A stretch of DNA of 59,078 nt, counting the filler, from Catajapyx aquilonaris (taxonomy: Eukaryota), in the NCBI GenBank assembly GCA_000934665.2. It is 3 parts of 3 records of this genome, joined end to end, with 100 filler letters (N's around TTAATTAATTAA, not from the genome) between each part and the next. Parts side by side here need not be neighbours in the genome. Positions count along the whole stretch, not along the records: positions 1 to 19,627 come from JYFJ02006415.1; 2 more parts are not named here. One strand, written 5' to 3'. Positions within the stretch are counted from its first letter, which is position 1, and the number at the start of each line of letters is the position of its first letter. Of this stretch, positions 1 through 59,078 are shown in pieces. The position numbers and the translations under genes were made by a program. The notes beneath the pieces are model-generated. The model did no database searches and had not been told where the DNA came from. It saw nothing but the letters and a program-made list of their open reading frames with translations.

Positions 1-2029
1 CGTATTGTTCCTCGTGCACGTGAACCAAGTCCGGCCAAGTCATCTCACTTAGCTTATAGCCTCGAAGAAAGGCTTGGCGTCCACCACGATCTCACGATTT
101 TGTACGGCGGAGTGGACAAGGCATGGCTCCCAGGCACTATCTCACAGGTTTTTTCGGCAGACGACTTGGCGCGTTTTTTACGAGTGCGTTTTTGAGGGGG
201 ATATATGTAACTCGAAATCGTCAAAATGTGGACTTGGGACCTTTGGATACTCAAGGTTTCAATTGCATCTTATATGCTTATAAAAATGTGGCAACAAAAT
301 GATGATGTCAATAAAAAGCAACTAAATCTACACATGGTGTCCCTTTCACGCAGCTGTGCACACTATAACATAAATGTGATAATAAAATGCTTTGCAGCCG
401 GACGTATAAAACAGCCTCTGGATGAATGCATTACAATGTAATGAAAATTTTACAAGTTCCTTGAATAACTTCTATATGCAAATACTGTCTGGCACAAAAT
501 CTATTGTTATTACACTGTGATTGACCACAATGGCTGATTGGTAGGTCCTGCCGGCTAATGTGGTGCGGCTCATTATCGACCCAAACGCTATTGTCACGAA
601 CAAAAGAGTTCATCAGTAGCTGTCGTTCTGAATCAAAATGTAATGGCTTCATAAAGTCCAACAGCTCCCGATTCATCGAAATTGCTATTGAAACGCATAA
701 CAAACAGAGTATAAATATGCATTCCGAATTTTTTTTCCGTACCGAGCACAATCTACGTTAAAAATAAAACCATGGTTATATTTTACGCGCACAGTTCCAT
801 CAAACAAAGTCTCGATTGCATTAAAGCCCACCACTTTAACGAGCGCGCTTCTTGCAATTTAAACTCATAAATGTGCTGAACGTTTCTAGTGGCAATTAAG
901 CTTCAGTCGACCGCAAGTTTCCCTTGAAAATATTTCCCTCTCAGGAACCCCACCAGCTGGAAGCTTTCGGTTTTGAAATTTTCAACATTGCGCCAACGTC
1001 TCCTCCGCCGCCGCCGTCATAATTATATTACGCATGTCATTGGCCAAGTAAAATCCAGATGAATAATTTCATGGTCCCTTCCAGCAGCAGCACAGATTAT
1101 TTTTCACTCTCTCTAGCTTCATCCCAGGGCCAAGAATTTCAAATGCAAACCGATTTTGGAGACTTGTGTTCGCCCCAGCTAACAGGAGATGACGACTTTC
1201 CCTCCCTTTTTTCATACCTATGGGGGGGGGGGGTCACAGGGACCCTTTTTTTCATTATTCAGGAGAGTACAGGTTGCATTATTTAAGGGGCCTGAAAGGC
1301 GACACTTCCCCGGGCAGGACAGTTGCGTATTAATTTTTTCCCGAGGCTCCAGTGCGTGAATATATGACGGGGATTTTCAAGCCCTGGTCTGCTGGTCGAG
1401 TCCTTTCCTAGGGGGAATATGTCGGTGGTGCAGAGTACAGTGCATTACCCATCCGGACACATGTTGAGTACAACTGCGTAGGCGTGGTGGGACTGACTCA
1501 CGCAAAACCTTTTGTTCGGATTTGTATGTATATGGATTGAAGCGATGCAGCACGTCAGGTGTGCATTAGTGTCAGATGCACACAGTAGTTGTCAGGATTC
1601 ACGTGAAGTTAAATTCAAAACACCTTTGTGTCTACTTACTTTGTTATGCAGCAGATTATATTGCGACGTAGTAGAGAATTTCCATATTTATGCTTTTGTC
1701 ACACAAAAGTCAAGATTAGTTGGCAATAACCCCTCATTTCAGTTTGCAAAATATTATATTTTTGTGCTGATTTGTAGCGCTTATAGACGGATGCATTCAA
1801 ATTGTTGAGTTACTGTAAACTTGTGCATTTATAACACTATAAATATTCGTGTGCACACTATATTTTAAAATGACACGGAAGAGACACTGCAGATGTGATT
1901 ATGCGTGCTGTGAAGTTACGTGCAATTTCCGTTGTTAAAAAGTACACCAGTCACGCTCATTCCGGGTACAAAAAAGCGACCTTCGTTGTACAGTCAGTTT
2001 AGAGCTTTCATTCTGAATTTTTAAACCAT

Positions 2030-2093
2030 GGTCTATGACGCATTACTATATTATAAATAGGCGAGTACCATACCGACGAATAACAATTGCACG
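2030..2093 (+). promoter_or_regulatory. Conserved TATA-containing core promoter of the OBP-like genes (copy 1)
   Basis: GTCTAYGACGC...TATAAA..GAGTACCAT...GAAT.ACAATT.C.CGATG is conserved upstream of all four ATGs (also ~6247-6309, ~12165-12227, ~17342-17412). An upstream AAGCGRCCTT block is also shared. Confidence 0.65.
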
Positions 2094-3822
2094 ATGGCAC
2101 CCTTAAGATTGGGTGTCTCGCTCTTGCTGCTGGCGACACTCACTTGGGCAGACGATGCAGGTACTGTAATACGGACAGCAGTTATTCTGTACGCCTGCAG
2201 TTACTGAGCCAAAATAATTTATTTTTGCAGACCCATGTGACTGCCCAAATTGGCAAGAGGACAATATAATGGAGGTTGGTAAAAATATATGCTACTTATA
2301 CGTTATATCGCTTCATTTTGCTTATTAATATTTTACTTTCGTAGAAATGCTGTTTAGGGACTGAGGCTATAACGATGTGGGACGACTGCGTGAATGAGAA
2401 GGGGGTGGAGCCAGACCTGTGGAAGGGCATGCTTGATTATGCTAGTAGAAAACCATCAGAAGAATGTTTCACCGACGATATTAAAGCAGTCTTCAGTGAA
2501 TGGATTGACGTTGATAAGGAAAAGGTGCATGTTTGTCTCGGTGTATTTAAATTTATAATACAATCGTTATTTCTGACAGTTAGAAATCGCTACAAAAAAG
2601 TGCAAGAAAACGCAGCATGGATTACAAAAATAATTATAAGACATTCTCTATTGACATGATTCCTCTCTCTTTCAGTGCGTATCTCATTGCGTCTTAAAGG
2701 GATTGGATTTGGTAAGTAAAATAATATTTTTAATACCCTAAAATATGTCATTTTGAGTCCTGCGTTTTCGCAACATCGCCTGAGTGACAGTACTTGTCTG
2801 TTTGTTTAATATTGGCCAATGCTTCATCGAAAGATTTACTGCGATCTTCTTTTATCTCATCCACATTACTACATCTGGCTATACGTAGTAATGGACTCAC
2901 AATGACAGCATATAAAGATAATCCTGATCCAATTGTTTATGACAATTAACAATGTTTAGCTGAAAGAAGACGAATGCGTGGATCAAGATAAACTAATTAA
3001 AAAGGTGACCGACATGGTAGCCAAAAAGGGCATGACCCTTGAACCTTCTGAAGAGCTAATGAATTGCTTGAAAGCTGCAGACCAAGGTATCAAACGAGCA
3101 GGTTGGTGTGACATAACTTGACCTAATTACACATATATTCGACAGGGCCAGACACCAAATGCATCGACTCGACCAATATGTTGGAATGCTTCTGGGAGTT
3201 TTCATTTAAAGATGTAAGCGTAAAAATTAATGAAGCAGTCATGAATCTTGTAACCGCAATATTAAAATTCGACAGTTCACTATAAAATGTTGGGAGGAAA
3301 ACTGCAAACATGGACGTCGAAAGAGGGAAATCAGTGATGATGTTGAAGGAATTGCTGACTCCAAATATGGCAAAAAAGCTGATTGTAATATGATGACGAC
3401 GGCAACAGCGGCACCCGAAGCTGCTCGAAATCGTCGAAGGAATCGTCAAAGAGGAAGAAGTAGTAGACGTAAGGCTGACTAATTACATATTTATTTTTAT
3501 GTAAGGTGCAACAGTAAGAGAGTGTTAAATAACACGTATTCAATACTGATCGTCATTAGTCTCATCTGGAAGTATCATATCAAATTTCTTATTTCCTGAA
3601 TTATTTTGAATTTATTTAGAAATTATTTTGAATTAATACTGACTCATATTTTTAAAAAGCCAAGTTGTACCCAGAAACTCAATTTAAGTGAAAAATATTC
3701 CCATGGTGACTCTTACATATTTATGGCATACAATCTCACTTGAGGGAAGGTTTTATTTATTTTGCATGTGATCTTTTGCAGAAAGAAATGGAGGACGAGG
3801 TGTAGTCCGACACTCTCCATAA
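2094..3822 (+). CDS. Secreted Cys-rich odorant-binding-protein-like protein, copy 1 (251 aa, long basic C-terminal tail)
   Basis: Exons 2094-2160, 2231-2274, 2345-2524, 2676-2711, 2960-3086, 3146-3213, 3276-3468, 3782-3822. All introns are GT-AG and the frame is continuous (756 nt). Signal peptide MAPLRLGVSLLLLATLTWA; C-x3-C-x42-C-x11-C-x8-C spacing typical of insect OBPs; AATAAA at 3861. The exon architecture matches three paralogs. Confidence 0.85.
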
Positions 3823-4590
3823 ACTGACATCGTCAAACTGACTGGAATCATGTTTCCCTTAATAAATGAATCATCGTTATAGAAACCGACAGTAACTGGT
3901 AAATTATATAAAATCGTAATTTTTGTGTACGTATCATGTAAATGGAATTGTTCGACGTTCTTTGATGACCAGACAGGGCTACGCAATAAAATGTGTTCAA
4001 TGCACTGTACTTCTGGAAGAAAAATAAGGCCTCCGACGATTAAACTTTTTAGCTCAAGTGACTGCACGTCGTGTTATTTTACCAGTTTTATTAAATTCCG
4101 TGTTTAATTTTACCTTACACGTGACATGTTGCGGAGGGGAGACATTTGAATATTTGGGAATAGTTTTGGCCCACATCATATGATTCTTATTGAATTTGAA
4201 CATAGGCTACTGCATGCCTCTTTTGTTGCATAAAGGGGCGGTTACTTAGACACAAATTAATATCAAATTATAATAATATAGTGATTCGAAATAAGCTTCA
4301 ATCCGTAATTAACGGGCACTTATTCCTACAATTATTAGATACTTGATGGAGGCAGCATTTTGCTGTCCTTTCCGGTCCTTCAGCAAAGTATAGAAAGATA
4401 ATTAGGATGGGTCAATAACATAATAAATTATTGCAATACGCACGGGTGAGGCGATTCGACCGTGGTCTATTTGAAAATCTCGTCAACTGTATTAACAAAC
4501 ATTCCACAATTTATTCATCTTCATTCACTTTATGCTATTGCAATGTCAGTCATGCACGAAGAAAGTTTCTTGCCCGACTTCTTTTGCACT

Positions 4591-4905
4591 GTTTTTTTTT
4601 TAAAATTTACCCCGTGAATGACCTGTTAGGTCTTTAGGGGGTGGTGGATTACCACCATTGGTATTTTTGGAGCGTGTTAAGATGAAATCTTATTAGTGTA
4701 CTCCAGGGTTGGTAGGAGGGGATGTGCAAAGTGCATGTGCGCTGTCGTTAATTGGTCATTTTGTGAACTCCCCCGGGTGGCTTAGTCTATCGGAAATTGC
4801 CACTCGAAACGAAGTCAGAGATGGCCCAACTCTGCACGAAAGAAGGTGGGAACCCCGGGTGGGGATTGAACCCGGGACCTTAACTTCCGTGGGCTCCGTC
4901 TCCCT
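4591..4905 (-). mobile_element. tRNA-derived SINE (5'-truncated)
   Basis: Absent from the paralogous site at ~11380. Minus-strand B-box GGTTCAATCCC at ~4862-4872; the T-run at 4592-4601 is the poly(A) tail. Confidence 0.6.
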
Positions 4906-6309
4906 ACTTATTTGTTAGTCCAATGAGCAACAAAAATGCAGTGTTGGATAATGAACCCTAAACAAAGTATTGCTTTGTCGAAAAAAAAGAGTTTAATATT
5001 GTGCTACCAGACACTAATAATTTATTTTTATACCAGGTATAGGGGTGTTCCAGGAGATCATTTTACGTAATGTAGGCATCTTAGGTGTCTCCAGCATAGC
5101 TATGGAGATAATTACTATGAAATAGAGAGTGGATCATAACAACTGGTTGCGAATACAGCCTGCGACACTTCCATCAGCTCGACCATTGCCTGCTACGCCG
5201 TACCTTTTTAAAGCGCATGGTAACACCTATTAAAAAGAAAGAGGTAAGGTCGCGAGGAGAGACGCATACGTGCCAGGATATGCTATACGCGTATCTTGCC
5301 TTTGAAACCCATGATCTCGGGAGAATAAACAGTCACTGCCAGATGTCCACTTACCAGCCTTTAGGGGCAGACCGAAGTAGATGAAACTCCCGAAGCCCCC
5401 TACCCAGGAAGTGTCTCAACAAGAGGAATTCAACTCTGGCCCGCTCAGACTTTTTCATGGTCATGGCTGTTCATCCAGATTAGTGGACCAGCCCACTGGT
5501 TTCAACCTTCCAAGGAAGTCAGCCTTCCAGTTGGATGACTATTTTCCAGGGTCCTACAAAGAGAAGAAAAGGTAACTTCACATATGATGACACGGACTTA
5601 TCAGTACAGACGCCAGGACTGTGACAGTAAGTCTCGCCGTAGTCATATACTCCACATCGAAATAGACCAAGACGTTGCTCCAACAGGTCGTAGAATGGGA
5701 CCTACTATATGCTGAAGTCGGTCATTCCCTGGTCCACTGGTTTCAAGGGTACTAATAGAGACTCCAACTACGACAGATGTCAACTTCAGGGTGATAAGAT
5801 GGGTATATGTTAGGTTAGGTTAGGGATAGGTTAGGTCAACTGCCTGGGACACCGTAAGACTGTTACCGACTGTTACGGTTGCAGGAGAGACATTATCTTG
5901 TGAGGCGCCTCTGTAGGCAATCTTTAAAACTCTTGGTAACGTCTGATTTAACGTAAAAATTAGGCAAATACAAAATTGGTCATACTTTTAGGTCGCAGAT
6001 ATTACGGTATCTTTTTCCGCACGAAAAATGACAATTTGAAACACACAAAAACAGTTCAATTACTGTAAGCTTGTGCACTTATAACACTTAAAAGAATCTG
6101 CGCATAAAATGTTTCTAAATACGTAACATTCGGAGAAGAGATTGGAGATGGAGCATCCACTGACCTATGACACTCTACATGAAAAAGCGACCTTCATAGC
6201 TTCATGGATAACTTATCGCTGATGCCTTTCAAAAAAGGTCATCTTCGTCTACGACGCGTATAAAAATTATAAATACTTGAGTACCATCCTGCCGAATAAC
6301 AATTGCGCG

Positions 6310-8917
6310 ATGGCATTCCTGGAATTTTGTGCCTCGTTCTTGCTGCTGACGACACTGGCTTGGGTAGAACAAGCAGGTAAGGGCAACATTATTTTATTCT
6401 GTACACCGCGGTAATCAACCTGAAGTAACTGGATTTTTTTTTTTTTGCAGACCCAGCCTGTGAATGCATTAATTGGGACACGGATAATGTACGGGAGGTT
6501 GGTAAATTCAGGCTACCCTTTTTTTATCTTATTCAATTTGCATCTTAATGTTACTATCTTGTGTAGAAATGCGATATAGGCACTGAGACTGGAGCGCTTT
6601 GGGACAAGTGCGCGAAGGAAATGAACGTGGACCCAGAACTGTGGGAGGCCGTTGGTGTACATTCTAGTCGGAAAAATGCGGAAGAGTGCCGTGTCAACCC
6701 TGACAGTGCAGAAATATTTAAAAAATTTGGTAAAGTGGAAAGAGAACAGGTACTATAGTTTCTTTCACTGTATATTTAACATCATCATTATTGCACAAAG
6801 AATGGGAAACACTCTTCGCGGATTATAAAATAATTATGGCAGACTCTCTTTTCACGTCTTTCCTGTTTCTCTTTCAGTGCGTGACTTATTGCATCTTAAA
6901 GGAGTTGGGTGGGGTAAGTAAAAGAAGTGTAATAGAAACTGTCATTTTGAGTCCTGCGTTATAACAACATTGCATGATCACGTGTGTCTTTTTCTTTAAT
7001 TGACCAAAGCTTTATACGCTATGAAAAGTCTTACTGCGATCTCCTTTTTATCTCACATTACATCTGGCTAGTAATGGACTCACGATGGCGGCGCGCCGCC
7101 ATCGTGAGTCCATTACTTCATTAATTCGCCGCGGCGAATTAATGAAGTTAATGATCATTCAGATCCAAGTATTTATGACAGTTTACAATATTTAGGTGAA
7201 CGCTGACGAAACCATCAATCAAGAAGAACTACTCAGAAAGGTGACCGAAATGGCAGCCGAAAAGGGAGTGACACTACCTTCTGACCAGATCAAGAAATGC
7301 TTGAAAGATGCAGGCAAAGGTATCAAACAAGTTTTAACCCTTTGATGACGGAGTTTTTTTTCCCCCTTTTCCGGAAATTTTATGACCTCGCCGATTTTCT
7401 TGAAATTCGGTGCATTGGTAGCCCACCCCAAGGGATGAAAAACGCACATATAGTTACCTGATCAAAATGACCTCGTGACCCAATTTTGAGGGGGGCAGAG
7501 GTCAAATCATAAAATATCGACCTCACTGATTTTCTTGAAATTCGGTGCATTGGTAGCCCACACCACGGGATGAAAAACGCACATATAGTTACCTAATAAA
7601 AATGACCTCGTGACCCAATTTTGAGGGGGGCAGAGGTCGAATCATAAAATATCGACCTCACTGATTTTCTTGAAATTCGGTGCATTGGTAGCCCACCCCA
7701 AGGGATGAAAAATGCACCTATAGTTACCTGATCAAAATGACCTCGTGACCCAATTCTGATGAGGGCAGAGGTCAAATTCCAACCTCACCGATTTTCTTGA
7801 AATTCGGGGGTTATACCAAGGTTATACACACTTACATTTTTTTGCGTACACGCGTACTACCCGTCTTAGTGAATCACAAGGGAGACTTTGCAAGTGCCAG
7901 TCACAAATTTTCTTGAAATTCGGCGCATTGACATATGTCCCCTCCAATATGGGTCACAGGGTGATGTCGAGCAGGGAACTATAGGTGGGTTTGTCATCCC
8001 TTGGTGTGGGCTACTAATGCACCGAATTTGAAGATAATCGGCGAGGTCGGAATTTTATGATTTGACCTCTGCCCCCCTCAAAATTGGGTCACGAGGTCAT
8101 TTTGATCAGGTCACTATAGGTGCGCTTTTCATCCCTTGGGGTGGGCTACCAATGCACCGAATTTCAAGAAAATCGGTGAGGTCGAAAGTTTATGATTTGA
8201 CCTCTGCCCCCTCAAAATTGGGTCACTTGGTCATTTTGATCAGGTAACTATAGGTGCGTTTTTCATCCCTTGGTGTGGGCTACCAATGCACCGAATTTGA
8301 AAAAATCCGGTGAGGTCGAAATTTGACCTCTGCCCCCCTCAAAATTGGGTCACGAGGTCATTTTGATCTGGTCACTATATGTGCGTTTTTCATCCCTTGG
8401 GGTGGGCTACCAATGCACCGAATTTCAAGAAAATCGGTGAGGTCGAAATTTTATGATTTGACCTCTGCCCCATCAAAATTGGGTCACGAGGTCATTTTGA
8501 TCAGGTAACTATAGGTGCGTTTTTCATCCCTTGGGGTGGGCTACCAATGCACCGAATTTCAAGAAAATCGTTGAGGTTGAAATTTTTTGCGTTGAAAAAT
8601 GACCCAAGTTGGCCGGGCAAATCTCCGGAAATCATATGATGGCTGTAGGCAGCAAAGGGTTAAGTGACACAACTTGACCTTATTTACACATTTTCCATAG
8701 GGCCTGCAACCAAGTGCGTGGACTCAAGCGATATGATAGATTGCTTTTGGGACTTGGCATTAAAAGAGGTAGGCCTTGTTTACTTTTAAAAGAGTTCATG
8801 AAGTGTGCATGATTCTTGTAATTGCAATATCATAATACCACACAGTACGGCCTGAAATGTTGGGAGGACAACTGCAAGGTTGGACGTCGAAGGATCGAAA
8901 TCAGTCGTCGAAGATAA
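6310..8917 (+). CDS. Secreted 12-Cys OBP-like protein, copy 2 (198 aa)
   Basis: Exons 6310-6376, 6451-6497, 6567-6749, 6878-6913, 7196-7319, 8701-8768, 8846-8917 (597 nt, open). Protein runs MAFLEFCASFLLLTTLAWVEQADPACEC...CVTYC...KKC...TKCVDSSDMIDC...KCWEDNCKVGRRRIEISRRR. Non-coding last exon from 9268; AATAAA at 9350. Confidence 0.88.
7338..8659. mobile_element. Non-autonomous piggyBac-type element with inverted arrays of a ~135-bp unit (foldback-like), in intron 5 of copy 2
   Basis: TTAA|CCCTTTG...CAAAGGG|TTAA ends. The paralogous intron of copy 3 (13201-13257) has a single TTAA, the empty site. About 3 units at 7384-7807 and about 4.5 inverted units at 7977-8585. Confidence 0.85.
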
Positions 8918-9672
8918 AGAGGTGGAGGTAAGACTGACTAATTACGTTTATTTCCAGAGTAATTTGCAATGGTATGTTAGCAATAACATGTAGACTATAC
9001 GACGTATTTACAACTGATCTGCACTAACCTAATCTGGAAATATGCATAACATTTTTTTAAAAATTCAGTGACTGACCCAAAAATAATATTATTTACCTAT
9101 TAAAAGTCCAAACTAATGTTCTAGACGTAACTAAAGGTCCGATAATATAAACTCAAATTAAGGGAAAACATTATGTTGGTGACTTTAACATTTTATTTCA
9201 TACCACAGGACTTGAAGTATAGCGTTTTATTACTTACGTTTTACAGAACTTATTTGTCCTTTTGCAGAAAGACGTATAGGATGAGGCCTATAGTCCAGCT
9301 CTCTACTTAAAACTGACATTGTCAAAATGACTGGATAAATGTTTCCCTTAATAAATGAACTATTCTTGCTGAAAACTAATACTGTAGTTGCTGCAAAATC
9401 AAACTATAATTTCTTTGATGTAAGTACAGTATAAATGGAATTGTTCGGTGTTCGCTGATGACCAGGAAGCGCTAAATAATAATTATTGTGTTAGAAATAA
9501 AATTGTTTTAAAATGTGATTCAAATGCACAGGTTCCAAATAAAATATGAGCAACGCATTTGAACTTTCCCTATTACTGCCTTTCCCGCTTTTACTGCCTT
9601 TTCATGAACTTCCCCTTTTCCTTGCGACCTTACAGTGTATTAAAACAAAATGACAGAATAAAGGAAATAAAT

Positions 9673-10217
9673 GAAGGGTTAAATGCAATAAGGGGTTAAG
9701 TCCACAGAACCCAACTTTTGGAAAACAAGAAAAAATCGATTGAAAAAAAAGCGGATAGAGCTATTTCATCCAAAATTATATCTTATGTCACTCTCTAGTC
9801 TCTACCTTAGAACCATGCCAGTTCATTCACGGTTCTTAATTGTCATAAGTGTTACAGTTATAGCTCAACAAAGTCTAGGGAAGGCAATGACATCCAAATA
9901 ATAATAACTTATAGCGCCATCTTTGATAAAGGATCAGATTCGTGCAATAAGAGTATAGGCCTACACGTCAGCCGGACTTGCATCCTCATAAGTAGTAATG
10001 ATGTTGAAAGCAAGTTAATGTAAAAGCGATGCACGTCCATTGACGTGCCTCTTTGTTGCACAAAAGAATATATTGCATGGGCATATCTCGCCTGCTATTC
10101 TAGGTAGGTGTACCCTTCTTACATATATTGATGCAGAATTTCTTTTTCTACAACTTGTGCCTGAAATCTCCATTTGCCCAAAAAGTGGACTTAACCCCTA
10201 ATTGCATTTAACTCTTC
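9673..10217. mobile_element. Non-autonomous DNA transposon (Sola1-like MITE)
   Basis: ~33-bp TIRs GAAGRGTTAAATGCAATWAGGGGTTAAGTCCAC and a 4-bp AAAT TSD (an AWWT target, as described for Sola1). A truncated copy lies at ~14694-15194. Confidence 0.65.
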
Positions 10218-12227
10218 AAATATAACAATGATAATAATCCGGAAAGGGCTTGACCTCATTCCGAAGTACCGTACTACTCTGAAGATACGGGCAAGATATT
10301 TTACCCCAAATAACAGCTATACTTACACGTCCATGGCAAAAACTATGAATGTATTTGGAACAATTTTCCTCATCTATAAGTCCCTAAATTAATTTCCAAA
10401 AATTTCGCTGTAAAAGTTGAAATTCGAGTACTTCCGGCCAACTGCTTGGCTGATTATGATATGTCAAAATAAACGGAATAACAATCTTGAGAACAGTGCC
10501 AGACGAATTTGCTGAAATCGTCGTACTTTGCGAGAAATAAATTATTTCTTATCTGCGCCTTATCACATACATCAACCAACCAGCACCTCATTTAATCAAT
10601 GGAACAACAAAGAAAAAATCAACCCTCCGAACAACCAATCTCCAACCAACCAGACAAGTAATCACTTACGGTACTGTTAGCAAGTCATAAGTATTTAACC
10701 AATCATCGTTCAAAAAACCAGCCTATAAACCCTTGGGAATACTATTCTCAGCCCTATAATCACTAATACTAACACCCAGCACAAAGATGACTTGATCAAC
10801 ACCATCTTGTAAAACGTTAAATGCGGAAGTAAGATCTCTGGGTTACATTTACCCATATGGTGAAGATCTTACGCAGCCCAGTCTTGTTTCAGTAATTTCT
10901 ATCCGTCACTTAGATCTTACTTTCCTTTTTTTTACAATTCCATAGGGATTGTTTTTTGTGATAATTGAATTTGAACATACTGTATGTCTCTTTTGCTGCA
11001 TAAAGGAGCGGTTACTTAGACACAAATTAATATCCAATTATAATAATATAGTGATTCGAAATAAGCATCCGTAATTAACGGGCACTTATTCCTACAATAT
11101 TATTAGATACTTGATGGGGGCAGCATTCTGCTGTCCTTCCCGGTCCTTCAGAAAAGTATAGAAAGATAATATTATGATAGGTCAATAACAGAATAAATTA
11201 TTGCAATACGCACGGGTGTCAAAAGTTAAGTGATCAGTAGGTGATTGACCGTGGTCTATTTGAAAATCTTGTCAACTGTATTAACAAACATTCCACAATT
11301 TATTCATCTTCATTCACTTTCTGCTATTGCAATGTCAGTCATGCACGAAGAAAGTATCTTGCCCGACTTCTTTTGCACTTATCTGTTAGTCCAATTAGCA
11401 ACAAAAAATGAAGTGTTGGATATAATGAACCCTAAACAAAATATTGCTTTGTCGAAAAAAGAAGAGTTTAATATGGTGCTACGAGACACTATTAATTTAT
11501 TTTTATATCAGGTATAGGGGTGTTCCAGGAGATCATTTTAATGTATGCATCGTAGGTCTCTCCAGCATAGTTATGGAGATATTACTATGAAATAGAGAGT
11601 GGATCGTAACAACTGTGTTGCGAATACAGCCTGCGACACTTCCATCTGCTCGACCATTGTCAACCAGATGTCGACCAGATGTCAACTACAAGATGATAAG
11701 ATGAGTCTATATGTTATGTTAGGTCAGGTATAGGTCAGGTGAACAGGCTGGGACACCGTAAGACTGTTACCGACTGTTACAGTGGCAGGAGAGACATTAT
11801 CTTGTGAGGCGCTTCTGTAGATAATCCTTGAAACTCTTGGTAACGTCTGATTTAATGTAGAAATAGGCAAATACAAAATTGATCATTCTTTTGGGTCGCA
11901 GATATTACGGTATCTTTTTCCGCACGAAAAATGAAAACTTTGAAACACACAAAAACAATTCAATTACTGTAAGCTTGTGCACTTATAGCACTTAAAAGAT
12001 TGTGCGCATAAAATGTTTCTAAATAAGTAACATTTGGTAACATTCGCAGAAGAGATTGGAGATGGAGCATACTATGCACTGACCTATGACACTCTACATG
12101 AAAGAAGCGACCTTAATGGCTTCGTGGATAACTTATCGCTGATGCCTTTCAAAAGGTCACCTTCGTCTGCGACGCGTATAGAAATTATAAATACTTGAGT
12201 ACCATCCTGCCGAATAACAATTGCGCG

Positions 12228-13477
12228 ATGGCATTCCTAGAATTTTGTGCCTCGTTCTTGCTGCTGACGACACTGGCTTGGGTCGAGCATGCAGGTAAGG
12301 ACACCATTCTTTAATTCTGTACACCGGTAATCAACTTGAAGTAACTGGAAAAAATATATATGTTTTTGCAGACCCAGCCTGTGAATGCATTAATTGGGAC
12401 ACGGATAATGTACGGGACATGGTACGAGAGGTTGGTAAATTCAGTCTACCTTTTTTTATCTTATTCAATTAGCTTCTTAATGTTACTCTCTTGTGTAGAA
12501 ATGCGATATAGGCCCGGAGAATGGAACGCTTTGGGACAAGTGCGCGAAGGAAATGAACGTGGACCCAGAACTGTGGGAGGCCGTTGGTGTATATTCTAGT
12601 CGGAAAAATGTGGAAGAGTGCCGTGTCAACCATCACAGTGCAGAAATATTTGAAAAATTTAGTAAAGTGGAAAGAGAACAGGTACTATAGTTTCTTTCAC
12701 TATATTAATTTAATATCATCATTATTGCACAAAGAATGGGAAACTCGGGCCGCGGATTACAAAATACACTATAGCACACTCTCTTTTGACATGTTTCCTC
12801 TTTCTCTTTCAGTGCGTGGTACATTGCGTCTTAAAGGAGTTAGGTGGGGTAAGTAAAAGAAGTGTAATAGAAACAGTCATTTTGAGTCCTGCGTTATCAC
12901 AACGTGGCATGAGCACGTGTCTTTTTGTTTAATTGACCCAAGCTTTAAGAAAAGTTTTACTGCGATCTCCTTTTATCTCACATTACATCTGGCTAGTAAT
13001 GGACTCACGATGGCGGCGAATTAATGAAGTTACTGATCATTCGGATCCAAATATTATGACAGTTTACAATATTTAGGTGAATGCTGACGAAACCATCAAT
13101 CAAGAAGAACTACTCAGAAAAGTGACCGACATGGCAGCCGAAAAGGGAGTGACACTACCTTCTGACCAGATCAAGAAATGCTTGAAAGATTCAGGCAAAG
13201 GTATCAAACGAGCATATTTAAGTGACACAACATGACCTAATTACACATTTTCGACAGGGCCAGAATCCAAGTGCGTGGACGCAAGCGTTATGTTAGATAA
13301 TTGCTTTTGGGACTTGGCATTAAAAGAGGTAGGCCTTGTTGACTTTTAAAAGAGTTCATGAAGTGTGCATGATTCTTGTAATTGCAATATCATGATACCA
13401 CACAGTACCGCCTGAAATGTTGGGATGACAACTGCAAGGTTGGACGTCGAAGGATCGAAATCAGTCGTCGAAGATAA
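12228..13477 (+). CDS. Secreted 12-Cys OBP-like protein, copy 3 (203 aa)
   Basis: Exons 12228-12294, 12372-12430, 12499-12681, 12813-12848, 13077-13200, 13258-13328, 13406-13477 (612 nt, open). It has frame-preserving 12-nt and 3-nt insertions relative to copies 2 and 4. Non-coding last exon from 14246. Confidence 0.88.
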
Positions 13478-13819
13478 AGAGGTGGAGGTAAGACTGACTA
13501 ATTACGTTTATTTCTAGTGTAATTTGCAACAGTATGTTAGCAATAACAATGCAGACTACGTATTTGCAACTGATCTGCACTAACCTAATCAGGAAATATG
13601 CGTAACATTTTTAAACAAAATTTCATAGTGACTGACCAAAAAATAATATTATTTGCTTATTAAAAGTCCAAACTAATGTTCTAGACGTAACTAAAGGCCC
13701 GATAATATAAACTCATATTAAGGGAAAACATTATGTTGGTGACTTTTAACATTTTATTTCATACCACAGGACTTGAAGTAGCGCTTTATTACTTACGTTT
13801 TACAGAATTTGTCCTTTTG

Positions 13820-14232
13820 ACCGAAGCAGTAGTGGTGTAGTGGATAATATGGTGTCCGACTGCTAATCGGGAGGTCCTGGGTTCGAGTCGCGGAGGCCGG
13901 CGCGGTGGTCCTGACCTTGGTTTTCTGTGGTTTTCCAAGGTCGCCCCAGGAATAATTTCCGGGATCGTACCGTAAAATAGGCCACAGCCGCTTCCTTCAT
14001 TTCCCTGTCCTGGAGGAGGTGCGGGTTAGTCGGGGGTTTCTGACTCGCATCTATAGGGGTTCACCTTGGCGAACGGGCCCCCTGAGGGACTGCACACGAC
14101 CCCCAACTTGATGACATTGCACATGCACCAGTGTCCCCCCCTCCTATCCCCACCCTGTCCCTGCACATAGTGGTATTTCACTCCCCTAAGAGAGCCCATG
14201 GCTCTAGCACGGGGTATATCTAAAAAAAAAAA
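13820..14232 (+). mobile_element. tRNA-derived SINE
   Basis: A-box TGGTGTAGTGG, B-box GGTTCGAGTCG, poly(A) tail at 14222-14232, TSD TGTCCTTTTG/TGTCATTTTG. Absent from copies 2 and 4; a second family member lies at ~46470. Confidence 0.85.
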
Positions 14233-14917
14233 TGTCATTTTGCAGAAAGACGTATAGGATGAGGCCTACATAGTCCAGCTCTCTACTTCAAACTGACATT
14301 GCCAAAATGTCTGGATAAATGTTTCCCTTAATAAATGAACTATGCTTGCTGAAAACTAATACTGTAGAATTTGCTGGAAAATCAAACTATAATTTCTTTG
14401 ATGTAAGTATAATAATGGAATTGTTCGGTGTTCGCTGATGACCAGGAAGCGCTACATAATAATTATTGTGTTATTGTACTGTACTTCTGGGAGTAAAATG
14501 GCGGTCTGGTTAAATTTATTAGCTCTTAGAAAATTGTTTTAAAATGTGATTTAAATGCACAGGTTCCAAATAAAATATGAGCAACGCATTTTTGAACTTT
14601 CCATATTACTGCCTTTTCATGAACTTTATTCCCTTTTCCTTGCGACTTTACAGTGTATTAAAAACACAATGACAGAATCAATGAAATAAATGTGAAGGGT
14701 TAAATGAAATAAGGGGTTAAGCCCACAGAACCCAACTTTTGGAAAACAAGAAAAAATCGATTGAAAAAATATATATAACTTATATATAGCTATTTCATCC
14801 AAAATTATATCTTATGTCACTCTCTACCTTAGAACCATGCCAGTTCATTCACGGTTCTTAATTGTCATAAGTTTTACAGTTATAGCTCAACGAAGTCTAG
14901 GGAAGGCAATGAAATCC

Positions 14918-14920
<3 letters not shown>

Positions 14921-14995
<75 letters not shown>
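14921..14995. repeat. (TAA)25 microsatellite
   Basis: Read directly; the paralogous site at ~9899 has only about 3 units. Confidence 0.95.
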
Positions 14996-14996
<1 letters not shown>

Positions 14997-15595
14997 TATA
15001 GCGCCATCTTTGATAAAGGATCAGATTCGTGCAATAAGAGTAGGCCTACACGTCAGCCGGACTTGCATCCTTATACGTAGTAATGATGTTGAAAGCAAGT
15101 TAATGTAAAAGCGATGCACGTCCACTGACGTGCCTCTTTGTTGCACAAAAGAATATATTATTGCATGGGCATATCTCGCCTGCTATTCTAGGTACCAAAG
15201 TATTCAGTCATCGGCGACATGAGCCATTGTTTACATATTACATGGCCTAGAAAATTGGTAATGTGCAATGACCACATTGCAATAAGGGCCCATCTCGATT
15301 TTTACGGATATGATTTTATTTTACTACTTCTGGTGGATGTCCATCCGTATAAAATGCAAGAAGAGCCGAAATGTCACTAGTATTGCCTTTAAAAGGCTTC
15401 TAACTATCGATGGACCAAAACTCGATTTCTCGATAGCAGTGACAAACGTAATTGTCACTTGAAAAGCGCGATTTTAATACACTACAAACTGACTACAGGT
15501 GTCAAGCGATTTTGAAGTAGCGGTGATTTTTAATAGCTGGAATTCATACAGTACAATCGGACCTTCAGGAGCGTTACTTTTATTATACAAAGTGC

Positions 15596-15850
15596 TTCCT
15601 TTTGCAGAAAAAGTATAGCACCACGTACAATGCATCTGTCTCTATAAAATTACATCGTCAAACTTACTGGAATTATGTACTGTATTCCTTAATAAATAAA
15701 TTAGCATGCTAAAAACTAGCAGTTGCATCAGGTGAATATTGAATCTTTCATGTCCTTGACGTGGAATTTTCCGGCATTCTGTGATGTGACCAGAAAGTAC
15801 CACACAATACATGTTCTAGCTTACTGTTCTTCTGGGAGTTAAGTGAGAGC
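15596..15850 (+). pseudogene. Orphan, diverged copy of the OBP-like terminal exon and 3' flank
   Basis: TTTTGCAG|AAA...ACATCGTCAAACTTACTGGAAT...TTCCTTAATAAAT...TGGAATT..C.G..TTC..TGATG..ACCAG...ACTGT.CTTCTGG aligns with 3774-4017, and no upstream coding exons are recognisable. Confidence 0.6.
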
Positions 15851-16069
15851 TCCATCAAAAATGATTTTTTTATTCCAGCTGAAGTTGCTTCATCACTCTT
15901 GTTACCTTCCCATCATTAATAAACGGGCAGCTATTCCTGCAATAAGATAATATCCTTTCCGGTCCTTTCACAAGTTTACAAAGATATTATGATATGTCAC
16001 TAACAGAATAAACGTTATTTTAATACGCCTGCACGTTGTGTCATGGTGATCGAAAATTGAGTGACCGGT

Positions 16070-17045
16070 GCACGTGTTGCACATTCTGTTAGATATGGCA
16101 ACCCTGCGATAGTCCCCTCCCTCGGGGTGGGCCATCGTGGCTCCACGTCCAGATATGTTCGGACGTGTCCAAAGAACAATTCTACCAAGTTTCACGTCTT
16201 TGTCACCAAATGCAAGCTCCCTATCAAAATATAAACGCATGTTGCACAGTCTGTTAGATTTGGCAACACCATGATAGTGCCCTCCACCGGGGTGGGTCAT
16301 CGTGTCCCCAGGTCCAAATATGTTCGGAAGTGTGCAAAAAACTATATTGTACCGAGTTTCACGTCTTTGTCACCGAATGCAAGCTCCCTATTCACATAGT
16401 TTACTTAGAGAGCCCATTAGATCTGGAAACCCTGCGAGTGACCCCCAGCGGGGTCATCCATAGTGGCCTCACTTACAGACATGTTCAGTAGTGTCCGAAG
16501 ACCAACTGGGGCGAGTTTCATGTTTTATCAGTGTTTTATCACCGAATGCAAGGCCCTTATTCATGTAAAGGTGTGCAACACATGTTCGATTTGGCAACTC
16601 CGCGATAGTGACCCCTGGCGAGGCCACCAGGGGTCACCCACCGTGACCCCACGTCCAGATATGTTGAGATGTGTTCGAAGAACTACCGTACCGAGTTTCA
16701 CGTTTTTATCACCGAATGCAAGTTCCCAATTCACATGATCTTCGCAGAGATGTATGTTTGGTCCGTTAGATCTGGCAACCCTTCAAGTGACCCACAGCGG
16801 GGTCAGTCATCATGGCCCCACATCCAGACATGTTCAGAAGTGTCCAAAGACCAATTGTGGCGAGTTTCATGTTTTTGTCACCCAATACACGGTCCTAAAA
16901 GGATGCTGCATCTGGTAGTTATGGAAACCCTGCGAAATGGACCACCACCGGGGTGGGTCACCGTGGCTCCACGTCCAGATATGATCAGAAGTGTCCAAAG
17001 GACAAGTGTACCGAGTTTCATACTTTTGTCACAAACTGCAAAGTT
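16070..17045 (+). repeat. Diverged tandem array, about 6 copies of a ~155-180-bp unit (probably TE-internal)
   Basis: Recurring TTAGATCTGGCAACCC...CGGGGT.G.TCA...CCACGTCCAGATATGTT...CCGAGTTTCAC...TCACCGAATGCAAG at ~16088, 16253, 16417, 16585, 16765 and 16916. Confidence 0.8.
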
Positions 17046-17412
17046 CAACCCCTTAGCACCCGGACTATTCTTGGTAACTTCTGGTTTAACGTAACAATAA
17101 GCAAATACAAAATTGCTCATACTTTTCGGGTCGCAGGAATTACATTTCCCCGCAATAAAATTTAATTCTGTAAACATAAAAACAGTTCAATTTGTGCGCA
17201 CACAATGTTTCAAAATAAAATTCGGAGAAGAGATTTAATAGGGGCATATGGGCTGACCTATGACTCTCTACAAAACTCAAAAAAGCGGCCTTAACAGCTT
17301 CATGGATAACTTATCGCTACCATTCCGAAAAGGTCACCTTCGTCTACGACGCTTATAAAAATAATTTATCAAATAATACTAGAGTACCATCCAGACGAAT
17401 CACAATTCCGCG

Positions 17413-18641
17413 ATGGCACTCCTGGGATTTTGTGCCTCGTTCTTGCTGCTGGCGACGGTGGCGTGGGTAGACCATGCAGGTACGTGCAGCAGTTATTATG
17501 TACAACGGTAATCAGCCCAAAGTAACTGAAAAATAATTTATTTTGTGCAGACCCAGCCTGTGAATGCATTAATTGGGACACGGATAATGTACAGGAGGTT
17601 GGTAAATTCAGGCTCCCTTTTTAATCTTATTCAATCTGCTTCTTAATGTTACTCTCTTGTGTAGAAATGCGATATAGGCACTGAGACTGGAGCGCTTTGG
17701 GACAAGTGCGTGAAGGAAATGAACGTGGACCAAGAACTGTGGGAGGCCATGGGTGCAATTTCTAGTCGAAAACATACGGATGAGTGTCGTGTCACCCCTG
17801 AGAGTCCCGAATTATTTAAAAAATTTGGTAAAATTGAAAGAGAAAAGGTACTAGTTTCTTTCACTATATTTAACATCATCATTATTACTGACAGTTAGCA
17901 ATCATCGCACAAAAAGTGGGAAACGCGTGGATTACAAAATATGTCGCACTCTCTTTTGACGTGTTTCCTCTTTCTCTTTCAGTGCGTGGCTTATTGCATC
18001 TTAAAGGAGTTGGGTGGGGTGAGTAAAAGAAGAGTAACAATAACCGTCATTTTGAGTCCTGCGTTATCACAACATCGCATGAGCACCAGTCTTTTTGTTT
18101 AATTGACCAAAGCTTCATGAAAAGTCTTACTGCGATCTCCTTTTATCTCACATTACATCTGGCTAGTAATGGACTCACGATGGCGTCGACTTAATGATCA
18201 TTCGAAGCCAAGTATTTACGACAGTTTACAATATTTAGGTGAATGCTGACGAAACCATCAATCAAGAAGAACTACTCAGAAAAGTGACCGAAATGGCAGC
18301 CGAAAAGGGAGTGACACTACCATCTGACCAGATAAAGAAATGCTTGAAAGATACAGGCAAAGGTACCAAACGAGCAAATTGAAGTGGCACAACTTGACCT
18401 AATTAACTTACATATTTTCCATAGGGCCAGCAACCAAGTGCGTGGACTCAAGCGATATGATAGATTGCTTCTGGGACTTCGGATTCAAAGAGGTAGGCCT
18501 TGTTGATTTTTAAAAAATCATGAAGTGACCAAGATTCTTGTAATATTGCAATATCATAATACCACACAGTACCGTATAAAATGTTGGGAGGACAACTGCA
18601 AGGTTGGACGTCGAAGGATCGAAATCAGTCGTCGAAGATAA
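17413..18641 (+). CDS. Secreted 12-Cys OBP-like protein, copy 4 (198 aa)
   Basis: Exons 17413-17479, 17551-17597, 17665-17847, 17983-18018, 18239-18362, 18425-18492, 18570-18641 (597 nt, open). Non-coding last exon from 18979; AATAAA at 19052 and 19068. Confidence 0.88.
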
Positions 18642-19627
18642 AGAAGTGGAGGTAAGACTGACTGATTACGTTTATTTCCTAGTGTAATTTGCAACTAACA
18701 GTCTGTCAGCACTAACATGTATTTACAACTGATCTGCACTAGCATAATCTGGAAAGACGCGCGTAACACATTTTGATTTCATACAGACTTACCTAAAACT
18801 AACACTTACTTTACCCATTCAAAAGTCCAAACTAATGTTTTCGTCGTAACTAAAGGCCCTGTAATATAAACTCAAATTAAAGGAAAACATTCTGTTGGCG
18901 AATTTCACATAAATTTATTTCATACAACATATCCTAAGGAAGCGTAATATTTATTTTACCAAATTTGTCCTTTTGCAGACAGACGTATAAGATGAGGCCT
19001 ACAGTCCAGCAGAAGCTGTCTTACTTCAAACTGACATTGTCAAAATGACTGAATAAATGTTTCCCTTAATAAATGAACTATTCTTGCTGAAAACAAACCA
19101 TAACTTTTCTGATGTAAGAAGTACGTATACATGGAATTGTTCGGTATTCGCTGATGACCAGAAGGCGCCACATATTGTGTAGCGCCAGGGCCACCTAGAG
19201 ACAAGGCCAGGGCGCCGGAATCATGACGTCACGATAGGGGGCGAGCTCCTCCGTAAGCGGACTATGGCGGGAGCACATTTTTGTACACGTTTTCTCCATT
19301 ATTTTCATGCCAATGCATCGGAGGATCATAACACCCTCTAATTGATATCTGGAGAATGATTTGGTGATTGCAACGATGTGAAAAAATCGCACATGTTTTT
19401 GTTAGACAGTAGTAAATGGTGGGGGAGAACCCAGCTGTCCTTCGTCCAGATGTCAATCACTTATTCCCTCGAAATTATCCACTCTGATTTAGATAACACT
19501 GGTCTACAAAATTGTTGTACAATTGATCTGCAAGTGTTGGGTATGTACTGTATGTAATTATCAAGAGCTAAATGGTATTATGTTGTGTAATGTGCTAATT
19601 TTGGTTCAATGCTTATGAGTATAACTT

Positions 19628-19727
19628 NNNNNNNNNNNNNNNNNNNNNNNNNNNNNNNNNNNNNNNNNNNNTTAATTAATTAANNNNNNNNNNNNNNNNN
19701 NNNNNNNNNNNNNNNNNNNNNNNNNNN
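19628..19727. other. Artificial contig-join spacer
   Basis: Exactly N44-TTAATTAATTAA-N44 (100 bp, stops in all six frames), identical to 39354-39453. Confidence 0.95.
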
Positions 19728-20829
19728 GAGGTCTTCATTTCTCATCTCTACATTTTTTTACTTGTTTTGGGCCAGCCAGTACACTGCAGGCCTGACTACA
19801 TGATAGTAAGAAACACCCTGTATATAGTGTGTTCTAAATGTCTGGGTCCTTTTAGTTACATTTAGTTAAATTTTCCCTGAAGTTGTTATTTGCGTGTAGC
19901 TTTTGCACCCCAGTCGAGGTGCCCAATATTCCCAGGTGTGGTCGAATTTAATAACTTGAGGCTAAATTTTGTGACCTGGATGCTGGATCCCCTTGTACAT
20001 CTTGATAGATAGTAAATGTAGGATTCTTTGAATGCCCAGGAGATCACCCAGCTGTTGGTATGGTTACAAAACACCTTGTATATTGGAAATACCGGTACTG
20101 TACATGTTATGCAATTCCCAAGTAGCCTGTTGAAAATATTTTTACATGGGCCATGCTGTAACTTGTAAGAATTCTTAAGCAATTACTGCTATTTTTATTT
20201 TCGCATTAGTAGGTACCAGAATCAGTTATACTATTGGACTAAAGTTACCCATGTAGAAACACCCTGTGCAAAGTTGGACTCGACTCTTTGTGACCGGCAA
20301 TCACCATGTACTCTTACACAGCTCCAACTTGAGTTGAAGGGCATGTTCAATCAATTACATGTGTAACGGTATTAGGCTTTGGAGTTCATGTTCTCTCAGT
20401 CAACAATGAATGATGGGATTGATAGCAGCTTATTCTTGAATGCTGCACATTTTGTTCCTTGTTTGTTGTCGGCTGAGAAAATTTTGGATTTTTCTGCACT
20501 TGTGGTCTATTAAATGCTTAGTGCAGTACAAGGCATTGACTCTGCTTTTGACTACTACAATATTAATTAATGAATTTGGCTAATTGAAGCATGTGCCAAA
20601 GGTTTACATTTTTAACTTGAACCTGTCAGATCATGTGATTCTTCATTGGGATAATGATTATGTTGTTAACACTACTTGTTATTAAGATTCCAAGGACTGG
20701 TCCTGTATCTTCCGATCATTACAAATTTTGCCACAATTTTGCATGACAGGCAGCTTTTTTTTTACAACTTGAGCAATAAAATGTTTTTTTCTCTCCTCGT
20801 AATATCCCAAGATGCATTGGTAGTGAAGT

Positions 20830-21030
20830 GCACTAACATATCACAATTCCTGAAAGAGATTTGTTTTCATTCCCTTAAAAAATTTATGGAACTGATGGGT
20901 CTCAAAAGTTGTAAAAATGGTAAAGGGATGCTGCACTCAATGGACAAGTTTGGCTATAAAAATCAGGTTAAAAATCTCGATTCTCTGACAGTGGATGGTA
21001 AGCCAAGAATGAGAGGTCAGAGTTGACCGG
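20830..21030 (+). mobile_element. Degenerate hAT (Charlie/SPIN-like) transposase fragment
   Basis: ...KFMELMGLKSCKNGKGMLH...KNLDSLTVDGKPRMRG resembles the hAT motif EELL.L..L...TTG..IF...L.SITTDGAPAM.G. Recognised by eye only. Confidence 0.4.
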
Positions 21031-23039
21031 AAAGACATTGTAGGAGCAGTAGTGGCAGAAAAGAGATCACAAATTAATAATCTCACAACCTTCATTCTGA
21101 GGAGAAAATAAGTGCATCAACTCCCTCTGCATATCTTGACCAACTCTCTCCCTCCTACAACTATCTGGTTTGCAACTTTGATGTACCACTGGCTGTTCTT
21201 CTTTTGATGACCCAATGTAGCAGACATTGGATTTTTCCTGACTTCATGCTTACCACTCACAGTCAGTAAGAAGAAAAAGGATTTCACCCTTGTAATCATG
21301 ATCTTTTGCCTGATTTTTAGAGCTGAACTTGTCAGTTGAGTGCAGTCTCTCTTTAAGTGAAGGGAACACTATGCTTGTGTCCATCATAATAGGGGATGTT
21401 AAAACTTCCATTATTGACTGGTAAAGATATGGAAAAGAACAATTCACTCTCAAGGCATTAATAAGTTTGTGCTGTACAAATCCCACCTGTCTCCTTTTCT
21501 GCAAATATGTCCACAATTTCAGAGGAATAAGAAGATAGCATGTACTGAAGAGCATGTCTTAAAAGCTTCAGTTGGATATTGTGCTGAATAATGCAGCAGT
21601 TGACCCCTTCATTTGGGATCATGGCAGAAAAACTGGCCACATTTTAGCTGATGCACTACACTAGCTATAAACTATCTCTTACAGAGCAACAGTTCACTAA
21701 CCACGTAATTGCCCCATGAGCCTATCCACAAAACATGTGCAGCTGCGAACAGGCGGAGAGGCAAATCCACCTGGCTCTCATTTGTAACTGCTGCATATAC
21801 TGTATTGTGGATGTGTTCATTTGTGTGGATTAAAAATAGCTTTTAACACCCTGCTGAGACGCCTGATTGACTATCCCAAGAGTAGGCATACATGGTCATG
21901 ACCTTTAAAAACATGATCAAAATAAACATACAAGTATAGCGTAGATATTCTACGTAATAACTCATGATATATAGGCGTAGTACAACATAACAAATCATTT
22001 CAGTTGAAATTGTTATAAGTGTACATATGACGAGGGGGACTTCGTGGAACCGATGTACAGGGTCCCTGTGCAACTGGCCAGGAACCGGGTGGACCCACCA
22101 GGTTCCAGGAGCTGGTGTAAACTTTTCTCGGGAGTGATTACCCCCTTGACATAATTATGATGATTGTCACACACATGAACAGTTTTCACTCTATTTTTTT
22201 ACTTTCCCAGGACATGATGTCAGGGCAAATAACTGTTCAGTTTATATTGTACCCAATTAATAATTATTAATCGGGTACAATATAAATGGAACAAAATGGA
22301 ACTTTTTGATTTTATGAATAGTAAGATTATAATCTTACAATTCATAAAATCAAAAAGTTCCATCCAACCTGGTTTTTATGATGGATTTTGTCATAAGCAG
22401 CACTTGAATGTTGGCAGGCAATCTCCTGTTAGTGTGTAAATTATCCTTGAAGAGGTAATAAATTTGTAATGGGCAAAACATGGTTGAGGGACGTGCGATT
22501 ATTTTTGGATGTTAGTCTCTGACGAAGGAACAAGGTGCTGTTTTCATAGTCAAGGTTAAGAGTTTCTTGACGTCTTTACAAGTTACTTAAAATGACTGCC
22601 AAGAAATAACATCAAAAGCAGTCAAAGATATATCCAACTTTGTGGAACCGCTGCGTATCCCAAATTAATGACCCAGCAGAAAACCTGGGCTATATTAAAA
22701 GTAATCTAATCGGAGTCTCGAGACAGAAACGCAACAAAGTCGTAACTAACCGCGTGGCTCCAGTTGATGGGTAATTCATGTGCCTTTGCACGGAAGCTTG
22801 CTTTTCTGGTTCACTTGAGGGAGGAGGTACAAATACTTTATAGTCGACGTACGAGAATTTAACAGCCTGGTCCGTGCAACAATAATTGAAAGAAAACAGG
22901 TATAGGTCACCATTCCGATCTTTGGATCAGATTGTCACCAGCCATTCAACGACGGACATTCTCTACTTCGGCAGGTGGGTCCCATTTGTCTGCTTATTTT
23001 CATATCGCTTGTCGAACTTCATCAGGCTTTCTTCAGTCC

Positions 23040-23290
23040 TGGAACTACAAATTCTCATGATTTCATTATTTACTGTTGCTGGAGGGATCAATCCGAATGG
23101 ACAAGACCGTGATCCAGACCTTGAACCCAGTGGTCATCATATTTTTTGCTATATCAGGAAGTTGTTGGGTGTGCCCAAGACACGGAGGAATTTCCTTGGC
23201 TGCGAGAGTGCTCGACAGGGGCTTACAAAATCTGGTGACCATAATTTGGAAAATGCTTCGATTGGCATGATGTTTGTCATGGTGGTAGCT
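23040..23290 (+). mobile_element. Possible degenerate non-LTR retrotransposon fragment (post-RT region)
   Basis: HHIFCYIRKLLGVPKTRRNFLGCESARQGL resembles the LINE motif F.KR.LGV..ST.N..V.GE.GR..L. Weak. Confidence 0.3.
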
Positions 23291-24200
23291 AAAGATATGC
23301 TCCATCGTGTGGTGATGTTGATTTTTGTGCGAAATTATTATTAAGAATTATACGGTCAAACTATATGTACTTTTTGAATGCGGTTATAACTCGCAATCAG
23401 GGACATCAAATTACAGAAAGTTCACCCCTGATGTAATATTTATAATCAAGGCCGAATATAAATGGTTATTGACTTTCCTTCCGTAAACATGATGCAACAA
23501 GCAATGGTCAATTCAGTAGGCAAACAACAATTTTCTTTTGGCTCTCACATGCTAACCACACGTCAAATGCATGCAATAGGAACTTTTCCTGCTGCGAAGT
23601 TACACGAAATAGCGACAGTCTCGCCAATTTTCCTTGGAATCGATTCATATAATGCTCACTTTCATTCGATCAAGGGACACAGGAAAGAACTTTGGTACTC
23701 ACCATATATGCGAGTTTCTATACATTCATATAAGACCTAGGTTCAAATATATATGATTTCTCTCTGGAAACGATGTAGTCGACTAGTGGAAATGCAAACC
23801 TTCCACCAGAAGGACCTTGATTGTTTACATTCGAATCAGTTCCGGTTCTTTTTTTCCCCCTTTTTTGTTTTATTCCTGTAGCTAGTTTACAAGAGAGTTG
23901 TGCATGCCAGCTAATCCGAGTTTGTTGCCAGCAGTAGGTCACGTACCATCAGGGCCGGGCTTTATTTTGGGTGGTCCCAAAGTAGGAAAGACCGAAACCA
24001 TGCAGCCGCCGGGTGCAACACGTACAGCAGACACCGCCTACAACATACTGTGGGCTTGCTGGATGCATTGGCCATCCTAATGTGAGTCACACTGCAGCTG
24101 TATCAGTATGGTCTACACACACACACTCGGTAGTTAGATCGTCACAAGCAGCCTGGCTGCCAGACCTCACTTTGATGATGTCTTCGGGAGACCCCAGCTG

Positions 24201-27200
24201 ATGGCATCGTCCAAGAGAACCAGTATGTCGTCGGCAGTCAGCAGGTCATCTCATGACCATGCTGAGGCCGACGATATCAGACCCAGTGGCGGACGTAGGA
24301 ACACCAGCAACTTCATTATCGCACCGGCTGATAAGGACTTGATGCCGCCAGCACCACGGTCAAGACGTCGTCGTCGCCTGGTTGTACTCTTTGGAAGCAT
24401 AGCTATTGTCATCATTACTCTCTCCATTCTACTCGTGACCGTCAGTCTGGTTCTTACGCCTCATATCGACCAGTGGGGTAAGTCATCATACTAGGTGGGT
24501 TCATCCTTTTGCTCTCTCCTGGAAACGTGAATTAGTAGCAAACAGTATAATTATTTGTAATAATTATCTTGGCCTGCACAAGCCATGGCCTCTCAGATAT
24601 ATTGTTACGTTGGTTATTAGGTTAGGTTATTGTGTGGTGGTACACTGCCAAGTCATCACCAATTCATGAGACTGGAGAATACGTTGTGGATTGTTCCTTC
24701 CAGAAACCAGAGAAGGGTACGAACTTACTGAACACGAGTGGTCGAATAATTACATGCTTACGTAGCAGCGGTTTATAGCGTGCAATAAAGCTCTGCTTAT
24801 AACTTATGCCGTATTTCGTGGGCTTAGAAACGAAATCCATCCAATTTGCCTGCTTTGAATTCTTTATACCACTAAGTCACATTTGTTCTGCTCTGTCGCT
24901 CGGTGAATTCCATTTAGTCCTAAACATTGATAATGAGCCTACTAGCCAGGATTTTCTGCATTCCCCGAGCGCGACATGTTCTACAGAAGAAATCCATCGT
25001 CGGATTTAGTGCGAATGTCTGGGTTTTTTTGGGGGGGACCTAATGTGCTTCTCTTGTTTGACCACGATAGTGTTCTTGGATTATGTCCTTGTACTGTACC
25101 GGACATACTAAACTTCCATATGATACCATGCCATTTAGTGTTTGTAACCACCAATACACCCCCAGAAATATCTCCTGCAATCACAAAATTGGTTCTGGAA
25201 TATTGGGTGCATAAAAATATCTATATAAAAATAAATTCTGACAGTTTCTCTCTAGGGGGCAATCTTATCTGAAAATGAGGGGTACCGTACTCTAGAGACT
25301 TGTGGCTGAAAGGCAGGAGAATTAGAGCATGTTTCTCCAGTGAATACAACCCCGTAAATGTGGTCAGTACGAGTGTTGCAAGCCAATAACCCGATCTCTG
25401 GGAGGGGTTTGGGAAGTGACGTCACGTGAATGCGCATATCGCTGGAAAGCTGGAGACAGGTTGGGCGCGCGTTTACTCTTCTCACTCAATCGAAACTATA
25501 CTTGCCTGCCCTACCCTACCCCCTCCTGCCCTACCCGCATCTTCTCCACGACAGCCGGCAGCCAGCCCTGGAGATAGTTGCAGGCAGGGCAGGCAGGAGA
25601 ACAGGAGGACATTGTGAGTAACCCAATCAGTCAGTGGCTAGTAATGGCCATGCACTCTCCACACCCTCTTTCTATACAGTATGCAAATTGTGCTTAGTTT
25701 AATTACAGCATGTTTTAAAAAGTTGTGCTGATATGTTTCAGGTGCATATATTTCATCTGTCAAATGATGAGATATTAGGTGAAATGTAGGGGTCAATAAC
25801 TGGATCCGAATATGATTTTTGATATTAACTGGAGCTTCATGTAGGTAGTGTAGTTTTTATTGTCGTTACCCAGAACATAATATGTGAGACATGTGTTTTT
25901 TTATAGGCTCTCACGGTATGAGTATATGGACGTTGCGCTATATAATTCTGCCTCAAAGTACTTTCACAAAATTGAAAGCAGGAATTGGCAATGGTCTTTT
26001 GAACACATGAAAAGGAGTTGGGAGGGGGGGGGGGGCATCAATCATTGTTTTATGACCTCGTTCTCCGTTAACAAATTAAATACTGGCGGTCAAAATCTTG
26101 GGGAATAAAAGGGTGGCTGGAAATTCAGTTTCATATCTTTCCAGTCTGGAGATAGTAATTAATTCTGAATTCATTTCCATCCTTCACAGAATGTAATGTC
26201 GGGCGACTATATTTGGCAAATAACTATAGACGGTTAGGTGAGGTCGGGGACGCCTCCAGTGGGTTAGTCACAATTTACATCATCGATCTTCCTGTTACCA
26301 GATTTTGGCTCCATAGCCTGCCTCATCCTTTACCGGCCCTTCCGATTTGGCACCAGGACCGTATATTTTAAGCAGGGGACGAAACTTCAAATGCCCAAAG
26401 GCCCATTACCTATATATTACTCAGTGTGGCAATATTAAATTCTTAGGCCTAAAAAATAGGTAATTGACATCTGGTATTTGCATATGAGGATTATGGTTTG
26501 TTTATCATCATCGCTGTCATTATCAGCGGTATCAGCATCTAGACCAGGGTGTTATGTAATGTGTGCATGCTAAATCTGGGTGAAGTTTGGAAACTACAAT
26601 ATTGCGTGAGTAAGAAAGAGAGAGCACTAAAACTGCGCCTTAATGTTCGTTTGTAAAAACTTCACGACCGTCATGCAGTCCTGCATATTCTACGCCGCTA
26701 AATGGAGTGGTGATAACATGGCATATTGCATGATGTGAGTGGGTGTTTACTGGGAAACCCTTGATAATGGATGAAGATTAATATTTTGTTTTCAATGCAA
26801 TGGGCGAGCATGTCCTGCAGCAATAAAAGTGTATCTGTCTCTTACTTTTCGAGGAAATAGTTATTTTTTAAATTTTACCTTCTCATTTATATTTACGAGG
26901 TTTTAAGTAGTGTACTATACAGTATAGAAAATATCCTGCGCGTTATGCAACCCCCAACGACTTTCATGAACCATCTCAACTAAGCCGCAGAATATTCCCT
27001 ATCAGCGTTCATTCGGGTATTAAAACAGAAAATTAATATGCGGTTTTCAGCGCTTGGAGTTAAAATTGTCGAAATCAACGAGTTATTTCACCTTAGAAAA
27101 TTTCAAATGAATTAAATCCGAGCGAACAGTGTTGTACCATGGAAATTACACCTCTAGCAACCTGGGCCTAAAGAGACACAAGACTGCAACCGTAACCCAT

Positions 27201-30200
27201 AAGTTATCTGGAGGAGAAAAACCGCCGTACTGTATACGTGCAAAAAACGGCATATTATTTCTTGAGATGGTAGATCGTAGTCCACGTAGATGTTTAAATT
27301 GGCGCCATTTTTGCACCTTACGGGCACTTAAAATATGAGCTGTATAATAAGCCCATTTTCCAAGGAATTATATTCGCTCATCCCTCTCTTGAACTGGGGA
27401 CCTAGGCGGTGCACCAACCGTTTTCAGAGCTTCTTACGTCAACTATGCTTTAAATATGCAAAACAGTTGTAGATTGTCTGAGAAAATCGTCACATCTGCA
27501 CTGAGACTATATCTTGTTATCTTAGCAAAATCAAACTCTAAAATAGATTCAAGCTTATAGGGTGTAATGGGAGTCTACTTAAGAGCTATTAATATAAATG
27601 CTATGAGAGAGAAAAATATAATAATTCATTTAATACTGGATTATGTTTTCCCTATTTACATACTACCGTAATAACTTGAACATCCTCCTCCTTGAGGTTG
27701 GATTACTACTCATAGTACGTACTATCGGGTTCAAATACTTTTGGCCACTTTATCCTGGTCTTGAAGCAACCCTTTGCACAGACCCCACGTTAAGGAGGTG
27801 TGTGTGTGTGTGTGTGAGTGAAGGGTTGCTTCAAGACCAGGATAAAGTGACCAAAAGTATTTGAACCCGATTGTAACACATAACTCAATATTACTTTTTT
27901 TTAACTTGTGATGCTTAGTACAGTACATCTGCTCCACACACATACACTTAGGATACACTTTATGATACACTTAGGATTAGCATGACAAAGCTCATCACTG
28001 TGCTGTTTGTATTTATCCCACCCCTGGCGGAAAGCAGGAAAGGGCCTTATTATCACCTACTTTTTCTGGTAATTATGAGCAATGATGGATATAAGACACC
28101 TGCAACAAAATATTGTGCAAGAACAGCATGACTTCTATGCTAGTGTAACGTTTAAAAACTGTAGTCTACGCAAATAAATTCCGCACAGACGAATATATTT
28201 TAAAACGTGAAAGCTGCTTAACGGGCGAATAATGGTGAAAAAAAGTGATCCAAGAAAACGTTACCTTGATATCCAATCGCAATATTCGGAAATTAATATT
28301 AGCTTTATCTAAAAGACCTGCGGGAAAAAAAACCCATAGTGTTTTATATAGGTGGTCCGCTTTAACTTCCCACACCCCCATTAGCATCCCTATTGATCAC
28401 ATCCAATGGCATACTGACTCACGGCTGCAGCCAGTCAGATATGCTCCTAACTTGGTTTATGTGACCAACAAGTCCAAAGTTTGTTATGGCATGGGAATAA
28501 ATTCAATTATAAAGTGCTTAATAATTTAAACTTTATCATTTTGTAACTGGTTCTTACGATTTCGCAATATCTTTTTGGTTGAAGCAAAATCAAATCCAGA
28601 TCGGAGTGTGTTTTTAACATTTTTTTTTAAAGTCTTACTTTCAACCGATTCACAACGAATGTTGCGTTTCGTAGCATGTTTGTGGCTTACGCACGCACCC
28701 TCTCTGACCTAACACTCCCAATTTGAAACTGCGCCTAACATTACGTAACTTCTTGATACGACTCGGATTAGACAGACCAAACCCTCATTCTTCGTATATT
28801 TCCTTTTCCGTCGCTATTCACGACAGACAGTAAGTTATATGTGGATTGATAAAAATAGAATACTTGAAAAAAAATGGCCGCGAAACAAGCACTCCAACAA
28901 CAGTGCTATGCAAAATACATGAATCATATATTTACGCTCGTACAGTACTAGTTGTGTGTAGTATGGTGTGGAGAAATGTCGAAATTCGGACCAATATTGT
29001 ACGTACAAACACTTGATCTTGTCTGGTTTATAGTATACGTTCCTTCCGGCAAGTTAGATTTATGTTCTTGCACTTGTTCCGTGTTACAAACTGCTCTTAT
29101 TGCGTGGGCATTTTTGGATCACCCTACGTTATATTCCCTCCAAGTATTACGCAACAGAGTAAAGTTTTAGTGCAGGCGTAAGTGATGTAGTTCAGGAGGC
29201 AGACTTTCTCCTTTGAGGCCCTGAGTTCAGTTCCTGTATATAGGCTGAGAATTTTTGTTCATTTCGAAAATACAGCATTTCGATTGGTCTTACTTTCAAA
29301 ATCCATCAGCAACGAGCATGTTGGTATCCAAAAAACAAAAAAAAAATACAAAAAAATTGAAAAAACTGTAAAGTAACGCCCATATGGATAAGAGGTGACA
29401 AAATCGAGTTCATCGCATCGTATTTTTAACAAAGACAGCTAATTACTCTATATTAATTCGAGGCACTCCACTGCGAAGGTGCCATATTATGACAAAGTTT
29501 GTGTCCTGACACTCGAGCCCGATAGCAAAAAGACATCAAAGAGCATGTGACTTGACTTCCTCTGCAGCCAAGCATCCCAGCGAGATATTCGATCCACGCA
29601 CTTCACAACACTACAGGTGTAGTTTTGTGTGCGCGGACTTCCGAAACATCCTCGCGTTACCAACTTTTGCCAGCAACGGTCATGGCAATCGATCATAATT
29701 TCGCGTGATTTGTATGTGAACTCCTGGAATGAAATGAATATCTTGGTCATAACATCTCTAGGTATTTCAGATGTGATTCTTGCGATATTTCATGAACTTT
29801 CTGCGACACGTGCCAGTTAGTAATTAAAGTTGTACTCGCATTAAAATATCTGTATAATGTCAAATAAATGCGTACAGTACCTATATAGCAAACCAGAGTA
29901 CTGTCCCAATTCTAGTGGCATTCAAGTGTGGTGGGATCCATACGGGCCGAGTCACCCTGCATTGCGAAGTTCTCTTCATCCAGAAATACTCATTTCATGC
30001 TGGAATGCACGTGCGATTTCGAATGATACAAATCTGATCCAACGTTCAGGATACACCCTATAGAGTGAGTGGAGAAAAATCTTTCCACGATAAACAGAAT
30101 GTTACTATATCGTCAAGAGCTCTTGGTTCGTATGGTATGGTCATTCCGGGATTTTGTGGGATATTAGGAAGTAGACTTCCAGACACAAATAAATCTCGAC

Positions 30201-31500
30201 ATTGGGGGTAGTGGAAGGTGGGGTTGGGCAGTGAAGGGGTCACAAATTCTGGAAAAAGACACACATGACGTTGCAGTCTTTTCCTGGGCCGCAAATATAG
30301 GTAAAATATAGGTACCCCCTACCTTTACCAGCACCCCCCAACATACCCGGGCAACGCCGGGTAACCTGTTAGTATTATAAGTGTGTGCGACTTGATAATG
30401 CTAATGCAATTGCTGCATGGTATTATTTTGTAATTTTAAAATAAATTATGTGGCATCTCAGTGCAGCTTATTCAATAGGACAATATCATTTCCGAGGTAG
30501 CAAATCCTTCCAGATTAATGTCAAAAATATTGATCACTTCTGGACTAAAATGTCTATATGACAAAGTTTTTAAAAGTGTGTCGTGCATAATTTGCCAAGC
30601 CTATCAAAAGAAAGTATGTGTGAATAGACAAAACATATCCCTGTTAACCGCAAAAGCACAGCGATATATTATTTTTATCTTTGTATTAGTACAAATAACG
30701 CGTTTTTTCACTTTTAATTTTATCCCCTTCGTGATTGTGAACCGTTTTATTAGATTACTGTTGTCATTTGATTTTGCAGAAGGGTATGGTTTTTAAAATA
30801 ATTATTCTAAGCATCTTGCCGATTGTCTCGTGCATGCATTTTTCATACTTTACAATATCTGCCAAATGGCCAATGTGATGGTCTGTTACCAAGATTTTGT
30901 TATTATATTATTTATAGATGTACCGCTTCCCTAGTCATATTATTTGGAAGGTTCTGAATGTACTGTAAGAGTGGAGGTTTATCTGATATTCTCATAGACT
31001 ACCCAGGTTAGTTTTATGCCCTTGGATTCCATGGCATCTACAGTGTTGCTGTTATACTGTACTCTCCCTTCTTATCATCCTAAAAATCTACAGCACGTAA
31101 TATGCATCATCATCACGAAATATGCCGGAGCTGTAGCACTTGCTGTATATAACGCATGACTGTTATACCCATTTTTTCATATCCTTTCTCTTTTCGGATA
31201 CAAGCTTGTACTGTACTACTTGTACATTACTCTTTGTATAGACCCACTATTGAGCTATTCTACTCGTAGCTATTCCTCCGATATTCTCTATGTCCCCACC
31301 CCACAGCTAGGAAATGCTGGAAGATGAGCGCGGTATATCGTCAGCGGAGCCCAGCAGTAAAGCAGATAGGTCGTCGTGCTACAGTGTCAGCAGACAGCAT
31401 GTGGAAGGACGAAGTGGAAAACATGACGTCAGTAGGAAATCGAAGCCCAAGGAGCATCGACGGCGCCGAGGGCGTTCACACCTCTCCCCGGAGGACATGA
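24201..31500 (+). CDS. Single-pass (type II) membrane protein A, 156 aa (exons 24201-24477 and 31307-31500)
   Basis: RRRRR followed by TM LVVLFGSIAIVIITLSILLVTVSLVL, then TPHIDQW and a strong phase-1 donor G|GTAAGT. Splicing to the CCACAG acceptor at 31306 gives ARKCWK...ENMTSVGNRSPRS...SPRRT* (64 open codons, with an NMT sequon). Exon 1 is well supported. The acceptor choice is inferred, since 33788 is also phase-compatible. Confidence 0.6.
25383..25619 (+). promoter_or_regulatory. Putative internal promoter and non-coding first exon
   Basis: CCAAT at 25383, perfect CRE GTGACGTCAC at 25416-25425 overlapping an E-box CACGTG, and TGCGCA at 25431. An ATG-free GC-rich stretch follows and ends at a GTGAGT donor (25614). 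Confidence 0.5.
27722..27873. mobile_element. Tc1/mariner-type MITE
   Basis: ~50-bp near-perfect TIRs (ATCGGGTTCAAATACTTTTGG...GCAACCCTT), flanking TA on both sides, and a (GT)n core. Confidence 0.8.
30344..30373 (+). mobile_element. Helitron-like 3' terminus
   Basis: GC-rich hairpin TACCCGGGCAACGCCGGGTA followed 5 nt later by TTAG-T, a variant of the CTAG end. Confidence 0.45.
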
Positions 31501-33900
31501 TGCTCGTGTCGCAATTACAGCAATCCCGACGATGTCATACAGCTACGACTGCATCCAAAAAGAGACATGATGAGGAAGTTCTGTTGCATCCTTGCAGCTG
31601 CAGAGGAGTTCAGAGGCATTCAACTGGTGGTGATAGCTTCCCTTATCCCTCTGCTTTTCTTCTGTTCCCGAGAACCCCCACCCCTCCTAGGCTAAGTTTG
31701 ACCTCTAAGCTACCCAGCAGCTACTACACTCGAAGTGATCAGAAGATCAGAAGATCATATTCACTGATCGAGCTGAGCAGCCCTGTTAGCCCTCTTCTGC
31801 AGCCTATGACCGCGAACGCCATGGAGCTGAGTAACCCAGCTAGCCCTCCGCCAGCACCACCATCTTCATTGCAACGTGGTGGTAATCATGTGGCTGCTGC
31901 AACACTGCTCAAGAGGAGGCTCGTCCTCACCACTGGAGGAGGTCCAGGAGGTATAGGAGTCGGAGGACCACCGTTTTCTTCGTCTGCATCTGACGATACT
32001 TTACCAAAAAGGGCTAGATGGACCATCATTCTCACCGCGACCATCTTGCTTATGATGAGTGTGGTATTGGTCGGAGTCACGCTCAGGATGGCTCCTATCA
32101 TCGACTCCATGGGTAAGTCAGTATACCAGGTGAATAAATAATAATTAGTGACCTGTAGGCGACCAATACTGCTATCAACACAGGGCATATTCATGTGTGC
32201 TTTTGATGTAAAGATCCATTCAGTATGTGCAAGAGTCGACCCATCTTGACAGCCCAGAAATTATTGATGTCATACCATAAATTCTCTCACTCCTCAATCC
32301 CTCCTCTCTCCATATAGTCCAACCCATCTCTTCCAGAATTTTGGACTTACCTGCAAATATGTGCTGCTTCCATCCTGCATTCCAGACACATGAAGGGGAA
32401 CGTTGGCGGGGATTGCCTTGGACTAGTTGGTGTGAATGTTGCAAACTATCAAAGCCATTTTGACGGGGAGCCACAAAGCACGGAGTGAAGTAGTTTTAAT
32501 GATTTTATGACTCGCATCTCAGCATGGATAAGTTAATTTTAATGAAAAGGGCAATGCTGATTACCCGCTAAACTAAGGATCCACTGGCATTTTAGGCAAG
32601 TTATCTTTCAGTTTATTTTGTTCAACGTTATTGCAAAGTGAATAGTCTACTCTACTTGTATAGTTATAATCAATGCCTAACGAATCCTGCATATTGGACA
32701 AGAGGACATTTTACATGTACCGGTATAAATTGAAATGTAGCAATATTCAAACAAAATTTTAACATGACCTTAGCTTTTGTATCTTAACAATGCATGGAAC
32801 AACTCCCAACCGAAATTATCGAGAAACACTGCGCGTTTCGATCCTGGAACTCTTCTGGAAGATTTCCATTCGTTTGTTCTCGGATTTCCAATACACTCTG
32901 CCTTCATTCGCGAGTTGTGCCAGTTTCAATATTGGAAACTTGGCAGAGTGTATTGGATGTGAGATCATGCATGAGACTTTTTTTTATATATGGGATCTTG
33001 TTATGGGCCTTTATTATACTTACTGTGCATTATATGCTCATTATGGGAAAACCATTAATTTATGTCACGTTTTGCGGTAAAGTGGTACAGTATATCTATT
33101 GGAATTACAGGGTAAAAGAGGATGATGACGTGTTGCACCGAATTGGAATATGATATGAACTATATCTCGTATATTATATACCAGCATGCGATGATTCCAT
33201 TTTGAACGTATATAATATTACTTGATGTATGATCCGTCTAACTCATGATTGCAACGGAAATAGGGACGGAATTATCTCTGCAACCAATGACGAAAAGTGC
33301 GGAAGCTACCGGGCGAAAATATTTTAGTATAAGTGTTATAAATAGTACATTTTATATTTATAATTTGCAATACTCATTTGTGATTGATTATATTGGCAAC
33401 TTTTGCACACACATCTGCAAAAATGTTGGGTTCGATGTCCCATAGACAGCTGGCTGGATTTTTTGAGGTGAGGATGGTAGACACGACGAAATTCTAATTG
33501 AGTTGTTGGTAATATTGCTTCTATAGCTAATTGTCACATGCCTCATTCTATTAGGCTAAAGTATTGAGACAGACTAATAATGTAGGCATGTCGTTCACAC
33601 ACACACCGGCAACAATAAGTCAAACACGGATATATAGCAACACCACTGCTATATCATTGCAAATTTTCAGTTCCTTTCAGGCTATTCAGTGTGCCACTAC
33701 ATCTCTTTTCCTGGTTTGTTCACCCTTAACGTCAATGTAATTATCGGGAATTCTATGAAAATGACGAATTTCTGTTTCTCATTTCAGTTAAGAAGGAGAA
33801 TCGAGAGTCTTTTGGCGGTCCCAGTCGTGAGGAAGCTAACCTGACCACGACTGAATCGTTGCAACCTGGCACATCTCCCTCGACTGAGAGCACAACCTAA
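31314..33900 (+). CDS. Single-pass (type II) membrane protein B, 303 aa (exons 31314-32112 and 33788-33900); paralog of protein A
   Basis: 266-codon ORF with an S/P/R-rich N-terminus, then KRAR and TM WTIILTATILLMMSVVLVGVTL, then RMAPIIDSM and a phase-1 donor G|GTAAGTCA. The TTTCAG acceptor at 33787 gives VKKENRESFGG...EANLTTTES...STT* (NLT sequon). An alternative start is possible at ATG 31497 or 31500. Confidence 0.8.
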
Positions 33901-36340
33901 GCGGTGATGACGGCCGTCAAGAGCCGACGTCTACCTACCTCATTGAGCAGCAATACGAAACTGCACAATTTCTCCAGAACTCTGTCAGTGACAATGGAGA
34001 TATCAGACTAGGTCCGTCAGTAAACATGCATGCAAAAAAAAACACACCCACATAATAATATACACAAAGACAGAATCCACACATATATATACGTACGTAT
34101 CTTTCAAGTCCAGGGACTTCCGCTCCATTTGTTGTGAAGATCAGAAATGTGCAATGATATTTGATTCATAGTATGATGACTCTAGTGAGAGGTGCAATCA
34201 AGCAGTCATGCATTATGCACTGAATCAAGTGAAATGCATCGCTACCGACATATCTTTTGAACGTATAGGACACTATTTATTTTCATTGCGGATCTTTTGG
34301 ATTACTTGAAAGGGTTGTTTTGCTCCATTTCAGTTATTTTGTCATCTTCCATTACATGAGAAAAAGAGGTGATGTACACACAAACTTGTAAAAATACATA
34401 ATTGTATATTTAGTCAGTGGGATCGAGTTTATATCAGGTGTCAGTCACTTATATCAGCTGCAGTAGTAGTTTTTTAAAATTTCTCCATGTTGGCCATGGC
34501 ATTTCTAAATCTCAGGTTATATCATCTGAATCTTTTTACATCGCGCATTTCCTGAGACATCGGCCGTATATTGCAATAATGTCCTAAATCAGACGTTGGG
34601 AAGAGGATAATTATGACGTAGATAATTTCTCACCCTTTATATGCAGTGTATTACTAGGAGTGGTTGGGATGGAGTCATAACTGAGGGTGCAGAATAAGTA
34701 TACTTGTGTATATTAATTAGACTCAGCTTATAGGTCCCTCGGTCTAGCTAATTTACAGTGTGCGTATTATTAGCCACCATAGAGAGAGATATCCGACTTT
34801 TGGGTCGACCCAGCTATACTGTAGTGAATGAGCTCATAATTATGCCAACATGATTATAGATAATAGGTAGGTCAAAATGTCGGTGCCTGCTAGTAGAGGT
34901 CAGAGCGTGGTCAGAGAAGCGAGCAACAAATACACATTCATCTCTCACTGTTGTCACATTGTTCTCTCTCCACCCCCCCTCCTCTCTCTCTCCCCCACAA
35001 ATACACAAACACCCACCCACATACACACGAGCACACACACGGTGGTTGTGACCGACGGTAGTGCATCGCAGGTTAATGTGAATCTTTGGTCACATGTAAG
35101 GTGAACTGTAAAGAGAAGTCGTCGAGAAAGAATTCGTTTTGCATATTGCACAGGTGAATTATCATGCCAATTTTCAGGGAAAAGATGCCGTCGACAACGA
35201 TCTGAATAAAAGCTTCCTGAGGAAGTAACTGTGCTCATGTCACGTTTACGTGAAAATCCTTCCGCCATTCCCTCCTACAGCTATGTCGTTGTTTTTACTG
35301 TAGGCGTGAACATCATTGGACAAAGTCATTTCGTGAATTTTTTAAAAATTTTGTGTGAAATCAGATAAAACTAGAAGATTTGGTGGGAAAGCGAACAAGG
35401 TATATTATCAAATGAAATTTTACGAAGGGATTAAATGTGAAAATTATGAATACTGTCCATAACAATAAGTATGTGTGCCCTAGCTGTGTCCAGCCTGTGT
35501 CATCGTCACCCTGAAGGTACAGTACAGTACATACTACCTTGATACTACTCAGGACCAGAATGAAATAGCGCGAAAGACCGTACTTTTCAACTGATTTTAA
35601 AATATCAAAAATCGAGTTTGCGAAGTAATTTTGTCACAGACCACTCTTGAGAGAGCGAACAGAATTTAGTGGCTAAAAGGATTGCGGGAAAATCAATCTC
35701 TGGGCTCCTCTTTCTCCTCCTACCCCTCTCTCCCTCCTCCCAATGAATGATCTAACGACTCTTTTTTCAGAGAAGCCGAACCAACGTAATGGGGTAGTCC
35801 TTAGATAATAAAAGGGGTTAATATCTATGGGGTAGTCATGATTGACCTTCACACCCAAACTCGACAACTTAAGAGGACATAAAATTTGTCAAGTTTTTGT
35901 AGTGCTCACGAATGGGCCCATCCACCTATTGTATGTAGTTAAAACTTCTAAAGCCCCTTAAAATCACTGGTCCAAAGTATATAAAAAAGCTTATCGTAAT
36001 TAAATGCGAGTATATTATGATATACGGTACGATAGGGCAAGAAATTAATATACCAGCAAAACCAAACACCACAATTATTATTAAAACACGATTTAATTAT
36101 GATCATTTACAGATGGATAATGAATTTCGCGTATACTTACTGCCGGTAATCTCGCAAGGATGGCCTTCAAAAGCAATCCGTTTCGACTGGCAGACACCTC
36201 CATATAGATTGATGACTCTTTTCAACCACGTAAAATGCATTTTTGAATGGTTCCAAGGCGTTCACTCTCGCCATTTTATACTTTTTACACCCTTTCACAA
36301 AATCGCAAATCACTGACAAAATCACAAATCATTGACATCT

Positions 36341-36844
36341 TCACATGCATGCTTCCCTTGGTATCAACGCGCACAAGTACTCATGTGGGAATGCTATGGG
36401 GCCACTCAGCTGCCCCGTAGAGTCCTTAGAGTAAAATTTTCTTCCCATCCGGACCATACACTTCATCTTGATGGGGAACGACACTTTTATTCCTTCTCCG
36501 AACCTATTGAAGATCTTGTACCAGCTGTTTGACAGTTCGAGACCCTCAAAGTCTTCAAGGAAATAAAGACGCCAACTTCTGGACATTGCTGTACCCCTGC
36601 TGCCAAAGAGCACATTGAATGCATCGACTCGGAAAGTTATCCGTAAGTGGCCACTGCGTGATGATTTCCTGGTGAGCTCCCGAGCGATTTTTTGCAAAAA
36701 GACTTCTTTAGCTTCAGCTAGAACTTCGGCACTAAGTTTAGGTGAGTAGTAGCTCTCTTTTGCAGCTTTGGTCAGATTTGCTCCAGGCTCCCAAGTGCAG
36801 GACGCTTTGGTGTATCCTTTCCACTGGACCAAGTACTTGTGTCC
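36341..36844 (-). CDS. Chromodomain-containing terminal exon (probably transposon-borne; upstream exon not found)
   Basis: Acceptor TTTCTCATGTAG| then GHKYLVQWKGYTKASCTWEPGANL, matching the chromodomain consensus YLVKWKGY..x.TWEP..NL. Open for 167 codons to TGA. Confidence 0.7.
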   Translation of the reverse strand, partial: GHKYLVQWKGYTKASCTWEPGANLTKAAKESYYSPKLSAEVLAEAKEVFLQKIARELTRKSSRSGHLRITFRVDAFNVLFGSRGTAMSRSWRLYFLEDFEGLELSNSWYKIFNRFGEGIKVSFPIKMKCMVRMGRKFYSKDSTGQLSGPIAFPHEYLCALIPREACM

Positions 36845-37109
36845 CTACATGAGAAATACAAAATAATATGTCCATAAACAATATATTACGTGAGACACCG
36901 AATATTAATCGTGATTATACCACTTTTAAAATAACAATACCCAGTGGCATCGCTAGGCAGGTGCGGGGGGTGCGGACCGCACCGGGTGACGCCCTCAAAG
37001 GGGGTGACACCCAAGTGATGTGTGAAATTTTTTGGAACCCTTGAGAGAATGTATGCTTTCTTTGCGGCTTCCACACATCGATGGAAACTACGGAAATAAT
37101 TTAAAGGTG

Positions 37110-37750
37110 TACGAGGTGTGATCAAAAAGTTCCCGGACTGTCGATATACCGTGAAATCCAGTGGAGGTACGAACTTGTGACGTTAGGGGGCGCTAGGTTA
37201 CACCTTTCATCTATTAGTCTGAAAAATTTCGTCTTCATAGGTGCGCATGTTTCCGAGTTTCGGCAGTTTTTTTGACACCGGGTTCTTGTGCTTCTGCGAT
37301 TTTTCGAAATCGCTTATGTTAGGGAGCAAAAGATTTGTAAATTTTGCTTCCAGCTCAACAAAACTTCGGATGCAACCAACCGAATGCTGAACAAGGCTTT
37401 TGATGAGCAAGTTGTAAGACAAGCATTAACATATGAGTGGTTTAACAGCTTCAAAGGTGGCGCGGCGCGTCAAGTTTGCAGCAAAATCAACTCAATGCTG
37501 ATCATTTTCTTTGACATTTTAGGAATTATGCATATGGAGTTTCTCCCTCTTGGTAAAACTGTCAACGGCAAGTATTAGGGCCTACTGGGATGGTTTGAGA
37601 CGATTTAGGCTCAAATGGCCGGAGATGTGGAAGAACATATAGACTGGTTGCTGCACCATGACAATGCCGCCTGCACACACCTCACGCGTAGTCAGGGACT
37701 TCCTGATAAAAAATAACATGACCACTGTTCCCCACCCTGCATATTCGTTT
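37110..37750 (+). mobile_element. Internally deleted, degenerate mariner transposon
   Basis: TIR-like TACGAGGTGTGATCAAAAAGTTCCCGGAC. Translated pieces EQKICKFCFQLNKT...YEWFNSFKGG (HTH), SKINSMLIIFFD..GIMHMEFLPLGKTVN and LLHHDNA.AHTSRVVRDFL...VPHPAYS match mariner motifs, with frameshifts. Confidence 0.9.
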
Positions 37751-37977
37751 GTCCTGGCCAAGGGGGTACTCACTTCGGTACTCCGGTGTACACCTGCAGT
37801 GGTACTCCTTGGTACTCCCTGGTGCTCCCAGACGATAAACAAATATGCCTCTAACTTCGGGAGCTTTTCCCTCTCGTGTCGTGCTTCCAATCCCAAGGGG
37901 CTAAAAAATGGTGCCGGGGATCGAACCCGGGACCTTTCACATGCAAAGAGAACGCTCTACCACTGAGATACACCCCC
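37750..37977 (-). mobile_element. tRNA-Ala(TGC)-derived SINE or pseudo-tRNA with 3' body
   Basis: Minus strand of 37977-37909 reads GGGGGTGTATCTCAGTGGTAGAGCGTTCTCTTTGCATGTGAAAGGTCCCGGGTTCGATCCCCGGCACCA. A/B boxes and the TGC anticodon are present, but the acceptor, D and anticodon stems have mismatches. Confidence 0.7.
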
Positions 37978-39353
37978 ACTTCGTAGGAGTTATTGCTTCA
38001 TTACGAGGAGACCTATGAACATGTTCATAACACATGATATTGAACATAATTTCATGTAGGGTGACACCATGTCCAAATCTCCAAAAGAAGGGCATAGATG
38101 CTCTGTATATGCTGTGTACAATACACACTATATTATACTAATAAATACGCCTTTTTTGCTTCAGCATAACCGAATCTACGATTTCAAACGTCCTATTTAA
38201 TGTCTCTGTCTCTATAAAGTGAGTGATGACCAATAGTTTCACAACTATCTGTTCTCTTCCTCAGATGCAGGACAGAGCTCCTGTTCACATAAACCCCCTG
38301 GAGGAGGAGGAGCAAGAAATGCAGAGAGGAACGCTCGAAGGAATATTGAAGCACCGTCATCACCGTCATGCCTAGCAGAATCTACATCTATACGTATGTG
38401 CGATTAAACAGACTAACTTTTTACATATAATGCGTGTTGTGCCCATATCTGTGGATCGGAAAAAACAAAAACAAGCTTGCTAATAAAGAACCTTAATTAT
38501 CCCTCAATAAATTATTCCTCGTTGAGATTCCAGGTCAATTACGAGGAATTTCGGTGTGCCAGGTCTTCAGGGAGGCAAGTACAGTATATTATTAAGGAAA
38601 TTTAGAATCAAAATGGCTTCAATTTTATAGCGTGTCATTGCATCTAAACATTAAAATCAGTTACTCAAGTATTCGTTCGAGTTAAACATTGGCCTGTATT
38701 ACAGTACTAGCTAATTACCCGCATATGCAGTATAGATATTTGTCATGTGTTGCATTGGTCTAGTGGCTAATATGGAGCTAATAATGGCAAAAAAATGAAT
38801 CTAGATAATGTGCGTCATACCTGATTTTCAGACAACCCAGTTCACAACTGCATCAGGTACTATCAATCTCGTTGAACCATTCGCAATGCTTAATTGTAAC
38901 CAGGAACCTCCCATTAAATGTGCATAATAAATGTTTCGAGCAGTCGGCATTATTAAGTTATTAATATGTTTTCTTTTAACTGATCCACGTTCATATTTTT
39001 AGATACTTTTTTGGCAATTTTTAATCCTTCATTTTGTACTCGTCAACACTACAGGATAGTAGGTGAGCGCTTCCTGCACATATACCCTCCTGAAGCCCAG
39101 AATTTTTTATTTTTTTATTATTTTTTTTAATTTTAATTTTTTTTTTTTTTCAATTTTAAACTCTTTTTTTTCAATTTTAAAACCCAATGGCTAGAGGGTT
39201 GTACGCTGGGCGTCAGGAGGATACTCGAGCAGAGTTAGTTATCTTTTCTTCATATTAATTTCTTCATATCAATTTATTATTGGCTCTCGCAGCGATCCAC
39301 AAGTATTTTTTCAATATAGAGCAGGATTTTATCTATGACAAGTTTTAAGCGCT

Positions 39354-39453
39354 NNNNNNNNNNNNNNNNNNNNNNNNNNNNNNNNNNNNNNNNNNNNTTA
39401 ATTAATTAANNNNNNNNNNNNNNNNNNNNNNNNNNNNNNNNNNNNNNNNNNNN
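39354..39453. other. Artificial contig-join spacer
   Basis: N44-TTAATTAATTAA-N44. Confidence 0.95.
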
Positions 39454-39662
39454 ATTAAAGCAATGAAACAAACTGTGATCTGGACAGGATATTACCTTAC
39501 AAATTTTGCAGATATTTTAATTAGTCGGCCTGACTATAGAGATGAGCCAGTCTTTAGCATCAAAGCTGCTGCGGTCCGGTGGTTTTCCGCTCTTAGGTCA
39601 CAACAGATCAAAAGGTTCTTTTTTGTTGTTGATGTTGTTTTTTTTGAAAAGGAGGTCACACT

Positions 39663-40075
39663 TTAAAGGGACACTCCACTCAAAAAAAAACAAGCTTGGC
39701 TCTAAAAATCGGGCAAAAAATCCTGAATCTGAAGGTGCAATCCGTTTTTCGCTACGCGGAACGGTAATCCCAGGGCGAGGGGTCAAAGTGGGGAAATTCA
39801 AATAGTGCGCTAGAAGCTGGCCGTCCGCCAGCGACGCCCTCGGGACCTTGAGAACTGGAGGGCTGCTCCCGCCTGCCCCCGCGCTTAAGCCAATCCCAGA
39901 GCGGTGCAGCCCTCCAGTTCCCCTGTTCCCCGCGTGGCGGCGCCGCTCATTAGCAGACGACACACTTTGACACCTCGCCCTGGGATTACCGTTCCACGTA
40001 TCGAAAAACGAATTGCACCGTCTGATTCAGGATTTTTTGCCCGATTTTTAGAGCCAAACTTGTTTTTTAAAAAGG
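39663..40075. mobile_element. MITE with ~105-bp subterminal inverted repeats (Kolobok-like left end)
   Basis: TTAA|AGGGACAC start. 39683-39790 is the imperfect reverse complement of 39963-40068, with a GC-rich core between them. The right terminus is not clearly seen. Confidence 0.6.
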
Positions 40076-42114
40076 CTTCGTGACTCTGTCCGCGGTGAGT
40101 CATCACTAGTGTCGCCATCTCTGTGAGAGACTTTAAAAATAATCGCTATAAAACCGCTTCCCTCGCATGCCTGCGGTTATCTCAGTTTTTCTAGGCCTGC
40201 GGTTGGGCAGAGATGGCGCCATCTATAGACTTCAAAGTAATGATGGGCAGAAGATTGTTTGCTGGATCCGCCGCATCCTGAGGCTACCATATCCCGCAGA
40301 GTAGTGCCTCGAAGCACAAGCACCTGGCATACAACTATCCGAATATTTAATAATAAAAAAATATGTTGGCATCGTGCTAATATGTGTAGAGAAGCGAGGC
40401 AAAGTTGCTGCTTATCCGGATCCATATTGAGTGGGTACAGTGATGTGTACTTAGAGAGAAAGGAAGAAGTATAAAGCAAACTTAGCTGCGAGCCGTAATA
40501 TCCGTTATATGTATACTGAAGGTATAGCAGTTTTATTCAGTGTCTCGAAGCCGAGTTATAGTAACAATGCCAAAAGTAAAGAGAAAGTTTTTGAACCACC
40601 CTCGTACGTATATATATGAGGTAAATCGGAATTGTCGAAATAATTTCGTCGCCACAGGTTTGTGCTGCGGTTTGGCGAAAAATAAACGTTTTGCACGTTA
40701 ACTATACAGGCTGGATAATCGCATAAATTTTGCAAGAGTTTATTGTGGCGCAACAGGTCTGTGCCAATATACAGTGCAATAAACCTGTAGTTTTATTACC
40801 CGCGCATATTTTGATGCCCAGTAAAGCTGTCCGGTCTCTCATAAGCGATATGACAGTTCAGGTTTTTGGAACGGACTTCAAATTGGCTTCATTTTTGCTC
40901 GCGCGAAGTCAATTTCGATTTGTAATAGCTGCAATTGCACGACAGTTTTATGGCTCGTGTCATAAGGTGCGGTGCTTTTGCCAAAAGCAAATCATATCGC
41001 AATATGTGTACTCCCACTCTTTGAAGTTTATATTACTATGAATCCTGTACAATGATTCAAACTTATGGGAAGCCGAGGATAATTTTATGCATTAAATTTT
41101 CCAGGAGATTAATTAATGCTCTTTTATGCTATAAAAATGTTCGTGTGCAACACAAATAATTGCATATGAAAACATTGTTGCAGTTCGCGCGCCTTAGTTA
41201 ATGAATTTAATTAACCTCGAGAATTAGTATAGTTCGAAGAAAGTAGCCGGAGGATTTAAAAAATGGCCATCAAATATTTATTGTTGACGGTACAGTATGC
41301 ACCTGCACTAATTACATGCGAAATTATTCGGTCGAATTATTTTCTGTGTCTCTTACGTATAGTCGTGTGTTAATGACACGAAGAAATAATATTTCAGTGA
41401 AAGTGCAATAATTGATGTGAGCGTGGTTCGTACTTTTCAATGTACTTGTTGCTTCTCTGTACTTGGTTTGCTAGAAGCGATCATCCTTACAGTTTCCTAT
41501 ATATACAGTTCTTCTTTGTACTGCTTTGGACAGTGCAAAACCTCGTCTGGAGCTCTTTGACCTCAGAATCTGCAAGTCAGATTCTGCATACATTTTATAT
41601 TATCTATATGTAACGGTACTCTCTCTTGCCTTCAAATTTAGGATCCTCAAGAGCAAAACACACGGACGTCAGCAGAATTACCTGCAGTAATCGTGCATAA
41701 TGCTGCTTTATTTCCCAGCAGGGAAAATATATCTCTGCGCAAAACCAAAGTGTATTACCCTCCCAAGGTGGATCTATACTGGCACGAACAAGATTTTCAT
41801 ATTTTGAGATATAGATATATAAGCCCCAACTCACTGAGGATCGTGCGACTTCCGGACAAACAGAGGCACAGGCTCGAGCCAATTCTACATAATATTGATG
41901 ACGCCCAATTTCGTTTGCGAGAATTTGTCGCCTACTCTTTTTATATATATACACCGGACGCGACGATTGGAATTTCCTTTTGGGGTCCCAGCAGATTCCT
42001 TCCTTTGGGACCCCTTGTATTTATTGGCTGGAATTGGCAACCACCTGTGAACCGGTTGGCAGGACTGGAGGAATTCTTTTAATCAAAAAAATTGGTCGCG
42101 GAATGTTCACTCTA

Positions 42115-42537
42115 CACTCTAACAAATCCCGGAAAAAAGATCACTTTTGTCCGGGTTAAATAACCATGACTAAGAAATGTCCGGGTTAAATAACCACGAC
42201 TAAGAAATGTCCGGGTTAAATAACCAAGACTAAGAAATGTCCGGGTTAAATAACCATTACTAAGAAATGTCCGGGCTAATTAACCACGACTAGAAATGTC
42301 CGGGATAAATAACCATGGCTAAGAAATGTCCGGGTTAAATAACAATGACTAAGAAATGTCCGGGTTAAATAACCATGACTAAGAAATGTCCGGGATAAAT
42401 AACCATGACTAAGAAATGTCCGGGTTAAATAACCATGACAAATAACCATGACTAAGAAATGTCCGGGTTAAATAACCATGACAAAAGTGATCCTTTTCCC
42501 GGGATAAATATATTTAACCCGGACATTTCTTAGACTG
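42115..42537. mobile_element. MITE containing about 11 tandem copies of a 30-bp unit
   Basis: TA|CACTCTAA...TTAGACTG|TA ends and subterminal IRs CCCGG...GATCACTTTTGTC / GACAAAAGTGATC...CCCGGG. Unit GTCCGGGTTAAATAACCATGACTAAGAAAT over 42149-42483. Confidence 0.75.
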
Positions 42538-45500
42538 TATAGCAACGTTTTCTTTTCGGTTACGTGCTGTTGGTACATTTTATTTTGAAAGCAGACAATA
42601 TGTGCAGCAGAAGACGCGTATATAGTTTTCTTGGGGAGTGCAAATTGGCATAAGTGATATTGATGACGTAGCAAAAAGGAAAGCTGGAGTGGCAGCCTTG
42701 AAATGGAAGGAAGTTGAGTGACAGCGAGAGCCAAATGCAGTTTGGATCCAAACCCTGCTGAAGAGGAGGGCCGCAGGTGGTTCCGACGCCTCCGACGCCT
42801 CTCTCTCCCCCACCTTGGGGGATTCTCCCTATGCACGATTTCAACCTGGAGCCTTTATGTCAGCAAACTAGATCTACTTAACCACCTTCCATGTGTTGCC
42901 AAATTTTTCGCCCACTCAAAATTTTTGCGGAGTTGGATAAAGTTGATTGGGGGGGACGGACTAATAAACTTATTAATAAGTTACCGGATGGGGGGGGAAA
43001 ACCTCTATTGGATTTCGTCAGGCATGATCCAATATTGTGGTTGAAAGGTTTTTCCAGACATAATTTTGGAATCTGAGCTAATTTTCTAGCCGAACTTAAA
43101 AGCCGTTATTTAGTTGCAGTTATTGTGATTCGCGGCCCCCGGATTTTTCGCAATTTTTATGCACTTTTTTGGCAAACATTGAAGGGGGAAAAAAATATTT
43201 AAAGAGCATGCACGATTCAGCTCAATATGTCCGCCACATTTTGACCAATTAAGATGGCAGTATGTTAATTACAAAAAAACACAATTATCTCGAGCTATAG
43301 CTACAGCAGATACAAAAAGTACAGAAATTGCAAAAAAATATAGATCGCAGAAATTTTTTTCCACCTAACTATAGCTGTACAAGTCAAAGTCTCCGTACAG
43401 AATACTTTCTAACCGCATTGAAAGTACTTGTTGCAAATCCGGCCAAGAAGTTCGCACTAACTTTGAAGCGATATAATAAGGGTGCCTGTAATTATTGGAG
43501 CAGAATAATGCATTGTTGCGGGGTGCCATGTTATGTGCAATTGAGGCCATAGGGCTTATTCCACTGGAGTAGCAGCTTAACACGCAGGGTGCGTATTAAT
43601 TATTTAACTAATTACATTTTCGTAATTGCGCTAACAGTGAAACCTGCAAGAGTAGCTGAACTGTAACGAAATATGTTTGCGAAATGGAGATAGTTTATTT
43701 GTTGTTGATCGTATTTAGACAATCAGCCAGTGTTTTTTTTATTTTGGTAAAACTGCAATTTTAGTGCTGATCCCGTTGGAGCACCCTGTACAGTACATGC
43801 TCTCAATGCAGATGAAAGTGTTGCAAAAATGTAGTGTTTAATCGCGGTTTTTTGCAATCTGGTGCATGGACTCGCCTTGGGGCCCATTTTATTTTGCGCA
43901 CCATATTGCAATTTGCAATCACGCATGGTAGTACGTAACATGAATTATTACTCGGTTTGTGCAGGAAGTTCCTCACAACTGGGAATAACGCCAAGTGACG
44001 GTACATAAGCCTTTTTGAACAAAAATAAATTCGCAATTTTTTATAAATTATGCAGCAAGACTCAGAATTAAGCTCAAAATTTGAATTGCTAATAAAGAAA
44101 ATGTTCTATATAGATCCTGGAGTTGAATTTATATGCCTATAAGTGTGCCGCAAAAATTAATTTTGCTCACTTCATGAATGCGTACTTATCCATGCAACAT
44201 TAATTAATTAAAATGAATTCACTCGATGCAATCGGAACCAGTTTTGCAATTCAAAAATATGCAGATTTTTTTTTTGCAACAAAAAATTATCAGCACCAAC
44301 CACCACTTTCAATTCCGCTACAACTCAGTTTGTTATTTTTATCTAGCTTACAGTTGCATAAATGGTGCAAAAATTAATTTACCCATAGTACATCAATACG
44401 GTACGTACTTATCCATGCAGTTATAATATTAATTCAAATGAATTCACGCGATATAATCGGGACCAGTTTTGCAATTCGAAAATATGCAGAATTTCATTTC
44501 GCAACAAATATATTATTCGCTTTCAAATTCCTTGAAAACTCAGTTTTTTTCTAACCAAAAGTGGCGAAAATTGTGCGAAAATTAATTTTGCTCGATACAT
44601 GCATACCTGCATTGAAATTAATTAATGCGATTAAATCGGGACGAGTTTTTGCGATTCCGGCAAATATTCGGGAAATATTTTTTTTTGCAACAAATATTGT
44701 TCAGCACCAACCACCACCACTTTCAATATTCCTCTTTAAACTCAGTTTGTTTGTTTTTATCTACCGGAGATTTGCAAAAAATTGTGCGGGTTTGAATCTT
44801 TCTATTCCTCTTAAACTCAGTTGGTTTTATTTGCCGGAGAGTTGCGAAAATTATGCGGGTTTGAATTGTTTGCCATAACTATGTTGCGAAAAGTGTGCGG
44901 ATTTGAATTGTTTGCCATATGTTGCGAAAAGTGTGCGAATATTAATTTAACTCCGTACACGAATATGTGCTTTTCCATGCAACGTTAATAAATTAAAATG
45001 AATTGACGGGTTTTGCAATATTCTCAGCAGATTACGCGAAATATTTTTCGCAACAAATATTGTCAGTACAAACCACGTCGTATTGTTGAAGGGATGACAA
45101 ATGGCAGCTATATAGGGGCTTACCTTTCGAGGGCTGTGTCTGACTGTCGGGGGGCTTTTGATGCGTCCAGCAGCAGCAACAGCAGCGACCAAAGTTTGCT
45201 TGTGTCGTGTGAACCCCTCGGGTTGGTATATGTGCAGCAGCAGAAGGCGACGACTTTAGTGCGTGTTGTAGTGCTGCATCGGAGGCATTTTAAACCAGGG
45301 GCAGATTCGACGCTGGCGACGCCCCCGGAACGACGCATGCGTCGATCTTACTAACACACACACACACACATTTTGGATGATGCAAAATGGATGGACCCCA
45401 CCGATGATGGGTGGGGGCGTCTTCTCTGAATGTTGGAAGAACTCTGGAGAATATATGAGGATGGATGACGATACTAGGGACAGGTCCCGGGGGAGGAAAA

Positions 45501-46469
45501 AAGACATCATTAGACCGCCTTGTGGATAATGTACTCATATTTTTCAATTACATACATGCTCGAGTTACAAGCTTTTTGTAACAATTAGGCGCATTTTTCG
45601 ACTTTATTATTGTGGGACTGTTCACATAGTACGTTACTTGACTCGTAGATGGCGCACCCTCCCTGTCTGTACAGTGCTGCCACTCTGCGGGATAAAGTGG
45701 AACTACATGCACGTGGTTGAGCTGTGATGATGACTAACCCTGGACAAACAGAAGCGCACCTTTCATCTTGTGGGCAGTGTGTACCCTTCTTAATCGCAGC
45801 AATTCATACTCTCGGAATCTGCTTTGTCCCATAAAGGACACCCGGGCCAATAACGACCTTTGTACACACGCACATTGTTTTCCTTTAAACAACCTGGGGT
45901 AATCTCAAAGGTGCACACACCTTCGTGATCCGGCCAGACTGGTCATGCAACCGGGTTTTTATCTCTGGTTAAAGGCTTAGTTAACGAGCTGAGATGGAAG
46001 GAGACATTTTTTTTTGGGGGGGGGGGAGGGGAGAAAAAGTTGGAAACTCATTAATAAACCGAGTGATGCGATGCGGAGTGAGCGGTACTGGTACTCACAC
46101 AGAGAGAGTTAATGACCATTTGCGTGCACTGGTGTAAGGCAGAAACGCATGTCAAATTATGATATTCCAACTTTGCGCGTAATTATCACTGAGAGCAAGT
46201 TTCTCAGAGAGACGACTCTACTTGATGTGGGTTGTGGATACAGTCCCTGTTGTGCAAACCGAGATGGGGAGGAGGAAGAAAAAATAGTGCGGAAAATGTT
46301 AATTCCAAGAGTGGTTCGGGCCACTGCTTTCGCGGTAAAACCACAAGTTGTTTTGATGCCATTTGCAAAATTAAGACTGAAAAGATAATCTGAGATCGTA
46401 GCGTTGGAAATAAGTGATCCACAATACACCACTATACAGATAGCTCACCAGGTTTTATTGATAATTCCA

Positions 46470-46765
46470 ACCGAAAGCTGTGGTAGCGGAGGGGATATGG
46501 TATCCTACTGCTAATCGGGAGGTCCTGGGTTCGAACCCCGGGGGCCGCCGTGGTTTTCTGTGGTTTTCCATGGTCCCACCAGGACAATTCCGGGGTCGTG
46601 TCCGTAATTATAGGCCACAGCCGCTTCCTTCCGTCCCTATCCCATCCCCAATAAGGAAAAAAGTAAAAATGCAAGAAAGAGTTCCAGACAGAAAAAATAT
46701 GGTGGTATCCCACCCCCCCTAAGAGAGCCCATGGCTCTATAGTACAGGGTACAAATTATTATTAT
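46470..46765 (+). mobile_element. tRNA-derived SINE (same family as 13820-14232), nested in another repeat
   Basis: Shares ACCGAA...TGCTAATCGGGAGGTCCTGGGTTCGA...AGGCCACAGCCGCTTCCTTC...CCCCTAAGAGAGCCCATGGCTCTA with the first copy. (ATT)n tail and TSD TTATTGATAATTCCA. The host repeat GATAATTCCAACCGTGCAAGCTGCGCG also occurs at ~48637 and, inverted, at ~52700-52765. Confidence 0.85.
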
Positions 46766-47900
46766 TGATAATTCCAACCGTGCAAGCTGCGCGAACTGTG
46801 GTGCGCACTCGGTTGAGCTCGTAAAAAAATTCTGCGCCTATCTGAATTTTTCTCGTGCAATTTCGCCATTGATTTTTGATATTTTAGAACTGATTTAGCA
46901 CAAATCTGCATTTCCTTTTTTTTTTAAAAAAAAAAAATAAAGTGTGTGGAAAGTAGATAACCAGTTGCTGCGGTTCCTGTGTCCACAGAAACACCCTTTG
47001 ACCTGAGCCTTGGGGTATTGATTCAACCAGACAAGAGTCAATAATATAGGCCCGGATTATAGGCCTACGCCTGCTGAAATCGTGTAGGCATATAACTTCC
47101 GGAAATGCGTTTGCAGAAAATGACTTACTAATAAACCCACCCCGGCTACTTAAACTTTCATAGACTGCGCGAAATGCAATGTTTGCGCTGTACAGGTGAG
47201 GGCTCCGGGAAAACTATCTGACGCGACCGAGAGAGAGAGAGAGAGANNNNNNNNNNNNNNNAAAATAAAATCGAGCATTAATTAAAAAAAGAAGCCCTCT
47301 TTGTTGCTCTGGTTTGTTTTTAATTTGTAGTCCCGGATATTTAAATTGGACGGAAAAAAATGCGATTAATGATGAGGTGGGTAATTAACTAATTTTGCAA
47401 GCACTTTGTAATACTTCGCGGATTTATGCTTGCTCAGGATTCGAGAGAAAATCACGCGCATAAAGGCAACAGAAAATTGTTTAGCAATTACAATTAATTA
47501 ACTCGAGAAATGTGCGAACTTTAGGATTTAAGCTTATTGCGAAAATCTACGTGTCCTATAGTTGATTTTGGCGATTTCGGCTTACTCTATAATCTCGTTT
47601 GAAGTTTTGGAGGGTTGCCTAACCTGCCGGGTGATTCCTATCTCCCTCCATCTATGTGAGGGATGTGGTACTACGTGGACTATAAGTAAAACTTCTTACT
47701 AAAATCTAAGACGGAATTATTGTTGTCAATTTTTCAGCGATTTCGGCTTCGTTATACATAGATAACCACCTGTTAAATTTTAGCGTGTTGTCTAACCTGC
47801 CGGATGAGCCCTATCATGCGCCATTTATGTGAGAGACAATGTACTACGGTGGGCAGTCTAGGAGCTTGTATTATAACTGCTTACGAGCCTTTAACCTATA

Positions 47901-48107
47901 CAGGGTGGTCCAAGTTCAAGTGTCGTTTTATAACGGCGATTAATAGAAGCGCTTAACGATGACGTAGCAGCGACGTGTAAAATTGCCCACGTCGATTGCG
48001 CCGAAGATGCGCCGAAGTGGGACATTTTACGCGTCGCTGCTACGTCATCGCAAAATCACTGCTATTAATCGCCGTTATAAAACGACACTTGAACTTGGAC
48101 CACCCTG
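47901..48107. mobile_element. Palindromic Tc1/mariner-type MITE
   Basis: TA|CAGGGTGGTCC...GGACCACCCTG|TA with ~90-bp inverted arms. Confidence 0.9.
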
Positions 48108-50194
48108 TATTCGCTGAGACCTAATTTTGTAATATTAAATCCATAACAGCTAATGTGCTCATTAAGGCTTAATTTGACAGCAGCTATTTTTTATGCCCTA
48201 CATTTCCAGGTAGTAGCTACTGATTTTTTAAAAAAAAGTTTCTGATATGGAAGTCTTGTCATCTTATTATTTGCACTTACACTTTGATAATTATGCGGAG
48301 CCGTGACGTATCCGAGAAGACTCTCATCAGTCAAAGCGAATTTGAGATGTGTCAAAAGTTTTAGCAGGCCAGTCTTGCCAAAATTATTTGCACCGTGTAT
48401 GCGTCCTATATCCTGGTGCGTGAGGACGGAGGATTAAACCAACCTCATTAATTTTCCATGCAATTAATTAATGAAATTGTTCTGCGGGACGTTTCCGGTT
48501 CTTAATTTTTCTGCTGCGTTAATTGTTAATGCAACTGCTGACTTTGTAGGCGGGCTGTTTACTGTAATTCGCAAACTATTATTGCGCACTAACCAAAAAG
48601 TAATACGTGTTATGCTGCTTACAACTCAATATGGTAGATAATTCCAACCGTGCAAGCTGCGCGAACTGTGGTGCGCACTCGGTTTCGGTAGTTTAAAAAA
48701 TCGTCGCCATCTGAAATTAACGGACGTTTAAGTTAATTTGTCGATATGCCGTCCCATTAATGTACTGTACTTTCAACTCTTTAATTGAATCCAATTGTTA
48801 CATGGGGACCTACATGCGACAACAATGATGCAAATGCACTTTATTTTTCCCTTTTATCCGGGGCCGCACCCGGATTTTTACCCAGGGTGCCCGGTAATTT
48901 ATTATTGGTTGTCCCAGGCTGAGTTCTCCTGTGGGACTGAAAATGGGATTGTTTTCCACAGCGCAGAGGTCAATCAGGGTAGACGCATTGTCGCAGTTGT
49001 TGGGCAATTATTCTACTCCATTTGTGCGGAGGAAGAAGACAATAATGCAACTAGGCGACGATTGCGCCATTGTTGAAACCAAATCGGGCGACCTTTCATA
49101 TCCAGTCGCAATGATAATTTTGATTCTAAACTTGTCCACGAAGTACCGTACTTCGCTAATAGATGGCGCACCCTCCCTCTCTGCACAGTGCTGCCACACA
49201 GTCACGCGGGATAAAGCGGAACTATCAGCTCGGACAAACATCAGACTTGTTGGTAGTGCATCACCCTGTAGTTTTAACCTACTTCTGATGAACCTACGCT
49301 TGTTTAATTTTTCACCCGATGGCCTTTAGGGTGACGAGCTGGGATTCCGCACAAAGTGCGTAATTGAACATCGACATACATGTACGAGGCATCATGAACA
49401 TGAAGCACTGGGTCATACCGCAACATGTACACCGTGTAACAGTCAAGCTTGACGGCACCGCGTGTCATATAATTAACGCCCTTATGAGTCAAGTGGGCAA
49501 CATCAATTACCCTAGTTGCTGTGTCCTGTGTGCGTACTACGCTCGACAAAATGTAAAAAAAATGTTGAAAGGAACGGTTCAGTATTTTGTTAATTTTTGA
49601 CGATTTGCAAAAGTTGGTGTTGCCATGCTGTTGTCGAGGCGATGGAAGTGTCATAGGTTGTATCCTTTGAAGGAAAATGCGTAGCTTCTTTTGCAATGTT
49701 GTCTTGTACAGTTCGTTCTGCGTTGGCCTCAATACAGGAACGATGCTCACTGTACATTATAAGAGCAATGTCTCGGCACGTGTTAGTGTAATCGACCACA
49801 TATGCAGACGAATCAGTAAGGAGAGTCGATCATGAAATATTAATTGCGCTCGACGCAAATAGAAGCAATGGAATGACCCGTAAGGCTATGGGAATTTATT
49901 CGGGAAAATATTTGCGAGCAAAGTTTTCCGGAATTTAAATCATGCGCACATAGCCTCGGGATGCACACGTTTTAAGTCATCACGCAGCAACTGCTATTCT
50001 TAGCCAAAGTTTCTAAGTCGACTATCAACGCTTGGCTGATTCACAAACACCCGGGAGGGAACCAACAATGGAACTAGAGGTTCTGCTGCAAAGATTTTAA
50101 ATTTATTGTTGTCTTCTAGATGGTACTGAGACTGTACAGTCATGACCTGGTTTTGCATACATGTGTTTGGGTTGTACTTTTAGCTTAAAGGTAC

Positions 50195-50400
50195 GTAGTA
50201 CTTTACTTCGCTCGTAGATGGCGCACCCTCCCTCTCTGCACAGTGCTGCCACTCTCAGGTGGAGGAAAGTGGTACTACATGCTAGCAACCATCGCTAATA
50301 GATGCCGCACCCTCCCTCTCTGCACAGTGCTGCCACTCACAGTCGTGCGAGGGGTAGTGGTACTACCTACCTACCTACCGCGGACAGAGGCACAGACTTG
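50195..50400 (+). repeat. Dispersed repeat family (TAGATGGCGCACCCTCCCTCTCTGCACAGTGCTGCCACTC core)
   Basis: Two tandem cores here. Further copies at ~45630-45800, ~49140-49270 and, inverted, ~55320-55550. Confidence 0.8.
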
Positions 50401-51509
50401 CCAATCATATTCTACAAATGATTAGTTGATTGGCTGTTTGTCGTGTTTCTTGGGGGAAAAAGTGCAGGAATATGTTGCTTTCCCCCCCCACTAATCCCAT
50501 CAGCGGCGATGGACAAGTTTGAGTCCAATATGAATGCCATGGGACCCACCAGGCCTGGAATGAACATTTTGTAGTATTTGAATGGTGATCAAACTAGTGG
50601 GGCGCCTCCAAGTCTGCAGATTTTGGCCTGACGCTGTTCATTATTACGACTTACAAAGCTGCGTGGGTTCGTCTCTTCTTCTTTTTTCTTTTGAAGTGCT
50701 TCACCTACCGGGTGACCTCCGCCTGTGACCTCCGCCCAACAGTTTACATAGAAGATGGTCTAATCCTGACTAATGGTATTTGAGCGATTTAATCTGGGAG
50801 CCCGCAGCCTCCGCTGCAGCACAAAGAGTCATTACTTATTATCCTTCATTTTCCTCGATCTTGTACGCTTTTAAGGAGAGAAAAGAGGGAGGGAGAGAGA
50901 GAGAGAGAGATTATAATAATGCAATATGTAGAGAGTGTTTCTGTGCGTCGCGACGCTGACGATGGGTGTGCCTTACTGGCGCCATGATTTATGGCCTTCT
51001 CATACTCCTTAAAGTGCGGTCAGTGTGTGCGAAGGACGGTGCACACGTGCCGCTGTTATCAATCATTCGCACGTGTACTAATTACGCAGCAGAGCCAATC
51101 AACAGAAGGAAAAATATTATTGCCAGTCGTTCACTCCAGATATCCCGCTTTAATGAGAAACCTGTCGCGTACATTTAATTATATCATTTATTATTATATT
51201 AGTTATTACGTTTACTAGATATTTTAATGGTTATTATTTCTATTAGGTGTTTCATTTGTTATTATTTCTATTAGTTGTTTCATTTGTTTATTGGTTATCT
51301 TCATTGATTATTAGTTATTCTAGTTATTATTTCCGTCAGTTATTTTATTGGTTATTTATTACTATTTTATTAGTTACTTTATTTGCCATTTTATTGGTTA
51401 AGCTTATTACCATTTTATTTGTTGCCATTTTATTGGTTATTTATTACTATTATATAGTTGTTATTGGTTATTGGTTCATTATAGTTATGTCACTGGTTAT
51501 GTATTAGGA

Positions 51510-51856
51510 ATATTATTGGTTATTATTTATCGGTTTTGTATTAGTTATTTCTAACAGCTGTAGGATTGGCTATTATTTATCGGTTTTGTATTAGTTATTT
51601 CTAACAGCTATAGTATTGGTTATTATTTATCGGTTATTAGTTATTCCTAACAGCTATAGTTTTGGCTATTATTTATCGGTTATTAGTTATTTCTAACAGC
51701 TATAGTATTTGTTATTATTTATCGATTATTAGTTATTTCTAACAGCTATAGTATTGGTTATTATTTATCGGTTATTAGTTATTTCTAACAGCTATAGTAT
51801 TGGCTATTATTTATCGGTTATTAGTTATTTCTAACAGCTGTAGTATTGGTTATTAT
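51510..51856. repeat. Minisatellite, about 7 copies of a ~46-50-bp unit
   Basis: Unit TATTGGTTATTATTTATCGGTTATTAGTTATTTCTAACAGCTATAG, flanked by AT low-complexity sequence from ~51180. Confidence 0.9.
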
Positions 51857-53949
51857 TTTGGTAATTTGATTCGTTATTTATTAGAATTTTTATTAGTTAG
51901 AATTTTATTAATTAGTTTATGTATTATTTTATTTCGTATTTTATTTTCATAATGATAAAACATCTTGCTGGTGAGAACACCTAGGAATGACCCGACTGTG
52001 TGTATACGATGGAAGGATTTTAATGAATTACACTTGCGGACTGAAATGGATGACGGACTAATTAGGGGTGCTTGTGGTTGCTGCTGATTGCCGCTGGATT
52101 TCAAGGATTGCCATTCCGGATTGCGGGAGATTACCGGCTGTAATGTTACAGGATTACTGCTGTCAAGTGACAAGCCCCTACTTTCGATCGATACAGAGGG
52201 TTAACTAGCTATATATACATTGTTCAAATGTGCGAGGGTTAATTACTTGTAATTACGTGTAATAATCATTTGGCATTAGGAATATTGGTGGTTGCACATC
52301 ACGATTACGTGATTTCATGACAGGAAGTAATCCGTCAACTTGAGCATCCCACAATAAGACTTCCTGGATGAAATCCACGGGATGATGTCCAGGTCTTTTG
52401 AACTCTTTCTTCCTCGGGTTTTGAAAATTTCCTTTTCAACTAATAAGACACGAACAATGAATATCCTATTGCGCAGCCTCCGTAATCTCTAAAAGACGTT
52501 AATAGGATCATTTTTCTCCCAGCATGTACTGTACCATCCGCCTATAAAGCAAGGTAACCGACCTGGGTCTTCTTTCGCTTACGACCCACGACGACGGATA
52601 TATATTTATGACTATGCATAATACACTTCGCTTCGACGCGCGGAGTTTCCTGTGCTCTGAGAAAACCGTTTCACCTTTTAAGAACAACCGAAATGCATTT
52701 TTTACGAGCGCAATCTAGTGCGCACTACAGTTCGCGCAGCGTGCAAGGTTGGCATTATCAATGATAGCTCTCAGTGGGTGTACCTTGCATGTAAGCGCTG
52801 GAAGTATTTCCAACTCTACGCAAAAATGACCCAGGTTTTCTCAGGAACGAACCTCAGAGGCTACAGGGAGTAGCTCTGGCAACGCTGTTATCACACCAGA
52901 GGAGCTGCGCGATTGTGGGTGCGCAGGCGCTGTCTCCCCCTTGCCCCCCATTGCGCAGGCGCATAACGGGGCCCAATCGGAAACGTCGCGGAAAACAACT
53001 TCAAAGCCTTGAAAGCAGGGGCGGTAAGGGGAGAGAAATGGGACATACCGACGAACTTTACCTTTCATATAAAATTTTGTCGTGCTATTTCTTCACACTT
53101 CTTGCTCTGCCCACCTGGCATATTTTCCAGCTCTTTAATTATTATTATTATTATTTGAAAAAAAATATGAAAGGGAACGTGTGGATAAAGCCTGTCGCAA
53201 ACCATGGCGGTAACACGGTACAAAGCAAAGCGTGTGTGCGTACAGCCCGCAATTTTTTTTTCCTTCCTTCTTCTCTGTACTGCAAGTTATTAGCGCACTT
53301 TCCGGTGCACTTGGCAGCTGGATGTAAATCCGGGTGAAAGGAGAGCGGTCTGTGCAAAGAGAAATTTATATGTATGCTCTGCGTGAGTTATAATTCTGCT
53401 CCATTTCTCTTTGCCTGCTGCTGGAGGGGTCGTTGAAATGTGCGGCAGATATATATAATATTTTGGCACAAATTTTGATCCGCAATATATTCTAATTCGA
53501 CATTTTTTGAAAATAATTTAACGGCGCGAATACTAATCCGGATGGACAAACCCGTTTGAAAACCACAGTTTGCAAAATTGCACTGGTTTTATGATAAAAT
53601 TGTGGCTTACTAAAACTTGATGCATGCGGTTCAACCGTGGTTGAAATTAAGCTGCATTGGAGCCTGAAATGCACACAAATTTTGGACGAAATGGCATGGC
53701 AACAAACCGACTCAATTTTGCACAGTATAGTGATTTAAAGCACAAAAAATTGGCACAAACAGTAACTCTGCAGTTGTTACAGTGTAATTATTTGTATAGA
53801 GTTGGCTAGGCGTGACTCTGTCCCTATGCGCCATCTGGTAGTGGCATATTGTACTACGTCCAAGTGTGGGGGGAGGCGGCCGAGTTGCCAAATTTGTGTT
53901 CGCTTAGCAGGATACCCGTTCTTCGCAATGGAATTGAAGAATTAACATA

Positions 53950-54580
53950 ATTACTCGAAAAACCTTCGCTTCGCTCCATTTTTCTAGGCTTGCGGCCTAC
54001 GGTGGTGGAGGCCATACTGTTGGGTGTGGGGAGGGCGAAGTACACCCTCCGGCCATCAGCGAACGAATGGACAGTTCCTCTTCCCACCCACCAGAAGCGC
54101 TGTCTCCACACATTGCGTATGCGTAGAACGCGGGCCAATCGGAAGAGTCGCGGTAACAATATGCGACGGACCAATGAGAAGGCTTATACATACACGCCTA
54201 CTACGATTTTAACATTACAGACTAGGAAAACGCTCGCTCTTTTCTAGGCCTACTGCCTGGGGTAGCCTACCTATTCGGCGCACCATATCGCCGGGGAATG
54301 GACAGTTTCCCCGGCAACCCAACAGGAGTTGTTTACACCCCATTGCGCATGAGTAGAACGCGGGCCAATGGGGAGGTGGCGGTAACAATATGCGGCAGAC
54401 CAATCAGAGGGCTCGGCCAACTCCCGCAAGGATTTTAATATTATAGATTGAAAAAAAATTGTCAAAGTTGCTATGGTGTTGCCATGGACACTCGTTGCTA
54501 TAGGTAATCCCGTTGCTATGGCAGAATAAGGTGGTAGAATGGAAGGGAAATGAGACATACCGACAAACTTCCTTTATATA
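53950..54580 (+). repeat. Repeat with two diverged ~270-bp internal units; related fragment at ~52940-53070
   Basis: CGCTC..TTTTCTAGGC...GAATGGACAGTT...CATTGCG.ATG.GTAGAACGCGGGCCAAT...GCGGTAACAATATGCG occurs twice. The end GAAATG.GACATACCGAC.AACTT is shared with ~53036. Confidence 0.7.
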
Positions 54581-56311
54581 CACTGTCGAGACGACCTTGG
54601 TTTATATGTACAAGCTTAACCGTGTGTGCTTTAACCACATGTTGAATGTTGGCAATATGTTTAAAGCATTAATGCGTGAAATAATAATTAGGGCCCGGGG
54701 CATAGACCTGTACTGTACGCAAATTGCTAAACAAAATTGGCAAGTTTATTGCAGAACCTGATGATCAGTATTGATTTGGAAAGGGCGGAAAATTTTTCTG
54801 GAGACGTTGTTGACTCCAGCAACACCAGGTTGGCACAATTATGAAAATTGCGTCGCTTTGAACTTGTTGCTTTTGTTTGCGGCGGAATCGATGCGGTGGA
54901 TTGTGTCAAAAAGAAGAGCAACAGGTGCACACCTGTTGTCTATAGAACTGGCCACAACTCAGCTCATTGTTGACGGACATTTTTTGACCGTAAGCCGATT
55001 TCACACACACACAAAAGAAAGCTGACTGTTGACAGGCGGACTCGATTTTTTTTTTTTTGTTTTATTTAATTTCAAAAATTGCAGCGGGCTAATGAAATGT
55101 GTAAGCGAGCCTTGGGCTTTGTTGTTGTGTCCACCGGAGCTCTTCTGTGCCTAGCAGTTGGGTGTTTTAATTATTATAGTGAGATTAAATTTTAATGTGC
55201 GGACGGGTTTGTACTGTACACTGCTGGGGCAATGCGGATTTTTGCTTTGAACTCATCGCCTGCAAGTCAAATCAAACAAACGGAGGCTGTCGACTCGGAT
55301 ATCCACTCTTGCACACAGTATGTGCCTCTTGTCCGCGGTCAGTCATCGTCTCGGCTCAGCCAGGTGCATGTAGTTCCACTATCTCTCGCACGACACAGAG
55401 TGGCAGCACTGTGCAGGGAGGGAGCGCCATCTATGAGCGAACTAGATGGTTCTTAGCATGTGGTACCACTTTCCTCCACCTTAGAGTGGCAGCACTGCGC
55501 AGAAGATGGTGGGTATAGTGCGCCATCTATGAGCGAAGTAAGGTACTAAGTGGACAGTGCCGTGATTGTTGCTTCTCTTCAAATCAGGTTGCTGTACTGG
55601 AGGGAATAATCAGGATGAGTCCCAGTTTGATCCCGAATTAAGTTACTTCGATCGCGGGTTCAAGTCCGTCCCTGTCGAGCGTGAAACGGGGAATGTGTGC
55701 GGAAGCAGGCGTCTCTCTTTCGCATGCAAATCGCACTGGGGCTTGCCAGAGGAGACAATTAATCCATGGATTTATTCAACCTCCCCTGCAAAAAAAAAGC
55801 CACCCAGGCTCAATTATTTGCCACGCATCCTTCAATCATGGCCAGGTTAGCAACTTTGTTGCTGCTTTAAGCAGCGACTTTATAGTGGCTATAGAAAATA
55901 ACAGAGATTCGAAGCTAATGCTTACGATATGAACAGCTAAAAACAACTGCGTCTAAACAACTTTAACTATACGTTTGTGGCCATCGAAAATAACAGTCAT
56001 TGCTATAGTTTACACCCCTGGTTTGAACTTTAACTACGTTAAAATAACAGTTGCTATGTTTGCAATAATATTTTCTATTTTCAGCTAAACAGATGTAACA
56101 GTTACTTTGGTGGTTATTAAAATAATTTTCTATAGTACTTTCAAGTCTCAACTAATACTACTTTTGATAACAGATAACAATCACTGAACTGGCTAAGCAA
56201 CTTTGACAGCTACTTTAGTAGTGGCTATCAAAACAGCAGTTGCTAAATTCGTAACTAACTTTTTCTATGACAGCTAAAAGTAACTGCTTTAAATATTAAG
56301 CAGCTTATATA

Positions 56312-56588
56312 CAGGGTGTAAATCATAAGCGTGTCACCGGAAAAGGTGGTGGTAGAGAGCGCAGGTGTGAGCATTTTTGCATAAGGAACTAGGGGTCGGA
56401 AACGCCCCCTCACAGAGTTACGTCCCTTTCAAGTTTGCGGCAGGTATAGTGTGCAAGAGGCGTGCGGCACGCGGCGGAGTGACTCGGTGATGGCGCGTTT
56501 CCGACCCCTAGTTCCTTATGCAAAAATGCTCACACCTGCGCCCTCTGCCATCACCTTTTCTGGTGACACGCTTAGGATTAACACCCTG
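56312..56588. mobile_element. Palindromic Tc1/mariner-type MITE
   Basis: TA|CAGGGTGT...ACACCCTG|TA with ~95-bp inverted arms. Confidence 0.9.
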
Positions 56589-57004
56589 TATAGTAAACAC
56601 CGCTAATCTTAAAATGCTGAATTTGATTTTGTATAAAAAAGTGCGAAAATTGAGAATATTATTTGTGAGCGATTTATTTTGAATTCCTTTGAACAAAGGT
56701 TTTTCAAAGAAGGGCATGGGACGAGCCATTTTCATGTACAGTACATGTAGCCCTCGCGTCGATCTGATGTATGCATGCAGTGGTAATTCGCCGGTCATAC
56801 GTCGGATGGACGTCGAGTATAACGAAGTTACTGTAACTAACCACGCACACGGTTACTTTCTGTCGCATTGTGTCCCGGAATTATTTTCCGGGCGATGAAT
56901 CTCTCTCACTCGATCGTCGAGTGGTCGCCATATCCGCTTCCATGTTCAGCAGCTCATGTCGACCGGAACGACATCATATATGACCTGGGACTATGATATA
57001 GCCC

Positions 57005-57014
57005 TTCTCTCTCT

Positions 57015-57064
<50 letters not shown>
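57005..57064. repeat. (CT)n microsatellite
   Basis: Read directly from the sequence. Confidence 0.95.
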
Positions 57065-57065
<1 letters not shown>

Positions 57066-57661
57066 ATTTGACCTTTTGACCCAGCCGTGGCGACTCTATA
57101 TACCTGGTGGCATGTGTGCTGCTGAAGTTCAGGTCACCCACACAAAGTGTACATGACCTGTCATTGCACCTTTTGCAAAAAAAAATATATATTAATAATA
57201 ATTTGTCATTTCATGGCCAGTGATAATAACCGGTACTGGCACGCATGACTATTCAGGCGCAGAATCTAATTAAACTCATTGCGGCACACCTCCATGCAAT
57301 TATTATCACGAATTTAATGTCGGCGCACTTGATGGCCATGCACCACAAACCTCGCAGCATGGCAATAAGTTGCAGATTTAATATACAAAATGTACACAAT
57401 ACGTGTAATAGTTAATACAGTAGCTAATGTTAATAACCTAATACTAATTCAAAAGCTAATACACTATAATAGCTAATATCGCGCTGACTATAATATTCAT
57501 AATCTAACGAATCGCTGATATTAGCTGGTGTATAATAGCCGAAGTCGAGCTAATGTACACAGCTAATATTAATAAACTAATACGGATTTAACAGCTAATC
57601 TGCAATAGCTGATATCGAGCTAATAATATAATTATGCTGTGTAACAACTGATATCGAGCTA

Positions 57662-58196
57662 CTTGCCCAAACCCAAAATAATTCGCTCACCCTGATATTT
57701 CCCAGTTGAGAATATGGAAATGACGAAATATAAATTAATTGCACATAAATAGGGTGTCATGAAGGTCGCCTACGTATGGAGTGGCATCTTGCCCACACGA
57801 TGGCACAAAAATGCCTCCTCCAGCGCACATATGACCAAGGTCACAGAGGTTTAAAAATGCGCGATGGGAACGTCAGAAGTGTTCGCTCACAGCGCGCGCT
57901 GCATCAGATGAATTCACTCAGGTACAGTAATTATGCATTTTAATGAACATGGATAACATAAAGGCACTCAATAAGGCGTGACATCCCCCTTATTAGCTGC
58001 AGTAACAGCCTCCAGACGTTGGGGCATCTTGTCGTAGAGAGCTGCACACACTGCTCTGGGGTCACACTATCCCGTATTTCTTGAAGTCTCTGTACCAGTG
58101 ACTTGACAGTTCGGGGACGCATGCGCCTCAGATGCTGCTTCCATATTCTCAACTGGGAAATATCAGGGTGAGCGAATTATTCTGGGTTTGGGCAAG
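57662..58196 (-). mobile_element. Tc1-derived non-autonomous element retaining the transposase C-terminus
   Basis: TA-flanked 58-bp inverted repeats. Minus strand encodes (with frameshifts) PDIS/PVEN/IWKQHL...LQEIRDSVT...MPQRLEAVTAANKGDVTPY*, matching Tc1 SPDLNPIENLW...MP.RL.AVI.A.G..T.Y*. Confidence 0.8.
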
Positions 58197-58519
58197 TAAT
58201 ATACACCTAATATTCATGCACTAATGAATAGCTAATATTCATACACTAATGGATAGCTAGTATATAATAGCTGATGACATACTAATATAATTTAATAGCT
58301 GACATTAACATACTTTAACATGGCTAATATTAATAACCTAATACTAATTTAACAGCTTATATTTAATAGCTCATCACACTATTAAATAGCTAATATTAAT
58401 AACCTAATACTAATTTAACAGCTTATCTATAATAGCTCATCATACTATTAAATAGCTAATATTAATACACTAATGAAATGAATAGCCAATATTACTATAC
58501 AAATAGTCAATATTGATAT

Positions 58520-58910
58520 ACTAATAAATAGCTAATACTAATAAACTAATAAATAGCTCATACTAATAAACTAATAAATAGCTAATACTAATAAACTAAT
58601 AAATAGCTCATACTAATAAACTAATAAATAGCTAATACTAATAAACTAATAAATAGCTAATACTAATAAACTAATAAATAGCTAATACTAATAAACTAAT
58701 AAATAGCTAATACTAATAAACTAATAAATAGCTAATACTAATAAACTAATAAATAGCTCATACTAATAAACTAATAAATAGCTCATACTAATAAACTAAT
58801 AAATAGCTAATACTAATAAACTAATAAATAGCTAATACTAATAAACTAATAAATAGCTAATACTAATAAACTAATAAATAGCTAATACTAATAAACTAAT
58901 GAATAGCCAA
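58520..58910. repeat. Minisatellite, about 15 copies of a 25-bp unit
   Basis: Unit CTAATAAATAGCTMATACTAATAAA, embedded in related AT-rich degenerate repeats (~57400-59000). Confidence 0.95.
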
Positions 58911-59078
58911 CATTAATCTCATACTACAATAATAATTGCATTGCTAGTATATAGAATAGCTGATGTAGAATTAATGCAATAGCTAATACCAGTATACTAC
59001 TACATCGCTGATATAATCATAATGTACAAATATAAACATACAGAATGTAATGGAAGTGACAATGTTGTTTCGGTGGGG

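Follow-up and report, generated by a model that had tools for sequence, protein, structure and literature searches.

The window, a stretch of 59,078 nucleotides (filler included) from Catajapyx aquilonaris, is eukaryotic DNA with 40% G+C and short GT-AG introns. It contains a tandem array of four fast-evolving genes for proteins that resemble odorant-binding proteins (OBPs), of which copy 1 is a divergent, expressed member. Copy 1 is an 8-exon gene on the plus strand (2094-3822) whose 756-nt reading frame encodes a 251-aa predicted secreted protein. Its final two exons occupy 3276-3822 and are separated by an intron of 313 nt; all its introns are GT..AG. The exons of copy 1 are listed here together with their presence in a contig of run X5, which is described below.

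2094-2160, plus strand: exon 1, the ATG and the predicted signal peptide (MAPLRLGVSLLLLATLTWA, followed by DDA); the spliced contig begins at 2092.
2231-2274, plus strand: exon 2, PCDCPNWQEDNIME, with the first two conserved cysteines; the X5 contig carries the joint 2160>2231.
2345-2524, plus strand: exon 3, 60 aa, with C39/C40, C52 and C78; in the X5 contig.
2676-2711, plus strand: exon 4, with C98-x3-C102; in the X5 contig.
2960-3086, plus strand: exon 5, with the extra C115 and with C145; in the X5 contig.
3146-3213, plus strand: exon 6, with C157-x8-C166; in the X5 contig.
3276-3468, plus strand: exon 7, with the final two domain cysteines (C179, C184) and most of the C-terminal tail; in the X5 contig.
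3782-3822, plus strand: exon 8, QRNGGRGVVRHSP, ended by TAA (3820-3822); the X5 contig carries the joint 3468>3782.

Run X5 comes from the same organism but from a different sample and study; its kind is unrecorded, and it contains 26% of the sampled words. Four DNA-type runs may be the source of the assembly, and one of these DNA runs, X1, was compared with X5. One 767-nt X5 contig, aligned to positions 1900-4300, spans 2092-3830 with 0 mismatches, and all seven introns are gone at the predicted junctions. We call run X5 RNA-derived because its contig is free of every copy 1 intron; no copy 1 splice joints were seen in X1 at 1900-4300. The contig carries the 3468>3782 junction and the six others, and the mRNA of copy 1 with its tail is therefore real. 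With exons 7 and 8 joined in this way, the tail sequence given by the sequence-only reading was correct letter for letter.

Copies 2-4 were found by tblastn with copy 1, and their splice sites were then placed by hand. They are three intact genes in which all introns are GT-AG. Their positions, together with those of the shared 3' elements, are given below.

6310-8917, plus strand: copy 2, 7 coding exons, 198 aa, ending in CKVGRRRIEISRRR and a stop; the exon-8 homologue, from about 9268, is 3'UTR.
12228-13477, plus strand: copy 3, 7 coding exons, 200 aa, ending in CKVGRRRIEISRRR and a stop; exon-8 homologue from about 14246.
17413-18641, plus strand: copy 4, 7 coding exons, 198 aa, ending in CKVGRRRIEISRRR and a stop; exon-8 homologue from about 18980.
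8918-8927, 13478-13487 and 18642-18651: stretch from stop to last junction in copies 2, 3 and 4, with the last exon starting at 9268, 14246 and 18980, respectively.
3850-3870, 9339-9359, 14319-14339 and 19057-19077, plus strand: a 21-mer with AATAAA in the 3'UTR, identical in all four copies.

The ending CKVGRRRIEISRRR, described earlier as invariant in copies 2-4, was indeed present in three of three. In these copies the stop codon precedes the final exon junction by 10 nt, and each of them therefore has a 3'UTR intron. The exon-8 sequence of copy 2 was found in a second X5 contig, as an exact 30-mer (9280-9309).

Copy 1 is the outlier of the array, with dS of 0.38-0.47 to the other copies as compared to 0.08-0.14 among copies 2-4. 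Pairwise dN/dS over the whole CDS of the four copies is 0.57-0.90. When copy 1 is compared with copies 2-4, its exons are 61-81% and its introns 62-84% identical at the nucleotide level; identity is 75-81% over the opening 63 nt of exon 7 and 78-84% in introns 4 and 5. Twelve mature cysteines are nevertheless conserved in all four copies. A coding sequence no better conserved than its introns, yet with 12 invariant cysteines, is the pattern that a fast-evolving scaffold with fixed disulfides would leave. Because exons are no better conserved than introns, the G-RR shared among the paralogs is no evidence of constraint and lends no weight to the sequence-only reading.

Several other features of the window were recorded. 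The 3'UTR 21-mer is identical in all four copies, although these otherwise differ by 20-40%; a role in polyadenylation or regulation could account for this, or else local gene conversion. Intron 5 is 1381 nt long in copy 2, versus 57-62 nt in the other three copies. It is filled by two tandem repeat arrays with units of about 134/135 nt, at 7384-7777 (2.9 copies) and 7928-8586 (5.0 copies), which show 87-93% matches and whose two consensus units look mutually reverse-complementary. An (AAT)n microsatellite without imperfections, 25.7 units long, lies at 14919-14995, downstream of copy 3. An open frame on the minus strand (36344-36844) matches the Chromo domain (PF00385, E 2.1e-08) and is probably a remnant of a chromovirus-type retrotransposon. 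Runs of N occur at 19628-19727 (just downstream of copy 4), 39354-39453 and 47247-47261.

We examined the likeness of the encoded domain to OBPs through its leader, its cysteines and library searches. Signal peptides were judged by eye from the n, h and c regions of the spliced proteins, and one is predicted in all four copies, with a hydrophobic core followed by TWA/AWV-type ends. The six-cysteine signature of OBPs is C1-x(15-39)-C2-x3-C3-x(21-44)-C4-x(7-12)-C5-x8-C6. The central six cysteines of copy 1 are spaced by x19, x3, x42 (with one extra Cys inside), x11 and x8; those of copies 2 and 4 by x20, x3, x41, x11 and x8, and copy 3 is the same except for x9 in place of x8. The spacing thus fits the signature. 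The earlier description of an OBP-like secreted protein is upheld to this extent, by a predicted signal peptide, OBP-like cysteine spacing and expression.

Library searches were made with single exons. Pfam gave 0 families at E<=10 for six single-exon translations of copy 1 (fragments of 22-64 aa; the spliced protein was never scanned), and PDB profile searches with the exon 5 and exon 3 alignments only gave 0 matches each at E<=10. A HMMER profile of exon 3 from the four copies had 3 matches at E<=0.001 among 1.84 billion representatives, all of them repeat or unrelated proteins. Exon 3 yielded 7 candidates, none of them scored, in a word-indexed library of longer proteins only, and no copy 1 orthologs were found in the library searches with this exon. 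The ESM Atlas returned Cullin_binding-like clusters for exon 3 with recognition below threshold, which we took as fragment noise.

Like insect OBPs (PF01395, PBP_GOBP), these genes form a tandem multi-exon array of fast-evolving members, each with a signal peptide and a small secreted domain as predicted, and the motif C-x19/20-C-x3-C-x41/42-C-x11-C-x8(9)-C lies inside the 12 conserved cysteines. They differ in the single-exon searches, which gave no Pfam, PDB-profile or library match, in an extra N-terminal C-x-C and C-terminal C-x4-C and, in copy 1, in the added 67-aa polybasic tail. Among OBPs, the nearest are many-cysteine forms of the Plus-C type, for example Anopheles OBP47 with six disulfides; this subclass is defined by extra conserved cysteines and a Pro directly after C6. 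The extra cysteines are present here, but the residue after C6 is Phe in all four copies (CFWE/CFWD), so that the Pro typical of the Plus-C subclass is missing. With a fitting cysteine spacing and no profile match from single-exon queries, we describe the domain as OBP-like.

After the last domain cysteine (C184), the spliced exons 7 and 8 of copy 1 read KHGRRKREISDDVEGIADSKYGKKADCNMMTTATAAPEAARNRRRNRQRGRSSRQRNGGRGVVRHSP and then stop. This 67-aa tail contains 14 R, 5 K, 7 G and 7 A and has a net charge of +12, as compared to -19 for the 162-residue domain. Its residues are 67% disorder-promoting and 13% hydrophobic; in charge and hydropathy it lies well beyond the boundary towards disorder, and it is probably disordered. 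The following features were located in it.

3312-3326, plus strand: G187-R-R-K-R191, then E-I-S, in the reading frame; a Gly and a canonical R-x-[KR]-R furin-type site.
3327-3377, plus strand: EISDDVEGIADSKY (net charge -4), then G206-K-K (3369-3377); absent from copies 2-4.
3384-3386, plus strand: Cys211, the one cysteine in the tail, which brings the protein to an odd total of 15.
3426-3468, plus strand: start of the Arg-rich stretch (RNRRRNRQRGRSSR onwards), inside the slippage-prone AATCGTCGAAGG/AATCGTCAAAGA repeat.

A second R-x-[KR]-R, R225-N-R-R228, lies within the Arg-rich stretch. Beyond the conserved twelve, copy 1 has cysteines C40, C115 and C211, and its cysteine count is 14 (even) without the tail and 15 with it.

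A post hoc chance test with 20,000 shuffles of the 67-aa tail was performed. At least one R-x-[KR]-R was found in 52.5% of the shuffled tails, at least two G-[KR][KR] in 9.2%, both motif types in 5.2%, and a G-dibasic inside the first seven residues in 4.2%. RRKR may be a by-product of composition, because more than half of the shuffled tails contain such a motif. Given a basic tail, the motifs exceed chance weakly; the real oddity is the basic tail itself and not its motifs.

Passages of PMC3083689 and PMC3281273 give R-x-[KR]-R as the furin consensus and place furin substrates in the secretory pathway, and those of PMC3281273 add that the flanks P7-P14 and P3'-P6' should be solvent accessible and flexible. 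The furin site claimed by the sequence-only reading stands for copy 1, where R-R-K-R is followed by E four residues past C184 and the core H-G-R-R-K-R/E-I matches the motif. It does not extend to copies 2-4, none of which has R-x-[KR]-R; their G-R-R-R, followed by I, has Gly at P4 and the aliphatic Ile at P1'. In copy 1 the P3'-P6' flank (SDDV) is hydrophilic. The P7-P14 flank (KCWEENCK) would be part of the fold because P8 and P13 are domain cysteines, and these cysteines may hinder convertase access to RRKR. On motif and flanks, we place cleavage at this site tentatively, at a little under an even chance.

The comparison of the four copies bears on the origin of the tail. Copies 2-4 stop at GRRRIEISRRR and are without the segment that begins EISDD in copy 1. 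They lack 96 nt of exon 7, with the gap between GAAATCAG and TCGTCGAAG adjoining a GAAATC direct repeat, and another 2, 4 and 9 nt missing from exon 7 bring the total (96+2+4+9) to 111 nt, or 37 codons. Since this is a multiple of three, the exon-7 phase is kept. Intron 7 and the exon 8 homologue are kept with the same acceptor and splice phase in all four copies. In the frame of copy 1, the three short copies all have TGA where copy 1 has CGA. Their first stop (TAA) falls in the AATCGTCGAAGG/AATCGTCAAAGA repeat, where the alignment is ambiguous, so that it may stem from substitution or from small indels. When the extra exon-7 segment was compared with the window by blastn-short, only 10-12-nt chance matches were found; the window therefore holds no donor sequence for it. 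From these four copies, the tail is fairly likely to be the ancestral 3' coding end, truncated in the common ancestor of copies 2-4. This origin is favoured because of the spliced 3'UTR exon, the frame-preserving length changes and the second, CpG-type stop.

Because the TAA can be explained by small indels, a stop-loss extension in copy 1 is a less likely alternative. The tail might then be without function, the product of a slippage-prone repeat of Arg codons in which indels occurred or a stop was lost; translation would run on across the 3'UTR exon as far as the following stop, and the basic motifs would be compositional accidents. The near-chance frequency of the motifs for this composition would suit such a neutral extension, as would the poor conservation of exons relative to introns, the dN/dS values and the position of the Arg-rich part in a 12-nt tandem-like repeat. 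Copies 2-4 manage without a tail, and just about 20 former-UTR codons would need to be open. However, copy 1 would have to lose two in-frame stops, at the TAA and TGA positions, and every length difference in exon 7 keeps the frame. Expression of the mRNA with its tail in a second sample also speaks against it, as does the fact that an ancestral gene would seldom have a 3'UTR intron. We regard a neutral extension as unlikely, although it deserves serious weight.

It is rather improbable that the tail stays on as an anchor. An uncleaved tail could tether the acidic carrier to anionic surfaces such as glycosaminoglycans, cuticle or membranes, or fold back on the domain, and Cys211 could form a covalent dimer. 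The charge asymmetry between domain and tail and the unpaired 15th cysteine would fit such a role, and RRKR abuts the folded domain, with the cysteines at P8 and P13 perhaps limiting access. Against this stands the R-R-K-R/E-I core, a canonical furin-type motif in what is predicted to be a secretory protein. There is a slim chance that the protein is a true precursor with an OBP-fold carrier. Its acidic domain would then chaperone and neutralise an Arg-rich C-terminal peptide released by a convertase, perhaps with a small amidated peptide, and it could belong to lineage-wide furin-type processing in the OBP-like families of this arthropod.

The sequence-only reading had gone further and proposed a prohormone-like carrier-plus-peptide precursor that would yield a His-amidated carrier, a EISDDVEGIADSKY-amide and an Arg-rich cationic peptide. 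Copy 1 does share with neuropeptide and prohormone precursors a predicted signal peptide and the G-RRKR and G-KK motifs; Gly precedes both basic clusters (G187-RRKR, G206-KK), and only about one shuffled tail in twenty has both motif types. It differs from them in being mostly a disulfide-rich domain instead of spacer peptides, in a second site that is Lys-Lys and then Ala, and in a predicted peptide that is not conserved and matches no family tested, with 0 Pfam families for exon 7. Amidation requires amidating enzymes in the expressing cell, and these are mainly neuroendocrine. According to passages of PMC6585902 that cite Veenstra (2000), cleavage sites of insect precursors are usually Lys-Arg, dibasic sites before an aliphatic residue are rarely cut, and cleavage at Lys-Lys is less likely still. 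These rules, as given in those passages, therefore speak against Y-G-K-K followed by A in copy 1 and against R-R-R followed by I in copies 2-4.

Release of EISDDVEGIADSKY-amide would need this unlikely cut at Lys-Lys before Ala. The 14-mer is absent from three of three paralogs, as is the whole YGKK segment, whose conservation in orthologs had been suggested as a check. The Arg-rich part, which had been proposed as a cationic peptide, has R-N-R-R inside it at residue 225 and is 7% hydrophobic; it would fragment and is not amphipathic. This hydrophobicity and a single Pro also led us to reject the idea that the tail is an antimicrobial peptide of the amphipathic kind. Neither amidation nor a cut at Y-G-KK is thus supported: a His-amide on the copy 1 carrier is improbable, and a released EISDDVEGIADSKY-amide would be still more improbable. 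Full-text searches of the literature yielded no OBP with a convertase-processed, dibasic-processed or polybasic tail and no link of OBPs to furin or dibasic processing. In the retrieved passages that join OBPs with furin or C-terminal extensions the terms merely co-occur, and a processed OBP tail is described nowhere in them. A full prohormone-like precursor is accordingly very doubtful, and the copy 1 tail shows little sign of one.

The explanation that we tentatively prefer treats copy 1 as an OBP-like paralog of the ordinary, fast-evolving kind, whose polybasic extension is dispensable and may well be clipped at RRKR. The tail would represent the 3' coding end that the family originally had, which copies 2-4 would have shortened through the 111-nt in-frame loss and stop codons while they go on splicing a last exon that is now untranslated. 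A tail shortened in copies 2-4 would therefore be dispensable for the domain. In copy 1, a furin-type convertase of the secretory pathway might cut behind R188-R-K-R191, and a second cut might follow R225-N-R-R228. Trimming of the basic residues by a carboxypeptidase could then leave the acidic carrier domain free of the tail. The tail would be a removable polybasic extension, serving charge neutralisation or matrix binding until it is cut, and not part of a hormone-like precursor.

There are known counterparts to such an arrangement. Furin-type convertases cut polybasic C-terminal extensions in the pro-IGF-1 E-peptide, the PDGF retention motif and the tails of class-3 semaphorins. Copy 1 is like them in its predicted order of a folded secreted domain and then a disordered Arg/Lys-rich tail that starts at R-x-[KR]-R. 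It differs from them in having no sequence relationship, and its tail is not conserved even in the neighbouring paralogs. If cut, the copy 1 tail would resemble these removable polybasic pieces of some growth factors.

As it stands, the array shows that the C-terminal ends of tandem OBP-like genes can be rapidly remodelled, and that basic low-complexity tails yield convertase-like motifs through composition alone. If copy 1 is cut at RRKR, OBP-like carriers could include pro-proteins with a removable polybasic piece. This would help to locate and explain the deposition of such proteins, in a gland, a matrix or the sensillar lymph for instance.

Follow-up and report, generated by a model that had tools for sequence, protein, structure and literature searches.

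In the clustered protocadherins and in UGT1A, variable first exons are spliced to constant exons, and the variable exons of the protocadherins are not known to have an acceptor-like site. In CDKN2A (INK4a/ARF), alternative splicing is described as producing a dual-coding exon (PMC1868773), and dual-coding exons arising from alternative splicing are also treated in a preprint (Tress et al. 2026, 10.64898/2026.05.28.727796). For Dscam and srp, mutually exclusive duplicated exons are described as being controlled by competing RNA pairings (Ivanov and Pervouchine 2018, PMC6071210). The window analysed here, a stretch of 59,078 nucleotides of Catajapyx aquilonaris DNA made up of three parts joined by filler, contains two exons, A and B (Table 1), which each encode a basic cluster, a transmembrane (TM) helix and P-x-I-D, and which end in an identical phase-1 donor, GG/GTAAGTCA (a slash marks the splice junction). 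Both features had been reported in an initial annotation of this DNA and were found again when the window sequence was checked. The locus probably represents ordinary alternative 5' exon use and not a dual-coding exon.

Table 1. Features of the locus, with positions counted from the first letter of the window, and examples of related proteins.
Feature	Position	Strand	Remarks
Exon A (coding part)	24201..24477	+	ATG 24201, 92 codons, then phase-1 G at 24477
Exon A donor (GTAAGTCA) and intron block	24478..24500	+	Resembles the block after exon B
Candidate promoter and non-coding 5' exon for exon-B transcript	25417..25613	+	Possible; sequence only
Exon B	31307..32112	+	Pyrimidine tract and CAG before; ATG 31314; 266 codons; phase-1 G at 32112
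Off-frame ORF if A is joined at 31307	31307..31500	+	64 codons, +1 offset of exon-B frame, TGA 31498-31500
Exon B donor (GTAAGTCA) and intron block	32113..32135	+	Resembles the block after exon A
Shared tail exon (coding part)	33788..33901	+	TTTCAG before; 37 codons after phase-1 G; TAA 33899-33901
13-nt perfect complement of exon-A intron block (24481-24493)	34169..34181	+	Significance doubtful
Family examples			Cryptotermes secundus LOC111872198, Anopheles funestus LOC125768827, Hermetia illucens LOC119661355
Family examples, further			Macrobrachium rosenbergii XP_066947105, Limulus polyphemus LOC111088543
Hymenoptera examples			Odontomachus brunneus isoforms X1/X2, Polistes canadensis LOC106789322 isoform X3
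Hymenoptera examples, further			Vespa mandarinia isoform X2, Harpegnathos saltator EAI_09908

By homology, exon B and the tail exon can be assigned to an arthropod protein family. A HMMER search with the final 49 residues encoded by exon B retrieved 143 proteins at E<=0.001 (best E 2.9e-11), and identity among the top matches is 62-80% over the TM and juxtamembrane segment, L-P-x-R-A-R-W-T-I...L-V-G-V-T-L-R-M-A-P-I-I-D-x-M. The named members are from insects, decapods, a barnacle, horseshoe crabs, a scorpion and a millipede; most are labelled 'uncharacterized' or 'hypothetical', a few carry automatic 'X-like' names, and none of the family reached the Pfam cut-off in a Pfam search. When all stop-to-stop pieces of the window were scored with the family TM profile, exon B was matched at E 1.6e-23. 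The encoded protein has a disordered, basic and Ser-rich N-terminus, followed by L-P-K-R-A-R-W, the TM helix and R-M-A-P-I-I-D-S-M. Its ATG stands 7 nt past an acceptor-like CAG (31304-31306) with a long pyrimidine tract, an in-frame TAG is found at 31308-31310, and the exon runs into its donor as ATG G/GTAAGT (32109-32118).

The fetched family set comprises 161 sequences, some of them isoforms of one gene, and P-x-ID-x-M is present in 159. This motif is followed by V-[RKH]-x-[EQ]-[NHT], the spliced form, in 44 of the 159, by GK or GE in 85, by another G-start in 21 (five of these enter the second module of Hymenoptera discussed below and 16 do not) and otherwise in nine. The next residue is thus V (spliced) or G (mostly read-through of G/GT) in 150 of 159 sequences, a pattern consistent with conservation of a phase-1 intron immediately behind ID-x-M. 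A V-[RK]-K-E-N-E tail is joined to the TM exon in the same 44 of 159, and 43 of these 44 spliced tails carry an N-x-S/T sequon.

In the window, the corresponding acceptor is TTTCAG/TT at 33788. Exons A and B both read in frame into this exon, A because it also ends in phase 1, and either donor yields V-K-K-E-N-R-E-S...A-N-L-T-T.... The motif V[RK][KQN][EQ]N[EQRD] occurs once in the six frames of the 59-kb window, at 33787, where it directly follows the TTTCAG acceptor, and the tail (33787-33898) carries N-L-T. A tblastn search with the termite tail gave E 0.043 for the window tail, the TM-plus-tail profile gave only E 9.4, and a tail-only family profile did not detect it. The proposed homology of the tail rests on the motif of six to seven residues, its position, the phase and the sequon. 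Exon B with this tail is like the rest of the family in its conserved TM segment, in the phase-1 intron after it and in the short, sequon-bearing tail. An N-terminal motif of the long family isoforms, D-K-A-V-S-T-E-D-L (36 fetched members), has no counterpart in the window, the profile of these members reaching only E 1 at best over the whole window; short family isoforms which lack the motif occur, termite isoform X2 among them. Unlike the family examples, the window locus has a second, diverged TM exon upstream, and the ATG of exon B lies close after the acceptor.

This upstream exon, A, encodes an S/R-rich, predicted cytoplasmic stretch, RSRRRRR, a TM helix and T-P-H-I-D-Q-W ahead of the phase-1 G, with five K/R residues preceding a hydrophobic 19-mer of mean KD 2.51. 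Among all stop-to-stop pieces of the window it is matched by the family TM profile at E 4.1e-4 (17.8 bits), the next best piece standing at 0.2. A scan of both strands for hydrophobic stretches of 19 residues accompanied by a basic cluster, and for a GTRAG donor no more than 25 codons away, listed six hydrophobic sites; only A and B had the donor, and this too speaks against a chance pairing. At the ends of the two exons, 8 of 18 residues are identical by eye, and the DNA of the TM regions has diverged to about half identity. Similarity continues into the introns, where the two blocks of Table 1 agree at 18 of 23 bases and, past position +6, at 12 of 17 (binomial p 3e-4). By homology, exon A is a diverged copy of the family TM segment, paralogous to B, and the paralogy asserted in the initial annotation is upheld by the profile match together with the common phase and donor.

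Exon A may be a silent remnant of an old exon duplication, absent from any mRNA, as its similarity to the family is weak and no homologue of similar length is at hand, a word-based search of proteins of 50-161 aa having returned none. However, the frame, start codon, basic cluster, helix, P-x-I-D, phase and donor are all intact, although the TM-region DNA has drifted so far from that of B, and as many as 92 codons would stay open by chance in only 1.3-2% of cases (222 of 16505 sampled positions, 1.3%; 2.0% of shuffles). Such a silent exon is improbable.

If exon A is used, the question is where it is joined. As the initial annotation stated, and as the window sequence confirms, joining A to 31307 opens another frame for 64 codons up to the TGA ending at 31500; the product starts A-R-K-C-W-K... 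and includes N-M-T, and its frame shares 187 nt with the beginning of ORF B. The sequons claimed for the two predicted tails, NMT and NLT, are both present. The annotation had concluded that exon 31307-32112 is read in two frames, in the manner of CDKN2A/ARF, or that a bicistronic A-B mRNA exists, with a functional A protein of 156 residues bearing the off-frame tail alongside protein B. A dual-coding exon, if real here, would have been remarkable: the N-terminal coding region of one paralogue would, in another frame, encode the ectodomain of the other membrane protein, and arthropods would have an equivalent of CDKN2A/ARF whose two products are membrane anchors related to each other. For this proposal speak the strong appearance of the acceptor at 31307, the sequon of the off-frame tail, and P = 0.040 for a run of at least 64 open codons when all exon B codons are shuffled. 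However, shuffling restricted to the first 100-200 codons, which are hydrophilic, gives P 0.064-0.10, and the run is only mildly unusual and not clearly above chance (P 0.04-0.10). Stops at the +1 offset need T at codon position 2, which is found in 23 of the first 130 codons as against 40 of the remaining 136; the run lies at this offset of a hydrophilic coding stretch, where stops are naturally scarce. A second open run of 64 codons follows in the same frame right after the stop, and a sequon arises in 32% of shuffled off-frame tails. The off-frame peptide has no Pfam family match and is without the tail motif common to the 44 spliced family members, and the protein searches matched the exon in the B frame alone. 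As to the bicistronic variant, B would be poorly translated from an A-B mRNA, judging from the several ATGs within exon A. With a conserved in-frame partner at 33788, the dual-frame or bicistronic proposal is not sustained, and we give it very little credence.

A second TM module is not peculiar to the window. In an ant, isoform X1 has the B-type TM followed by a V-RKENEE tail, and isoform X2 equals X1 over 340 N-terminal and 25 C-terminal residues, with a second module of 101 residues between them (an S/R-rich stretch, RRHRR and a TM helix). A query with this module found 15 more proteins at E<=1.9e-24. Among the 17 module-bearing sequences, 11 have an N-terminus of their own and then the module, with the shared RKENEEL tail in eight of the 11, while in the other six a B-type TM precedes the module and the tail is always present (6/6). 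One module-only and one B-plus-module protein agree in 123 of the final 125 residues. When a profile of the Hymenoptera module was run over the window, exon A was the best piece (E 0.0036, positions 5-79 of 99; the next 0.68), and no module-like piece appeared in 32113-33787; pairwise BLASTP between exon A and the module gave E 0.15. The Hymenoptera isoforms, which are computational models, resemble the window in having two TM modules per locus, each usable alone and joining the same tail in phase 1, as is predicted for A and B. They differ in that the Hymenoptera module is internal, stands after the B-type exon, has phase 1 at both ends, lacks an ATG of its own and may be included with B to give a two-TM product, whereas exon A stands before B, has its own ATG and is without a phase-1 acceptor in its open frame (none by eye; the AG dinucleotides upstream of the ATG in this frame are, by eye, in phase 2 or 0). 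Before exon A, at 24197, there is a CCCCAG of lesser strength. The ends also differ, exon A closing with the B-like P-x-I-D and the Hymenoptera module (G-D-D-R-R-A-S...R-R-H-R-R, TM) with T-L-T-H-S.

We consider it rather probable, from the sequence comparisons above, that the window holds one gene with two alternative TM-encoding 5' exons, each joined in frame to the tail at 33788. The gene would belong to the unnamed arthropod family of type II single-pass proteins (N-terminus inside, C-terminus outside), and duplication of its TM-encoding exon would have given rise to the alternative 5' coding exons A and B, each bringing its own start codon, cytoplasmic N-terminus and TM helix. Being in phase 1 with the same donor, each would be spliced to 33788, the intervening sequence being skipped. 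For exon A this is the preferred partner since throughout the family the TM exon has this tail exon as its conserved partner and A is in frame with it; the A-to-33788 junction itself is a prediction. The tail exon would encode an ectodomain stub of 37 residues with an N-glycosylation sequon; the type II topology and the glycosylation of the tail are likewise predicted. The expected products, of about 303 aa (B plus tail) and about 129 aa (A plus tail), would differ within the cell and the membrane and be identical outside. Any joining of A to 31307 would run into the stop at 31500 and give a non-productive by-product, not a second coding use. The choice between A and B may be made by separate promoters or by mutually exclusive splicing after a common 5' exon. 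The transcript with exon B may start from a candidate promoter followed by a 5' exon without coding sequence, with TGACGTCA at 25417-25424, CACGTG at 25423-25428 and a donor-like ACATT/GTGAGT after 25613; the ORF at 25430-25621 has no Pfam family match. That one locus encodes two related type II single-pass proteins, as first proposed, thus probably stands, given the TM profile, the phase and donor, and the Hymenoptera isoforms with a common tail.

Some observations run against the model. A good-looking acceptor, 31306/31307, lies before 33788, and a transcript from exon A must skip it. In Hymenoptera, splicing of the upstream TM exon to the downstream one is frequent (6/17), and by analogy A could well be joined to 31307. 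The off-frame ORF exceeds its expected length somewhat (P 0.04-0.10), lineages differ in exon order, with A before B here and the second module after B in Hymenoptera, and no close relative has an annotated A-plus-tail protein that would support the model.

The long pyrimidine tract and CAG of this acceptor, and the Hymenoptera joinings, also speak for an arrangement in which exon A is mainly spliced to 31307, the nearest good acceptor, and the resulting A-B-tail mRNA is non-productive or regulatory, not a second functional coding use. Exon B, with its 806 nt, is not a multiple of three, so that inclusion of both exons shifts the frame; such an mRNA would encode exon A plus 64 out-of-frame residues and stop at 31500, far upstream of the last junction, and it may lower exon-B output or be degraded. 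However, exon A retains 92 open codons, the TM helix, P-x-I-D and a consensus donor despite its strong divergence from B; an exon yielding nothing but a decay target would not be expected to do so, and this reading appears unlikely. Alternatively, the nearly 7 kb between A and B might hold a 3' exon of A's own, within 24478-31306, exon A then opening a paralogous gene of its own upstream. Family-based searches covered this interval: no tail motif, strict or loose, was found in it, the tail and TM-plus-tail profiles gave nothing better than E 10, and tblastn with 17 family proteins gave a single match at E<1, which is weak and unrelated (E 0.42 at 27981-28058, against N-terminal sequence of family protein P0064). 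A separate gene is on these grounds highly improbable.

Even under the favoured model of alternative 5' exons joined to one tail, the locus remains of use for annotation, as a member of an unnamed, arthropod-wide membrane-protein family. The TM helix is unusually conserved among the top matches from insects and other arthropods, which suggests that a partner in the membrane is conserved as well. A second, exchangeable TM-encoding module recurs in the gene, and gene finders which chain the TM exons or read through them will produce wrong models; read-through of the donor (GK/GE) is seen in 85 of the 161 fetched sequences, and 16 more have another G-start outside the Hymenoptera module. The rule for annotating new arthropod genomes is that both modules join one tail exon in phase 1.

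Compared with the described systems, the locus resembles Dscam and srp in its tandem exon duplication; its two intron blocks are alike, a 13-nt perfect complement of the A block lies downstream, and inclusion of both exons shifts the frame. The exons are, however, greatly unequal in length (277 and 806 nt), and the candidate docking site at 34169-34181 lies past the stop codon of the shared exon, with a significance of only about 0.05. In a duplex scan this site is the top partner of the A block among 8289 scanned windows (-20.2 kcal/mol; B block -13.4) and ranks 26th for both blocks jointly, and a complement as long was found for 5.3% of 1060 random windows. The likeness to CDKN2A is that a downstream exon could be entered from either of two alternative 5' exons, each setting another frame; unlike there, an in-frame alternative supported by homology exists in the window. 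With regard to the clustered protocadherins and UGT1A, the window has only two variable exons, its constant part is an ectodomain stub of 37 residues and not a cytoplasmic domain, and exon B has a pyrimidine tract and CAG at 31306, unlike true first exons of the protocadherin type. What the locus has in common with them is the proposed use of alternative 5' exons with a start codon and a TM helix, joined in one phase to a common 3' exon or exons, each variable exon here having its own ATG (24201 and 31314) and the same-phase donor.

On sequence evidence, the locus is predicted to consist of alternative 5' coding exons (exon A and exon B) joined to a common 3' exon (the tail exon), in an unnamed arthropod family of type II single-pass membrane proteins, here termed the B-type family. 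Both 5' exons encode a basic cluster, a transmembrane (TM) helix and a P-x-I-D motif, and the statements of the initial annotation on the sequences of the two exons, the tail and the reading frames all hold when rechecked on the window. The features are collected in the table below. The promoter-like stretch may represent the promoter and 5' exon of an exon-B transcript; an ORF starting with the ATG at 25430 would likewise reach 25613 in phase 1, which is probably a coincidence.

Features of the two-exon membrane protein locus, in positions of the whole stretch
Feature	Position	Signals and reading	Strand	Basis
Exon A	24201-24477	ATG 24201, 92 codons, phase-1 G at 24477, then GTAAGTCA	+	sequence
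Exon B	31307-32112	pyrimidine tract and CAG 31304-31306, in-frame TAG 31308-31310, ATG 31314	+	sequence
Exon B end	32112	266 codons, phase-1 G at 32112, then GTAAGTCA as after exon A	+	sequence
Tail exon (coding part)	33788-33901	TTTCAG, then start 33788; V-K-K-E-N-R-E...N-L-T... from either donor; TAA 33899-33901	+	sequence
Off-frame ORF		exon A joined to 31307: A-R-K-C-W-K..., 64 codons to TGA 31498-31500	+	sequence
Candidate weak acceptor	before exon A	CCCCAG	+	sequence
Promoter-like stretch	25417-25613	TGACGTCA overlapping CACGTG, GC-richer; donor-like ACATT/GTGAGT after 25613		sequence

The family was delineated by a HMMER search with the last 49 residues of exon B against 1.84 billion representatives, which returned 143 proteins with E<=0.001, of which five reached E<=1e-10, and identity among the top matches is 62-80%; a word-based search with the whole exon gave a single match, confined to the TM region. 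The 30 matches looked up by name come from insects (termites, crickets, locusts, beetles, flies, mosquitoes, a butterfly, ants, wasps and thrips) and from prawns, a barnacle, horseshoe crabs, a scorpion and a millipede. No curated family name occurs among them: the entries are for the most part uncharacterized, hypothetical or unnamed, with an automatic 'X-like' label on a few. Nine family members had no Pfam match at the curated cut-off, and exon A, exon B, the tail and the off-frame peptide had none at E<=1. In the ESM Atlas the clusters nearest to a termite isoform are likewise unnamed (arthropod, rotifer and mollusc, 0.90-0.91); a relation to SLC3A2_N was discarded, the cluster score of 0.76 being under the level that the tool sets for a lead. 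A search for literature on alternative first exons and type II TM proteins in arthropods found nothing relevant among the papers listed, and is unable to prove the family unpublished.

The family set comprises 161 sequences (P0002-P0162), partly isoforms of one gene and hence not all independent, and 159 of these carry the motif P-x-ID-x-M. What follows the motif falls into a limited number of patterns: V-[RKH]-x-[EQ]-[NHT] in 44 of the 159 (e.g. V-R-K-E-N-E-E-L), GK or GE in 85, representing a donor G/GTAAG or G/GTGAG that is read through, another start with G in 21 (five of them into a second TM-encoding module of Hymenoptera, described below), and other residues in the remaining nine. Because of this pattern a phase-1 intron after the motif is taken to be a family trait. 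An N-x-S/T sequon is present in 43 of the 44 spliced tails. The tail motif V[RK][KQN][EQ]N[EQRD] occurs exactly once in the six frames of the window, at 33787, on the acceptor, and is absent from 24478-31306; a termite tail aligns at the same exon (tblastn E 0.043). The tail of the window was missed by a profile of tails alone, and a profile of TM plus tail reached E 9.4, so that the tail call rests on motif, position, phase, length and sequon. With this caveat, the predicted junction of exon B with 33788 can be regarded as settled by homology.

The pairing of exons A and B exceeds chance. When both strands were scanned for a basic cluster with a 19-residue hydrophobic stretch and a GTRAG donor within 25 codons, six hydrophobic sites were listed and the donor was present at A and B only. 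A TM profile, based on 159 TM segments of the family and run against all stop-to-stop pieces of the window, found exon B at E 1.6e-23 and exon A at E 4.1e-4, the next best piece being at 0.2. This, together with the common phase and donor, supports the paralogy of the two exons that the initial annotation had proposed. Open runs of 92 codons, the length of exon A, are present at 222 of the 16505 positions sampled and occur in 2.0% of base shuffles. The similarity extends into the introns, where 18 of the 23 bases directly after the donors are identical (24478-24500 versus 32113-32135), and beyond position +6 there are 12 matches in 17 (binomial p 3e-4). Upstream of the exons only 38 of 100 alignment columns are invariant, too few to establish a shared duplicated acceptor region. 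Neither the pairing scan nor the TM profile nor a profile of the Hymenoptera module revealed further pieces of either type elsewhere in the window, and a word-based search returned no exon A homologue among proteins of 50-161 aa (seven candidates). An A-like second TM in a barnacle model (P0137) was rejected, as the tblastn match is weak (E 0.02, without composition correction) and the model comes from an author's annotation of GC-rich sequence.

Joined to 33788, exon A reads in frame as I-D-Q-W/V-K-K-E-N-R-E. It has the phase and donor of exon B and retains the P-x-I-D, which in the family is conserved together with the tail as a single block. The simple reading of this arrangement would be a pair of alternative 5' coding exons that share one 3' exon. 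A parallel is found in Hymenoptera, where isoforms are computational models. Odontomachus brunneus is annotated with two isoforms, which share 340 identical residues at the N-terminus and 25 at the C-terminus. Between the B-type TM exon and the tail, the longer one has an insert of 101 residues that comprises an S/R-rich stretch, R-R-H-R-R, a second TM helix and T-L-T-H-S, and the split codon there becomes L instead of V. A search with this insert, over 212 candidates, added 15 proteins at E<=1.9e-24, and the 13 that were named are from ants, wasps and bees. In the module-bearing set of 17 (the 15 matches, the ant isoform and a chalcid isoform), the module follows an N-terminus of its own in 11, eight of which end in the shared R-K-E-N-E-E-L tail, and follows a B-type TM in six, all with the tail; one module-only and one B-plus-module protein have 123 of their last 125 residues in common. 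These counts therefore indicate one Hymenoptera locus with three forms (B-type single-pass, other-module single-pass and both), all apparently using one tail exon in phase 1. Such isoforms, with two TM modules and one tail, lend support to the earlier idea that one locus encodes two related membrane proteins. In the two-TM isoforms (P0161, P0168, P0169, P0175, P0177 and P0154) the order is B-type TM, then a basic loop about 55-70 residues long, the second TM and the shared tail. A basic cluster precedes each helix, which would place the loop or the sequon-bearing tail on an unexpected side of the membrane.

With the Hymenoptera module profile, exon A is the top-scoring piece of the window (E 0.0036 over positions 5-79 of 99; 0.68 for the next one); the pairwise BLASTP match is weak (E 0.15). 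Searches of the window found neither the module-specific N-terminal domain of Hymenoptera nor the N-terminal D-K-A-V-S-T-E-D-L motif of the B-type family. The Hymenoptera module ends in T-L-T-H-S and lies 3' of the B-type TM exon, whereas exon A ends B-like and lies upstream of B with its own ATG, and inspection by eye found no AG in phase 1 in its open frame upstream of that ATG. Exon A may therefore be either an orthologue of the module or an independent duplicate. The in-frame peptide 5' of its ATG (24162-24200, R-P-H-F-D-D-V-F-G-R-P-Q-L) faintly resembles A-P-I-I-D-D-M-G, with which the B-type exon ends, as well as G-R-P-T-P-L, found ahead of the Hymenoptera module, and may be a relic or due to chance.

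By analogy with the Hymenoptera forms carrying both modules, in which an upstream TM exon can be joined to a downstream one, exon A could also be spliced to 31307, which resembles a good acceptor. Since exon B is 806 nt long this joint shifts the frame, and the product is read as a non-productive by-product; the shift on joint inclusion would help to keep the two exons mutually exclusive. The proposal that the resulting off-frame ORF, covering the first 187 nt of ORF B, is a dual-coding segment was not borne out. The A frame is offset by +1 from the B frame, and a stop in it requires a T at codon position 2 of B; in the hydrophilic N-terminus such codons are few (23 among the first 130, versus 40 among the remaining 136). 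In codon shuffles the probability of at least 64 open codons is 0.040 for the whole exon and 0.064-0.10 for the first 100-200 codons, a second open run of 64 codons in this frame directly follows the stop, a sequon is present in 32% of shuffled off-frame tails, and the peptide lacks a Pfam match. Nothing speaks for selection on the second frame.

Under the preferred reading, with both exons joined to the tail, each product would have a long or short disordered basic cytoplasmic N-terminus without a signal peptide, followed by the basic cluster, one TM helix and a 37-residue stub with the conserved sequon. The exon anatomy and the sequon conservation are directly observed, and the topology drawn from them would be that of a type II signal-anchor protein whose stub is glycosylated and lies in the lumen or outside the cell. 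The B-type helix is very highly conserved, which suggests that it has a conserved partner within the membrane. Using the A helix and N-terminus instead might then alter this contact as well as interactions in the cytoplasm, with no change to the part outside.

The window contains other features as well. Mobile-element debris lies downstream, at 36341-36844 (-), 37276-37578 (+) and 37906-37977 (-), and contains a chromodomain fragment (Pfam Chromo E 2.1e-8), part of a transposase of the mariner/Mos1 type (HTH_48 and Transposase_1, each under cut-off) and a sequence resembling a tRNA (46.3 bits with Rfam tRNA), which may be part of a SINE. Within the intron between A and B, ORFs on opposite strands at 27634-27970 encode a near-identical peptide (I-G-F-K-Y-F-W-x-L-Y-P-G-L-E-A-T-L), indicating an inverted repeat. 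A long ATT/ATC-type simple repeat reads as poly-isoleucine at 14833-15108, and a 25-bp periodic repeat near the window end (58540-58912) gives evenly spaced weak profile matches.

A candidate splicing signal is found in the intron blocks following the two donors. Positions 24481-24493, after exon A, are a perfect 13-nt complement of 34169-34181, 270 nt past the tail stop codon; 5.3% of 1060 random windows have a complement of at least this length within 11.4 kb. With 23-nt selectors, the A block pairs more strongly with 34169-34181 than with any other of 8289 windows (-20.2 kcal/mol; mean -7.3, sd 2.8); the B block reaches -13.4 with it, and for both blocks jointly the site ranks 26th of 8289. 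When the selectors were 39 nt long, many G-rich partners at other places had lower duplex energies than 34169-34181. The two blocks and this site may constitute a selector/docking pair, which we regard as a lead and not a finding. They resemble the selector and docking sites that are reported to arise through tandem exon duplication (PMC6071210).
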